From: a virus
Lineage: Duplodnaviria; Caudoviricetes
Reading direction: 5' to 3' (one strand)
Virus record (IMG/VR): IMGVR_UViG_3300008255_000015
Location: 1 to 51,492 of that record
DNA: 51,492 nt
Shown here in pieces: positions 1-51,492 of the stretch. The stretch's first letter is position 1. Each line of letters opens with the position of its first letter. A program made the position numbers and the translations under genes. The notes under the pieces were generated by a model. The model was not told the DNA's origin, did not search any database, and worked only from the letters and a program-made list of their open reading frames with translations.

Positions 1-123
1 ACACGCCTCGTGAGATCCGAACCCTGCTCCGCAAGATGGCTCGGGAAGAGAATGCTCGCATCGACCGGGAAGTCATCCCCGGCAACAAGAGCCGCTACGC
101 CTGGGACGGCCCGGATGACCCCG
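1..123. repeat. Terminal direct repeat of contig (identical to 51370-51492); circular assembly overlap
   Basis: First 123 nt match last 123 nt exactly and an ORF reads through the junction. Confidence 0.95.
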
Positions 124-329
124 AGGTCAAGGCGATTCTCAAGGCAGTCAAGGGAGGCGAAGTCGAGGCTGGCAAGAAGGAGGCTCTCGACAAGCTGAAG
201 GCTGACAAGGCCGCCAAGACCGCCGCTGAGGGCAAGACCGCCAAGAAGGGCAAGGCCAAGAAGGCTGCCCCTCCGGTCGATGATGACGACGATGAGCTCG
301 AAGAGATCGACGACGACGACGACGAGTGA
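36..329 (+). CDS. 3' part of junction-spanning HTH-like protein with Lys-rich and acidic tail
   Basis: Continuation of the 51204 ORF; strong GC3 bias; ends DDDDDELEEIDDDDDE; followed by terminator. Confidence 0.8.
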   Translation: MAREENARIDREVIPGNKSRYAWDGPDDPEVKAILKAVKGGEVEAGKKEALDKLKADKAAKTAAEGKTAKKGKAKKAAPPVDDDDDELEEIDDDDDE

Positions 330-362
330 CATCCACATTCCTCGCTACCTGAGGAACTAGGG

Positions 363-393
363 AAGGGCCCTCCTTCGGGGGGGCTCTTTCTTT
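363..393 (+). terminator. Intrinsic terminator
   Basis: AAGGGCCCTCC-TTCG-GGGGGGCTCTT stem with UUCG loop then TCTTT; lies between convergent genes. Confidence 0.85.
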
Positions 394-567
394 GTGTGTC
401 GTTATCGATCACGTTTATCCCTACGTCTTGAGGATATAGATCATGCATGATCAATCAGCGCCTAATTTCCGTCATCCCTACGGCGATTTAGGAGCATACA
501 CACGGCAATGCCCGCACTATTCATCGAGCGATATGCAAGACAAACAGTGCGGGCAAATACCGGGGAT

Positions 568-981
568 TCAGATGCCTTTCTCGGGCAACAGATGAGCATT
601 CGTGTTGAGGGGCTTGTACACCTGCAAGTAGGTTGCCAGCGAAACGACCATGCCGAAGAATGCGGCAATCAGAGTTTCTTTCGAGAAGACGGCAGTACCG
701 TCGGCAACAGTTGCAGTAACGACGGCAGCATTCACCGCTGAGAGCACGATGTTAATCGCACCTTTCCAGAGCGGATTCAGATCCACCTTCGTAATCAACC
801 CCACTACGATGGGGATGAAGAGGGAGACGACCGCAGTCACGGTCAAAGCTGAGAGCTCGAGGCTCGCAACCGTATCGTTGGGCTGAACCTCACTCGTCTG
901 AGCCAGGACCACACCAGGTGCAGCGATGACTCCGAAGCCGAGGAAGGCCGCAAGCAGCCATTTGCTAATCTTCTGTTTCAC
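568..981 (-). CDS. Putative holin
   Basis: GTG after GGAGG; several hydrophobic helices (AVVSLFIPIVVGLITK, GAINIVLSAVNAAVV, LIAAFFGMVVSLATY); last gene of lysis cassette. Confidence 0.65.
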   Translation of the reverse strand: MKQKISKWLLAAFLGFGVIAAPGVVLAQTSEVQPNDTVASLELSALTVTAVVSLFIPIVVGLITKVDLNPLWKGAINIVLSAVNAAVVTATVADGTAVFSKETLIAAFFGMVVSLATYLQVYKPLNTNAHLLPEKGI

Positions 982-1426
982 TTGGATAGTCCTCCAGTAG
1001 TGATAGTTGGTTTGGGTTGGCGTCTGACCATCGGAACTCAAACCCTCGTGGGTCTGGACCGAAGGCCTCGTAATAGCGAGCTACCTTGTCTTCGAGGTGG
1101 TCTAGACGAATCTTCATCTGCGTCATCTCAAAGTCTTGTTGCTCCCTATGCCTCTCGCACGCCAAGCGAGATTCTCTTTCCGCTACCAACTCGTCATGTG
1201 TGGTACGGAGTTCGTGTTGAGTCTCCTTGTGCTCTTCTTTCAGGATACTCAAGTCCTCTCGGATGTCATCGACATACTCGCTGTAGAGCTGTTGAGCACT
1301 ATGATCCTGCTTTGTTTGCTCTTGAGCTTGGATTGATTTGCCTGCTTGGCGAGCAGTGAAGAGGACACCGGCAAGGGTAAGTATCGAGGCAAGGATAACC
1401 CCTACATCACCCAGGTCGATGTTCAT
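965..1426 (-). CDS. Lysis-cassette membrane protein (N-terminal TM plus coiled coil)
   Basis: VGVILASILTLAGVLF then heptad-rich region; downstream of endolysin. Confidence 0.65.
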   Translation of the reverse strand: MNIDLGDVGVILASILTLAGVLFTARQAGKSIQAQEQTKQDHSAQQLYSEYVDDIREDLSILKEEHKETQHELRTTHDELVAERESRLACERHREQQDFEMTQMKIRLDHLEDKVARYYEAFGPDPRGFEFRWSDANPNQLSLLEDYPSETED

Positions 1427-1898
1427 AGACTTGAACTCCCTCCTCTACCTCGATTTCTGGATGTACCAAGGAAGCCACCCAGAAGATGGCATAGAGGTAG
1501 ACAATCCAAGTTGAAAGAGCAGCCCAACTGATCGAATCTAGGTCATGCAACCAGTTCTCCGAGATTAAGGATGCCCACCAGAAGAGGTTGACAGTAAAGA
1601 CAAAGAAGTGAGCCACCAGCCAGTTGCCTTGGCGGGGTTGCCAGAGGGTTATGGCTAGGCAAAAGATGCTCACCGATGTCCAGAATGCCCACACCCAGAT
1701 GGGTGCGATGTCGAGGGCAGTGTTGAACAGCTCTCGGTTCCTATAGATCTCTGGCTCAAAGATCAAGGGCTCTAGGTTCATGGTCTGAGTAACCAGTAGT
1801 ACAGCTAGCCAACTTCGATAGGGTCGAGCAATGGGTCTGTTACTAACGATGGTCAAGACCAGAACCTTAAACGGTTCTAGGGCCTGTTCCGCCTTCAT
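1407..1898 (-). CDS. Multi-pass membrane protein in lysis cassette
   Basis: TGATG coupling with endolysin stop; about 4 Trp-rich TM segments. Confidence 0.65.
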   Translation of the reverse strand: MKAEQALEPFKVLVLTIVSNRPIARPYRSWLAVLLVTQTMNLEPLIFEPEIYRNRELFNTALDIAPIWVWAFWTSVSIFCLAITLWQPRQGNWLVAHFFVFTVNLFWWASLISENWLHDLDSISWAALSTWIVYLYAIFWVASLVHPEIEVEEGVQVYEHRPG

Positions 1899-2740
1899 CA
1901 GGTGAGCGGGATTTCCAGCAACACGTCCCATGTCTTCGGGCCCACGATGCCATCGACGGTCATGCCGAAGAATGCCTGGATTGCTCTGACTCGCTCTTCA
2001 GTCTTGGCGCCAAAGGCCCCATCTTCAGTGAGGTAGCCCCACTGATCGTTGGGAGCAATGAAGTTGGCATTGATGATGCCCTGCATCTTCTTGACTCGAC
2101 CTCCTGTACTGCCTCGACGAAGAGTTGTGATGTTGACCTCGATCATGTGAGTACCTCCTGGTACAAGTACGGGTGGGGTTGGCGGGGGATCGATGATGAC
2201 TGGAGGGGTAGGGTTGGGGGGTACAATGACTGGAGGCAGTCCGCCGAGCTTCTCCTCGATCGGCCGAGCATCACTGAGCATCGTATCCAAGAACTCAACA
2301 TGGATCCAAAGAGCCCAGCTCTGGCCCATACCATTCGGAGAAGGCGATTGCACCTTCCATCCGTCGCTGCCCAAGGGTCGCCCAGAAGTCCCAGGAGGAC
2401 GCCAGATCAGTGAGCGGCGGTAGTGATGAATGGCCTGGACGCCAGTCTCACGGGATGTTGCAATCAACCAGGGGATGATCTCAGTGTCAGCCACGAAGAG
2501 GCCCGGGCCTGGGTTCTCATACCGCATATCGGGAGAAGCCCCGAAGGCATGTGTGGAAGCTGATGCGCCACCGATGATACTGCGGTCACCCTCACATCCC
2601 AGGTACATCAAGCCCCATCGTTGCTCAAGATACCGCCTCATTGAGACAGCAGCCCCGGTGCAGGCTTCGAATGGAGGTCGACTCCAGTCGTACCCCTTTG
2701 GGTTCTGTTGGTAGTTGTAGAATTCGGTTTGGATAGCCAT
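1898..2740 (-). CDS. Endolysin (M15-like Zn peptidase, Pro linker, peptidoglycan-binding domain)
   Basis: STHAFGASPD (SxHxxGxxxD) and WIHVE motifs; C-terminal LRRGSTG...DGAFGAKT...DGIVGPKTW typical of PG_binding_1. Confidence 0.85.
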   Translation of the reverse strand: MAIQTEFYNYQQNPKGYDWSRPPFEACTGAAVSMRRYLEQRWGLMYLGCEGDRSIIGGASASTHAFGASPDMRYENPGPGLFVADTEIIPWLIATSRETGVQAIHHYRRSLIWRPPGTSGRPLGSDGWKVQSPSPNGMGQSWALWIHVEFLDTMLSDARPIEEKLGGLPPVIVPPNPTPPVIIDPPPTPPVLVPGGTHMIEVNITTLRRGSTGGRVKKMQGIINANFIAPNDQWGYLTEDGAFGAKTEERVRAIQAFFGMTVDGIVGPKTWDVLLEIPLT

Positions 2741-2748
2741 TGTACTCC

Positions 2749-4413
2749 TTAGGCCGGGAGAGCGAGGTGGCTAATACCATCCCGCCATTCTGATGGGAAA
2801 GTGAGCTCGTAAGTCCACTTCATTGTTGAGGAGACCGACTTCGTAACTTCGCTCCCCAGAACCGATCGAGACCAGCAGTTACCGCCTCCGATGGGGAATA
2901 CCCCCCCGGAGGTGTTGGTAATGCCCCGCGGGCTGGAGGAGGAAAAGCTCCAAAGCTTACCTCCTTCATAGAAGACAAAGCTAGGAGTATAGATTGAGGG
3001 GTTATTACCGGACATCCTGTCTTGAGGCGAACCTGCCGCATCAAAGAACATGTAAGCCCGGTGCCCAATGCTAGCGCTAGAGCCTTGGTAGTTAGAGGTA
3101 ACTGGCCAGGGAGAGGCTCCAGTCTCCGTGTAGCTGCCCCCATAATAAGACCCGTAGTTTTCGATGAAAGTCCCCGCAGTGTCCCACTGCTCAAGTCCCC
3201 CCAGAGTGTCGATGAAGAGGTCAGTACCATCAGTTGTGATACCTCCCAGGTTCCATGCGCCGCCTCGACCAAGGTCGAAACTTGCATTCAAGGCTCCGGT
3301 AGTTGTGTCGAATCGATAGACTCGTGTCTGCCATGCAGCACCAGTACCCAGAGCAATTCCTGCCGAGCCGAAGCATGCATAAACGTTAGAGCCGATCACG
3401 CAGCACCCGGCATTTCCCCCAGTTGTGGTAGTAATAGTGGGGTCTAGCTGAGTAGTCCACTGCTTCGTACCCGCTGAGTTCCACTTCGAGATGTTCAACC
3501 GAGCATACCGGGGAGCATAGCACATGTACCAGTTACCGCTGCCATCCTTCCAGAGTTGATACTGAAAGGTTGAGTTAGCTACAGTTGCAGAACTGCTGTT
3601 TGAGCTAGTCCACGAGATACCGTTCAGGGTAACCTCTGTAGTAAGGCTTACTCCAGAACCATCCCACCAATTACCCATGTCCACAAAGTCTGCTTTCAGG
3701 GCACTTCTAACATGCATGGTAGTGCTGACTACATCGATGTAATAGATCTTGGTCGAATCGATGTAGGTCGGGTAGAAATATGAAGGAGATACAGTGTTTG
3801 GGAAGGGAACATTCAGGTAGGGCTTTTCTCCATCGGCCCACTGAGATCCAGTAAGAGCAATTCGAGTCGCATGATAACTAACGTTATTGATGTTAGCAAT
3901 GGCCAATGAGTTGAAGGCTCCATTTCCTTGGTTCTCATTGAAGTCCCACACCAGCTTGAGCGAGTCGACTCCCAGTTCGGATTGGGCTTCATTGATCTGG
4001 CCTCGTGGGCCCGACGCGGGGACAGAGCCAGCCTTCCATCGAGTACCATAACCCAGAACTCGACCAGTTGCCCAGTGAGATGCTGTGTTCTCAGCCACGG
4101 CTGAGCTAAGAGAAACCATGGCCTCGTTGGGCATACGGGGAGGGATCGACATGTCTTGCCCCATCCAGACACTGGACAATAGCTCAACATCATATGCCGC
4201 GGCCCCCAGATGGACCCACCGTAGGCCCGCTTGGAACTGAGCCGCATTCCACCATTTCAGGGCGTTCAGGTACATAGGAGTCAGGTAGTTCTTGGACTCG
4301 ATGCGATCCTTGACTCTGCCGGTATGTCGATCGAGCAGTTCGACTCGGTAAGCACCCTGCGGCACCCCGATCTCATCTGGGTTGATCTTCAAGATTCGGT
4401 CCTTCGTGGTCAT
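2749..4413 (-). CDS. Minor tail / putative receptor-binding protein
   Basis: 554 aa, G/S/T/W-rich beta-type composition, last gene of tail module. Confidence 0.7.
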   Translation of the reverse strand: MTTKDRILKINPDEIGVPQGAYRVELLDRHTGRVKDRIESKNYLTPMYLNALKWWNAAQFQAGLRWVHLGAAAYDVELLSSVWMGQDMSIPPRMPNEAMVSLSSAVAENTASHWATGRVLGYGTRWKAGSVPASGPRGQINEAQSELGVDSLKLVWDFNENQGNGAFNSLAIANINNVSYHATRIALTGSQWADGEKPYLNVPFPNTVSPSYFYPTYIDSTKIYYIDVVSTTMHVRSALKADFVDMGNWWDGSGVSLTTEVTLNGISWTSSNSSSATVANSTFQYQLWKDGSGNWYMCYAPRYARLNISKWNSAGTKQWTTQLDPTITTTTGGNAGCCVIGSNVYACFGSAGIALGTGAAWQTRVYRFDTTTGALNASFDLGRGGAWNLGGITTDGTDLFIDTLGGLEQWDTAGTFIENYGSYYGGSYTETGASPWPVTSNYQGSSASIGHRAYMFFDAAGSPQDRMSGNNPSIYTPSFVFYEGGKLWSFSSSSPRGITNTSGGVFPIGGGNCWSRSVLGSEVTKSVSSTMKWTYELTFPSEWRDGISHLALPA

Positions 4414-5072
4414 GGCGTAACCTCTGCAACTTCGTAGGTGATGGTACCAGAAAGGACAACGTCAGAGTCGCCCCAGGCAATTAGGTTGGATTCAGTAACG
4501 GGCCCCGTAAGCCCATCAGCTTCGAGCCGGATAGTGGTTGCTCCCACGATCTTTACAGCAACGGTCTTGGTTGTACTGCTGGACGAATCTTGGGCAATGC
4601 CGTTGCCAGCAACGTATTCTTCAGCTCCATACCAAGCAGCAGCTGCAGGGCACTCAGGGGGAAGGTCTAGTTCATAGATCCCCGTACCTGGGGCACTGCC
4701 CGATGAGCCGAACTTGACAAAGTATGCCACTGTTGCGAGAGTACCCTCTTTGGTCCATCGGCACTCAAGAACAGGCCCAGTACCGATGGTCGGAGGAGTA
4801 GTAGTGGCATCAAGGGTAGGTACGTGAGAAGTATTCCATTCTCCGAATCGACCAAACTCAGTCCAGACGCCCGAGGCTCCGTCATCCTCAAACACCCATT
4901 CAACTCGGTCATCCATCGTCACCGCCCTCATCCCGAAGGTAGTGTTGACCCCGATTTGGGTATCTCGGTCAGTAGCATCAGTATAAATACCAACAACCTG
5001 TGATTGGATCAGACCGTCAAACTCTAAGGCCGAGGGGTTCTCCCCCGACGACCAGTCTTTAAATCCTGTCAT
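4410..5072 (-). CDS. Minor tail protein
   Basis: Position; N-terminus MTGFKDWSSGE...DATDRD resembles actinophage minor tail proteins. Confidence 0.7.
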   Translation of the reverse strand: MTGFKDWSSGENPSALEFDGLIQSQVVGIYTDATDRDTQIGVNTTFGMRAVTMDDRVEWVFEDDGASGVWTEFGRFGEWNTSHVPTLDATTTPPTIGTGPVLECRWTKEGTLATVAYFVKFGSSGSAPGTGIYELDLPPECPAAAAWYGAEEYVAGNGIAQDSSSSTTKTVAVKIVGATTIRLEADGLTGPVTESNLIAWGDSDVVLSGTITYEVAEVTP

Positions 5073-5081
5073 GTGTTCTCC

Positions 5082-6806
5082 TTAGTCAGGGGGCGAAAGG
5101 ACACCAGGTCCATCCAGGGTACCAAAGACGGGGTCGCCAATGGTGAACGGCATCAGATACCGGTCAGTTACGTAAGTAACCAATGTGCTGACCGCAGCCA
5201 GAGTCTCGCCATCCTCCAAATCCCGGTTAGGTGTGATACCCAAGAAGGTTGAACCGTTCATCAGGACCGAGTAACTGTCAGTGGTTACTAGGGTAATGCC
5301 GAGGCTTGTAATGTCATCAAGGGTCTCACTCCAGAACTGGCTTGGCGTATTGACAACGCCGACCCCGACTGCACCCCGAGTGAGAAGCCATGCTCGAGCC
5401 TGCTCAACAGGAACTGAGATCGTGCCAGCTCCATCGGTAACCTGAGCAGTCCAAGTGATGGTGTGGGAGCCCTCTTCAACATCGCCAGCAAAGCTAGGCC
5501 AAGAATACTCAACCTGGTCACCATCAGCGAATACGAGGTCTTTAGTGCCACCATAGGGGTTACCATCGACTCGAAGCTGAAAGCTAACCGTACCGGTTCC
5601 GCTAGCCACTCCGATAAAGTGACCGCCCGTAACATATGTACCCGTACCGGTCGAGGTGATATTGATCTCACCCCAGTTGGTCGTTGAGGCAGTAATGTTG
5701 AGGACATCTGTATTTGTATCGACTACGATTGCGACTGAGTTATAGTCAGTTGTTCGATCGCCCCCCGTTGCAGCTTCGACTAGGCCTTCATTCAAGTAGG
5801 CAAGTTCAATGGTGTCTTTACCAGGGCTAGTTGGGTTAGTAACGAGTCGAACAACGCGAGTGCTGACTTCCACACCGAGAAGCTCATCGTTGACCAGGAC
5901 ATAGTCGCCAACTCCGAAGTCATCGACATCCGACCCGGTCAACCTACTGAGGTTGATAACGTCGCCAGAGTACTGAATCGATGGCTGCGCTAGTTGAGCA
6001 AGGTAGGCAACAGCTGCGTCGTACAATGCCAACTCGGTAAGGAAAGAGTCATCAACCCATGTGAAGTCTTTCCTGTACTGGGCCTTAGCCTGAGCTAAGG
6101 TGAGCCCCTGAGCAACGTACCAGCTGTAGTCCTCAATGTAAAGCTGCCCCGTGGGGTTAACAGCACTAACGTTCAGGTCATTAGCACCATAGGGGTAGAT
6201 GCGGGTTGCCTGAGGAGGCCGGTAGGTTCGCTTCAGGTTCTTGATGTTGTGACCATAACTAAACCCTACACCCTGGTTGACACCGATCTCAGGGATGAAC
6301 TCTACTGTCTTGTTAACAGTGTCGAACGAGATTTCGTAGCCAGTAATAGCAGCCCAAGCCCTCAAGTACTCCAGTACGGTGGCATCGATTCGCTCAGCAC
6401 TATACAGTGTAGCGTTCACGGGCGGGTTGATTTGGGTCCATCCTGAGTTCTTCAGGATTTCTGTGACCCCGTCGGCAGTATCTTTGCCCAAGATCGCAAT
6501 TGGTCCGGGCTTAGTAAGCCAAGTCAACTCAATCCACCGAGCATCAGCCTTGATGGTTCGGACGGTAGGGTGTTGATCTTCGTAGTCTCGAGTACGATAG
6601 AGTACGTTCTCAAAGCCGATCAGGGTGTCAGCCATGATGAAGTTCGACTTTGGATCGTCTCTACGGATTCTGAAACTGAGCTCATGGAGGCCCTGCAGCT
6701 GCGTCTCGATCTTCAGGTCGGCAGCTTCAGTCAATATCATCGACTTAGTGCCATCCAACCCGTAGAGAGTAATCTCCAGGTCCCCGACTTCGGGGAAGTC
6801 GTTCAT
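5082..6806 (-). CDS. Baseplate hub / Tal-like tail protein (prophage tail endopeptidase-like)
   Basis: Follows Dit with ATGA overlap; FSYGHNIKNLKR..TRIYPYG and VGDYVLVNDE motifs. Confidence 0.8.
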   Translation of the reverse strand: MNDFPEVGDLEITLYGLDGTKSMILTEAADLKIETQLQGLHELSFRIRRDDPKSNFIMADTLIGFENVLYRTRDYEDQHPTVRTIKADARWIELTWLTKPGPIAILGKDTADGVTEILKNSGWTQINPPVNATLYSAERIDATVLEYLRAWAAITGYEISFDTVNKTVEFIPEIGVNQGVGFSYGHNIKNLKRTYRPPQATRIYPYGANDLNVSAVNPTGQLYIEDYSWYVAQGLTLAQAKAQYRKDFTWVDDSFLTELALYDAAVAYLAQLAQPSIQYSGDVINLSRLTGSDVDDFGVGDYVLVNDELLGVEVSTRVVRLVTNPTSPGKDTIELAYLNEGLVEAATGGDRTTDYNSVAIVVDTNTDVLNITASTTNWGEINITSTGTGTYVTGGHFIGVASGTGTVSFQLRVDGNPYGGTKDLVFADGDQVEYSWPSFAGDVEEGSHTITWTAQVTDGAGTISVPVEQARAWLLTRGAVGVGVVNTPSQFWSETLDDITSLGITLVTTDSYSVLMNGSTFLGITPNRDLEDGETLAAVSTLVTYVTDRYLMPFTIGDPVFGTLDGPGVLSPPD

Positions 6807-7609
6807 CGGTACATGTCCCTCCACGTGATGTCTGCAGTCCAGCTACCAGTACCAGTCAAGGTGATCGTGACTGAGTTTGTCCCCGGCTGCAGTTTGGGGA
6901 ATGTACCTGAAACACCCGCCATCGAGAGGTTGGCGACATCAAAGCTGCCGTCGACGTCGGGGTCACCATTAGCTGTATCCTCAACAACCCGAGCAAGGCA
7001 GTTAATGTTACGGATAACTCCGCCCGCAAGCGTAGCTGTGTGGGTGAGTGTATCGTCACCGATAGTAACCTCCGCAACTGAGTTAGCTCCAGCCGTACCA
7101 GAGATTGTAATGACGGGTCGAACTTCAACATCGCCGTTGACCTCAACATTGAATGTCTTGGCACTGGTGACTGCGACCTCATTATGCGACTGGATTGCTG
7201 TAGTGAAAGCGTAGGGAAGTGCTAGGAATGGGAGTTCGAACAGGCCGACCTCACGCCACTCATCGATATCTGGCGCATCCCTTAGCGTAACCCAGTTGAA
7301 GACATCAGGTTCATCGCTGATAACCATCTTAACAAAGCCGGATTTGTCAACCCAGTTGGCAACCTCACGAATCGCACCCCGCCTGTCGAGGGGGTAGCTG
7401 TCTGCAATGACCGCGCATTCAAGAGTAATCTCCCTCATGCCAGGTGCTTCGGGAAACAGCCACCCCCCCGGGAGGCCCGGTACTTCCTCGACAGTATGTC
7501 GCCTTGAGCCGACGAGTCGGCGATTCACGACTTGGCAAAGAAACTCAGGGATGGTCGATGAGGCCACACCATCGATAGAGACTGCGTATCCTTGATTATG
7601 ACTGGGCAC
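6803..7609 (-). CDS. Distal tail protein (Dit)
   Basis: Immediately after TMP; EVPGLPGG, REITLEC, PYAF and FPKLQPGTNSVTI motifs. Confidence 0.8.
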   Translation of the reverse strand: MPSHNQGYAVSIDGVASSTIPEFLCQVVNRRLVGSRRHTVEEVPGLPGGWLFPEAPGMREITLECAVIADSYPLDRRGAIREVANWVDKSGFVKMVISDEPDVFNWVTLRDAPDIDEWREVGLFELPFLALPYAFTTAIQSHNEVAVTSAKTFNVEVNGDVEVRPVITISGTAGANSVAEVTIGDDTLTHTATLAGGVIRNINCLARVVEDTANGDPDVDGSFDVANLSMAGVSGTFPKLQPGTNSVTITLTGTGSWTADITWRDMYR

Positions 7610-10226
7610 TGAGTACCACCCGCTTTCCCTTAGCCGCCATCTGGCGGTACGTTTCATCGGCGAGTCGACGACTCATCGACAGAGCTTCCTCTTCAGTCGC
7701 CTCCATGCGGTCAACTGCAAGCAACGGCCCCTGTACAACCATGCCTCCTCCTGCAGCTCCTGCCTCTGAGGCCAAAGCAGCGGGGGTTAGTCCTACCGAG
7801 GGATTGATCGCTGGGATATTCTTGCTAAGCCCCTGCATCTGTCGCAAGTCCCTAGCCAAGTTGCCTGCAGTCAGTGCTGCCTGGTCTTCGATATCGAACA
7901 GGGCCTCTTCAATGAAGCTGGGGCTGTTAATGCCCAACCCCGACTTGAAGCCATCCCAAAGTCCTCCACCAAAGTCCTTAGCGGCGTTGAATGCATCCCC
8001 GATCAACCCAGTGAAGGCACTGATGACATCACCCAAGATTCCCGTGATCAAGCCGGGCAACCCGGTGATGATACTGAAGATACCATCGATGATCGACTGA
8101 CCGATGTCAGCTGCAACCGAGAAGAAGGACCCGACGAAGCTGAAGGCAATGTTCCATGCCTCCTGCAAGAAGCCGAGGATTCGACCCGGCAGCTGCAAGA
8201 TGAAGTCAATAACCCCCTGCAAGAAGCTCATGCCGAGGTTGATGCCAGCTGAGATAATCTGGGGTCCCCAGGTCACTACAGCGTTAAACATTCCAACTAC
8301 GGCATCGATCATTCGACCGGGTAGCTGAGTGATGAAGTCAACAATGGCATTGAAGACACTGATGCCGAAGTTAATAGCCCAGGAGATGATCTGGCCACCA
8401 ATATCGATCACCGTTGTGATGATGGTCTGCCAGATATTGAACCAGAGCTTAACCAGCTCAAAGCCCCATCTAACGATTGAGCCCAGGACGAAGCCGATGG
8501 CAAAGCCAATCCGTCGAGGCAGTTCAGAGATGAACTCCTGAACCGCATCTAGCGCCAAGCCAAAGGCCGAGCTGACGATGCCGGGAAGCTTACCCAGGAA
8601 TTCTGCAGCCTTACCTGGCAGTTCCTGGAAGAAGTTAATGACAGCCCCGATGGCGTTACCTACGTCTTCAGCTATGCCCTTAAAGCCATCGACTATCCCG
8701 TCCTTAGCCCCCTGGAAGGCCTCGGTGATATCAGCCCAGAGGTCGCTAAAGAACTGCGGCAAGCCTCGGAAGAAGTCAAGGATGGCATCCCAGACCTTCT
8801 GGATATCCTGCCAGAGCTTGTCAACGAACTTCCGGAAAGCCTCATTCTTCTTGTAGAGAACGAAGAGGGCCACACCGAGTGCGATGATGGCAGCGATGAT
8901 CAAGAACACCGGGTTCGTCAAGAAGGCTGCACTCAGCAGTCGAACGCCGCCAGCAGCAACTCGAGCAACTCCTCCGATAACTTTGAATGCCTTGCCGAGT
9001 TCACCAAAGACTCGGATCGCTCGAATGATGTTGCCAATAGTCAGCAGGAACAACCCTGACATCAAGGACAGGATACCAACGACTGCGATCGAACCAAGAA
9101 TGAATGTCTGCAGCCCTCTAGGCAGTGCACCGAACCATAGTACAACTTCACGGAGAATTTGAACCAAGTCGGTCAAGAATGCCTGGAATGGTGAGCCTGC
9201 CTCGATGAACGTAGCCTCGAGAGCAGCCTTGAGCAGGGTGATTGCGCCAGACAGGTTGTTCAGTCGCTCAGCAGCAACGTCTGCTGCAGAGATACCCTGG
9301 ATCTGGTCATTGATCGCGTTGAAGCCTTCAGCTCCCTCGCCTGCCAAGATAGCAGCTGAGTTAACCGCTCGAGCACCGAAGATCTTGTTGAGGGCTTCCA
9401 ACTTCTGCTGGTCGTTGAGCCCCTCCATCGATGCACTCAACTCATCGAACACTTCAGCCAGAGGTCGAAGCTGACCGCTAGCAGTAAAGAACTTGTTAGT
9501 TCCGTCCTCGGTAATCAAACCGAGTTCCTTCATCTGCTCAGTAGCCTGCTTTGTTGGCGAGGCCAACTGCAGGAAGATACGGCGGAGGGAAGTACCCGCC
9601 ACCGATCCATCGATACCCCGGTTACCCAAGATAGCGATGGCGGTGGCCAGGTCCTCAACAGACACCCCCAACTGCGCAGCAGGAGCACCTGCGTAGGTGA
9701 AGGTATTTGCCAGGTCATCAACATCGATGGTCGATGCGTTAGCAGCACCGGCCAGGGTGTCAACAATCTTGGTTGCATCCTCGGCTTCTAGGTTGAACGT
9801 CCTCATGACGTTAACCAAGGTCTCAGCCGCTTGAGTCAGAGGGATGTCACCGGCAGCAGCAAGCGAGATCGAGGCGTCAGCCACACCTCGAATAATCTCG
9901 TCAGCGCTCAAACCAGCCTTGGCAAGGTCGACCATGCCTGCTGCAACTTCAGTGGGGCCGAAGGGGCCCTTCTTACCCAGCTCGATGGCAGACTCACTGA
10001 GCTTGTTGATCTCGTCGTCGGAGGCTCCTGTAACCGCCTTGACGAAGCTCATCTGCTTCTCGAACTCGGCACCCTTACTGATGACGTAGCCGAATGCGCC
10101 GACCAGAGCTGCGCCCATGATAACGCCAGACTGACCTGCGTTTCGCAGGGCCAGGTCAGCGCTCTTCAGGTCGTTGGTGTCGATCTCGACCTTACCACGA
10201 GCTGTGCCCAGGTTATAGATTGCCAT
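7596..10226 (-). CDS. Tape measure protein (TP901-like core)
   Basis: FEKQMSFVKAVTGA...LAKAG...LGNRGIDGSVAGTSLR; amphipathic repeats; LGINSPS near C-terminus. Confidence 0.95.
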   Translation of the reverse strand: MAIYNLGTARGKVEIDTNDLKSADLALRNAGQSGVIMGAALVGAFGYVISKGAEFEKQMSFVKAVTGASDDEINKLSESAIELGKKGPFGPTEVAAGMVDLAKAGLSADEIIRGVADASISLAAAGDIPLTQAAETLVNVMRTFNLEAEDATKIVDTLAGAANASTIDVDDLANTFTYAGAPAAQLGVSVEDLATAIAILGNRGIDGSVAGTSLRRIFLQLASPTKQATEQMKELGLITEDGTNKFFTASGQLRPLAEVFDELSASMEGLNDQQKLEALNKIFGARAVNSAAILAGEGAEGFNAINDQIQGISAADVAAERLNNLSGAITLLKAALEATFIEAGSPFQAFLTDLVQILREVVLWFGALPRGLQTFILGSIAVVGILSLMSGLFLLTIGNIIRAIRVFGELGKAFKVIGGVARVAAGGVRLLSAAFLTNPVFLIIAAIIALGVALFVLYKKNEAFRKFVDKLWQDIQKVWDAILDFFRGLPQFFSDLWADITEAFQGAKDGIVDGFKGIAEDVGNAIGAVINFFQELPGKAAEFLGKLPGIVSSAFGLALDAVQEFISELPRRIGFAIGFVLGSIVRWGFELVKLWFNIWQTIITTVIDIGGQIISWAINFGISVFNAIVDFITQLPGRMIDAVVGMFNAVVTWGPQIISAGINLGMSFLQGVIDFILQLPGRILGFLQEAWNIAFSFVGSFFSVAADIGQSIIDGIFSIITGLPGLITGILGDVISAFTGLIGDAFNAAKDFGGGLWDGFKSGLGINSPSFIEEALFDIEDQAALTAGNLARDLRQMQGLSKNIPAINPSVGLTPAALASEAGAAGGGMVVQGPLLAVDRMEATEEEALSMSRRLADETYRQMAAKGKRVVLSAQS

Positions 10227-10235
10227 GTTCACCTC

Positions 10236-10514
10236 CTACTTCGTGGGTGGACGACGCATCTGCTTGAAGCGCACTTCGTCCGGGGCTTGAAGAAGGGAAA
10301 GGAGTTTCCTCTCCCTCTTCCGTTTGACGTCCTTGTCGTTCTTTCCTTCAATCTTCTCAAGCTCAGACGTCACGTGAGAGCCCCATAGCCCAACGACCTC
10401 GTCGAGGCAGTAGGCATAGTAATCATTGTCGATCCCAAGCATCTCACTGGGTCGAACCTTCCAGGTCTTAGCTTCCTGGTACAACTTCCATGTGTTGACC
10501 AAGTTCTTTACGAA
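10236..10514 (-). CDS. Tail assembly chaperone frameshift extension (gpGT-like)
   Basis: +1 frame relative to 10468..11004, no good start of its own, directly before TMP. Confidence 0.65.
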   Translation of the reverse strand, partial: FVKNLVNTWKLYQEAKTWKVRPSEMLGIDNDYYAYCLDEVVGLWGSHVTSELEKIEGKNDKDVKRKRERKLLSLLQAPDEVRFKQMRRPPTK

Positions 10515-11004
10515 ACTTGGCCAGGTCGGCAGAACCTCCAACTGCATACTGGAAGATGAAGATCTTATCGGTGAAGTCCACTTCATCGACGTAGAGCGTG
10601 TCAGGATCGCGTTGGGAGAATGGGATCGGCTCGCCTTCGTCATCGACCGGCATGGCCTCAACCGCAGGCTCGACTACGCAGTATACGGTAACCGCATCCA
10701 TGAGCTCCATCATCTCATTCAGCATCTCAGGGTCATCCTGGATATTGAAGTCGTCGTTGGTGGGCACGGAGCCCTTCTTGATCGCGTCGTTAACGATCGG
10801 GAGCAGAGAGTTAGGAATCATCCCCTGCTTGATGAACACCTGAAGCCCCGGCGCCCTGACGAGGCAGGTGTTACCGCTGGGAACAACAAGTGGGGTGCCC
10901 TCTACCGACTTGGCTTTCCATGCGGAAGCTGTTGTCGGAGTCGAGGACACCTTTGGCTTGGCGGGGGTGACCCGACCGGTTGAATTCTTCTTGGCAGTTG
11001 CCAT
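10468..11004 (-). CDS. Tail assembly chaperone (gpG-like)
   Basis: Between major tail gene and TMP; GGAGG RBS. Confidence 0.8.
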   Translation of the reverse strand: MATAKKNSTGRVTPAKPKVSSTPTTASAWKAKSVEGTPLVVPSGNTCLVRAPGLQVFIKQGMIPNSLLPIVNDAIKKGSVPTNDDFNIQDDPEMLNEMMELMDAVTVYCVVEPAVEAMPVDDEGEPIPFSQRDPDTLYVDEVDFTDKIFIFQYAVGGSADLAKFRKELGQHMEVVPGS

Positions 11005-11046
11005 CTTCCTGACCTCCTGGGGTTCCGAAGATTGTGTGGGGTTGGA

Positions 11047-11889
11047 TTAGGAGGCGGCTGCGCCGTCTCGGATTGTGGTAGCGATGACTGTACCGCCTGT
11101 TGCCAGGGCGTCATCGATGGCGAGCAAGGCCCAGTTCGTGTTGCCGTAGTTGCCTGCGTACTCAACGTACCAAGCACCCGCTGCGCCAGTGACGATGAGG
11201 TCGCCAGCAACCGGGGTGGCCAGTGCAATGAGTGCCGTCTGCATGTCGGCAGCCGTGATGTCGAACGCGAGTGCCGAGGTGGTCTCTCCGGCGATGGTGA
11301 TGGTGAACGTGCCACCCGTCGCATCGCTGACAATCAACTGGAGCTCGTTCGTTCCTGCGGTCAGCGCCGAGGAGGTCTCATTCCAGGTGATCTCGTAGAG
11401 CTCATCGTTCGCGTTGCCGATACCTTCGCCGCTGCAGCTGGTAATGAAGAAGCCGCCATCGGCGAAGTCTCCCTCGAGCTGGTCGGTGACCTTGGCCTTG
11501 AAGATCGTAACATGGGTGTCGCCATCCACGTCATTGATCGACTGGCCCTGGATCATGAAGTACGGTCGTGACTCGGTCACAAGCTTCTTCAGGGACTTGG
11601 TCTGGTTCGGGGTAGAACCAGTCTGGCTGAGGGTACCACCGGTCATGACTTCCCAGGCTTCGAGGCTGATACCACCAGCTTCGAGGTCCCAGTTGACCTT
11701 TGGCCCCTTACCATGAATCGCTACGTCTCGGTCGTCGCCTCGGAGTGTCTCGAACTCCTCAGCTTCACTGAAGCTAAGAGTCTGAGCAGCCGGGAGGTCA
11801 ACAGCGGAGCCGAGCGATCCGTCGGAGTTGATCGGAATTACCTTGACATCTCTGATGCCATAGGGCAATGCCGGATCGCTGAGTGCCAT
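11047..11889 (-). CDS. Major tail (tube) protein with C-terminal extra domain
   Basis: LPYGIRDVKV...TLSFSE...LRGDD motif; position; strong codon bias. Confidence 0.88.
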   Translation of the reverse strand: MALSDPALPYGIRDVKVIPINSDGSLGSAVDLPAAQTLSFSEAEEFETLRGDDRDVAIHGKGPKVNWDLEAGGISLEAWEVMTGGTLSQTGSTPNQTKSLKKLVTESRPYFMIQGQSINDVDGDTHVTIFKAKVTDQLEGDFADGGFFITSCSGEGIGNANDELYEITWNETSSALTAGTNELQLIVSDATGGTFTITIAGETTSALAFDITAADMQTALIALATPVAGDLIVTGAAGAWYVEYAGNYGNTNWALLAIDDALATGGTVIATTIRDGAAAS

Positions 11890-11892
11890 ATG

Positions 11893-12099
11893 TTATCCTT
11901 CCTTGTGGGAATTGTGGGGCTTGTGTGGTGCCTTAAACTGAAGCGTCTCGATGACTTCCCCAGTCGTGAGGCTGAAACGATGAAGGACCACGTTGCCCGG
12001 TCGCTTCCCACACCAGCGACTGTCGCAGGCAACTTCGATAACACCGAAGCTATCTTCGACAACGCGGGCATGGAGTTTGTTCGAGCATCGAAGTTCCAT
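11893..12099 (-). CDS. Small Zn-ribbon protein (Mu Com-like pattern)
   Basis: ELRCSNKLH...IEVACDSRWCG. Confidence 0.6.
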   Translation of the reverse strand: MELRCSNKLHARVVEDSFGVIEVACDSRWCGKRPGNVVLHRFSLTTGEVIETLQFKAPHKPHNSHKEG

Positions 12100-12114
12100 C
12101 GTCCCTACGCTTCC

Positions 12115-12480
12115 TTATTGCTTGGGCTTCGCCCGCTGCGATGATCGGGTTACTGACTTGACCGCAGGCGCTGGGGACTCATCGGGAGAGCCCTCAGGTT
12201 CTGCTTCGCTCGCAAGCGTCAAGAATGCTTCAGGGAGAGGATTCCCAGCTTCCTCTGTGACTTCTTGTTCCGGTGCGGGCGTCTCCAAGACGGTGAACTC
12301 GTCTGGAAGCATCTTGACGAGCGTATCACACGCCCCGTCGTCCATCTCCAAGGTAAAGCCATTGGCCTTCTCGAAGACGAGGGGTTCAGCGAGGGTAAGA
12401 CCCAAGCCGAGATTGTTGACTGCCTGCTGGTCGAGAATACGACGATGCGTGTCTCGCTTGGCAAGGTATTGAACTTTCAT
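12115..12480 (-). CDS. Hypothetical protein (head-tail region)
   Basis: GGAGG RBS, operon-packed. Confidence 0.7.
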   Translation of the reverse strand: MKVQYLAKRDTHRRILDQQAVNNLGLGLTLAEPLVFEKANGFTLEMDDGACDTLVKMLPDEFTVLETPAPEQEVTEEAGNPLPEAFLTLASEAEPEGSPDESPAPAVKSVTRSSQRAKPKQ

Positions 12481-12488
12481 GAGCCCTC

Positions 12489-12893
12489 CTAGGGTTCTCT
12501 GACCGTTAGCTGGATGCGACAGTACTTCAAGATAGTGCCCATGTCATCATCTCGGAAGTCTTCGCTGTCTTCAACCCAGGTAGCTCGAACGATGCCATTG
12601 GCCTGATCAACCACACCATCGAACTGGCCTCGGACTAGGTCGAGGATGGTGTCAATCTTCATGTAGTCGCCAGGCGTGTCATGGGCGAAGATCTGGTAGG
12701 AATCGGTGTATGCCTGGTTGCGGTCATCACCGCTCAACGTAGGCAAGTGAGCCAAAGCTCGGGTTACCAAGAAGGGCTTAGTGGTCGGCGCAACATCGAG
12801 GCTGGTGCTCGAGTAAACCCTAGTACCAACCAAAGCCTGCAGTGACGCATTTCCGGTCGTTAGGCGAGAGTATACCCATGTGCGACTACTCAT
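12489..12893 (-). CDS. Tail terminator protein
   Basis: LQALVGTRVY...PFLV motif; position. Confidence 0.72.
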   Translation of the reverse strand: MSSRTWVYSRLTTGNASLQALVGTRVYSSTSLDVAPTTKPFLVTRALAHLPTLSGDDRNQAYTDSYQIFAHDTPGDYMKIDTILDLVRGQFDGVVDQANGIVRATWVEDSEDFRDDDMGTILKYCRIQLTVREP

Positions 12894-13287
12894 AGAAGAT
12901 GATCCTATCCATCATGCCTTTCATCTTAGCCAAGACGTCAGGTCCCTTCTGTTCGATTGTTGGGAGGATGATCGCATACTTACCGCTCCATCGAACCTCC
13001 AGCCAAACACCATAATCAACGGTGTGGAATAGCTGGACAACGATGAGGTCTCGTTCTTCCTGGACCTCGGCTGTCAGCCCCTCTCGAGCTGCACCAGTGC
13101 GATTCTCCCAAGGCGCCTTGGACTTAGCGTGGGATTCGAGGTCCTTGGCTACTTCCTCGGCAATCTCCATCATCCGGTCTCGCATCTTGAACTCAAACTG
13201 AGCCAGCCCTCGCTCGAGGGTGTTAGTCTCGAAGAAGCCCTTGGATGATCCAAAGGTTCCGTTCCTGTTTCGGATGCGAGTGCCCAT
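12886..13287 (-). CDS. HK97 gp10-like neck/tail-completion protein
   Basis: AKSKAPWENRTGAAREGL...VDYGVWLE motif. Confidence 0.78.
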   Translation of the reverse strand: MGTRIRNRNGTFGSSKGFFETNTLERGLAQFEFKMRDRMMEIAEEVAKDLESHAKSKAPWENRTGAAREGLTAEVQEERDLIVVQLFHTVDYGVWLEVRWSGKYAIILPTIEQKGPDVLAKMKGMMDRIIFYE

Positions 13288-13288
13288 G

Positions 13289-13690
13289 TTAACCTCGGAA
13301 GAGAACGCCGGCTTGACCCCGGTCCCATCGTCGAGGGGAAACGAACTCAACCGTATATCGACCCACGTCGAGCCGATCTGTACCGGATGCATCGAAGTAG
13401 TCGTTGGCTAGGATATCAGTTTCTCCGTCGAAGATCAAGACGTAGTGGATATATTCCACCTTGTCTTCACCAAACGACTGAGGGTTAAACCGGTACTCTT
13501 GAGTCAACCGTCGCTTGAACGGGTAGAAGTAGAACGTCTGAGGTCCCACTGCAGTAACGCCCGTCTCGATTCGACCCCCTGCAGCCGTCGCAGCAAATGT
13601 GGGGCGCTGAAGATCGATGGTGATGGGGTCTTCACTGATGAAGTGGTCAAGCAAACGGTTCCGAACCTGCTGCTCAGTGAAAGCGGCCAT
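13289..13690 (-). CDS. Head-tail stopper (putative)
   Basis: Position and size after adaptor. Confidence 0.6.
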   Translation of the reverse strand: MAAFTEQQVRNRLLDHFISEDPITIDLQRPTFAATAAGGRIETGVTAVGPQTFYFYPFKRRLTQEYRFNPQSFGEDKVEYIHYVLIFDGETDILANDYFDASGTDRLDVGRYTVEFVSPRRWDRGQAGVLFRG

Positions 13691-14052
13691 TAGCTCTGAG
13701 CCCCGATCCTGTTCGAGTGGTTATCGCTAACCCTCGAGATGTTGCCCTGTCGGGCTCGTCCTCGGCTGGGTGTAGGAACCCATCCAACAAAGCGATCCAT
13801 CATGCGGATAGCCTGTCGGTGAAGTTCACCCAGCTCTCGGGCTGCGTTACCTTCGTTGACGTTGACAAGATTGCTGTAGTTAGCAGCCTTCTCCTGCCAG
13901 CCCCAATAGGCCGCAGCTTCAACCACGTTGTTCCCCTTCTCAAGGAGGTCTTCGATCTCCTCGTCAGTGAACATTGTGTTAGAGTCATCACCGCCCGTCG
14001 GGATTGCTTCCCCAAGCAGTGCTCGCAGTTGTTCTCCCGGTGTGCGGTTCAT
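13690..14052 (-). CDS. Head-tail adaptor
   Basis: LRALLGE...FTDEEIEDLL...AA pattern. Confidence 0.72.
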   Translation of the reverse strand: MNRTPGEQLRALLGEAIPTGGDDSNTMFTDEEIEDLLEKGNNVVEAAAYWGWQEKAANYSNLVNVNEGNAARELGELHRQAIRMMDRFVGWVPTPSRGRARQGNISRVSDNHSNRIGAQS

Positions 14053-14055
14053 CGA

Positions 14056-14445
14056 TCACTCCTCTGTTGCGTGGTCTTCTTCGGTGAGCTGGTTGAGGTC
14101 AGAGCGACGCAGACGAGCAATGAGATCGTCCTTCTTGCCGTCAATGCTCAGACCCCGCTCAGAAAGGGCAGCACGACGTTCGTCGTTGTTCCACCCCTCC
14201 TCGTAGTCCTCTTCGCCTTCTTCATCCTCGTCCTCGACGATGCCTCCAGCGTTTCCCAGCCGAGGCTGAGTCTGCTCTTCCAGCGGCACAACACCACTGG
14301 GCTTGGCAGGAGGTTCGCCTGGTGCAGGCCGTTCCGGGGGCTCCACACCCTCGGGCAGCTTGCCTCGATCGTAGAGGTAGAGCTTCTCGTACTCGGTGAG
14401 CTTCTCTGGGTTGTCCAGGTGGTCTTGCGGAATCTTCAGGGACAT
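14056..14445 (-). CDS. Protein with C-terminal SAP-like motif
   Basis: WNNDERRAALSERGLSIDGKKDDLIARL. Confidence 0.7.
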   Translation of the reverse strand: MSLKIPQDHLDNPEKLTEYEKLYLYDRGKLPEGVEPPERPAPGEPPAKPSGVVPLEEQTQPRLGNAGGIVEDEDEEGEEDYEEGWNNDERRAALSERGLSIDGKKDDLIARLRRSDLNQLTEEDHATEE

Positions 14446-14479
14446 CTCGTCACTTCTTTCTTTGCGATGGGTGAGCCCA

Positions 14480-14528
14480 GAGGGGGCCCAGGTTTACAGC
14501 TCGAAAGCCTTCTTCCCTAGGCCCCCTC
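14480..14528 (-). terminator. Stem-loop after major capsid gene (attenuator or stabiliser)
   Basis: GAGGGGGCCUAGG/CCUGGGCCCCCUC stem with an inner UUCG hairpin. Confidence 0.65.
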
Positions 14529-14536
14529 AGAGGTTA

Positions 14537-15754
14537 TCAGGCGTAGGCCGCCGGAACGGTGTAGGAGCCGCCGTTGGCGATCTCCATGACCACTCCCGCA
14601 CCCCGATGCCGGATGCCCGTACCCATGCCATGCACGTAGTACGAGTCAATCAGCGGGTAGTCGTTATCCAGACCCTTGACGAGGCGCAGGCCCTGGAGGC
14701 TAGCGTTCTCATGCTGGCGGATACCGACCGGGTTGCCGATGTTGTCTTCGCCGCCCGAGACGAGCAGGACTGCATACCCAGCGGGGATGTAATCCTCCTC
14801 GATGACGAGGGCAGGACCATAGGAGCCGATGACGTTGAGCCCGTTGAAGGACTCCATCGTCGGGGCACCCACGATACCCGAGTTGGCCGGCAGGAAGACC
14901 CCACCGCCGTAGCCAGCCGAGGGGATGAAGTCGTAGAGCGCCGAAGCGGTGCCCTTGACGAATGCTCGGATGAGAGCACCCTCCTGCTGGTTCACCATGA
15001 GCAGGAACTTGTAGCCCCCGCTGAGCGTGTAGCCATGGTGAGTGATGTGGTCAATCATCGTCTGCACATCACCCGGGTCGATGGAGGTACCACCGCTTTC
15101 CAGGTAATGGGTGTGACCCGATGAGTGAGTGGTGTTCTTCCACTTCGGCGGCACCATGCTGTCCCCGTTGTAGAACGGGTAGACGTTGACCGACTCGCCG
15201 TCGATCTCCGCCGTGCGGGTGGCGCTGTTGAAGATCGCCCGCATGACGCGGGTGAACATGAGGCGGTTGTCCGCTTCCAGTGCCTGGTTGTTGAGTGCCT
15301 GCAGCTGACGCGAGTCGGCATCGGCAAGGAACATCCAGGTGTACCGGATGGCGAGGTCCCACCACTTGAAGTCGAAGCCCATCTTGAAGCTCGGGCCGAG
15401 GCGGGTACCCGTAGGCACACCGAACTCAGAAGCTTCCTGGAACTCCTGCTCAACCGGGTACCGGACGCCTTCAACGTTCTGCGAAACGTTGTACGTCAGG
15501 AGGTTGGTCAGGGCATCCCGCTGGGTGTTCCACATGCGAACCGTGCGCTGGAACTCGTCCCACATACGGTTGAGGGGGAAACCATCGCTGGTCTCGGTGA
15601 TGACATCGCCGCGTTCGTTGTAGCCCGTCGTATCGAAACCACGAATGGCCTCGGCGAGCTTCTGAGCTGCGTTGATGTCTCGGCCGCTGAGTTCCTGGAG
15701 GTCCAGGAGGTCGGCGATCTGGAGCTTACGCTCCCTGATGTTGGTGATCGTCAT
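14537..15754 (-). CDS. Major capsid protein
   Basis: 405 aa, very strong GC3 bias, after scaffold and decoration genes, GGAGG RBS. Confidence 0.88.
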   Translation of the reverse strand: MTITNIRERKLQIADLLDLQELSGRDINAAQKLAEAIRGFDTTGYNERGDVITETSDGFPLNRMWDEFQRTVRMWNTQRDALTNLLTYNVSQNVEGVRYPVEQEFQEASEFGVPTGTRLGPSFKMGFDFKWWDLAIRYTWMFLADADSRQLQALNNQALEADNRLMFTRVMRAIFNSATRTAEIDGESVNVYPFYNGDSMVPPKWKNTTHSSGHTHYLESGGTSIDPGDVQTMIDHITHHGYTLSGGYKFLLMVNQQEGALIRAFVKGTASALYDFIPSAGYGGGVFLPANSGIVGAPTMESFNGLNVIGSYGPALVIEEDYIPAGYAVLLVSGGEDNIGNPVGIRQHENASLQGLRLVKGLDNDYPLIDSYYVHGMGTGIRHRGAGVVMEIANGGSYTVPAAYA

Positions 15755-15768
15755 GTTATTCAGCCTCC

Positions 15769-16152
15769 TCAGACGACGGCGTCGAACGGAGCCACGGCCT
15801 TGCGGACGATCAAACGATCGGCCTCGACGGTGAACCCCACGGGGGTCTGCGTGGCGCTCGCAGCAGCGTCGGAGATAACTCCGGTGGTGGTGTTCGCGGT
15901 GTAGACAGTGCCGGCGGCACCGCCAAACTCCGTGAGCTCTCCGGCTGTCATGATGTCAACGACATCACCGGCAGCCTTGTCGTAGGGGCAGCAGAGCACC
16001 CCGACGATACCGCAGGTCGAGTCGGTCGGCGTGACAACTCGGCCGCTTGCATTCAGGCCTACTGCAATGGGAGCAGCGGCACCGGTGTAAGCGGCAGCGA
16101 GAGGTGCACGAAAGCCGCCCGAGATCGGGTCGTACTTATCGATTCTGGCCAT
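15769..16152 (-). CDS. Capsid decoration/cement protein
   Basis: 127 aa Ala/Gly-rich, AGDVVDIMTAGE motif, between scaffold and MCP. Confidence 0.72.
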   Translation of the reverse strand: MARIDKYDPISGGFRAPLAAAYTGAAAPIAVGLNASGRVVTPTDSTCGIVGVLCCPYDKAAGDVVDIMTAGELTEFGGAAGTVYTANTTTGVISDAAASATQTPVGFTVEADRLIVRKAVAPFDAVV

Positions 16153-16182
16153 GTGGCCTATCCTCCTTGTAGGATTGGTGGG

Positions 16183-16869
16183 TTATTTGTGCGAACCACG
16201 ATTCAGTGCTGGGTACTTGCTCCTAAGAGCATCGTCGTCCATCTGTTGCTGGCTTCGCTGTTGGCCGTTGTTGAACTTGGATCCGCTTCGGCCTGAACCC
16301 CCACCCTCACCCTGAGATGCGAGTAGGTGTGGCTTCTTCTTCACCAAAGCCTTCAATGCCTCCTCGACTGACTTGGAGTCAATCTCGATGTCATCAGGCT
16401 CATCTTCGTCCTGCTCAACATCGATCAAGTCTCGGTCGATCAGTGTCAGCGCATCTTCGATGTCAGCAAACCCAAGCTTCGAGCCATGCTTGATGATCTC
16501 GGTGTCCACTGCACTCTTGCGCAGCTTCGCAGCGAGCTTCTCAGCCTTGGCTGTCGACTTGGCCGCTTCATCCTTGGCCTTGTCGGTTTCGGTCTTGTCC
16601 TTGGCCTCCGCATCTTCCCGGAACTTCTTCAGCTCTTTGGCCTCCTTCTCAGCAGCCCGCCGAGCTTGGCGTTCCTTCCGAAGCGCAGACTTCAGACCAG
16701 CATTACCATCGTCCTCGTCTCCGTTGTCTCCCTTTCCTTCACCACCTTCACCGGAATCGTCGTCGCCGCCTTCGTCGCCAGCACCATTGGTGTCGTCGTC
16801 GTCGCCGTCGTCGTCAAACCCCCGAAGGGTAATGTTGGTCAGGGTTTCTGGGAGCAAGTACTTACGCAT
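16183..16869 (-). CDS. Capsid scaffolding protein
   Basis: Acidic N-terminus, ALRKERQARRAAEKE coiled coil, KKPHLL. Confidence 0.85.
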   Translation of the reverse strand: MRKYLLPETLTNITLRGFDDDGDDDDTNGAGDEGGDDDSGEGGEGKGDNGDEDDGNAGLKSALRKERQARRAAEKEAKELKKFREDAEAKDKTETDKAKDEAAKSTAKAEKLAAKLRKSAVDTEIIKHGSKLGFADIEDALTLIDRDLIDVEQDEDEPDDIEIDSKSVEEALKALVKKKPHLLASQGEGGGSGRSGSKFNNGQQRSQQQMDDDALRSKYPALNRGSHK

Positions 16870-16907
16870 CTCGCGTTCCTTTCATAGTGGGCCTCTCGCC
16901 CGAATTG

Positions 16908-18476
16908 TTAGCTGGCATCCGCTTCGGTGCCATTCGACTCGTTGACCCGGTTCGCGTTATTCGAGCGGTTCTGATCTCCGCTCTCCAGCGTGTCCCCTTC
17001 GCCTTCGAGTCTTCCTCCAGGGCCCGATACCCTTTCAGAATCTTCCGCATTCCCTACGCTGCTTTGGGCTAGCGCAAAGGCTGCTTCCTCCTTCAAGATA
17101 TCGGCGTCGATCGTGATGGGGAATGTATACCCGAGCACTCTCTCTGCCTCTTGTCGGTAGAACTTCCTGCTGATGACCTTGCGGTCCAACATGTTGTTGA
17201 GCTCTTCCAAGGTCTTCGACCTGTTGACCGGAAGCTTATCTCCCAATCGAGGAACCAACTCAACAGTAGTCCAATCCTTACCTTCGTAAGCCTTGAACCA
17301 GAACTTTAGATCATAGAACATCTGGCGAAGGATGTCGACGCCAGCATCGTCTCGGTACTCAATCTTGGCAAGCGTCGGCAGGAACTTGAGTGCGAGGGCA
17401 ATTCCGCTCTCGGCGACTTGAGTATCGACATTACCGACAGCGACGTCAGATGTACCCGAGCTTTCCATGAGGGAGCTCTCAAGGTAACGAACATGATCCA
17501 AGACAGGCGTGACAGAAGTAATGCCCTCGAGTCTCTTGACCATAGTGGCGCCAGGCATTTCCCAGACTTTTCCAGGGGCAACCTCCCAGTCTTCCTCCAC
17601 ACCCTGTGAATTGACTGGTCGTCCAGCATCGGTGGCGTATACACCCAGTCCAACGAGGGCCAGGGCAAGTTCTTCATCAGAGATCGCCTGGTTGATAGCC
17701 TGGAAGATTCGCTCGTAGCCCTTGAGCTCAGAGTTGCCGTACTGGAAGCCGTCCCACTCAGCGTTCTTGAAGTGGTACACAGGAATCGTGGTGATATCCG
17801 GTGGCAGCGGACTAGCTGGGATGAGCTGCTTAAGCTTCTTCGCCTTACTGGGGTTGTTCCATCCCTCAGTTTCCCAGATGTTCTCTTCCCGCCAAACGAG
17901 GCCGGTATCTTCATACCAGTAGCGGAGGATCTTGACCGCAGTCTTGTTAGGGTCAGTAGGATGAGCCCACTGATCAACCAGCTTAACAGCGACGATTTCC
18001 TCAATGTCATCCTCGTTATATTCCGGGAAGTAGATCGCCGGCTCGACCGATGTCAGCGAAACCTTCCTCTCCTCTGGCTGAGTGTCATCAGCCGTGATGT
18101 GGAAGATCCAGTCTCCCTTGGTAACACCAGCCAGTTTAGCAACCTGGAACCGACTGTAGAACCTCTCCCGGTACATGAACCGGGTGAAGAACTCGTTGAA
18201 CTCAGCCTCCTTCTCGGGGTCGATGAGTCCGATCGTCAGCCCCTTGAGCAAGTAGTGAGCGGTGGTATCAACGATCATCTTCGGCTTTGGTACGTAGATG
18301 GGTCGCCCATCATCGTTACGCCGGATCAGCTTGAACGAAGATTCCTCCGACCAGTACATGTTCTGGTAGGCGGTGTACGCAGCCAGCCTCTCCTGATCAG
18401 CCTCATCAACCCACTGAGGGAAGCCTGTAGCATATGGAGTGACGGTGCTGTATGGAGTTACTGTTGCGTCAGTCAT
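16908..18476 (-). CDS. Portal protein (SPP1 gp6-like)
   Basis: 522 aa after terminase; IPVYHFKN...GNSEL and ESGIALALKF motifs. Confidence 0.88.
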   Translation of the reverse strand: MTDATVTPYSTVTPYATGFPQWVDEADQERLAAYTAYQNMYWSEESSFKLIRRNDDGRPIYVPKPKMIVDTTAHYLLKGLTIGLIDPEKEAEFNEFFTRFMYRERFYSRFQVAKLAGVTKGDWIFHITADDTQPEERKVSLTSVEPAIYFPEYNEDDIEEIVAVKLVDQWAHPTDPNKTAVKILRYWYEDTGLVWREENIWETEGWNNPSKAKKLKQLIPASPLPPDITTIPVYHFKNAEWDGFQYGNSELKGYERIFQAINQAISDEELALALVGLGVYATDAGRPVNSQGVEEDWEVAPGKVWEMPGATMVKRLEGITSVTPVLDHVRYLESSLMESSGTSDVAVGNVDTQVAESGIALALKFLPTLAKIEYRDDAGVDILRQMFYDLKFWFKAYEGKDWTTVELVPRLGDKLPVNRSKTLEELNNMLDRKVISRKFYRQEAERVLGYTFPITIDADILKEEAAFALAQSSVGNAEDSERVSGPGGRLEGEGDTLESGDQNRSNNANRVNESNGTEADAS

Positions 18477-18477
18477 G

Positions 18478-19866
18478 TTATCCCTTTATCTTGGCCCGAC
18501 TCTGTCGGTTGCGGCGTTCGGATCTCCCGTTCGCTGTGAAGTAGCCGTAGATGAAACGGCTCAGGGCTTCTGGTCCGTGGTTATCTTTGTCAAGAGGCAC
18601 CTCGGACTCGTTTCTTGCCTCCGACTTGTTGTGTGGCCACCTATAACCCTCACGCATTTCCCATGCGAGCTGAGTACAGCGGTCTCGGTCGAAGACGATC
18701 TGGGCTTGCTGCTGGTCAGGCGGCGCACCCTCCGGTCGTGGCTTGAGCCTTGTCCGGATCATTGCATTCCTTGTCGAGATGGCACCACCCGTATTGTTGC
18801 GGGCAGGAATGTTCAGATGCCGTTGTAGCATCTGGGTGTCATCGGGGTTGTGCGGGTCTGGGTAGAAGGCAACGCATTTCGACGTCCAAGGATGGTCCTT
18901 AAGCACCTCTTTGGCGATGCGCTCAGTATCCATCTGTTTGATATAGTGCTCTCCCAGCACGTATACGTTGTCGAACTCGTCAACCTGAATCCAGAGCCAC
19001 ACCCAGTAATTCGTGTACCCGTAGTCAACCGCTGCGTACAGGGGCCAATCCGGGTTGTACTTGAGCCGCTTGAGATGTATCTCATCATCCCACTCAGCCA
19101 TGACACGACCCACCTTGTCGACGAACTCGCCGCCGTACTGACGACGGAATTCATCGGTGGTAAGGTCGTCTTCAGCTTCAAGAATCTCAGGGTCTTGGCG
19201 ACCTCCGGGAAAGACGATGTTATTGGTCCAGCTCGGCATGCGCCAGCTCTTCCAAGGCTTCGTCTCATGTTCAAGGCCTCGTTTGAAAGCCCAGTAGAGC
19301 AGTGAGGTGTCGGTAGCGAGCTCGGGCACCCCCGTCGTGAGTGACCAGCCGCGTTTGTCCGACAAAGCCGGTCGAACGTACTCAGTGAAGGTGGTGCGGT
19401 GCAATCGCCCAGCCTCCACCATAAGTACGAAGTCCAGCCCCTCACCAACCAAGGAGTCAGGGTGGGCCGCAGAGCGGCATTCCAGTACCCAACCCCAGTT
19501 GGTCTGAATGGTCATGCTGCCATTCTCAGTGTTCTTCAAGAACTTAGAAGAAACCTCATCGATGCCCAAGCTCTTGAATGTATCGTATACGATACGGAAT
19601 TCTTTCTCGCAGTCAGCATAGTTCGGCCCAATGATCCAGCCTCGCTGAGGTTGACCGAGGCGGTTCATGACGAACGCAGTGGGTTCAACCTCTTTGCCGC
19701 CCAAGTAGGTCTTACCCCAGCGTCGACCATTCGAGAGGACTCGGTGGCGGTGACTGTCATAGTGTACGGGGATTTGACCTGCGTGAGGCTGGTAGCCAGT
19801 CTGTTCGAAGTAGAGGTCCTTTCTCAGGACTCCACCTTCAAGCCCCGGCATTGTAGCCGTAGCCAT
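18478..19866 (-). CDS. terL: Terminase large subunit
   Basis: PHAGQ, Walker A GRRWGKT, LVGEGLD, FRRQYGGEF, nuclease AVDYG...DNHGPEALSR. Confidence 0.95.
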   Translation of the reverse strand: MATATMPGLEGGVLRKDLYFEQTGYQPHAGQIPVHYDSHRHRVLSNGRRWGKTYLGGKEVEPTAFVMNRLGQPQRGWIIGPNYADCEKEFRIVYDTFKSLGIDEVSSKFLKNTENGSMTIQTNWGWVLECRSAAHPDSLVGEGLDFVLMVEAGRLHRTTFTEYVRPALSDKRGWSLTTGVPELATDTSLLYWAFKRGLEHETKPWKSWRMPSWTNNIVFPGGRQDPEILEAEDDLTTDEFRRQYGGEFVDKVGRVMAEWDDEIHLKRLKYNPDWPLYAAVDYGYTNYWVWLWIQVDEFDNVYVLGEHYIKQMDTERIAKEVLKDHPWTSKCVAFYPDPHNPDDTQMLQRHLNIPARNNTGGAISTRNAMIRTRLKPRPEGAPPDQQQAQIVFDRDRCTQLAWEMREGYRWPHNKSEARNESEVPLDKDNHGPEALSRFIYGYFTANGRSERRNRQSRAKIKG

Positions 19867-19875
19867 GCTTTCTCC

Positions 19876-20079
19876 TTAGCTGTCGAGCTTATCCATCCAG
19901 GAATCAGGGCGTCTCGCCCAGCCGTTCCACGAACGGCGTCCATCGGGTTCAGCAGTGATGTCTTCAGTTCCAGTGAGCTTCATCAACCTCATACGTTCTT
20001 GAGCTGAGATCGGAGCTCCAGCGTCCTTTGCCGGCAAGGTATTTCGCCGAGTAAGGCCTGTGTATTCTGATTCAGCCAT
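19876..20079 (-). CDS. Hypothetical protein
   Basis: Operon-packed ORF. Confidence 0.6.
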   Translation of the reverse strand: MAESEYTGLTRRNTLPAKDAGAPISAQERMRLMKLTGTEDITAEPDGRRSWNGWARRPDSWMDKLDS

Positions 20080-20081
20080 CG

Positions 20082-20879
20082 TTATGCCGCCAATCCAACG
20101 AGTACATGAGCAGCTCCTACTCCGGTTCCGCTAACCTGGAGATCTGGTTGTTGAAGTCGAAACGAGGCTGAAGAATCGCTGGGTAATACTGCAGCATTAG
20201 CGTAGTGACCAGCGTAGAACGACATATCGGTGCCGCTGATTGTGTTCACGCCGGTCAACCGGTCGTATGATGTATCGACATCCGATACCGCCCCGTCATC
20301 TCCAACGAACAAGATCCGGTACTGCTGCCAATCTGTGCCATCCTCGATGGGGAGAGCTGGAGCTGTAACTAGGGCCTGTGACCCGTCTACCCCCCACTCA
20401 TCGTTGTCACCGAAAGTATAAGCAACCCCTGGAATTATGGCTGCTGCAATGTCTGGACAGTAAACATTGATCTCTGCCTCGGAGTAGAACACCACCGACT
20501 GGAAAACCGTGTTGACTGTGCCGCCCTCTATGCTTATCCCCAGCGAAGGGTTATTTGTACCATCGTAAGTGTACTTCCCAACCCCTACGCACCAGAAGGT
20601 AGTTCCATCATTGGCCTCGGCATAGTTGATGACTTCCATGCCGTTAGTTGGAGCAAACGCGTATGGCCCACCCGTGGTAAAGGCCTCAGCAGCAAAGAAA
20701 ACCATGCCCTGGTGGCCGGCAGTCTCACCCCAGTTAACAGGGTTAAGTGTACCCGCTCCACTGTTATTGCCCAGGTAAGTAGGCCTTCCAGCGGAGAGAT
20801 AAACGGGTCCCCCACCCCCTCCTGCTCCATAAGCTGCAGCGGGGCGAATACCCATGTCGTATGCAAGCCTCTGGCCCAT
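20082..20879 (-). CDS. Hypothetical, virion-protein-like
   Basis: AAGGAG RBS; G/A/T-rich beta-type composition. Confidence 0.65.
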   Translation of the reverse strand: MGQRLAYDMGIRPAAAYGAGGGGGPVYLSAGRPTYLGNNSGAGTLNPVNWGETAGHQGMVFFAAEAFTTGGPYAFAPTNGMEVINYAEANDGTTFWCVGVGKYTYDGTNNPSLGISIEGGTVNTVFQSVVFYSEAEINVYCPDIAAAIIPGVAYTFGDNDEWGVDGSQALVTAPALPIEDGTDWQQYRILFVGDDGAVSDVDTSYDRLTGVNTISGTDMSFYAGHYANAAVLPSDSSASFRLQQPDLQVSGTGVGAAHVLVGLAA

Positions 20880-20887
20880 GTTTCTCC

Positions 20888-21262
20888 TTAGAAGACTGTA
20901 GCAGGCCCGTCGGGTAGCGTGACTACCAAGTACTGGAAACCCTCGATGCGATGTTCCATGTCGCCCTTGCTAGGGCCCACATGACCGGAAGGGTGTGTAT
21001 GCCACACCATGAAATGCTCGCGTGAGAGGCTATTCGGGTCAACCCCAGACCTCTCAATGTACGCCGCAATGGCGTCGACCAGATCCTCAGCATCGATGAC
21101 GAAGGCATCTTCTTTGCTAGTCGGGTGGCAGTTCGGCAACTCTACCACCTGTAGATCAGGTGTTATGATCCCGCATGCTTCAGCTGGAAGAGCTTCCATC
21201 CCCAAGCTAAGGATCTGGTCAACGATCTCGGGGCTGGGCCATGCCTTGTTCAGCGAATGCAA
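20888..21262 (-). CDS. JAB/MPN (Mov34) metalloprotease
   Basis: EACG plus WHTHPSGHVGPSKGD JAMM motif. Confidence 0.88.
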   Translation of the reverse strand: MHSLNKAWPSPEIVDQILSLGMEALPAEACGIITPDLQVVELPNCHPTSKEDAFVIDAEDLVDAIAAYIERSGVDPNSLSREHFMVWHTHPSGHVGPSKGDMEHRIEGFQYLVVTLPDGPATVF

Positions 21263-21536
21263 TTCCAGCCCCCTTCAACTCTTGTTCAACATAGGCCAGA
21301 TCATCCGGGGTGATGATACCCCGTCGAATCAAGGCCAGCCGAAGAACTGGATCTCCTCCGATGGCCGATTCGACCACCTGAGTCCTTTGTTCACTTGCCT
21401 CGGGCTCAGCCTGCTCAGCAGCGATAGCCTTCAGTGTATTGCCAGTTGAGGTGGTAGCAAATGCGTGCCGGAAGGGGTGGTTACTCCTCGGCTTACCACA
21501 TACGGTGCAGTACTCCTCATTCACTGGATCGCTCAT
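21219..21536 (-). CDS. Hypothetical protein with CxxC..H..H motif
   Basis: CTVCGKPRSNHPFRH; GGAGG RBS. Confidence 0.65.
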   Translation of the reverse strand: MSDPVNEEYCTVCGKPRSNHPFRHAFATTSTGNTLKAIAAEQAEPEASEQRTQVVESAIGGDPVLRLALIRRGIITPDDLAYVEQELKGAGIAFAEQGMAQPRDR

Positions 21537-22176
21537 CGTAGTCATCCTCCGCCTCCCAGGCTTTGGCTTCAATGAACCCTTGCGTCGGTGCAAAGCCTCC
21601 TGGGACTGAATTGTTTGGGTTTACCATGACTGTGCCAAGAAGCCCTTGCAGCTTGACTGAGATATCAGTCTCCACCCTCTGCTTGGGCTTGCCGATCACG
21701 TGTTCGATCAAGAACTTGGCAGCATCGAGCTTGGTGCCAGCCGCAACAATAGGCTTACCCCGCTCGTCTCTCTCATCGTCGTCGATGATGTTGCCGATCA
21801 GCTCAAGAGCAGCCACTGTGTGACCGTTCATCTCCGACTTGACAACTTCCTCGAACCGTCGGACAATCTGCTCATGAATTGCCCTGTCGATGTACTTCGG
21901 TGTGGCGCCCTTGAAAGAACCATCCTTTGCTCGAGGGCGGCCTCTCGCCAGCTCCTCGTGGTCCCATTCATCGAGCGGCTTGTAGAGCTGAGCAAGCTCC
22001 TCTTCACCGATCTTCATCTTACGCCGGGCCCTGGCACGGATCTGCTTCTTCGTCATGACGGTCGCCGGGCGCCCACCCTGTTCTTCAGGGAGTCTGCCTT
22101 GCTTGTCCATCATTGGTTTACCGTTCGGCTTCATCTCAGCCAAGCGCATGTCCATAACTACCGGGGTGGCACCCAT
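21517..22176 (-). CDS. Putative terminase small subunit
   Basis: First gene of late operon; KLDAAKFLIEHVIGKPKQRV helical motif. Confidence 0.6.
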   Translation of the reverse strand: MGATPVVMDMRLAEMKPNGKPMMDKQGRLPEEQGGRPATVMTKKQIRARARRKMKIGEEELAQLYKPLDEWDHEELARGRPRAKDGSFKGATPKYIDRAIHEQIVRRFEEVVKSEMNGHTVAALELIGNIIDDDERDERGKPIVAAGTKLDAAKFLIEHVIGKPKQRVETDISVKLQGLLGTVMVNPNNSVPGGFAPTQGFIEAKAWEAEDDYDERSSE

Positions 22177-22279
22177 GGAAGATCTCCTTCGTTGGGTCTT
22201 ACAGCGAAATGACCCGTCAGTGTGTCGCTGGGGTAGGGGAGGGGGAATCCCTTTGGCGACTCCTCAACGGATCATACTC

Positions 22280-22308
22280 AGTCTATCATCTTACGGGTGA
22301 TTTGTCAA
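22280..22308 (-). promoter_or_regulatory. Sigma-A-type promoter of packaging/structural operon
   Basis: TTGACA-17-TAGACT with extended TG. Confidence 0.75.
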
Positions 22309-22351
22309 GGAGCCACGGCCGGCAATATCGAGAATTCATTCTCGTCTACTG

Positions 22352-22576
22352 TCAGATCTTGCTCTTATACTTCTCCGAGACATATCGACCCGACTTGTAA
22401 CCAAGCGCCTGTGCGATCGAATCCCAAGCGATACCAACGTGTCTCGCCGCAGCTATCAAGTCTAGCCGATCCTCTTCAACATGAGCAAGCTCTTCAGCGT
22501 TTCGCTCCAGGGCTCGCAATAAACCCGCTCGTTGCTCTAGTTCTCGGGCGTTCGGCGCATCATTCACTCGAGGCAT
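22352..22576 (-). CDS. Small HTH protein
   Basis: IAAARHVGIAWDSIAQALGY. Confidence 0.7.
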   Translation of the reverse strand: MPRVNDAPNARELEQRAGLLRALERNAEELAHVEEDRLDLIAAARHVGIAWDSIAQALGYKSGRYVSEKYKSKI

Positions 22577-22640
22577 TCAGAATCACCTCTAGATAGCGCT
22601 AGGATTCGATTAGGGATGAGCGGATCGCTTCGATGCATGA

Positions 22641-23024
22641 TCATCGCCCAGGAAATACACCAATACATGGGATGAAACCTCTTGCCTCGACCAAGGAGAT
22701 CATGTGAGCAGTGCCCCGTGATTGCTCAAGCGGTTTATCAACAAAGGCAAAGACCTCGTCGTTCGGCATCAACATTGAGCACATTCTCGTGTTTCGTTTC
22801 GGCCCAGCAAGGTTGCCATATGTACCCCACTGAGCCCCCTCGATGTGCAGATCAATCTTGCGCTCGTACGCGTAGCGAGAGGCTAGCGAATCAGCACCAT
22901 GTGCTCCGCCATGGATGATCACTTCGGGGTGGCCCTTGATCGCCACCAAGCAGTCAAGTACGGACTTCATCTCGGCATACTGGTCGAAGGTTCGACTGCC
23001 GCAGACCAACATCTGGTAGCTCAT
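22641..23024 (-). CDS. SLOG-family (DUF2493/YspA-like) protein
   Basis: LVCGSR, IIHGGAHGADSLA, AGPKRN, SRGTAHMI motifs. Confidence 0.85.
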   Translation of the reverse strand: MSYQMLVCGSRTFDQYAEMKSVLDCLVAIKGHPEVIIHGGAHGADSLASRYAYERKIDLHIEGAQWGTYGNLAGPKRNTRMCSMLMPNDEVFAFVDKPLEQSRGTAHMISLVEARGFIPCIGVFPGR

Positions 23025-23425
23025 CCGATCTCCAGGTGATTCTGAGGCTGGCGCTTCACCATCTCGGCACCGCAGAAGCAGCACTTGGTAGGATGATCCT
23101 TCTGGCTCGACTGAGCAGCGCAGTAAGCGTCCATCGCCGTACAGTGGTGGCCCTCATTGCAGTGGTAGATGTCCCGGTCCTGGTTCTCATGGTCGTTGAT
23201 GTGGTGAGTCTGGCAGTGGATGCAAACTGGGATTCGTGTACCCTGGATGATCCTCATAGCAAGCCTTAGCCCGTTCGTCTCACCCTCCTGGCGATAGAAC
23301 TCAGGTGAGCCTCGACGGTGCACCACGTTTCGGCGATGCATCAAGATCTCGTCAATGTGCCGCACCAGCTCATCAGACTGGCCAGGAGTAAGGGAGGCCG
23401 GGAGGACAGGTGAAGAATTTGCCAT
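23021..23425 (-). CDS. Hypothetical Cys/His-rich protein
   Basis: CIHC, CCFCG; start uncertain. Confidence 0.55.
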   Translation of the reverse strand: MANSSPVLPASLTPGQSDELVRHIDEILMHRRNVVHRRGSPEFYRQEGETNGLRLAMRIIQGTRIPVCIHCQTHHINDHENQDRDIYHCNEGHHCTAMDAYCAAQSSQKDHPTKCCFCGAEMVKRQPQNHLEIG

Positions 23426-23939
23426 AGTAATCAGGGTCTTTCTGTAGTAGGTTCGATTGGTGGCTGGTGTGGAATTCCTCATCGCCTAGCCAGGGCGGAA
23501 GGGTGTACACCTTCGGATCGACCCCTCGCACGGTTAGCCCAGCAAGCCGAACATCCATGCTGAGGTCAGCAATCCTCTCGATCTTCAGTGAGCAGGTGTC
23601 ATTGTACCCTCGAGCAATCCACTCAGCGCAGATCGCAAGAGAGTAGTGGACCAGGGCAGCCTCATAGCCTTTCCACATCAGCACTGCAGGATGCCTCTGC
23701 CACCCAATCCCATGATAGTTTGGGTTCCACACCCAGATCGAGTCGTCGTATGCTCTGAAGGCCCAGGGGGCAGACGATACCTCCCCAGCCTCAAGATAAT
23801 CCAGCCGAGCATCGCTCTTGTGGATATCGGTCAGTGCCCCCAAGATCTGAAGGCACTCAACCCGCTGCTTGCCCAACCTTCTCTGGTCAAGTACTCGGGC
23901 GGATTTCTTGAAGCTGTCGTACGGGAGGAACGTCTGCAC
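23373..23939 (-). CDS. Pyrimidine-dimer glycosylase/EndoV-fold protein (MSMEG_6728-like)
   Basis: MQTFLPY..LD.RRLGKQRVE, HPAVLMW.GY, PPWLG...SHQSNLL.KDP.YY. Confidence 0.88.
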   Translation of the reverse strand: MQTFLPYDSFKKSARVLDQRRLGKQRVECLQILGALTDIHKSDARLDYLEAGEVSSAPWAFRAYDDSIWVWNPNYHGIGWQRHPAVLMWKGYEAALVHYSLAICAEWIARGYNDTCSLKIERIADLSMDVRLAGLTVRGVDPKVYTLPPWLGDEEFHTSHQSNLLQKDPDYYGKFFTCPPGLPYSWPV

Positions 23940-23940
23940 C

Positions 23941-24018
23941 CTATTTGCCCCAGTTCTTTATCACGAATAACGCAGTTATGCCGGCTATGATCAAGGCCAG
24001 CGGAATCGGATCGATCAC
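23941..24018 (-). CDS. 25-aa membrane peptide
   Basis: GTGA coupling; MIDPIPLALIIAGITALFVIKNWGK. Confidence 0.5.
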   Translation of the reverse strand: MIDPIPLALIIAGITALFVIKNWGK

Positions 24019-24149
24019 AGCGCCCAGATAACCAGGGCCGCTCCCGCTAGGATCATCGTCACCGAGAAGGCGATAACGACGGTCGCAGCCAGGAAGACTG
24101 TCCATCGAGGATACTTGTCGATGCGGGAAGGCGGGTCCCATTCACCCAT
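24015..24149 (-). CDS. 44-aa membrane peptide (not in ORF track)
   Basis: GGAGG RBS; MGEWDPPSRIDKYPRWTVFLAATVVIAFSVTMILAGAALVIWAL. Confidence 0.6.
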   Translation of the reverse strand: MGEWDPPSRIDKYPRWTVFLAATVVIAFSVTMILAGAALVIWAL

Positions 24150-24357
24150 TGTCGAATACCTCCACTTCGTCCTCCTCCTCATCAAGCCCCAGGGCTGAGA
24201 TCAACAGCTCAGGCTCGATCGATGTCACGGTGATGTAGTTATCGGCGTAGGCCCTGTGCTTCCGAAGGATGTCCCTCCGGTCTTGAGCCCCTTTCTGAGA
24301 TGTGAACACCTCGGGCTCGAGGCCATAGGCCCTCGTGTAAAGGAACCAGAACTTCAT
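24142..24357 (-). CDS. Hypothetical protein
   Basis: TGATG coupling, GGAGG RBS. Confidence 0.65.
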   Translation of the reverse strand: MKFWFLYTRAYGLEPEVFTSQKGAQDRRDILRKHRAYADNYITVTSIEPELLISALGLDEEEDEVEVFDNG

Positions 24358-25070
24358 CAGCCCCTCCTAGTCGCCATCGTCAAGCCCGTGCCCGCCAGGA
24401 GCAGCAGTCCGGCGATCAGCGCCATCGTCAGATTCGACCCGGTCTCGGGGAGAGACTGAGGCGGGAGTGATGACGGTGTAGTGACTGAGGTCGCAGGCGG
24501 AAGGGAAGTGGCAATAGTCGTCGGCACTGAAGTAGTAGGACCAACCGTCGTACTCGGTTCGGTGGAAGTGGAGGGTGGAGCTGTCGTGCTCGTGTCCACT
24601 ACCGTCGTCGTCGTCGTCGTCTCCGGTTGAGTCGTCGTTGTCGTCTCCTCTGGCTCTGTGGTCGTCGTTGTCGTGGTCGACGATGTGGTCGTCGTGGTCT
24701 CTCCGTGCTTGCACTTCATCACCCAACTGTGTGGCGCCTCGTAAGGCTTCTGGTTGTTCGGATTGATTGCTCCAGTGGCTTGGAATGCTCCCGTGCTTGT
24801 CAAGTCAGGGTAGACCTTGACAACGGATGAGCCATCCTTGATCACGGCAGCATCGTACTCAGCTGGAATCCAGCCATTGTGGTCGCTGTACTTCGTGCAA
24901 GTCCAGCCGAAGTTGTCCAGCCAGTAGCTGGTCTTGTTCATATCGGACGACCAGGCAGTCTCGTAGCTGGCCGGAGCAGCAGACGCGGGAGCGACGCTGT
25001 AGGCAAGCCAGAGAACAAGCATGGCGGCCAGCAGTGAGCACGTGGTCACCGCTTTGATTACCGTCTTCAT
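24357..25070 (-). CDS. LPXTG cell-wall-anchored protein
   Basis: Signal peptide (ASA-AP), Thr/Ser/Pro linker, LPETG, TM helix, RRG tail. Confidence 0.9.
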   Translation of the reverse strand: MKTVIKAVTTCSLLAAMLVLWLAYSVAPASAAPASYETAWSSDMNKTSYWLDNFGWTCTKYSDHNGWIPAEYDAAVIKDGSSVVKVYPDLTSTGAFQATGAINPNNQKPYEAPHSWVMKCKHGETTTTTSSTTTTTTTEPEETTTTTQPETTTTTTVVDTSTTAPPSTSTEPSTTVGPTTSVPTTIATSLPPATSVTTPSSLPPQSLPETGSNLTMALIAGLLLLAGTGLTMATRRG

Positions 25071-25330
25071 GTTTCCTCAGTTTCTGCTGGGTCGGGTTCT
25101 GGAATACGAAAGCTAGAGCCCAGCGCCTCTAGCATATCGTTCTTGGACAAGACCGAGCGGATTGGCTTAGTGGAAGCCATCGTCCCGATCTCGTACGAAT
25201 AGGTGGGATAGGTAGGGCAGGCGGCAACGTGACGGGCCACACCCTCTCGCCAGTCATCGAGGGCGATCGTCACCCAGCCGGTGCAGTAGGTGCACTGGAC
25301 TTTAAGGGTGGCAGGCTCAGGCGTCGTCAT
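25067..25330 (-). CDS. Hypothetical protein
   Basis: ATGA coupling; CTYC...H..C. Confidence 0.6.
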   Translation of the reverse strand: MTTPEPATLKVQCTYCTGWVTIALDDWREGVARHVAACPTYPTYSYEIGTMASTKPIRSVLSKNDMLEALGSSFRIPEPDPAETEET

Positions 25331-25671
25331 GAGGAGCTCCTCGAATTGCCGGCGAAGAACATCTCCCACTTGCGTCGGAGGTGAATCATGAGGTTGTACC
25401 TCTCCATGAACTCTCGGTCCGCTTTCTTGCACTTGTGCAGGCGGTAGACGGGACGACCGTCACCGGGGAGAGCCCCGATCTTGTAGTAGACAGTGCCCAT
25501 CGTAATCTTCCCCGTCCGGCCATCAACTTTGTCGATTGTGTAGCCGCATGTGTGGGGGAAATCATCCCAGCGGACAGATCGCCAGTTAGCCCAGCGATAG
25601 GCGGCGTGGAAGACCAGCTGGTCACATGCCCTGCATCGTGTCTCGGGCTCCTTAACCGTGGTGGTAGTCAT
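25327..25671 (-). CDS. Hypothetical Zn-binding protein
   Basis: GGAAAGGGGCA RBS after promoter; CRAC...H.C. Confidence 0.7.
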   Translation of the reverse strand: MTTTTVKEPETRCRACDQLVFHAAYRWANWRSVRWDDFPHTCGYTIDKVDGRTGKITMGTVYYKIGALPGDGRPVYRLHKCKKADREFMERYNLMIHLRRKWEMFFAGNSRSSS

Positions 25672-25699
25672 GCTTTAGTTTGCCCCTTTCCATAGCATA

Positions 25700-25728
25700 A
25701 TGCTATAAGACGGGGGTCCTTGTGTCAA
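25700..25728 (-). promoter_or_regulatory. Sigma-A-type promoter
   Basis: TTGACA-17-TAGCAT. Confidence 0.75.
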
Positions 25729-26043
25729 ATGACTCATTCTCGCTTGAACACCTGGGGGGTTCATCGCTGCTCGCTCGGGAGAAGCTGGTTCAGGTAGAGG
25801 TGCTGGATGTCCACTTGGGGATGCTGGGCATTTTCTCGGCCGAGTTGAAGGTTCGTCAGGAGAGGGACGTGGTTAACAAAGTGGGGGGAGTCTCGTCTAG
25901 ATCGCGCGTGGAACGGTGCGGTGTGCTGCAGAGGGGAGGGGTCAATCTTGCCGACCGGGGGGGTTGGAGGCAGTTTCCGGCGAGGGCGACGGCAGTCGAC
26001 TCGGCGATGGCGAGATGGATCAACGAGACGGAGGTCATCGACA

Positions 26044-26075
26044 CGACAATGCCCCCGCAGTGGGGGGCAAAGTCG
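26044..26075 (-). terminator. Stem-loop after 26080..26355
   Basis: CGAC-TT-TGCCCCC/GGGGGCA-TT-GTCG. Confidence 0.6.
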
Positions 26076-26079
26076 CGGG

Positions 26080-26355
26080 TCAGTAATCGAGATCGATGCA
26101 GAGGTTAGGTCGCCCCTCCCAGGCAGAGGAGAAGAAGGTCCCGCCCATGCGGTCGCAATCATCGGCAGTGGCGGTGCCAACTTCGATCATGATCTGAGGC
26201 GGTGTGACATCGCATCCCGGGTATTCGCCGGGGGCGACTTCGATGATCGATCCAGAGCAGGCAGGCAGTGGAGCAGGGTCAGCAGCAGGCGGCGGGGCGC
26301 ATTGCCCAACGAGCAGCAGCAGGGGTGCGGCAGCGATGGCGAGTAGTGGGCTCAT
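26080..26355 (-). CDS. Small secreted or lipoprotein-like Cys-containing protein
   Basis: AAGGAG RBS; MSPLLAIAAAPLLLLVGQC then Pro-rich linker and 4 further Cys. Confidence 0.65.
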   Translation of the reverse strand: MSPLLAIAAAPLLLLVGQCAPPPAADPAPLPACSGSIIEVAPGEYPGCDVTPPQIMIEVGTATADDCDRMGGTFFSSAWEGRPNLCIDLDY

Positions 26356-26488
26356 GATGGGTTCTCCTTGGTGATGGTGGTGATGGTGGTTGGATTGGCG
26401 GGCAAGGGCGGCCACTCTGCGTGAGCAGCCTGCCAGAAGCGTCGGGCAATGCCCGGGTGCCGCAGGCAGAAGGCGATGCGGCGGGGCA

Positions 26489-26647
26489 TCAGCCCTGCTC
26501 GAGGATCAAGGCGAGCGCCCGGTCAAGGGCCTCGCGGTAGAGGGCTTCATCCTCGCGTGCGGCGATGCGCGTGTCATCGGCGTTCATCGGGAAGTTGGGC
26601 CGGAAGGGGGCGTTGGTCGGGTCGGGGGTGATGTCGTGATTGATCAT
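26489..26647 (-). CDS. Leaderless small protein (A1)
   Basis: ATG 6 nt after -10; MINHDITPDPTNAPFRPNF... Confidence 0.7.
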   Translation of the reverse strand: MINHDITPDPTNAPFRPNFPMNADDTRIAAREDEALYREALDRALALILEQG

Positions 26648-26653
26648 GCAGTC

Positions 26654-26682
26654 ATTATGCGCGTCCGCCCCTGCCGAGTCAA
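26654..26682 (-). promoter_or_regulatory. Sigma-A-type promoter
   Basis: TTGACT-17-CATAAT. Confidence 0.8.
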
Positions 26683-26696
26683 GGATCGGGGCACAG

Positions 26697-27156
26697 CCTT
26701 GACGTAGCCTTGACAATTCGCCCCCTGCCGAAGAGGCGCCCTCGAGCGCCCCCCGTCATTGCCCCCTCATTTGCCGCGTGCGCCGGGCGACCCCCTTTGT
26801 GGGGTTGATCCTATTAGGCGTCCTCGGCCCGCCGCGGCCTGACGCCGTGCACGGGGCAATCGCCGCCGTTTCGGAGCGTGCGGTTCGGCGTTGTGTCACG
26901 GTTGCGGACAGTTCCGGTTTGTCAAGGCTTCGTTAAGGTTGCCGTTTCGCCTTGACTTTCCGCCCGACGACGTCGGCTCGTCGTGGCGATTCTGGCGCCG
27001 AGCGTGCCAAAGAAAGTCCTTGACTTTCGCCCGGATGACGTGGGCTCGTCGTGTCAAGGATTCGTCAAGGTTGGACCGAACGCCTTGACTTTGTCGAGTT
27101 GGCCGTCGGCTCGTCGTATTGCCGCCTCGAGTGCCAATGTCAAGGCTTGATCAAGG
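26697..27156. repeat. Array of GTCAAGG/CCTTGAC motifs including three 35-bp units
   Basis: 11-bp-spaced pairs at 26697/26708, 26921/26932, 27053/27064, 27139/27150; 35-bp units at 26950, 27018, 27083. Confidence 0.85.
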
Positions 27157-27169
27157 CTCGCCGATTTCA

Positions 27170-27198
27170 TTGACTTCGTCGACGGCGTTTGGCATAAT
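27170..27198 (+). promoter_or_regulatory. Sigma-A-type promoter
   Basis: TTGACT-17-CATAAT followed by ATGATCAATACCGATCAT. Confidence 0.8.
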
Positions 27199-27240
27199 AG
27201 AAGCATGATCAATACCGATCATATGACGAAAGGAAATGAC

Positions 27241-27471
27241 ATGACCAAGGCCAATGACTCCACCACCACCCCCGACGCGATCACGCCGAAGGCCCTCGCC
27301 TCCGAGCTGGGAATCTCGCCGAAGGCCCTCCGCCGGGTCCTCCGCTCGATGACCGACGACCGCGCCGGCAAGGGCGGGACCTGGAAGCTCGATGACGCGA
27401 CCGCCGACGCGATCCGCGCTCGCATCGCCGAGGGGGTGCGCCGCTCGACGACCCCGACGCTCAAGGGCTGA
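27241..27471 (+). CDS. Small HTH DNA-binding protein (B1); alternative in-frame leaderless start at 27205
   Basis: ITPKALASELGISPKALRRVLRS; GAAAGGA RBS; near-total GC3. Confidence 0.85.
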   Translation: MTKANDSTTTPDAITPKALASELGISPKALRRVLRSMTDDRAGKGGTWKLDDATADAIRARIAEGVRRSTTPTLKG

Positions 27472-27484
27472 CCGCCTGCCAAAT

Positions 27485-27514
27485 CCTCGCCCCCTCCGGG
27501 GGGCGGGGCTCTTT
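27485..27514 (+). terminator. Intrinsic terminator
   Basis: CCTCGCCCCC-TCCG-GGGGGCGGGG then CTCTTT. Confidence 0.75.
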
Positions 27515-27737
27515 GGCGTGCGCCGTGCCAATTGATTCCGGCCGGATCCGTGCCAGAACCGCCCCGGGCGATCGCCCACACAGTCAAGGAAGCGTCAAGG
27601 CGTCAGGGGGCGCCAAACGGCCGTTTGCGGCGAGCCACCCCTTTCCTGGGGTTGATCCTATCGGGAGCGTTCGGGCTGGTCGCGTACGAGGCAGCTGACG
27701 GGGCACTCACGGCAACGAGCCCCGACGGGAGAGCAAG

Positions 27738-27769
27738 TTATCAACAGGGTGTTGACAACCTGTGCATAA
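27738..27769. promoter_or_regulatory. Three clustered DnaA-box-like 9-mers
   Basis: TTATCAACA (+), TTGTCAACA (-), TTATGCACA (-) versus TT(A/G)TNCACA. Confidence 0.65.
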
Positions 27770-27776
27770 CTCGGAC

Positions 27777-27821
27777 CGAACGTGTGTTCGGGTTGCCGCC
27801 GGTCGAGCGAACGTGTGTTCG
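27777..27821. promoter_or_regulatory. Two identical Gram-positive-type LexA (SOS) boxes
   Basis: CGAACGTGTGTTCG at 27777-27790 and 27808-27821 = CGAAC-N4-GTTCG. Confidence 0.75.
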
Positions 27822-27940
27822 GTTGCGGACGGTTCCGGCTAGAGCCGGACGGTTGCGGCTGGATGGGTGTTGCGTCCGGTCTAGCTTCCTAGGTTTTTGC
27901 GGCTTCCTAGGTTTCCGGCGTTCGCGGCTTCCTAATACAC

Positions 27941-27973
27941 GCAACTGCCCCCGGGTTTCCCCGGGAGCGTTGC
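27941..27973 (-). terminator. Stem-loop after B2
   Basis: GCAACGCTCCCGGG-GAAA-CCCGGGGGCAGTTGC. Confidence 0.7.
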
Positions 27974-27980
27974 AGGAAGT

Positions 27981-28208
27981 TCAGTCTTCCTTGAGTTCGG
28001 GCGTCGTGCCCTTCGTGGTGCGCGTTGCCCAGGCCTGGCGGATGTCATCGGCAGCCTTGGCGTCGAAGACCCAGCGGCCTCCCTTCCCCGCCCGGTCATC
28101 GGTGCGGGAGCGCAAGAAGCGCCGGAAGGACTTCGGGTCGGTGTTCAGCTCGGCGGCCAGTTCCTTGGCCGTCATGGTCACTTCGGGTGTTGCGGGCTTG
28201 GTAGCCAT
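27981..28208 (-). CDS. Small HTH DNA-binding protein (B2), paralogue of B1; alternative leaderless start at 28253
   Basis: MTAKELAAELNTDPKSFRRFLRSRTDDRAGKGGRW. Confidence 0.85.
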   Translation of the reverse strand: MATKPATPEVTMTAKELAAELNTDPKSFRRFLRSRTDDRAGKGGRWVFDAKAADDIRQAWATRTTKGTTPELKED

Positions 28209-28259
28209 TTGGGTTCCCCTTTCGGAGGTGTCAATATGATCGGTATTGATCATGAGTCA

Positions 28260-28288
28260 ATTATGCGCGTCTCCCAGAACGAAGTCAA
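28260..28288 (-). promoter_or_regulatory. Sigma-A-type promoter
   Basis: TTGACT-17-CATAAT followed by ATGATCAATACCGATCAT. Confidence 0.8.
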
Positions 28289-28444
28289 TTACTTTGTTAC
28301 AAGATCGCTCCGAGCGTTCCAGGAGTGTTACAGGAGCCTTGGTGTCGCCGCGGTCCAAACGTGTTGACATGGCCGCGCTGTTATGATATAGCCTTAGGTT
28401 CTCTGCGGTTGCGGCTAGAGCTGGATTATCTCAGAGCCTAATCC

Positions 28445-28473
28445 TTTACATCGTTCTAGCGGACGCGCATAAT
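28445..28473 (+). promoter_or_regulatory. Sigma-A-type promoter
   Basis: TTTACA-17-CATAAT. Confidence 0.78.
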
Positions 28474-28479
28474 GAGAGT

Positions 28480-28746
28480 ATGACTAATCACCTTGATCCC
28501 CACCCGGATGCCCCCTCCGAGCACTTCCACCCGAACATCGAGGCCGTGCGCCTCCAGCTCATCGCCCAAACCCTCCTCCGACTCTCCGCTGAGCTCAAGG
28601 CTCACCCGCACCTCTTCGATACGCCCGAACACATCGACTACCTGCGCCGCTGCCGCTCGGGCCTGAACAACTCGAAGAACGCGCTCGACACCTTCGTCGA
28701 GGAAGTCCGCCGCGCCAACCTCATCTCCCAAGGCTACGACGTATGA
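28480..28746 (+). CDS. Leaderless small protein (A2)
   Basis: ATG 6 nt after -10; strong GC3 bias. Confidence 0.8.
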   Translation: MTNHLDPHPDAPSEHFHPNIEAVRLQLIAQTLLRLSAELKAHPHLFDTPEHIDYLRRCRSGLNNSKNALDTFVEEVRRANLISQGYDV

Positions 28747-29374
28747 CCCGCCGCGGTTTCCTCACCCTCGCTGCGGCTGCGGTGGTTGCCATCATCTTGG
28801 AGCCCCCGTAACCCTCCGGGGGTTGTAGGTTCCAACGTGTGTGTGAGCGTCCCAATAGAGTTTCACGGTTCCGGCTAGAACTGGTCTGGTCTGGACTGGT
28901 GTCTTGGGCCCGGCCGGGTCGTACGTAGCAGACTAGTCAGAACCGTCGGCAACGTCGTTGAACAACGTCGCGGCTGGTCAGGTTTCCGAAAAGCTCTAGC
29001 TTCCTAGGTTTTTCCAGCCGTTTCCGGCCAGACCAGACTCCACCCTGTCTCTCCAGAACACAGTGACGTGGGATTTTATTGCCGGACACGGGGTGTCGAG
29101 ACTCCTCAGATCTCCCTGAAACCCATAGCCACCCTAGCTCGACTCGGACCCATTAGCCAGAATCCCAGTGTGCGAGACATCCACCCACGAGCCTCGAGAC
29201 CCATCGCAGTCACCCAATCACTCATCGCACTACTTCCCATTTCCCTACGCGATCCCTACGCGATTCTTACGCATATCCCCGAGCCTCAACGCATCACCGA
29301 TTGCAGGTCGCCAGCTTGACAGATACTCCACACCTTCGACTCGCATTCGTTCCTCACCCCCTCTATGTACACAA

Positions 29375-29480
29375 CAGTAAAGCCCCGCAATCAGACCTTC
29401 CCCACCTGGGTAATACCCCCCAAGTGTTTGAAGAGCCTTAGCCCTTCCAGGAGTGTTGGCCTAACCGCGGAGCCTTACCG
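29375..29480 (-). ncRNA. Candidate structured RNA (three-way junction)
   Basis: 23-bp closing stem with 7 G-U pairs and no mismatch, two inner hairpins; promoter-like TTGAGA-18-TATAAC upstream. Confidence 0.6.
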
Positions 29481-29498
29481 GAGCCCCGGATAGTTATA

Positions 29499-29813
29499 TC
29501 ACCCTAACTGCCCAGGTCTCAAACCCACCCCCCGTGTTTCCCCAGTCTCAGGCTTTCCCGCGTCAACGATCTTAGCCCAGAACAGTTGTCGATTGAGAGC
29601 CTTGACTACGCATCGGCGTCGAGCATAGATCCCACTCCGAGTGGGTATGTGGCATGAGTAGCAGATCTCATCCTGTCGGTGTTCCGCATTGAGAGTGTAA
29701 GGAAGACGGTCGGGTTCTTCTTGCACCCAGCATTGTATGCAGAGAGCAGCCTCAGTCCACTTCTCAGTCCCAACTTTCAGCACCTCAGATCGAATCTCCT
29801 GGTGCGCGTTCAT
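29499..29813 (-). CDS. Hypothetical Zn-binding protein
   Basis: ATGA coupling; CIQC, CYSC. Confidence 0.65.
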   Translation of the reverse strand: MNAHQEIRSEVLKVGTEKWTEAALCIQCWVQEEPDRLPYTLNAEHRQDEICYSCHIPTRSGIYARRRCVVKALNRQLFWAKIVDAGKPETGETRGVGLRPGQLG

Positions 29814-30370
29814 GAACCCCCTCCCAGCTTCTTGTCGTCTTCGATGTCACCCCAGCCAGTCTTGAACCCTTCACCCAGAGCTTTGAGTTCCTCCCCCAGC
29901 TTCCTTCCAGCCTCGAACCCCTTCTGCCTCATCGCCTCTGCTTCTGCCTCCCTGTTCCGGTCCTTCGGCTGCATGTTAGCCATGTTGGTGAGCCCATAGC
30001 TCGGATGAGACAAGAGCTTCAGCTCCTCCTCGTAGTGAACTGAGGCGATTCGTTTCCCCACTTCAGAGTGAGTGTCATAGGTCAGCCAAGCCTGAGGAAT
30101 ATCCTCGCCCTCCTGGCAGGTGAACCAGTCGATGATCCAGATGTTCGGGAAAGCATTGTTCCTGTGCATCACCAGAGCCTGGAACTTAGCGCAGTGCAAG
30201 TCGTAGGTGTAGACTCGCAGGTTGCCATGCAGAGCAGCAGGCAGATCACCCCCGTCCGAAGTGTGTGTCATGACGTGAGCGGGACATGTGTCATTGATCA
30301 TCGTCCTCAGCACAATCTCGGGAGCAAGGTCACCCCCCTCCGCCAGTCCGTAGTATCGTGCCTGTGCCAT
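29810..30370 (-). CDS. Hypothetical protein
   Basis: TGATG coupling. Confidence 0.7.
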   Translation of the reverse strand: MAQARYYGLAEGGDLAPEIVLRTMINDTCPAHVMTHTSDGGDLPAALHGNLRVYTYDLHCAKFQALVMHRNNAFPNIWIIDWFTCQEGEDIPQAWLTYDTHSEVGKRIASVHYEEELKLLSHPSYGLTNMANMQPKDRNREAEAEAMRQKGFEAGRKLGEELKALGEGFKTGWGDIEDDKKLGGGS

Positions 30371-30645
30371 CAGAGCGCCTCAGCAGCCTTGCTCAGTGCA
30401 CGATCAACCCCGGACAAGATGACCATGACCTCAGCCTTGGCAGCGGTGAGCGTTGGGAATTCCCCCACCACCCTCTTGGCCTTGCCCTTGCGCTTCCGAG
30501 TCAGGATCCATTTCCCGGTCGGCTTCACGACCCCGCCACCTTTCGGTGTCATCTCCTTGGTCACCTTGAACTTGCCCGCAGAGCCCGTCTTCAGTGTGTA
30601 GACCCCGGTCTCAGGGTCCCGCTTCCATTCAGCAGTTGTGGTCAT
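30370..30645 (-). CDS. Small basic hypothetical protein
   Basis: GGAAAGGGGCA RBS after promoter. Confidence 0.75.
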   Translation of the reverse strand: MTTTAEWKRDPETGVYTLKTGSAGKFKVTKEMTPKGGGVVKPTGKWILTRKRKGKAKRVVGEFPTLTAAKAEVMVILSGVDRALSKAAEAL

Positions 30646-30688
30646 GTGTGCCCCTTTCCTTGTTGTTTGATCGATTGATCATAGTGGT

Positions 30689-30717
30689 ATTCTATCAACC
30701 CGTTCTACCGGCGTCAA
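30689..30717 (-). promoter_or_regulatory. Sigma-A-type promoter
   Basis: TTGACG-17-TAGAAT, then ATGATCAATCGATCA. Confidence 0.8.
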
Positions 30718-30745
30718 TTTGCCCGTTCTTCTTTGTTCCACCACT

Positions 30746-31345
30746 TCAGACCTTTGTACCGCACCCTGGGCAGAACCGCCATTCGGGTTGCATGAACCTT
30801 CCGCATCGACTCCCGCTGCATTTTCTCCCACCCCTCTTCAACTTACCCTTCTCCCCGTCCTTTCTGCGGTTCGCCATGTCCTCCATCTCCCGGTCAATTC
30901 TTAGGCTGAGGTCGTCGAGGGCCTTGTCTACTGCAGCCTTAATCGCCAGCGCATCGTCTGGTCCGAGGAAGGTGTGTGAAGGTCGCCACTTCTTGCCCCC
31001 TCCCTGTGCCTGCAGCCCTGACTCTGACCCGAGTACGATGCCGTTTGCCTTCCCTGTTGCCCGCCCGGCGGATTTGTCCCGTTCAATGCCTGTGCCCGAT
31101 ACTGCTGAGAGTTGGCCGGTGAGAGCGGTGTTGAAGATGAGCTCGTAAGAAGCAACGAAGCGGTCGGGGAGGCAGTAGATCAGCTCGACTCCCACCCGCC
31201 CTCGGTCCATGCCTGCGTAGCCTGAGGTCTTGCCTTGGAGTTTGTTGGTGATCTCCGTTAGCATGTCCCGCTTACCACGGAGGTATGGGTCGCTGTCTTT
31301 GATGGTTCCCGTATAAGGCAACTTAAAGTCTGATGTATCGGTCAT
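30746..31345 (-). CDS. Hypothetical protein with C-terminal zinc ribbon
   Basis: CSGSRCGR...RFCPGCG. Confidence 0.75.
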   Translation of the reverse strand: MTDTSDFKLPYTGTIKDSDPYLRGKRDMLTEITNKLQGKTSGYAGMDRGRVGVELIYCLPDRFVASYELIFNTALTGQLSAVSGTGIERDKSAGRATGKANGIVLGSESGLQAQGGGKKWRPSHTFLGPDDALAIKAAVDKALDDLSLRIDREMEDMANRRKDGEKGKLKRGGRKCSGSRCGRFMQPEWRFCPGCGTKV

Positions 31346-31602
31346 AATGTAACCACGTCCTTCATGTCTTGGGTGCTCTGTGTTTGTATGATCGAGCATT
31401 CAGTGAGTATCACGTCAGTATTGGTAGTGACGCAAATAGCAGTCACATACCACTTTACATGATGCCTCTGAATACTCTCACTATGATGTGCTCTAGTCGA
31501 TCGCCTTATGGTCGACCCCGTATTTATCAAGTGCTTTCTTGATGCTTCGGCAACTTTCTTGTAGGATGGGCCCCGGTGACCCGTACATCGGATAGCTGTC
31601 AT
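31342..31602 (-). CDS. Hypothetical protein, atypical AT-richer composition
   Basis: ATGA coupling at both ends but poor codon bias. Confidence 0.4.
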   Translation of the reverse strand: MTAIRCTGHRGPSYKKVAEASRKHLINTGSTIRRSTRAHHSESIQRHHVKWYVTAICVTTNTDVILTECSIIQTQSTQDMKDVVTL

Positions 31603-33680
31603 TTCTCGACCAACTGATACTCGACGGTGTTTTGGGTGCCCTTGCGGTGACCCTCTCGCTTTGTAACCCATCCTCCTTGCTCTCCCCGCTCGAGGGCGTT
31701 CCAGGCAGCCTGTTTGCTTACTCCTGCGGTTTCGGTGATCTTGTTAAGGTCGTGCCAACCGGCCCCGAGCTCATCGAGCGCTGCGATCGTCTTATTCCGT
31801 GGGCGCTTTGGAGCGGTCCCTCGGACGCTTGGGCCATCGACGCCATATGGTTGGGTCACATCGCCGCTCCCCTTGCGCTCGGAACCGTCTCGGGTTGCGT
31901 CATCATCCATCTCCATCGGGTTGACGGTGACGGCGGGTTCCCACTTCTTGTTGCGGATGTGAGAGATCTTGAAGCCCGGCACAGGAGCAGACTTGGATTC
32001 CTGTTCGCAGATAACATCTCCTCCTCGGCCCAGTCGGAAGTACATGGAGTCTTCAGACCAGGCATGGTTGGCAACTGACCCGAGCAGGAGCTGCCCGCCT
32101 CGTTGTGGATTCCGTGGGTCCCCCTTCTTCATGTGGTGCACCACCTGGATGGCGCAGTTGTGTTTGCGGGCGAGCTGCTTGAGTGGCTTGAAGATGTGCT
32201 CGGTCATCGCTTGGGCCTTGTTCTCCTCGACATCACCAGCCATCATCATGAGCGGGTCCATGACGAGCAGTCGATACTCCCCGTTGCCGAGGGTGTCGTC
32301 AAGCCATGACTGCCAGCCGTTGTCGCTGATCGAGAATCCCTGGCCAATGTAGGCGTCGATTGGGGGGTTCTCCTCGACCTCCTTGCCAGGCAGCCACACA
32401 ATGCTTCCATCGGGGTCGATTGCGATCTTGTCGCCCAGCTTGCTTGGCCAGATCTTACCGAGTCGCGTCTTCACCAGGCTGGGTGAGTCCTCCTCTTGGA
32501 TGTATAGGACCGGCCCCGGATGCTCAACGTGGAAGTGACCCAGGAAGGGTTGACCCGATGCCACCGAGAGAGCGAGGTCGAAGGCGGACCAGCTCTTGAA
32601 GGACTTAGGTTGACCAGCGATGAAGCCCACTGCTCCCTCTGTCAGGACATCGCGTACCAACCAGCGGGGTGCCTTGATCGTTCTTACGAGTTCGAATAGA
32701 TTAGTGGGCGCATCTCGTTCTCGGAACTCCTCCGCAAGTGCGGCTTCTGTTTCTGGAGTACGAAGCCCGACTGCCTTGGTAGCCTCAATAGTAAGGCGAT
32801 CCAACTCGTCGTGGCGACCTTTGAACTTATTCCATACTGTAGCTCTGACCACGGCGACGATTTCGACAACAGAACATCCAGCGTCAGCCAACTCACGTTC
32901 GATTTCCCAAAGTACGTCAGAGCGATCACCTGCCACTTCCCTAGCCCCGACCAACTCACGTACGCGTTTCGAGACCTTGAGTCGAACTCTACCCCACACC
33001 TCATGCCGATCGATCCGGTCGAGTTCTTCCTCGACAAGCTCGGTAACAACGTTGGAGTCAGCCACCTTAGGTAGGTCGTTGAATTCGTCAACGAGATAAC
33101 GACGACCAGTCTTGGTGATGAGTCGTCCGTGGGCTGGTTCTCCATCTTCACTCCTGTATTCTGGTTTATGGTTGTCCCAGCCCGGGATTCTTAGCAGCTG
33201 AGTGGAGTCCCAGCCTGACTGGTCAGCTCCGATGTGATAGGTTAGTGCCTGGTTCTCTCGGCCTGGCCAAGATGCACCCTGAATGTCTCCGCCGGAGATG
33301 AGCCAGAGTGCTTGGAATCGCCCCGGTGATGTTTCCCAAGCGATGGTTGGGGGGTAATCCTGGATGTCTTTCGGATTCGCCTCGTCGAGGTCAGCCCAGA
33401 GGCAGTGCTCGTCCATGGCATCCATGAGTCGGCGCTTCGGCTTTTCGAAGAGGTTCGGGCACCAGTAGACATCATTGTGTTTATTGCGGTTGAGGTGATC
33501 GATGATCTTCTGTCGATCGTGCGGCCAGTGGAAAGCAGGTCCTTCGCTGTAGCTTTGGATCCTTTCCTGTTTGTCGGCCGCGTCGCCTCGAATGGTGGGA
33601 AAGAAGCAGTAGCCGTCTTGCTTACCCCATGCTTTGGATATGAGACTAAGCTGTTCGGCAGTGCTTAACTGTGTTGCCAC
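31599..33680 (-). CDS. Primase-helicase (RepB-like primase, RepA/AAA_25 helicase, C-terminal HTH)
   Basis: LWADLD, ETSPGRFQALW, LLRIPG.NHK; GQPKSFKS, VLYIQEED, LLVMDPL, VVHHMKK. Confidence 0.9.
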   Translation of the reverse strand: MATQLSTAEQLSLISKAWGKQDGYCFFPTIRGDAADKQERIQSYSEGPAFHWPHDRQKIIDHLNRNKHNDVYWCPNLFEKPKRRLMDAMDEHCLWADLDEANPKDIQDYPPTIAWETSPGRFQALWLISGGDIQGASWPGRENQALTYHIGADQSGWDSTQLLRIPGWDNHKPEYRSEDGEPAHGRLITKTGRRYLVDEFNDLPKVADSNVVTELVEEELDRIDRHEVWGRVRLKVSKRVRELVGAREVAGDRSDVLWEIERELADAGCSVVEIVAVVRATVWNKFKGRHDELDRLTIEATKAVGLRTPETEAALAEEFRERDAPTNLFELVRTIKAPRWLVRDVLTEGAVGFIAGQPKSFKSWSAFDLALSVASGQPFLGHFHVEHPGPVLYIQEEDSPSLVKTRLGKIWPSKLGDKIAIDPDGSIVWLPGKEVEENPPIDAYIGQGFSISDNGWQSWLDDTLGNGEYRLLVMDPLMMMAGDVEENKAQAMTEHIFKPLKQLARKHNCAIQVVHHMKKGDPRNPQRGGQLLLGSVANHAWSEDSMYFRLGRGGDVICEQESKSAPVPGFKISHIRNKKWEPAVTVNPMEMDDDATRDGSERKGSGDVTQPYGVDGPSVRGTAPKRPRNKTIAALDELGAGWHDLNKITETAGVSKQAAWNALERGEQGGWVTKREGHRKGTQNTVEYQLVEK

Positions 33681-33722
33681 TAGGCCCCTTTCTTCAAGTG
33701 TTGTTGCATCAAGTGAAGTATC

Positions 33723-33751
33723 ACTTTATCAACAGGATCTTGATGATGCAA
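33723..33751 (-). promoter_or_regulatory. Sigma-A-type promoter
   Basis: TTGCAT-17-TAAAGT with extended TG. Confidence 0.6.
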
Positions 33752-33891
33752 ATACCGCAATCCTGGGTTAATCCCTAGGTCTTGGGGTTATGCTTGATTC
33801 ATCATCGATCGAGCGATCGCTGCCCATCGAACTCGGGTTAAATGGGAGCGCTTCTTGATCATCTCCGCATCGATTGATCGAGCGCACTGCT

Positions 33892-34086
33892 TCACCCTCG
33901 GTCATATGCGGTGACCCCATCATACATGTCGGGCCTCGAGACCATCGGACCCTGCTTGTGCGAGGTGTGGACGATAACCTTGGCCTTGTCGATCAAGCGC
34001 CAGTCCGCCTCAACACATGCTACACAATAGTCGGATTCCCGTTCGGGGTGAATGTCATGGTCGCAAACCTTGCATCGTTTCAGCAT
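33892..34086 (-). CDS. Leaderless small Zn-finger protein
   Basis: CKVC...CVAC; ATG 6 nt after TATGAT (TTGATT-18-TATGAT at 34093-34122). Confidence 0.7.
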   Translation of the reverse strand: MLKRCKVCDHDIHPERESDYCVACVEADWRLIDKAKVIVHTSHKQGPMVSRPDMYDGVTAYDRG

Positions 34087-34118
34087 ACCAGCATCATATC
34101 AGAACGTGGTCAACCAAA

Positions 34119-34325
34119 TCAAGCCTGGTTGTGACCGGGGGATGCTTCGGCGAACTCGAACCCGAGGGGGTATTGGATTCGTTTGCGGTGGCCGGGCTCG
34201 GTGACCCGCTCCATGATGAACTCTCGGCTCATCGTCCGATGCTCAAGGATCTTCCACACCTTGCCCTCGAGCTTGACCAGATCACCGGGTCGGGCAGCAA
34301 CAGCTGCAAGTCGTCGAACACTCAT
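34119..34325 (-). CDS. Hypothetical protein
   Basis: ATGA coupling. Confidence 0.55.
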   Translation of the reverse strand: MSVRRLAAVAARPGDLVKLEGKVWKILEHRTMSREFIMERVTEPGHRKRIQYPLGFEFAEASPGHNQA

Positions 34326-34399
34326 CGCTGCCTCTGGAACCACATCGCAGAGTAAACGATGATGAAGCCTGTGAGCCCCCACATGATGTATTCCCCCAT
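34322..34399 (-). CDS. 25-aa membrane peptide (not in ORF track)
   Basis: Coupled at both ends; MGEYIMWGLTGFIIVYSAMWFQRQR. Confidence 0.55.
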   Translation of the reverse strand: MGEYIMWGLTGFIIVYSAMWFQRQR

Positions 34400-34680
34400 C
34401 AGTCCTCGTCCTCTTCACCGAGGTCGGCCCAGAACTTCTTGTTGCATTCGCCGGGGTGAAGCCCGGTCATCATCAGTTCCCGTTCCTCGGGTGTAAGGTT
34501 GGGGAAGACGTTCTGAATGTACTCGCCCCGTTGGAAGTAGCGGAAGTACTGCGACCCGTCGAGAGTGAGGTGGGTGCCCTTCTTGCAGACGAAGCAGGGC
34601 GGAATGAGGCGGTGCCTTTCGGTCACCTCGTAGGTATCTGATGAGTCGCCACTCAGGTCGATCTTAACGAAGTCGGTCAT
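34399..34680 (-). CDS. Hypothetical protein
   Basis: CFVC...IQNVFPNLTPEERELMMTGLHPGEC pattern seen in small phage proteins. Confidence 0.7.
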   Translation of the reverse strand: MTDFVKIDLSGDSSDTYEVTERHRLIPPCFVCKKGTHLTLDGSQYFRYFQRGEYIQNVFPNLTPEERELMMTGLHPGECNKKFWADLGEEDED

Positions 34681-34849
34681 CTTCATGCTCCTTGTATTTG
34701 TCTAGGGTTTTGCGGGGGACTGGTGGAACTTGAGGCGGGCGGTGATTCTTGCCGAAGTAGATAAACACCTCGACAAAGACCCAGATCATGACGAAGCCAA
34801 AGACAGCCAGCCCGCTTTCGATGAACCCCGAAGAAGCTATGAGCCCCAT
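34664..34849 (-). CDS. Small membrane protein
   Basis: Single TM helix. Confidence 0.6.
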   Translation of the reverse strand: MGLIASSGFIESGLAVFGFVMIWVFVEVFIYFGKNHRPPQVPPVPRKTLDKYKEHEDDRLR

Positions 34850-35043
34850 CGGTCGCAGCCATCTTCGTCATCCATGCAGATGGCAATGTCGCAGAGGTGA
34901 TCGGCGCAGATCTCGAGGGCATCTGCCAGTTCAACCCGCCAGTCAGGTGGGAGGTACGGGGCGAGCTCTTCGTAAACGGCGTATTGATCCGTGTCATCGT
35001 CAGAGACCAGAGCCTCTGCGAAGTTCGCAATAACCGAGATCAC
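34837..35043 (-). CDS. Hypothetical acidic Cys-rich protein
   Basis: GTGA coupling; EICADHLCDIAICMDD. Confidence 0.6.
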   Translation of the reverse strand: MISVIANFAEALVSDDDTDQYAVYEELAPYLPPDWRVELADALEICADHLCDIAICMDDEDGCDRWGS

Positions 35044-35234
35044 CGGCGCTCCTTCATCCACTTCAGCATCTGACCCAGCATGTCATGTGTGGCTGCTGTC
35101 GCTTGAAGTTGAGCGGCAGCCAAGACTCGAGGATCACCGGATGCGATGGCAGCTCGTGCGATGTCATCAACGTGGTAAACACGTTGGTCAATCTCTTCGT
35201 TTGTGATGGTAAAGTCATCGTGTTTGAAGCCCAT
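35040..35234 (-). CDS. Hypothetical protein
   Basis: GAAAGGGGCA RBS after promoter. Confidence 0.7.
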   Translation of the reverse strand: MGFKHDDFTITNEEIDQRVYHVDDIARAAIASGDPRVLAAAQLQATAATHDMLGQMLKWMKERR

Positions 35235-35277
35235 GTTGCCCCTTTCGGTGTCGAGATGATCGATTGATCATGGGTTA

Positions 35278-35306
35278 ATTCTATCAACCCAGCATCTGCG
35301 AGTCAA
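35278..35306 (-). promoter_or_regulatory. Sigma-A-type promoter
   Basis: TTGACT-17-TAGAAT, then ATGATCAATCGATCAT. Confidence 0.8.
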
Positions 35307-35496
35307 CAGCTGCAGGAGCGATCAAGTCGAAGATCTGTTCGTAGTAGACAGCTCGGTCAGGCTTGCCGATAGCCCATTCGACTGAGTACTTGTGAGACTT
35401 CCCGTCGACTGTTGAGGGGTAGACCGCAGTGATTCGAGCCTGCCCATGATAACAGACAACCTCATCGCCAACCTGGAATTTCGGGGGAGCGATCAC
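35284..35496 (-). CDS. Small SH3/KOW-like hypothetical protein
   Basis: PKFQVGDEV motif. Confidence 0.6.
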   Translation of the reverse strand: MIAPPKFQVGDEVVCYHGQARITAVYPSTVDGKSHKYSVEWAIGKPDRAVYYEQIFDLIAPAAVDSQMLG

Positions 35497-35498
35497 TG

Positions 35499-35792
35499 TC
35501 AGGCCCTGACAGCCCTGAGAGCAGTCTCATGGAGAAAGTGACGGCGAAGGCGAACCCCATAGGCGTATATCGCCATGTCCTCTTGGGAAAGCCCGAAGTA
35601 GTCTCCAACTTCAGCATCCCATTCTCGTTGATCTTCGTCCTTGTAGATGTTCCACACAACATACTCGGGTCGAAGAGAGTTCTCGCCCTTGAGCGCCAGG
35701 ACTAACCCTCTGTGTGGGGGCATGCCCGGTTGAGCAGTGTAGTCAATCGAGGCTCGAAGAACTCGGGCCCCGTTGGCAAGCTGGATAGTCAC
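35499..35792 (-). CDS. Hypothetical protein
   Basis: GTGA coupling, GGAGG RBS. Confidence 0.65.
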   Translation of the reverse strand: MTIQLANGARVLRASIDYTAQPGMPPHRGLVLALKGENSLRPEYVVWNIYKDEDQREWDAEVGDYFGLSQEDMAIYAYGVRLRRHFLHETALRAVRA

Positions 35793-36088
35793 TCGTAATC
35801 CTCCTCGTGGAATGGCGTGTCGCCATAGTGGTCACCGGGTAGCTCGGGTGCTCCCGCCCGGATCTTCTGGCCGAAGGCGTTGTACCTTTGGCGAGACTCG
35901 TTGCGCTCCTTGTCGCCGTTGCAGATCATGCAGTTGTCGTTACCGCAGTCGCAATCTTCTTCGTCGAAGTAGTCGTCACGATCGTAGAAGTCATCTTGGT
36001 CGATCTGGCCTTCATCCCCATAGACGATATCGTAGTGACCGCAGCAGGGATAATCCTCGCACTGGCAGTCAGAGTACTTGACCTGCAT
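35789..36088 (-). CDS. Acidic Cys-rich protein
   Basis: CQCEDYPCCGH and CDCGNDNCMIC. Confidence 0.7.
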   Translation of the reverse strand: MQVKYSDCQCEDYPCCGHYDIVYGDEGQIDQDDFYDRDDYFDEEDCDCGNDNCMICNGDKERNESRQRYNAFGQKIRAGAPELPGDHYGDTPFHEEDYE

Positions 36089-36264
36089 TACTTCTTCACC
36101 CTTTCGTTGGTGAGTCCATCGGACTCAGGATAGCCGTGTTCATGAAGGTGACCCTCGCACATGTTAGCCCAGGGCCCGTGTATGGTCTTACCGTCGTACT
36201 TCCCAGACTCAGGACAGAAGTCGCATGATGGGAAGGGGTAGGGCCAGTCGATCTTGCGGGTCAC
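36088..36264 (-). CDS. 58-aa Zn-binding protein (not in ORF track)
   Basis: Coupled at both ends; CDFC...YDGKTIHGPWANMCEGH. Confidence 0.7.
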   Translation of the reverse strand: MTRKIDWPYPFPSCDFCPESGKYDGKTIHGPWANMCEGHLHEHGYPESDGLTNERVKK

Positions 36265-36488
36265 TTGATGTCCCTCGTCGAGATGGGCTTCTCATGGTGA
36301 ATGAAGTAAGAGCCCCCGTGATGGCGAGTGTTATGGGCCAGTGCCCGTTGCTCAGCCTCAGCTCGTCGAGCATACTCAGTAAGTCCTTGCCCAGCCTTGT
36401 CCTCGTACCCGCATGGGCAGGTGATTCGGAACTCTGGGAGCGAGCGATGGTTGCGCCATTCGCCCCTGATGTTGATGGATTTGATCAT
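36261..36488 (-). CDS. Leaderless small Zn-binding protein
   Basis: GTGACA-17-TATAAT (36495-36523), ATG 6 nt later; CPCG...H...H. Confidence 0.72.
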   Translation of the reverse strand: MIKSINIRGEWRNHRSLPEFRITCPCGYEDKAGQGLTEYARRAEAEQRALAHNTRHHGGSYFIHHEKPISTRDIK

Positions 36489-36550
36489 AGAACCATTATA
36501 TCAAACTCGCTAGCCCATGTCACGGCTGATGATCTGGGCTTGATCTACAC

Positions 36551-36590
36551 AACAAAGAGGGCCCCCCGGCGGAAAGGGGACCCTCCTCGG
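36551..36590 (-). terminator. Intrinsic terminator
   Basis: GAGGGUCCCCU-UUCCGCC-GGGGGGCCCUC then UUUGUU. Confidence 0.75.
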
Positions 36591-36630
36591 GGCCAGTGCG
36601 GCTACCGGCCCTATCGAAACCTGAGGCGGG

Positions 36631-36843
36631 TCAGGCTTCGACTTCTTGCTCGGCCCCATAGTGGCGGCCGGTGGTCTGGAAGTAGAGTTCCTCAAGTTCT
36701 TTGAGGGCACCCTTCTTGGTCTTGGATCTCACCCCGTACTGTCGCTGTACCAGCTTCAGGACAGAGCCCTGAGAGTGGACCATGCCGGTATTGACTTCGA
36801 TACGAAGCGAGCCAATGCACTGAGCGAGGTGGAAGACGTTCAC
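36631..36843 (-). CDS. Hypothetical protein
   Basis: GTGA coupling. Confidence 0.65.
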   Translation of the reverse strand: MNVFHLAQCIGSLRIEVNTGMVHSQGSVLKLVQRQYGVRSKTKKGALKELEELYFQTTGRHYGAEQEVEA

Positions 36844-37220
36844 CCAATCTCCTCGAGCTCATCCTCGTCATCATCCTCGAGCTCGGTGAGCGCGTCGTCG
36901 AGATCCTCGAACACGTCATCAGCCTCATCATCGCCGTAGAGCTCGGCGTCAGTACCGCCGATAGGCCCGTCACCCTTCTTCTTCGACTTGGCCTTCGGCT
37001 TCTTGGGCTTGTCCTCAGCGGGCTTCACCTTCGAGCCTTCGGACTGCCAGGCGTTGAACTCCTTGCGGAGATCCTTGATGTCACCAGGATCGATGGCCCA
37101 TCGGTTGCCCTGCCCGATAACCCCAGACTTCTTGCGGAGGAACTTGCGCAGAGTGCGGGCGTCTGTGCCCAGTTCAGCGGCTGCTTCCTTAGCGGAAAGC
37201 GGTTCGGTCTTCGTCGCCAT
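36840..37220 (-). CDS. HTH protein (B1/B2 family) with basic and acidic tail
   Basis: LSAKEAAAELGTDARTLRKFLRK...GQGNRW; promoter TTGACG-17-TAGCAT at 37271-37299. Confidence 0.85.
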   Translation of the reverse strand: MATKTEPLSAKEAAAELGTDARTLRKFLRKKSGVIGQGNRWAIDPGDIKDLRKEFNAWQSEGSKVKPAEDKPKKPKAKSKKKGDGPIGGTDAELYGDDEADDVFEDLDDALTELEDDDEDELEEIG

Positions 37221-37273
37221 GTTGGCCCCTTTCGTAGCGGAGGGCGGGTTGCCCCCTCATCGATAAGATCATG

Positions 37274-37576
37274 CTATCTGATGGGGTTATCAGCGTCAAC
37301 ACCTTTAAACGATGTTGCTCTGCCCCTTATATATGCGCTACGATTGCCGGCAGTGGCTCGTGCCACGAAGTCAAGTACCGCTTCATCCTTCGAGTGTCCG
37401 AGCTTAGCTTTCTCGGTCTCGGGCAGTAGGTCATGGAGAGTGTCAAGGAGTTTCAGCCGGACTAGAGCTTCAGCTTTCCACCTCTTCAAGTTCTGGACGT
37501 TACACAACCGACAAGGTCGGCCCAGGTAATCCGTGCCGGTGTCGTTGCAAATGTCACAGGGTGTGGAAGTGTTCAT
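37274..37576 (-). CDS. Hypothetical Zn-binding protein
   Basis: CDICNDTG...CRLC. Confidence 0.6.
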   Translation of the reverse strand: MNTSTPCDICNDTGTDYLGRPCRLCNVQNLKRWKAEALVRLKLLDTLHDLLPETEKAKLGHSKDEAVLDFVARATAGNRSAYIRGRATSFKGVDADNPIR

Positions 37577-37672
37577 GGGTTTCCTCTCGTTTAGCGGCAT
37601 CGGCGGAGCTTCCTCAGGAACCGTCGGTCACCAGAGAACCAGCTGCTTGCGGCCGGAGGTTTGGAAAAAGCT

Positions 37673-37834
37673 CTAGCTTCCTAGGTTTTCTGGCTCTCCC
37701 GCGGCTTCCCGAGGTGCGTCGGGCTTCTTAGCGCCCCTGCAGATGCGACAGACATGAACGAAACACTTGTTCGACTTCGACCAGAATGCTGGCGACCAGT
37801 CGTGTGTCTTGCCTGGAAGGCATCGGAAAGTCAT
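37673..37834 (-). CDS. Small Zn-binding protein
   Basis: ATGA coupling; C..HDW...CRIC. Confidence 0.55.
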   Translation of the reverse strand: MTFRCLPGKTHDWSPAFWSKSNKCFVHVCRICRGAKKPDAPREAAGEPENLGS

Positions 37835-38313
37835 AAGTCCAGTTCTCCTTCGGGTGGCCAGGTCAGGGTGGATTTGTACTGCTTCTGACCTGCGCCCCTG
37901 GCTCCGCAGATCGAGCAGTATACTTCGTAGTCGGGCAAGATTCGACCCTTGTGAGCATGGTGCTTGGTGAATCTCTTGAAGATAGTAGGCCGGCGGCAAT
38001 ATCCACACCATCGATGGCCTGGTGGAGATGGGTAGTAGTATCGCTTCTTACCCACTCGAACAATGGGTGGACGGAATGCTTGAGGCTTGCAGCTCAAAGC
38101 CATGTCGTAGTATTCCGAGAGCTTTGAGCTAACTGCGCCATAAGCCTTAGCGTAGCCGGGGATGTCAACCCGAGCCCACTTCCCGCCTTGCTCCTTCTGA
38201 ACGTATAGGCGCCACGGCGGTGTACTATGTACAACTCGAATCTTGGGCTTCTTTGCCAGCCACTTTCGGTAGATGGGATCCCTGAGCAGTTCCCGGAGTG
38301 TTATCTGTTCCAC
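37831..38313 (-). CDS. Hypothetical Zn-binding protein
   Basis: WCGYCRRPT...HH...CSICG. Confidence 0.75.
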   Translation of the reverse strand: MEQITLRELLRDPIYRKWLAKKPKIRVVHSTPPWRLYVQKEQGGKWARVDIPGYAKAYGAVSSKLSEYYDMALSCKPQAFRPPIVRVGKKRYYYPSPPGHRWCGYCRRPTIFKRFTKHHAHKGRILPDYEVYCSICGARGAGQKQYKSTLTWPPEGELDL

Positions 38314-38417
38314 CGTTTCCCTTTCAGCCGAGTACGGCCATAGTCAGCAGGATGATCCCCGCCCAGAGCGGCAAGCTTAAGGCTACCCCCCAGGCACAAC
38401 CCTTCCAAAGGTTTCCG

Positions 38418-38687
38418 TCAGGCCCCGGCTTCTGATGCATGTGCCCTCACCTCGCTGTAGTCGTTCAATTCAGTGGTCAGATATACCAGCCCTTGCTGAA
38501 GCGTAACCTCGCCTCGCTCGAGCGGGTGGCATTCAACGTCAGTGCCCAGGTCCCATCGTGCCCCATCATCAGTGTCCCGCAGTGCAAACTCCCCTGGGTA
38601 TTTGACTACCGTGATCATGACGGGAGCGTCAGGCGGTAGCTCAGAAAGCTCAGCCATCAGCTCGGCTACTGTCATGATGTCATCCAT
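38418..38687 (-). CDS. Hypothetical protein
   Basis: MTVAELMAELSELPPDAPV motif common in small phage proteins; TG-TATGAT -10 at 38745-38750. Confidence 0.75.
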   Translation of the reverse strand: MDDIMTVAELMAELSELPPDAPVMITVVKYPGEFALRDTDDGARWDLGTDVECHPLERGEVTLQQGLVYLTTELNDYSEVRAHASEAGA

Positions 38688-38895
38688 GTTAACCCTTCCT
38701 TGTTCAATGTTAGGGAGGGGGAATACCCCTCATTTGATAGAAGTATCATATCATGCCCGGAATTTGCTGGGAAACGATTAGTAGACCAAGTGTTAATACT
38801 GCTCGACATGTTGCTTGATCGATGATTCCCGTTGATCATGAGCAGCGTCCCTAATCGCCGTACGGATGCGGGCATCATGCGCTCGAGTGATCATG

Positions 38896-39186
38896 TCAAT
38901 CATCGATTCCCAACTGCTGGAGCGCTTCCGAGGGCGAGCAAACTACTCGGGCTAACCCCCCGGCATCGTCGATCAACCCCAATACGTAATCTTGTCGAGC
39001 ACTAGTTCCTGCTCGATTCTCAGGTAGCTTCACCTCGAAGCCAAAGAACCTACCCTCGTAGCACCCGATGATGTCAGGCAACCCCGCCATCATGTGCTCA
39101 CTACCCCACACCTTGAAGCAGAAGACTCCATGAAGCCTTAGCTTCTGCATGATCGACCGACTCAGCTTAGACTCTCGTTGACTCAT
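38896..39186 (-). CDS. VRR-NUC domain nuclease (Holliday-junction resolvase-like)
   Basis: E..L, GLPDIIGC..GRFFGFEVK, Q, GG...VV.S. Confidence 0.9.
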   Translation of the reverse strand: MSQRESKLSRSIMQKLRLHGVFCFKVWGSEHMMAGLPDIIGCYEGRFFGFEVKLPENRAGTSARQDYVLGLIDDAGGLARVVCSPSEALQQLGIDD

Positions 39187-39205
39187 CGTTACTCCTTACA
39201 CAGAG

Positions 39206-39257
39206 GAAGAGCCCTGCCCGGGGGAAAGGGGCAGCAATACCCCAGGCAGAGCTCCTC
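39206..39257 (-). ncRNA. RNA hairpin with loop complementary to the phage early RBS
   Basis: 18-bp stem (3 G-U, fully paired only on minus strand); loop UAUUGCUGCCCCUUUC. Confidence 0.55.
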
Positions 39258-39345
39258 GATTGTAGTGGGCGGTCTCGAGCAACCCTCGATTTAGTGCTCA
39301 TCAGAAACCCTTACCCCGGTCGAGTTGCCGGACCCACTGTGTCAA

Positions 39346-39978
39346 TCAGACGTCGTCGATGTCAAGCTCCTCGAGCTCATCGTCGTCGACTTCAACCTTC
39401 TTCGCCTTCTTCTTCTTCTTGGGCGGAGCAGGCTCGTCGTCTTCGTCATCATCGTCATCGTCATCTTCTTCGACGGGGGCGGGCTTGGCCTTCTTCTTCT
39501 TGGGCGCCGGAGCCTCATCCTCATCGTCGTCATCCTCGGTGTCCTCGACTTCGTCATCGAGGTCTTCATCCTCATCGTCGACCTGGTCACCCAGCTCGCT
39601 GACGGGGAAGGTGGCAACGACGTTGGACTGCAGCTTGCCGTCGTATTCGTCGTCATCCAGGGTCACGGCGATGGTCTTACCCACCAGGACGTTCGGGTTG
39701 ACCTTGACCTTCTTCTTCGGGACGTTGATCCCAGCAGCGACCAGGAGGTTGCGAACCTTCCAGAACTGATTCTCCTGATGCTTGCAGTAGTAAGGGTAGG
39801 TACCCGCTCCCGCCTGAATCGTGAAGAGCCACTGGCCGATGCCATCCTTCTTGGAGGGTGCATCCTCGACTTTCGTGACCTTCGCCTTGTAATCACCAGC
39901 GGGCTGGTGCTTCTTGTTGAAGATACCGCCGCCATCCTTCACGTTTGTGAAGTCAACGACTACTTCCTTTGCTGCCAT
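39346..39978 (-). CDS. Putative ssDNA-binding protein (DUF669-like) with acidic and basic tail
   Basis: PAGDYKAKVTKVE OB-like start; follows Sak4-like ATPase; strong codon bias. Confidence 0.75.
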   Translation of the reverse strand: MAAKEVVVDFTNVKDGGGIFNKKHQPAGDYKAKVTKVEDAPSKKDGIGQWLFTIQAGAGTYPYYCKHQENQFWKVRNLLVAAGINVPKKKVKVNPNVLVGKTIAVTLDDDEYDGKLQSNVVATFPVSELGDQVDDEDEDLDDEVEDTEDDDDEDEAPAPKKKKAKPAPVEEDDDDDDDEDDEPAPPKKKKKAKKVEVDDDELEELDIDDV

Positions 39979-39979
39979 A

Positions 39980-40795
39980 TCAGGCTTCTCCTTCAGTCAT
40001 GAGTCCTACCAGCTTTGGCAGGGTTGGTGCTTTGATCATCTCGGGCAGAGCGAAGTCGCTCCTGAAGCCCGTGTCATATCTCTCGTGCAGTCCTATCTGC
40101 AGCCTTCGTTGGGTATACTTGGTCACCCCATCTTTCTTTGTTACTTGGACAGTGTATAGCCTCCCGATGACATCAACGAGGGAGTTGACTGCCCCTCTGA
40201 CTGCGTTGGGAAGATCTGGTACGTAGTAGGCATCCACCTCTTGTTCGATGTCGTCATCGTCGTCGAAGGGAGTACCCGTGATCATCTTCTCCTGGGCTGT
40301 GTAGCAAACGTTCATCGGCAGGGTGTGGAAGTTGGTAAGCAGTTGCTTCATCATCTCCCCCGACTTGCCGTAGTCTCGCTGCTGCACGAACCCGGGCTGG
40401 CGATCCAAGTCTCTCAGCTCTTGAACCTTCATGACATATTTCAGTGCCATGTTGTTCATCCGGGTCAGCCCATCGGGTGAGACCCAGGTGAAAGGAGTCG
40501 AGGATTCGCCTTGCTTGATGTGGTTCGGACTGAGCTTGCCCGTCCTCAAAGCTCCGTAAACCTCCTGGATATCTTCCCATCGTTCAACGGGCCACACCCA
40601 GGGGTCGAGGTGCTTCATCAAGTCCGTACCATGCTCAGGGTCAATGACGAGGGTATCGTCAATCCCTGCGCTGGTAGCAAACCGGGTCTTGCCCTTCTTA
40701 TTGCGGGCGTAGACCAGGATCTTACGATAGCCTTCGACATCACTTGGTCGGTGAGCCTTCTTCTTGGCCAGCGCAAGATAGTCCTTGTCGGCCAT
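39980..40795 (-). CDS. AAA_24 / Sak4-like ATPase
   Basis: KILVYARNKKGKT, IDPEHG, DGLT, RDYG, VDVIGRL. Confidence 0.85.
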   Translation of the reverse strand: MADKDYLALAKKKAHRPSDVEGYRKILVYARNKKGKTRFATSAGIDDTLVIDPEHGTDLMKHLDPWVWPVERWEDIQEVYGALRTGKLSPNHIKQGESSTPFTWVSPDGLTRMNNMALKYVMKVQELRDLDRQPGFVQQRDYGKSGEMMKQLLTNFHTLPMNVCYTAQEKMITGTPFDDDDDIEQEVDAYYVPDLPNAVRGAVNSLVDVIGRLYTVQVTKKDGVTKYTQRRLQIGLHERYDTGFRSDFALPEMIKAPTLPKLVGLMTEGEA

Positions 40796-41884
40796 CTAGT
40801 TGTCCCCTTTCAGTCCAGGATTGCGCTCGTCCTGGTAGTAATCCATCGGATCGCCAACCTTGTACCGTTGACGGATAAGGGGCTGAGCGTTACCCCCGAA
40901 GAGCTCCATAGTGCAGATGTCAGTGTAACTGCACATGAACTTGCAGTTGTTGCTGGGGTTACGTTCGATGCGATCAGGCTTGTCCCAGTGATAACCATGC
41001 ATACGAAGGTGAGTCATATAAGCCTCGACTGCTACCCGCTTCAGCATCGCTGGAGACTTCTCGAGGATGTCGCGTCGGAAGAAGCTCGAGGTCGATGCTT
41101 CCCCCGGTACATATCGCTGAGACTTCAGGAACCGAAGTTGGTCGGCATAGTCATGAGGGTCAAGCCCATACTTCTTGATCGCCGCAGCCATTGTAGGAAA
41201 GTCAGTGTCGACCTTCGACCGACTCAGTCGGGAGCCATCCTGAAGAAGCTTCGGAATCGATGGAGGCTTCGACCGGAGGTAGTTCCAAATGTGGCCCTGT
41301 ACTGGAATGCCCAGCTTGATCGCAGCCCAGATGTATAGGGCGGACTGAGCGTCAAGGATTCGGAACTCGATGCCGGGCAGCGTCTTATGGTTCTTATGAT
41401 CAACGATCCATAGCCCATATTGGTTCTCGATCAGGAGGTCAACCTTGCCTCGATAGATTGAGCCATCCGGCAGTTCGACTTCGAGCGTGAACTCAGCCTC
41501 GTGAACGATCCAGGGGTCGTCCTTGTAATGCCAGATGTAGGATCGCATCATCCGAGCACAGTCACGCGGCAAATCACCCACCGCCTCCTTCTCTTCGTCG
41601 AAGAGCTTAGAGTACTCGATGGTGAGCTCATCATTCCGGGCTTTCCAGTCGCCGCCCTTGTGATGGACCTCGAGCAGCTCATGCATCCAAGTACCCCACC
41701 GTAGCGGCTTACCCATGATCTGGGGCTTCAACCGAAGTACGTACTTGTAGTACGCTTGTTGAGGGCACATCCTCATCGTCTTCAACATGGAGTGGGTGGT
41801 GATCAGCTTGCCCGTCTCAGGATCTCTGTAGAGATCTACCGATGGGGGTAACGGTTCTGACTTCACCCTGATGTTCTTACCCAT
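40796..41884 (-). CDS. PD-(D/E)XK Cas4/RecB-like exonuclease
   Basis: THS...CP, GTWMHELLE, GKVDLL, IVDHK, QSALY, C...CSY..IC; promoter TTGACC-18-TATGAT at 41908-41937. Confidence 0.9.
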   Translation of the reverse strand: MGKNIRVKSEPLPPSVDLYRDPETGKLITTHSMLKTMRMCPQQAYYKYVLRLKPQIMGKPLRWGTWMHELLEVHHKGGDWKARNDELTIEYSKLFDEEKEAVGDLPRDCARMMRSYIWHYKDDPWIVHEAEFTLEVELPDGSIYRGKVDLLIENQYGLWIVDHKNHKTLPGIEFRILDAQSALYIWAAIKLGIPVQGHIWNYLRSKPPSIPKLLQDGSRLSRSKVDTDFPTMAAAIKKYGLDPHDYADQLRFLKSQRYVPGEASTSSFFRRDILEKSPAMLKRVAVEAYMTHLRMHGYHWDKPDRIERNPSNNCKFMCSYTDICTMELFGGNAQPLIRQRYKVGDPMDYYQDERNPGLKGDN

Positions 41885-41923
41885 GGATTGCCCCTTTCTG
41901 ATGGTTAATCATATCGCACAAGA

Positions 41924-42736
41924 TCATCGAGGGTCAATTTCCCCGTACTCGTACTGATGTCGGAGCTGATGCCACCCAGGGAAGTTGCCCAAGATCGGCT
42001 GGTCTCTCAAGGGTGTGGCGACATGTTCAAGCGGACTCCAATGGCCAGGGTCAGCTGAGACTAGTCGCTCGAACAGCTTGATATCCTCTTCGATATCTCG
42101 TTTGCCGTCATGGGTAAGGTAGCTTACTCGGGCGCATCGTGCAGCACTAACCTTACGAGCTGCGTGCAGATCAAGCCCTACATCTACCATAGGATCGATA
42201 TAGGGTAGATGCCAGGCTCCAGGCCGCAGGACCCGAGGAGTTGAGTGTGTGTACGCTTCCCACATTGCGTCAGCAGCCATACGAATCTCAGGTTGAGCTA
42301 GCGGGCTACGTCGCTGGTGGAAGAAGTTGACCCACTCAGTTGAACTAACAATCACTGTGTGCCACATGAATGGTTCCAGTAGCCGGTTGACAACGGATTT
42401 GTGAATCCCGAGGTCTACCAAGGCTCGAGCATGTCGAATAGCCATCTCGGCAGCTGAATTCCACACATCGATTGCTACTGTGAAGTCTTCAATCTCTGAG
42501 CCCCCTTGCATTCCTGGTTGTTCGAGGGGCCAACTTACCGGGTAGGCCAAGTCTTTCTCGATCCGCTCAATCTGTTTCCGAACAGGGATGGCTCGGCTTG
42601 AGGCGCTGTTTCGACTGAAGACTCGGTGGGTGTTGAACTCGGCAAGAACGAAGCGGTGCATCGTCACTTCCATCGTGGTCAAACGACTACCGCCGGGTGC
42701 CACTGAGTCGGCAATCACTTTGGCTTGGGGGTTCAT
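41924..42736 (-). CDS. thyX: Flavin-dependent thymidylate synthase
   Basis: EFNTHRVFSRNSASSRAIP, HKSVVNRLLEPF, AQPEI, SAARCARVSY, HWSPLEH. Confidence 0.9.
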   Translation of the reverse strand: MNPQAKVIADSVAPGGSRLTTMEVTMHRFVLAEFNTHRVFSRNSASSRAIPVRKQIERIEKDLAYPVSWPLEQPGMQGGSEIEDFTVAIDVWNSAAEMAIRHARALVDLGIHKSVVNRLLEPFMWHTVIVSSTEWVNFFHQRRSPLAQPEIRMAADAMWEAYTHSTPRVLRPGAWHLPYIDPMVDVGLDLHAARKVSAARCARVSYLTHDGKRDIEEDIKLFERLVSADPGHWSPLEHVATPLRDQPILGNFPGWHQLRHQYEYGEIDPR

Positions 42737-42918
42737 CGGTTCTTTGCTTCTTCCTCGATCTGCAGTACAGCAGCCTCTCGGATTGCTTCGTTAAGATCCG
42801 TCTCAGCAATGTTCAGCCGTTCGATATCCGTATCCTCATCTTGAGCATGGTCAAGAATGACCTGGGCATACGTCATCGACGCAGCAATTACTCGGGTTCG
42901 TGCTTGGATGTAGTTCAC
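42733..42918 (-). CDS. Hypothetical protein
   Basis: Coupled at both ends. Confidence 0.6.
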   Translation of the reverse strand: MNYIQARTRVIAASMTYAQVILDHAQDEDTDIERLNIAETDLNEAIREAAVLQIEEEAKNR

Positions 42919-45425
42919 AGGTATAGCTCCTTGTATTTGTTCCAGTTGTAGATGTGTTCGGGCTCAACTTCCTTAGCATGACCCCAGTGAGTGCCCACCT
43001 TAAGGTCAACCGCAATCGGGATATCCAGGATAACCCCAAACTTCTTAGCTAGAGGTAGGTTTTCCATGGTATCCTTGATCAGTGGCAAGGCTTCGTGAAG
43101 ATGCTCGTCTCGGCATTCCATGTTATTTGCGTCATGGACTAGACCAAGGCAGTGAGCATCAAGACTGTGTTTCTTGAATGCCTCAGCCAGGAGCACCATG
43201 CTCAGTGTATTCATGTCTGAGGCTAGGGCCTGGACTGGGGAGTTAATCGCCTGGCGTTCTGCTTCCTGAACGACCTGCTTGTCGCCGCTGCGGATATCAG
43301 GGAGATTCCTGACTCGACCAAGAGGTGACTGCACGCGAGCAAACTGATGAACAAGTCGTCGTTGTCGCTGATGCCATCTAGTAAACCCGGGATACATGTC
43401 GAAGAAGGCAACTCGGGATGCTCGAGCTTCCTCATCGGTGAACTCGATGCCATACTGCACCTTAGCAGTTTCCTTGAACTTAGTCCACCACATGCCGTAG
43501 AGATAGCCAAAGTTCACTGGCTTGGCTGACTTGCGCTCAGCCGGGGTAATCTGAGAGGCTGGCTTGCCAGTCATTCGTTCGGCCATGGCCATGTGAACAT
43601 CGACCCCTCGCTGAATCAAGCTCAGCGCCGTCGGATCACGCGAGATAAACGCAGCAAGTCTAAACTCGATCTGGCCGAAGTCGGCCTCGATAAACTTGTA
43701 ACCAGGCGGTGCGCCGAACAAGCCCCGGATGAATGGGTCTCGTGGCACCTGCTGCAGATTGATTCCTCGACCTCGGTCTCGTGATGCGGTGATCTTCTCT
43801 TCATCTTCCTTACCCGAACTAAGGCGGCCAGTCACTGTGCCGGCAAGCTTGAAGGTTGTGTGGATGCGATCGTTGTCATCTACGATTTCCTCGTAGCGAG
43901 TAACATATGTACTGCAGTATTTCTGCCACTTCGATCGTTCCATGAGCAAAGCAATGACTGGGTGGTTAGTCTTCTTCAGCTCGATCATGACGGCTTCAGC
44001 AACGCTAGGGTCACCTGGGTCACCGTTCTCCTTGGCTTTGCCTCGTGAGATGACTGGTAGCTCGAGATACTCAAACAGCCACCACCTCAGCCAGTTGGAG
44101 GCGTTGAAGTTGATCTCAGCTTTCTTGTCCCTCTTGCCCATCGTGGGCCAACCCGGTTCGTCATCGGGGTCCGGTACCCACTCCATCAACTGGGCATCGA
44201 TCTGGTCACGCATGTCGAAAGATATCTTGACTGCGGAAGATAGCTTCTCACGGTCAATCCAAATCCCTCGTCGCTCAACATCGATCAAGACCTCGTTGGC
44301 GGGCATAATCAGCTTAGCAAACAGCCTCAGCAGTCGAGGTTGAGCAATGAGATCTTTGCGGAGGATAAGGTAGATTCGATAGGTGTAGTAAGTATCCAGG
44401 GCGTTGTATTCAAGGACCTGGTCGAGGGGGGTATTCCTCAGGTCTTTGGTATCGATGCCCCAGGGGGCCACACCCAATAGAACGCGGCCGAGGGGCTTCA
44501 ACCCCTTCAACCTATTCTCATCGAGGAGGTGAGCAGCCAGCATGGTGTCAAAGGTCACCTTGGCATTAACCCCGTAGGCTCTCATCCACTTGGCGTCGAA
44601 CTTACCATTGTGAGCGACCTGCCGAGGGATACCCTCGAAAGCCTTCTTAATGTACTTCAGCGCATCAGTCCACACCTTCCTCATCACGCTTTGAGGGTGG
44701 TCGAGGGGGAGAGCAAAGATGAAGATCTTGCCCTCAGTAACGCAAGTACCAGCAAGCGAAACAATGCCGCCGTGAGGGTCCCATTCATCTAGCCCTGCGG
44801 TTTCGATGTCGTAGCTAATGAGGTCAGTCCGCTTAAGAATCGACCTAAGCTTCTTGAGCTTCGCCATGTCATCGATGATGTGGATCTTGGGCACCTTGAT
44901 ATGCTCAGTGTTGCCCTGCACCGTGCTGGATAGCAACTGAAGATCAGCTTGGAAGCCCGCCTTCTGGCCTGGGTTGCGAGTGACTGAAGCTGGAGATACA
45001 GTAGCGATGAACTTGTAAGTGACTCCCGCCATGGTGTGAGTCTCAACTCGGCCTCGCCACTTCATGATGCCGGAGTGACCTGCCATAGCAGCAAGAGCCT
45101 CGTTACCAAACGCGAGTACAAACTTGGGCTTCATCGCCTGGATCTCAGGCACCAAGTATTCTGCGGTGCAAGTCTTCAGGTCACCCTTGCCAGGGTTAAC
45201 ATCGAAGGTTCGGCATTTCACTACTGACGTAAAGAAACATCGTTGCAGGTCGATGCCCGCATTGGCCAACTCAGCCTCGATCATCTCCTGGTATGTCTTC
45301 GAGTTAGGCATCCTGGAAACTACCATGATGTCAGGCTTCTTGCCGAACCGAAACCCGACTTCGCAAACTTCGTCAGCAGAGGAGTGCAACTTACAAAGGT
45401 CGCAGCTAGGGTTGGGCTGAATCAT
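42915..45425 (-). CDS. polA: Family A DNA polymerase with N-terminal UDG-like domain and 3'-5' exonuclease
   Basis: YDIETAGL, HNGKFD, YNALD; TGRLSS, NLQQVP, ADFGQIEFR, RKSAKPVNFGYLYG, VHD; promoter TTGCTT-17-TATAAT at 45435-45463. Confidence 0.95.
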   Translation of the reverse strand: MIQPNPSCDLCKLHSSADEVCEVGFRFGKKPDIMVVSRMPNSKTYQEMIEAELANAGIDLQRCFFTSVVKCRTFDVNPGKGDLKTCTAEYLVPEIQAMKPKFVLAFGNEALAAMAGHSGIMKWRGRVETHTMAGVTYKFIATVSPASVTRNPGQKAGFQADLQLLSSTVQGNTEHIKVPKIHIIDDMAKLKKLRSILKRTDLISYDIETAGLDEWDPHGGIVSLAGTCVTEGKIFIFALPLDHPQSVMRKVWTDALKYIKKAFEGIPRQVAHNGKFDAKWMRAYGVNAKVTFDTMLAAHLLDENRLKGLKPLGRVLLGVAPWGIDTKDLRNTPLDQVLEYNALDTYYTYRIYLILRKDLIAQPRLLRLFAKLIMPANEVLIDVERRGIWIDREKLSSAVKISFDMRDQIDAQLMEWVPDPDDEPGWPTMGKRDKKAEINFNASNWLRWWLFEYLELPVISRGKAKENGDPGDPSVAEAVMIELKKTNHPVIALLMERSKWQKYCSTYVTRYEEIVDDNDRIHTTFKLAGTVTGRLSSGKEDEEKITASRDRGRGINLQQVPRDPFIRGLFGAPPGYKFIEADFGQIEFRLAAFISRDPTALSLIQRGVDVHMAMAERMTGKPASQITPAERKSAKPVNFGYLYGMWWTKFKETAKVQYGIEFTDEEARASRVAFFDMYPGFTRWHQRQRRLVHQFARVQSPLGRVRNLPDIRSGDKQVVQEAERQAINSPVQALASDMNTLSMVLLAEAFKKHSLDAHCLGLVHDANNMECRDEHLHEALPLIKDTMENLPLAKKFGVILDIPIAVDLKVGTHWGHAKEVEPEHIYNWNKYKELYL

Positions 45426-45841
45426 GATAGTTCCATTATATCAATACCTGCTTGCCTAAGCAATAACACCCCGGAATGATCTCGGTAGTCTTCGCCATAC
45501 ACTACCCTCGAGATCCCTGCGTTGATGATCAGTTGAGAGCAACCAAGGCAAGGAAGGTGTGTACAGTAAAGGGTTGCGCCTTCAACTGCGATGCCGTGCC
45601 GTGCTGCATATGCAATGGCATTAGACTCAGCATGGACCGCAATACCGCAACCACCGACGTGTTGTTCCATGCAGCTATGTGAACAGTGCGGTAGGCCAGC
45701 TGGAGGTCCATTGTATCCAGTAGCCAAGACTCGACCGTCCCGGGCAATGGCGGCTCCCACCCTAGCACGGCCACAAGTTCCGCGGCTTGAGAAGACATTC
45801 GCCACCTCCATTAGTGTTTGGTCTCTAGACGGCCGCTCCAT
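45422..45841 (-). CDS. dCMP deaminase
   Basis: TGYNG, HAESNAI, PCLGC. Confidence 0.92.
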   Translation of the reverse strand: MERPSRDQTLMEVANVFSSRGTCGRARVGAAIARDGRVLATGYNGPPAGLPHCSHSCMEQHVGGCGIAVHAESNAIAYAARHGIAVEGATLYCTHLPCLGCSQLIINAGISRVVYGEDYRDHSGVLLLRQAGIDIMELS

Positions 45842-46655
45842 AGATCTCCTCCTCATCTTGGATCAGCTTATCAGTCCGCATCTTAAGCATGGGTTCATCC
45901 CCCTCGAAGATGTGTAGTGAGGCTATATTCATGACCAGCGATGATGCTCGACAGGAAATCCCTCGATCCCTGACGCTCCCTACGACCCACTGAAGTAATC
46001 TGCAGGCCATATAGACATCATCGATGAAGTGCCGGAAGAGGTCACAGCTTCGAATGTGGTAGACAATATCCATGTTACCGCCACGCATGATGAAGTGATA
46101 CCCAAGAGTACAAGGTACTCGTTGACCCTCTCGAGCGCCGGTGTCTTCAGGAAACCAGATAGGTAGGTATGCCTGGCGAGTTAGTGGATCCTTGACGATG
46201 AGGTTGATAACATCGACCAGGTCTCCATACTCATATCGAATCCCCCGGTTGAATGGGCTTTGTCCCGCTTTCAGTTCTTCCACACCAGCCATTCGAGGCC
46301 AGATTCGCTCTGGGTAGGTATGGGAGAATTTCTCGCCTTCTTTATGTTCTCGGTTGCCTTGCTGAGCAAAGGGCCACCACTGTTCAGAGGGAGGGGGGTT
46401 GAGAGGGTGACCAGAAATGCGTTCCAGGAAGTGGTCTTCAGCCCAGGGCAAGTTCGGTTTGACCGCAAACTGCAGCTCCTCGATTGTGCCAGGGACTAGG
46501 TATCGAAAGACCTGGTGCATCAGTTCAACGCTGTACTTCATCCCTTCTCGCTCATTGACAACCTGGGATTGCCAATGGTTCATAGGCACTCGATCACCCA
46601 TGTTCCTCATCTTAATCAACAACTGGTCATACTGTCGTTGAAAGTCACTCGTCAT
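45825..46655 (-). CDS. Thymidylate-synthase-fold enzyme, dCMP-type (probable dCMP hydroxymethylase or methylase)
   Basis: DPLTRQA, VPCTLGYHF, RSCDLFRHFIDD (Asp at Asn177 position), SLHIF. Confidence 0.8.
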   Translation of the reverse strand: MTSDFQRQYDQLLIKMRNMGDRVPMNHWQSQVVNEREGMKYSVELMHQVFRYLVPGTIEELQFAVKPNLPWAEDHFLERISGHPLNPPPSEQWWPFAQQGNREHKEGEKFSHTYPERIWPRMAGVEELKAGQSPFNRGIRYEYGDLVDVINLIVKDPLTRQAYLPIWFPEDTGAREGQRVPCTLGYHFIMRGGNMDIVYHIRSCDLFRHFIDDVYMACRLLQWVVGSVRDRGISCRASSLVMNIASLHIFEGDEPMLKMRTDKLIQDEEEIYGAAV

Positions 46656-47670
46656 CGTCGTCCTCCTCGAGTTCTCCCTCAAACTCTCCGCCGTATCGTT
46701 TCCCGATGGGCATGCCGATCTTACTGAAGTCAAGGTCGCTGATCCAGCAATCTGGCAGGGGCTTGTAAGCCTTGAAGAATTCCTTCTGCTCCCCCTTCTT
46801 CTCACCCTGCTTGTAGTAAGACCACCCCTCGAATTCCTGAGCCCTCTCGTACCCAAGCACCTCGGTGTGGTACCGTCGCCGGATTCGACGATAAGTATTG
46901 TAGGTCATGTCGCCGAGAGTAACGCCGTTAGCGTCATCCGCAATCAACTTCTGCAGCCACTTTCGACTGAGCATGAGAGCGGGGTGGCCATTGATGTACT
47001 CAAGCTGCCCCTTCTTCTCAAGCTTCTCATCGGGCCTCATCATCCATCGACGGTACTGCTTAGCCAAGTCCTCATCAGGGTTATTCAGCAAGTAAGCCAG
47101 GCTCTTGAAGTTATGGTACTGCATAGCTTCATTCATCCAGACAAAGCTGATGTCCTCGACCGGAATGCCAATCTCGTGGGCAACATATCGACCACACATC
47201 CAGGCAATGGATAGGTCGAGGCCACTGAGATAACCCAAGTAGCTAGTTCGTGAGTAGAGGGTGATCTGAGGGCGAGGTCGGGCTTTGTAGCTAATCCCCA
47301 GCATACAAGAGCCCCATCGTCGGGTTTCTTTGTTACCCTGCTCAGGACCTCCCCGGGCATGAACAACCTTGGTTCGCATCATGGCGATCCCTCGGCCATC
47401 CTTGCCAATGTGCTTTGTGATCTTGTCAAGCCAAAGCCCTAGCTCGACTGGATCGATGTACTGTCGTTGCATCATCGACCAACGACTGGAGGTCAGCCAG
47501 AGACTCTTGAGGTTGAAGTCCCACTCCATCGACTTAGCCTCAGCGATCACATTGTGAATCTGGACGTCAACGGAGGAGATGATATCTAGGTCATCTGGCT
47601 CGGCATGGATAATGGTATGACAGAGCTTGTCATGCAAGGTTGTCAGGTCAGTTGCTCGGAAGGCTCTCAT
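46645..47670 (-). CDS. Divergent second thymidylate-synthase-fold protein
   Basis: GSCMLGISY...ITLYSRTSYLGYLSGLD aligns by eye to PC...YQRSCDVFLGLPFN. Confidence 0.6.
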   Translation of the reverse strand: MRAFRATDLTTLHDKLCHTIIHAEPDDLDIISSVDVQIHNVIAEAKSMEWDFNLKSLWLTSSRWSMMQRQYIDPVELGLWLDKITKHIGKDGRGIAMMRTKVVHARGGPEQGNKETRRWGSCMLGISYKARPRPQITLYSRTSYLGYLSGLDLSIAWMCGRYVAHEIGIPVEDISFVWMNEAMQYHNFKSLAYLLNNPDEDLAKQYRRWMMRPDEKLEKKGQLEYINGHPALMLSRKWLQKLIADDANGVTLGDMTYNTYRRIRRRYHTEVLGYERAQEFEGWSYYKQGEKKGEQKEFFKAYKPLPDCWISDLDFSKIGMPIGKRYGGEFEGELEEDDDDE

Positions 47671-47972
47671 CAGTCAGGAAGCTTCACTTTCTCGGGGTTG
47701 GCGTGTTGCCACTTTCGGAACTGGTCAATCCATCTGGTGATGGATTCACACTGTTCGCTATGGGGGTTGTAGGACTCCACTAATGTTAGGTAGTGAAGCA
47801 GTACCATTGTGCTCAGTATATCTTTAGCCCTGAACACGAAGATGGGTTCATCGGCGGTTACTGACTCCAGAATCTCTGCAGCTTTCTCCATACCGGGCAA
47901 AGGAAGCTGAGAGGGGTGAACCCTCGGCTGCTCCTCGCCCCCGCCTTCGATAACCTTGAACTTGTCAGCCAC
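47670..47972 (-). CDS. Hypothetical protein
   Basis: DEPIFVFRAKD motif; translationally coupled. Confidence 0.7.
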   Translation of the reverse strand: MADKFKVIEGGGEEQPRVHPSQLPLPGMEKAAEILESVTADEPIFVFRAKDILSTMVLLHYLTLVESYNPHSEQCESITRWIDQFRKWQHANPEKVKLPD

Positions 47973-48480
47973 TGAATGGACATCCTTCCGGTTGACCGCA
48001 GGTGGTATTGTTTGGGTCCACCTCGGTTTTCTCTCTCTTACAAACGTGACACTTAGTACTTACTCCGTCGTAACCATCCTTCTGTCGTTGTCGGTTGATC
48101 TCATGCTTCTCAAAGTAGCTCTTGATGAACCACTCAGCCAGCTCAGGGACTGAGTCAGGATAGGGCTCAAGCTTCTCAGCTGTCCCCGGCACTCGAGCAT
48201 CGATGTGTGGCCCCAGCGCCAACATGATGTTCATAAAGAAGTGCCAGGCATCGATCATCTCCTTAGCCGCGTTGGGTCCATTGATGTGTTTGCTTGTAGC
48301 CCAAGGCTTCCAGCCAATCTCGGCAAGCATCTCATGGAGCTCATCGACCAAAGCTGTAACATTCCAGTGGATAAACTCGATGGCCTGTTCGGTTGTCATC
48401 TCAGTTGGGTCTGCGTTGAATGATTCCCGTTGCATCAGTTGCTGAGCAGACAGCATCCGACTTAGGTCTCCGCTCATCAC
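47965..48480 (-). CDS. All-alpha NTP pyrophosphatase (dimeric dUTPase / T4 gp56-like dCTPase)
   Basis: DELHE...WKPW...EMIDAWHF...K..IN..RQ..GY. Confidence 0.85.
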   Translation of the reverse strand: MMSGDLSRMLSAQQLMQRESFNADPTEMTTEQAIEFIHWNVTALVDELHEMLAEIGWKPWATSKHINGPNAAKEMIDAWHFFMNIMLALGPHIDARVPGTAEKLEPYPDSVPELAEWFIKSYFEKHEINRQRQKDGYDGVSTKCHVCKREKTEVDPNNTTCGQPEGCPFSG

Positions 48481-49010
48481 TTTGTCTCCCTGTCAAGTCG
48501 ACTTTCCATGATCGAGAAGATATACTCAAGATCACTCATGTCGTGTCGAGTGTAGTCATAGACTGCCGCTACCCAGGGGTACTGAGCTGCGAAGTTATGA
48601 TAGAGCCAGTAGATAACCTCAATGTCATTCTGAGCTACTTTGCTGGACTCGTCTGCAAGGCAATTCCGAATAACCACTTCAAGGGGAGGCAAGCATACAA
48701 TGATGAGAGCTCCTACTTGGCGGAATTGAATCCATGCATTCTGCAACCATTCCTGGTCACGAAGTTCATCTCTGAACGTGGGGTTGGGCAACATGGAGTA
48801 GAACGGACTTGAGATGAGGTTGAATCGATCGTAGATCCTTCGCCCAAACCCTTTCCCGATCTCATCCAGGGCATACTGACCCATTGGCTTCAGCGGTTCA
48901 GCCGAACTAGTCACTGCCCTTGGTTCCCTGGTCACACCCAGTCGCTCTTCGAGCTGTGTGATCAAGGTAGTCTTGCCAGATCCATCTGGCCCTTCGATAA
49001 TGAGCATCAA
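48477..49010 (-). CDS. dNMP/thymidylate kinase-like P-loop kinase
   Basis: IIEGPDGSGKTT, IYDR; promoter TTGACG-18-TACTAT at 49030-49059. Confidence 0.88.
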   Translation of the reverse strand: MMLIIEGPDGSGKTTLITQLEERLGVTREPRAVTSSAEPLKPMGQYALDEIGKGFGRRIYDRFNLISSPFYSMLPNPTFRDELRDQEWLQNAWIQFRQVGALIIVCLPPLEVVIRNCLADESSKVAQNDIEVIYWLYHNFAAQYPWVAAVYDYTRHDMSDLEYIFSIMESRLDRETK

Positions 49011-49081
49011 GCCCCCTTTCTTCTTAGAGATAGTATCATCTGGGTTGAATTCCCGTCAATATCTCTGTTCTTGAACATCGG

Positions 49082-50593
49082 TTATTTGTAGTTACGTAGC
49101 AGTCTACGAGGTGAGGACATCACCATCTTAACCACGTCGCCATCAGTCTGGAGTGATTCGTACTGAATCTCGTCATAGGTTCCTCGAGCAAGTAAGAAGA
49201 CGTAGCGATTAGCCTTGCCTGAGAGGGCAATTCGGTCTCTAGCCTGAGTATAGTTGACGAAGCTCGGCGTGAGTGAGTACCACACCATCGTACTGGCTGA
49301 TCGGAGATCGATGCCCTCAGCACCCGCTTGGGGGTTCATGATGAAGACACCGGCTCCCTTCTGTTCCTTGAAATCCCTAATAGCCTTGGTCTTTTCTTCC
49401 CTCTCCATTCCTCCATATAGGATCTGTGGTGTGACCTTGATGTTCTTGGGCAGCTTGAGCACCATCTGAGCAATGCTTTCGATGTCTGCCCTGAACCTAG
49501 CACAGATGACAACCTTCTCTTCCTGGTCAAGCCAGTCAACTAGCAAGTCCTCAAGAGTTCGTAGCTTCTCGGTGCCGATGCGAACGGTGCGCCCCTCGGG
49601 GTATTGCACAGTTGGAGCTGTCTTAGCAAGTCCTGAGGTTATCTGGGAGAATCGGAGATTCTGCACCAACTTGATGCTCGCCTCAGTAATCTCCCCGCTC
49701 TCAATCTTAGCCACCATTTCCTCAGCCATCTGGTCATATACCTTAGCTGATTCTTCGAGATCAACGTGGATTAGAACATCGGGGAAGGCCGGAGGCAGAT
49801 CGAAGCATTCTTCCCTAGCCACTGCATATGACTCAGCGTGAACCAAGCGATGAAGTGTCTTGGGGTTCTTCTCCCGAATCCACTGGGGAAAGCCATTCCG
49901 CTTTGTCCAAACTCCGAACCGCTCCTTGAATGTACTGGAGGTGTGGCCCCTCACCAGGGCCGACTCAGGATTCAAGAACTTCCATTGCATGTAGAGATCG
50001 TGTACTCGGTTAGCTTTTGTAACTGCTGTACCTGTAGCAATCACTCGGTAATCGGCTACTGGACCTAGTCTCACAATGGCAGTAGCTTTGCGAGCACTTG
50101 GAGATTTGATGCGGTGGCTTTCGTCAAGGATGATGACCTGAGGCTGCCAAGCCTTGAGCTTCTTCATGAGGTCATAACGGCCCCCTCGAGTCCGAGATCG
50201 TTGAATCGACCCGTCCTCCCTCTTGCCTGTTGCCTGGCCCGGGGTTGAGAATGCATCGTAGTTCAGGATCACAAAGTCGAGGATGTCTCGGCCAAAGGGT
50301 GGGAGGTCAACTCGCTTCCGGCCCTTGCGGTCCCATACTGTAGTTCGATGTGGGAATGGGCAGTGGGTCTCTATCTCTTCCACCCACACATCGATGATGC
50401 CTGCGGGGCAAATGATCAAGACCCTGTTAGCCTTGCCAGCTTGGTGGAGGATGCTGGAATAGTCGATGCAGACCTTGGTCTTACCGGTTCGAGGCTCCAT
50501 CAACAAGGCACCGCCAAAGCCATTAGAGATCAAAGTCTTAAGTGCCGCTACCTGATGTCGGTAGGGCTTAGTCTTGTACTTGTACTTTGCCAT
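49082..50593 (-). CDS. SNF2-family helicase
   Basis: EPRTGKT, ILDESHRIK, TGT, EGIDL, QARDR. Confidence 0.93.
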   Translation of the reverse strand: MAKYKYKTKPYRHQVAALKTLISNGFGGALLMEPRTGKTKVCIDYSSILHQAGKANRVLIICPAGIIDVWVEEIETHCPFPHRTTVWDRKGRKRVDLPPFGRDILDFVILNYDAFSTPGQATGKREDGSIQRSRTRGGRYDLMKKLKAWQPQVIILDESHRIKSPSARKATAIVRLGPVADYRVIATGTAVTKANRVHDLYMQWKFLNPESALVRGHTSSTFKERFGVWTKRNGFPQWIREKNPKTLHRLVHAESYAVAREECFDLPPAFPDVLIHVDLEESAKVYDQMAEEMVAKIESGEITEASIKLVQNLRFSQITSGLAKTAPTVQYPEGRTVRIGTEKLRTLEDLLVDWLDQEEKVVICARFRADIESIAQMVLKLPKNIKVTPQILYGGMEREEKTKAIRDFKEQKGAGVFIMNPQAGAEGIDLRSASTMVWYSLTPSFVNYTQARDRIALSGKANRYVFLLARGTYDEIQYESLQTDGDVVKMVMSSPRRLLRNYK

Positions 50594-50984
50594 AGATCTT
50601 TCTGTCAGTCTCGAGTCTCATCTCAGGTTGGTCAACGGGTCGACCATGGAAGTCAAAGAACCTTCGGGCTTTGTCGGCGATAACTGCTGTTTCTTCTGGT
50701 GAGAATTCTGGGTGTTGCTGCATGAGCTTTCTCACCAATACTACGCTCACGCATGTGCGATATTTAATGGGGAAGGCAATGCGGGGCTTCTTCGCCCATC
50801 GATCACCTAGTGCTCGAGGGTCGCACTGAACGCAGATAGGGAGGCCAAAGAACTTTGGAGTGCGAGACTTTCGGTCAGGGTAGTTATTCACTACCATCTG
50901 GAAACCGCAGTATTCGCACATCACCTTCTTCTGCCAGCTCTGGTCAACCTGATTGAGGTCGCTTCGCTTTAGAGCCCTGGCCAA
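50568..50984 (-). CDS. Hypothetical Zn-binding protein
   Basis: TTG start after GGAAAGGGGCA; CEYC...CVQC. Confidence 0.65.
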   Translation of the reverse strand: MARALKRSDLNQVDQSWQKKVMCEYCGFQMVVNNYPDRKSRTPKFFGLPICVQCDPRALGDRWAKKPRIAFPIKYRTCVSVVLVRKLMQQHPEFSPEETAVIADKARRFFDFHGRPVDQPEMRLETDRKIYGKVQVQD

Positions 50985-51016
50985 TGTTTGCCCCTTTCCG
51001 AGTAGCCGATGCGTTA

Positions 51017-51135
51017 ATCATAATGCGCCCGCACGAGGGAATCAACTTAATCGTTCCACTACGTAACCTACCCTGTCGTAACTAGAACAAGTTATTCTCG
51101 TCACCCTTGACGATTGGCACCTTAGCAATTATAGT
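51017..51135. promoter_or_regulatory. Divergent sigma-A-type promoters
   Basis: Minus: TTGATT-17-TATGAT (51017-51045); plus: TTGACG-17-TATAGT (51107-51135). Confidence 0.75.
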
Positions 51136-51203
51136 CATCTCATCGGCAATGAGCAGGGCACTAACGCACTGCCCGATTACATGAAAGGGTGAGGGATTCA
51201 CCA

Positions 51204-51492
51204 ATGGCAACGAAGAAGAGCACCAAGGCAAAGCCCGCTGAAGAGGATCTCGAGCTCGAGGAACTCGAAGACGAGACCGAAGAGGCTGATGAGGCCCCCG
51301 CCGCTGATGAAGTCTGGGGAGTTCGCAACGGGCTCATCCCGCTCATCAAGGAGAAGACCGGCAAGGACTACACGCCTCGTGAGATCCGAACCCTGCTCCG
51401 CAAGATGGCTCGGGAAGAGAATGCTCGCATCGACCGGGAAGTCATCCCCGGCAACAAGAGCCGCTACGCCTGGGACGGCCCGGATGACCCCG
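51204..51492 (+). CDS. 5' part of junction-spanning putative DNA-binding protein (continues to 329)
   Basis: ATG 51204 after GAAAGGGTGAGG; MATKKSTKAKPAEEDLELEE...DYTPREIRTLLRKMARE is in frame with ORF 36..329; promoter upstream. Confidence 0.8.
   Translation, partial: MATKKSTKAKPAEEDLELEELEDETEEADEAPAADEVWGVRNGLIPLIKEKTGKDYTPREIRTLLRKMAREENARIDREVIPGNKSRYAWDGPDDP
51370..51492. repeat. Terminal direct repeat (copy of 1-123)
   Basis: Exact match to the window start. Confidence 0.95.

What the first reader, a model, noticed from the sequence alone, without database searches (positions are those of the whole stretch)
39206..39257. Candidate anti-RBS RNA switch: hairpin loop is the exact complement of the phage early-gene RBS
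Seen: between the SSB-like and VRR-NUC genes the minus-strand RNA forms an uninterrupted 18-bp stem (GAGGAGCUCUGCCUGGGG/CCCCGGGCAGGGCUCUUC). Its 3 G-U pairs would be A-C mismatches on the other strand. The 16-nt loop UAUUGCUGCCCCUUUC is larger than usual for a terminator. GCCCCUUUC pairs perfectly with GAAAGGGGC, the RBS of the genes starting at 25671, 30645, 33680, 35234, 37220, 41884 and 50984 (five extend to GAAAGGGGCA). Structural and lysis genes use AAGGAG/GGAGG and would escape. Inference: a processed or 3'-UTR RNA from the recombination operon, whose own first gene carries the target, may shut off a whole class of early mRNAs by loop-RBS pairing, giving a translational early-to-late switch. 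I know of no described equivalent but cannot search the literature.
Basis: partly seen in the sequence, partly recalled or inferred. Interest (0 to 1): 0.85.

Follow-up and report, generated by a model that had tools for sequence, protein, structure and literature searches.

The report
Phage hairpin mirroring early ribosome-binding tag
An uncultured actinobacterial-type phage tags the ribosome-binding sites of seven promoter-proximal early genes with one fixed sequence and keeps a single mirror copy in the open loop of a strong RNA hairpin, and tag and loop change together in related phages, so the two very probably pair to control translation, although no RNA has been observed.

Summary
An 18-bp hairpin (39257..39206, minus strand) has a 16-nt loop whose last 9-10 bases are the exact complement of GAAAGGGGC(A). 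That word occurs 8 times on the gene strand, 7 of them at ribosome-binding sites, and once reversed, in the loop. The hairpin sits between an exonuclease-Sak4-SSB-like operon and a VRR-NUC gene.

Among relatives, 14 of 18 testable hairpins carry a loop complementary to ribosome-site tags in their own DNA. There are two unrelated sequence families: GAAAGGGGC / GCCCCUUUC and CGACCGAGGAG / CUCCUCGGUCG. Matched changes occur within each family. Stems vary but stay paired, and G-U outnumbers A-C 27:5, which points to the gene-strand RNA.

The tag behaves like the unexplained "start-associated sequences" (SAS) of cluster K mycobacteriophages. In Adephagia the single reversed SAS also lies in a hairpin loop.

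No transcript data exist. Four relatives, phage Ekdilam and cluster EF do not fit. The early-to-late switch role is untested.

Earlier notes of this scan describe the same layout in other phages. My literature searches found no paper that makes this link.

The parts
39206..39257 (-). Stem-loop RNA: 5' arm 39257..39240, 16-nt loop 39239..39224, 3' arm 39223..39206. 18 bp including 3 G-U pairs.
   Evidence: longest and most stable of 34 stems; sense -34.9 vs antisense -24.6 kcal/mol
39224..39233 (-). Anti-tag core of the loop, UGCCCCUUUC. It lies flush against the 3' arm and is the exact complement of GAAAGGGGCA.
39187..39205 (-). Pyrimidine/U-rich tail CUCUGUGU, then the AAGGAG ribosome site of the VRR-NUC gene. 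The hairpin ends 19 nt before that start codon.
41890..41898 (-). Tag GAAAGGGGC(A) at the RBS of the PD-(D/E)XK exonuclease, the first gene of the operon that ends at the hairpin.
   Evidence: duplex -18.3 kcal/mol
41908..41937 (-). Sigma-70-like promoter match TTGACC-18-TATGAT, 9 nt upstream of the tag. The inferred leader is very short.
   Evidence: spacing read
50990..50998 (-). Tag at the RBS of a 138-aa protein of unknown function.
   Evidence: (promoter match 51045..51017)
37225..37233 (-). Tag at the RBS of a 126-aa HTH/excisionase-like protein.
35238..35246 (-). Tag at the RBS of a 64-aa protein.
   Evidence: promoter match 35306..35278; -19.1 kcal/mol
33684..33692 (-). Tag at the RBS of the 693-aa RepB-primase/AAA_25 protein.
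30650..30658 (-). Tag at the RBS of a 91-aa protein.
   Evidence: (promoter match 30717..30689)
25682..25690 (-). Tag at the RBS of a 114-aa protein.
   Evidence: (promoter match 25728..25700)
39346..41884 (-). Operon upstream of the hairpin: exonuclease (40796-41884), Sak4-like ATPase (39980-40795), and an acidic-tailed 'SSB-like' protein (39346-39978).
38896..39186 (-). VRR-NUC-type endonuclease gene directly downstream. It has no promoter match of its own, so it needs read-through of the hairpin.

Best explanation
The hairpin is an RNA element on the gene (minus) strand. It is a terminator-like, very stable stem-loop at the 3' end of the exonuclease-Sak4-SSB-like message.

Its open loop is an antisense copy of the phage's private ribosome-site tag GAAAGGGGCA. 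This tag resembles a start-associated sequence (SAS) and heads seven promoter-proximal, short-leader messages, including the first gene of the hairpin's own operon.

I propose that the loop pairs with these tags over about 10 bp, at roughly -18 kcal/mol each, and so covers the Shine-Dalgarno region. This would lower translation of the tagged genes as the stable hairpin RNA builds up. It could act in trans on the whole tagged class and in cis on its own operon, in an icaR-like way.

Shown: the sequence relationship, its strand specificity, and its co-variation across relatives.

Inferred: that the RNA exists and persists, that pairing takes place, and that the effect is repression.
For: 1. Complementarity in the window.
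- The tag occurs 8 times forward and 1 time reversed against 0.42 expected.
- There are 6 gene-strand sites with at least 10 nt complementary to the loop, against a mean of 0.46 for shuffled loops; 7 of 5000 shuffles reach 6.
- Loop-RBS duplexes are -17.9 to -19.1 kcal/mol for the 7 tagged sites, against a mean of -8.7 for the other 71 called genes. The mean of the top 7 beats 300 of 300 shuffled loops.

2. Relatives found through the neighbouring VRR-NUC protein, not through the loop.
- 16 of 19 unique relatives, window included, have a hairpin at the same place.
- 7 loops are of type A (..GCC[C/U]CUUUC), 7 of type B (..CCUCGGUCG..), and 2 are other.

3. Loop against the RBS of the operon's first gene in the same locus.
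- Perfect complements are 10, 11, 10, 8 and 11 nt for the type A loci (window, L001, L002, L003, L173).
- They are 12, 13, 9 and 10 nt for the type B loci (L183, L184, L186, L190).
- Loops of one type against sites of the other type give only 3-6 nt.

4. Matched changes.
- GGGG/CCCC becomes GAGG/CCUC in L173.
- It becomes GGG/CCC in G003.
- CA/UG becomes CGA/UCG in L001 and L173.
- UCGACC/GGUCGA becomes CCGACC/GGUCGG in L190 and L275.
- It becomes UUGACC/GGUCAA in L274.

5. Prospective test. In a second set fetched after the idea was formed, 3 of 5 new hairpins (L272, L274, L275) match their own ribosome sites over 11-13 nt. In G007 the word GACCGAGGA is 6 forward and 1 reversed, and the reversed copy is the loop.

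6. RNA-level selection.
- In the type A consensus fold, 7 of 15 pairs show compensatory changes.
- Non-cognate arms pair at 44%, and 3 of 240 non-cognate combinations are fully paired.
- G-U against A-C is 27:5 over 15 hairpins.

7. The RBS of the adjacent VRR-NUC gene stays an ordinary AAGGAG/GGAGG type in both families and does not follow the loop.

8. Parallel case. In mycobacteriophage Adephagia the SAS GGGATAGGAGCCC occurs 16 times forward and 1 time reversed. The reversed copy is the loop of a strong hairpin in the gene 92-93 gap (z -6.67). Published RNA-seq places the start of late transcription in that gap (PMC11373665, section 19).
Against: - No transcript evidence of any kind: no RNA run is listed, and the DNA contigs that were laid added nothing.
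- Per-genome statistics are weak outside G000 and G002. For sites of at least 10 nt, 640 of 5000 shuffles reach the observed count in G001 and 599 of 5000 in G003.
- Four of 18 testable hairpins do not fit. L174 has the loop ACAGCAAUC although its first gene carries GAAAGGGG. L177, L273 and L270 have no matching ribosome sites in the DNA seen. The stem therefore has a role that does not need the anti-tag.
- Within type B, 2 of 4 loops match another relative's first-gene site better than their own.
- Type B loops can fold partly on themselves, and the consensus fold of type B failed on the MAFFT alignment.
- In Ekdilam the SAS is unchanged (12 exact copies) but the loop reads CCUCCUUCCCC, which breaks the centre of the pairing.
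- Cluster EF phage AnnaSerena has 9 forward SAS copies and no reversed copy in bases 10000-56707.
- Pope et al. report a reversed site only for the four K1 phages they studied (passages).
- VRR-NUC has no promoter of its own, so the hairpin cannot be a complete terminator.
- The direction of the effect, repression or protection, is unknown.
Confidence: 0.55

Rival explanations
1. Cis-only 5'-3' pairing. The loop pairs only with the tag at the 5' end of its own roughly 2.7-kb operon message, as in icaR of Staphylococcus aureus. This would tune exonuclease translation or message stability. The other tagged genes would share the tag for unrelated reasons.
For: In 9 of 10 relatives where both ends of the operon are in hand, the first gene's ribosome site is complementary to the loop over 8-13 nt. 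L274 and L275 add 13 and 11 nt. The inferred leader is very short, so the tag sits at the 5' end of the message. The icaR precedent is from the abstract read.
Against: Six other tagged sites in the window pair equally well. In type B loci the best matches are sometimes on other genes, for example 17 nt in L188 at 1122, and on oppositely transcribed genes in L184 and L272. In Adephagia the loop is separated from gene 92 by a canonical terminator.
Confidence: 0.15
2. An ordinary intrinsic terminator or 3' stabiliser. The resemblance of its pyrimidine-rich loop to an anti-ribosome-site sequence would have no function.
For: The stem is GC-rich and is followed by a U/pyrimidine-rich tail like other hairpins of these phages. 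Four relatives keep the hairpin without a matching loop. A single 10-11-nt match is not rare per genome.
Against: The loop is 16-17 nt and conserved while the stem varies. Other terminator-like hairpins here have 6-7-nt loops. Loop and tag change together in two unrelated sequence families. The simple terminator scan, which allows loops of 3-8 nt, does not list this hairpin.
Confidence: 0.13
3. A DNA-level site. GAAAGGGGCA (or CGACCGAGGAG) would be bound as double-stranded DNA by a phage regulator just downstream of early promoters, with one further site in reverse orientation at the end of the operon.
For: The tags follow promoter-like sequences. A double-strand binder would not care about orientation. 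Published work suspects protein binding at the neighbouring ESAS repeats (PMC3203893 passages; PMC11373665 section 19).
Against: The distance from tag to start codon is tight (2-9 nt), whereas the distance from the -10 box varies from 9 to about 38 nt. The reversed copy is always presented in the unpaired loop of a hairpin whose stem covaries. The G-U excess of 27:5 marks one RNA strand. The orientation bias is 8:1, 6:1 and 16:1.
Confidence: 0.08
4. The loop is a protein or ribosome-factor binding site, or a decoy resembling the 16S rRNA 3' tail, rather than a partner for messenger RNA.
For: The loop is C/U-rich like the anti-Shine-Dalgarno sequence (recalled, not tested). The Adephagia paper lists an Hfq-like fold for gp39 and speculates that gp51 acts on SAS genes.
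Against: The matched positions extend beyond any Shine-Dalgarno core: CGACC 5' of GAGGAG, and C(G)A 3' of GAAAGGGG. They follow the phage's own tag rather than a constant rRNA sequence.
Confidence: 0.06

Closest known systems
Start-associated sequences (SAS/ESAS) of cluster K mycobacteriophages and cluster EF Microbacterium phages (PMC3203893; PMC7302621; PMC11373665; PMC12699233; passages read)
   Same: An over-conserved motif sits at the ribosome-site position, a few nt before the start, on a subset of non-structural genes. Many of these genes follow promoter-like sequences. Nearly all copies are in one orientation, with a single reversed copy not associated with a gene start. The function is stated as unknown up to 2025.
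   Different: The motif sequence differs: GAAAGGGGCA here against GGGATAGGAGCCC (cluster K) and GGGAAAGGACCCC (cluster EF). It is shorter (9-10 nt against 13). No 17-bp inverted-repeat ESAS was examined here. In the passages I read, the papers do not connect the reversed copy with a hairpin loop. I saw that connection in Adephagia and 5 further K phages, not in the cluster EF phage AnnaSerena.
icaR mRNA 3'-UTR/Shine-Dalgarno pairing in Staphylococcus aureus (PMC3868564, abstract)
   Same: A C-rich motif in the 3' untranslated region pairs with the ribosome site of the same message and blocks initiation. This matches the layout of operon start and operon end seen here.
   Different: icaR is a single bacterial gene with an experimentally shown interaction and RNase III cleavage. 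Here the target tag is shared by seven messages, the motif sits in a hairpin loop, and nothing has been tested.
Cuckoo/CcsR (ar14) and other C-rich-loop small RNAs (PMC4615179, passages)
   Same: Hairpins with highly variable stems carry a fixed pyrimidine loop motif that resembles an anti-Shine-Dalgarno sequence.
   Different: Those are bacterial, multi-hairpin, independently transcribed RNAs with one universal motif, CCUCCUCCC. Here there is one hairpin at an operon end, and its loop follows a phage-private tag that differs between lineages. There is no Rfam hit.
c4 antisense RNA of phages P1/P7 (PMC8198154, passages; the details of loop-target pairing are recalled)
   Same: A phage antisense RNA is encoded on the same strand and in the same operon as its targets and blocks their expression.
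   Different: c4 serves one operon (icd-ant) in immunity control. It is not homologous (no Rfam match). Its targets lie downstream, whereas here they lie upstream and elsewhere in the genome.

Membership tests
Start-associated sequences (SAS) as defined by Pope et al. 2011 | Identical motif at the RBS position, a few nt upstream of start codons, in many copies | tested here: met
   7 identical 9-mers lie 2-9 nt before starts; expected count 0.42
Start-associated sequences (SAS) as defined by Pope et al. 2011 | Restricted to non-structural genes, mostly after larger intergenic gaps or promoters | tested here: met
   All 7 lie between 25671 and 50984. 6 of the 7 follow a promoter-scan hit. Structural genes use AAGGAG types.
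Start-associated sequences (SAS) as defined by Pope et al. 2011 | One orientation, with at most a rare reversed copy that is not at a gene start | tested here: met
   8 forward, 1 reversed; no start codon follows the reversed copy
Start-associated sequences (SAS) as defined by Pope et al. 2011 | Conservation extends beyond what pairs with 16S rRNA | not testable with these tools
   The host and its 16S 3' tail are unknown. That the trailing C(A) lies outside the pairing rests on the recalled actinobacterial tail.
Start-associated sequences (SAS) as defined by Pope et al. 2011 | Sequence match to the K or EF consensus | tested here: not met
   The motif is different. This is an analogue, not the same element.
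Rho-independent terminator | GC-rich stem, short loop (3-8 nt), run of U | tested here: inconclusive
   Stem: met. Loop: 16 nt, so the scan does not list it. Tail: CUCUGUGU has 4 U in 8. The downstream gene lacks its own promoter.
Known RNA families (Rfam 15, including c4 RF01695, ar14, 6C) | Covariance-model match at gathering score | tested here: not met
   0 hits in the whole window. At E up to 10 there are only far-sub-threshold miRNA-like hairpin matches.
Trans-acting antisense small RNA | A discrete, stable transcript (own promoter or processing) that pairs with its targets | not testable with these tools
   There is no conserved promoter before the hairpin and no RNA run is listed. Pairing potential is shown only in silico.
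icaR-type 5'-3' UTR interaction | A 3'-UTR motif complementary to the SD of the same mRNA | tested here: met
   10 nt in the window, and 8-13 nt in 9 of 10 relatives with both operon ends in hand. A single transcript is inferred from the absence of internal promoter hits.

The most novel reading that the evidence does not exclude
Start-associated sequences, unexplained since 2011, may be the target half of a general phage RNA circuit. The phage would write one private tag on the ribosome sites of a gene class. It would also keep a single antisense copy in the loop of a stable hairpin, either at an operon end (as here) or at the head of the late transcript (as in Adephagia). One short RNA would then set the translation of the whole class. 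Tag and loop would be free to drift together, giving lineage-specific 'addresses'.
Probability: 0.4. Interest if true: 0.85.

Novelty: new variant of a known kind. Interest (0 to 1): 0.72.

Why it matters
If the pairing is real, it gives a concrete and testable partner for the start-associated sequences of actinobacteriophages. Papers from 2011 to 2025 call their role unknown.

It would also show a compact way for a phage to control a whole class of messages after transcription with one hairpin and no protein regulator.

Because the same layout is present in Adephagia, the idea can be tested directly. Adephagia is a cultured, engineerable phage of the laboratory strain Mycobacterium smegmatis, and RNA-seq data for it already exist.

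Private tag/anti-tag pairs that change together would also be useful orthogonal parts for translation control in Actinobacteria.

Tried and rejected
- Plus-strand RBS reading. Rejected: there is no start codon within 15 nt of the plus-strand GAAAGGGGCA, and no conserved antisense start in either family (reading).
- Own promoter for the hairpin. A TACAAT sits 1 nt before the stem in the window, but it has no usable -35 and is not conserved in L001-L003. Dropped.
- The loop sequestering the neighbouring VRR-NUC ribosome site. Rejected: that site does not follow the loop.
- Loop-pattern scans of viral contigs. My first pattern wrongly required 1-2 extra bases, so it missed the window type. It gave 61 stretches, of which only 1 (G001) is a hairpin. 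The corrected pattern gave 18 stretches, of which only 1 (G002) is a hairpin. The rest look like chance matches.
- Megablast against cultured phages found nothing. Distant blastn found only relatives at about 67% identity.
  - Huwbert has a hairpin with a 30-nt C-rich loop but no evident tag.
  - Shrew's hairpin loop is not an anti-tag.
- A family B region searched against cultured phages also gave only distant hits.
- Genome contigs hold no relative of the VRR-NUC protein.
- RNA evidence: no RNA holder is listed. Laying four DNA runs gave only identical or unrelated pieces.
- The type B consensus fold failed because MAFFT anchored on the loop and misaligned the arms.
- My 8-nt site test with a lenient 'near a start' rule was too weak to be useful (7, 144, 249 and 41 of 1000 shuffles reached the observed count). 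I replaced it with the tests.
- Supplementary files of the SAS papers, which list the sites and include Fig S3 with the reversed sites, are closed. I could not see how the authors drew the reversed copy.
- The ZoeJ RNA-seq paper cited by others was not in the library listings I saw.
- 'Not in print' rests on searches only.
Full report
**What is there**

The window is a complete 51,492-bp virus record with direct terminal repeats. Almost all genes lie on the minus strand: 75 of 78 in my rough gene call.

Read on that strand, bases 39257..39206 form an uninterrupted 18-bp stem with three G-U pairs around the 16-nt loop UAUUGCUGCCCCUUUC. RNAfold returns exactly this structure. Of 34 contiguous stems of at least 11 bp on the gene strand, it is the longest and the most stable (-34.9 kcal/mol).

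The hairpin lies 86 nt after the stop of an acidic-tailed 'SSB-like' gene. That gene ends an operon made of a PD-(D/E)XK exonuclease, a Sak4-like ATPase and the SSB-like protein. The hairpin ends 19 nt before a VRR-NUC-type endonuclease gene. The same gene order is annotated in Microbacterium phage Huwbert and Curtobacterium phage Shrew. No Rfam family matches, and the window has no tRNA gene.

**The tag**

GAAAGGGGC occurs 8 times on the gene strand and once on the other strand, which is the loop. The expected count is 0.42.

Seven gene-strand copies sit 2-9 nt before start codons: the exonuclease, an HTH protein, the RepB-primase/AAA protein and four small proteins. Six of the seven follow a hit of the sigma-70-type scan. 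The seventh (33692) has a weaker look-alike that I read. The eighth copy (24295) is inside an ORF.

Near-copies of 8 nt precede the Sak4-like gene and two others. Structural and lysis genes mostly use AAGGAG/GGAGG. Several other promoter-like sites are followed directly by ATG, which is a leaderless layout.

**Is the complementarity more than chance?**

Within this genome, yes.
- There are 6 sites of at least 10 nt against 0.46 for shuffled loops; 7 of 5000 shuffles reach 6.
- Predicted duplexes are -17.9 to -19.1 kcal/mol for the seven tagged sites, against -8.7 on average for the other 71 genes.
- The top-7 mean lies beyond all 300 shuffled loops.
- One untagged candidate start (21262) also scores -18.2.

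In relatives taken singly the statistics are weak: 640 of 5000 shuffles reach the observed count in G001 and 599 of 5000 in G003. The argument therefore has to rest on comparison across relatives.

**Relatives**

I collected relatives through the VRR-NUC protein, so the loop was not used to pick them. After removing duplicates there are 19 including the window. Sixteen have a strong hairpin in the same place. L005/G005, L176 and L181 have a different upstream context.

The loops fall into two classes.
- Type A (7 loci): UAUUG..GCC[C/U]CUUUC, or the shorter UUAUGCCCUUUU.
- Type B (7 loci): a pyrimidine run followed by CCUCGGUCG(A/G).
- Two loops are different (L174, L177).

The stems differ in sequence but stay paired.
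- The consensus fold of type A has 15 pairs, 7 of them with compensatory changes.
- Arms from different loci pair at only 44%, and 3 of 240 combinations are fully paired.
- When both G-U and A-C are allowed, G-U outnumbers A-C 27 to 5 over 15 hairpins, and the sense strand is usually the more stable one.

This points to selection on the gene-strand RNA, not on duplex DNA.

**Loop and tag move together**

For every locus that includes the start of the upstream operon, I compared the loop with the 25 nt before the exonuclease start.
- Type A gives perfect complements of 10, 11, 10, 8 and 11 nt (window, L001, L002, L003, L173).
- Type B gives 12, 13, 9 and 10 nt (L183, L184, L186, L190).
- L174 gives 5 nt; its loop has no anti-tag.
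- Loops of one type against sites of the other type give 3-6 nt.

Within type A the cognate pair is the best or joint best in 5 of 5. Within type B this holds in only 2 of 4.

The specific co-changes are:
- GAAAGGGGC/GCCCCUUUC becomes GAAAGAGGC/GCCUCUUUC in L173;
- it becomes (G)AAAGGGC/GCCCUUU in G003, which has no GAAAGGGG anywhere;
- ..GGCA/UGCC.. becomes ..GGCGA/UCGCC.. in L001 and L173.

Other promoter-proximal genes carry the tag too, some on the opposite strand. Examples are L184 at 5620 and L188 at 1122, the latter with 17 nt. The ribosome site of the adjacent VRR-NUC gene stays ordinary in both families.

**A prospective test**

After forming this view I fetched a second set through a type B VRR-NUC protein. 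Five new loci have a hairpin.
- Three (L272, L274, L275) match ribosome sites in their own DNA over 11-13 nt.
- L274 shows a new co-change: UUGACC in the site with GGUCAA in the loop.
- In G007, the record of L274, GACCGAGGA is 6 forward and 1 reversed, and the reversed copy is the loop. Four of the six forward copies are at ribosome sites and two are inside genes.
- Two loci fail. L273 has a loop UUUUCCUUCCCAGUUUUUC with no matching gene class in its 60.6-kb record, and L270 shows no match.

Overall, 14 of 18 testable hairpins fit and 4 do not. Three more (L175, L180, L182) are on contigs too short to test.

**Link to published start-associated sequences**

Before I opened the scan's earlier notes, the tag reminded me of the SAS of cluster K mycobacteriophages.
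- Pope et al. 2011 (passages) describe a 13-bp motif at ribosome sites of non-structural genes. [quoted passage not shown] They leave open whether an RNA or a protein binds it.
- Papers from 2020, 2024 and 2025 still call the role unknown.

I fetched Adephagia. The motif is 16 forward and 1 reversed. The reversed copy is the 10-nt loop CCUCCUAUCC of a strong two-tier hairpin in the gene 92-93 gap. Six of eight aligned cluster K phages keep that loop, and 4 of 16 stem pairs show compensatory changes. [quoted passage not shown] In Adephagia the anti-tag may therefore ride on the late leader.

Points against generality:
- Ekdilam keeps 12 exact SAS copies but has a loop with two central mismatches.
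- ShedlockHolmes (K3) has another loop.
- The cluster EF phage AnnaSerena shows 9 forward copies and no reversed copy in the 46.7 kb examined.

**How it most likely works**

Shown:
- a stable, strand-specific stem presenting a conserved single-stranded loop;
- a loop complementary to a private ribosome-site tag;
- co-variation of the two.

Inferred:
- The hairpin is transcribed as the 3' end of the operon message. No promoter hit lies between 41908 and the hairpin.
- It survives as a 3' fragment because of its stem.
- It pairs with tagged leaders.

The anti-tag always lies at the 3' side of the loop, flush with the stem, behind a 6-9-nt pyrimidine linker. This arrangement would let the new helix stack on the stem; that is my inference.

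Covering the Shine-Dalgarno region should lower initiation. The result would be delayed negative feedback on the tagged class, including the operon's own exonuclease. A cis-only, icaR-like reading (abstract) and a protective rather than repressive effect remain open.

Because VRR-NUC has no promoter of its own, the hairpin must let some transcription through.

**Comparison and novelty**

By mechanism the closest known cases are the icaR 3'-UTR/SD pairing, C-rich-loop small RNAs such as the cuckoo family (passages), and the same-operon c4 antisense RNA of P1 (passages). The hairpin is a member of none of these families.

The tag meets the descriptive criteria of an SAS but not the sequence.

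My searches found no paper that links SAS to an antisense hairpin:
- 3 papers;
- 20 of 255 listed;
- 1 paper;
- 15 of 23 listed.

The library lacks most subscription journals, and supplements were closed.

Earlier notes of this scan describe the same layout in many other phages, and some already mention the reversed cluster K site. This finding is therefore a further, well-supported instance and not a first sighting within the scan.

What this window adds:
- two sequence families with co-changes;
- a prospective test;
- the strand-asymmetry count;
- a direct check in Adephagia.

**Verdict**

I put the probability that loop-tag RNA pairing is functional at about 0.55 in the stated form, plus 0.15 for the cis-only form. 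It is a new variant of a known kind. Interest: 0.72.

Noticed in passing
window 45425, 36488, 34086, 28253 (minus strand); 27205, 28480 (plus strand): Start codons lie 6-7 nt after a TATAAT/CATAAT-type -10 box. This suggests leaderless messages, a second class of promoter-proximal genes without the tag.
   Followed up: partly
window 24287-24295 (minus strand): An eighth copy of GAAAGGGGC lies inside the ORF 24357..24142 with no start codon after it. It could be a non-functional copy or an internal target.
   Followed up: no
L001:2826, L175:558; window 39969-39976: The 5' half of type A loops (UAUUGYUS) is complementary to spacer-plus-start sequences GAACAAUAUG and GAGCAAUAUG of other genes in two relatives. 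In the window, 8 nt of the loop match GGCAGCAA right after the SSB-like start codon. The loop may carry a second, weaker address.
   Followed up: partly
L174:2931-2973: This is the one close relative whose loop lacks the anti-tag. Read on the opposite strand, its loop is GAUUGCUGU, which resembles the 5' half of type A loops. It has more A-C than G-U pairs and is more stable on the antisense strand. The hairpin may have been inverted.
   Followed up: no
G001:36931 (= L001:7942): The ribosome site GAAAGGGGUUAACAAUG could pair with 16 of the 17 loop bases of that phage, counting two G-U pairs, right through the start codon.
   Followed up: partly
L255:46500-46545 (Adephagia, gene 92-93 gap): Four tandem copies of a 10-bp unit (CCGCCGACGC-like) lie between the gene 92 terminator and the two hairpins, near the place where the 2024 paper puts the start of late transcription.
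   Followed up: no
L264:1322-1350 (AnnaSerena, upstream of gene 20): A small hairpin pairs GUCCUU with the AAGGAC ribosome site of a structural gene. This is a local, cis anti-RBS hairpin rather than a loop-displayed one.
   Followed up: no
window 36553-36589; G001:36569-36602, 37351-37378: Other strong intergenic hairpins of these phages have 4-7-nt loops and the same kind of U/G-rich tail (UUGUGUAG, GCUUUGUAG). These look like the ordinary terminators of the group.
   Followed up: no
[not shown]
   Followed up: no
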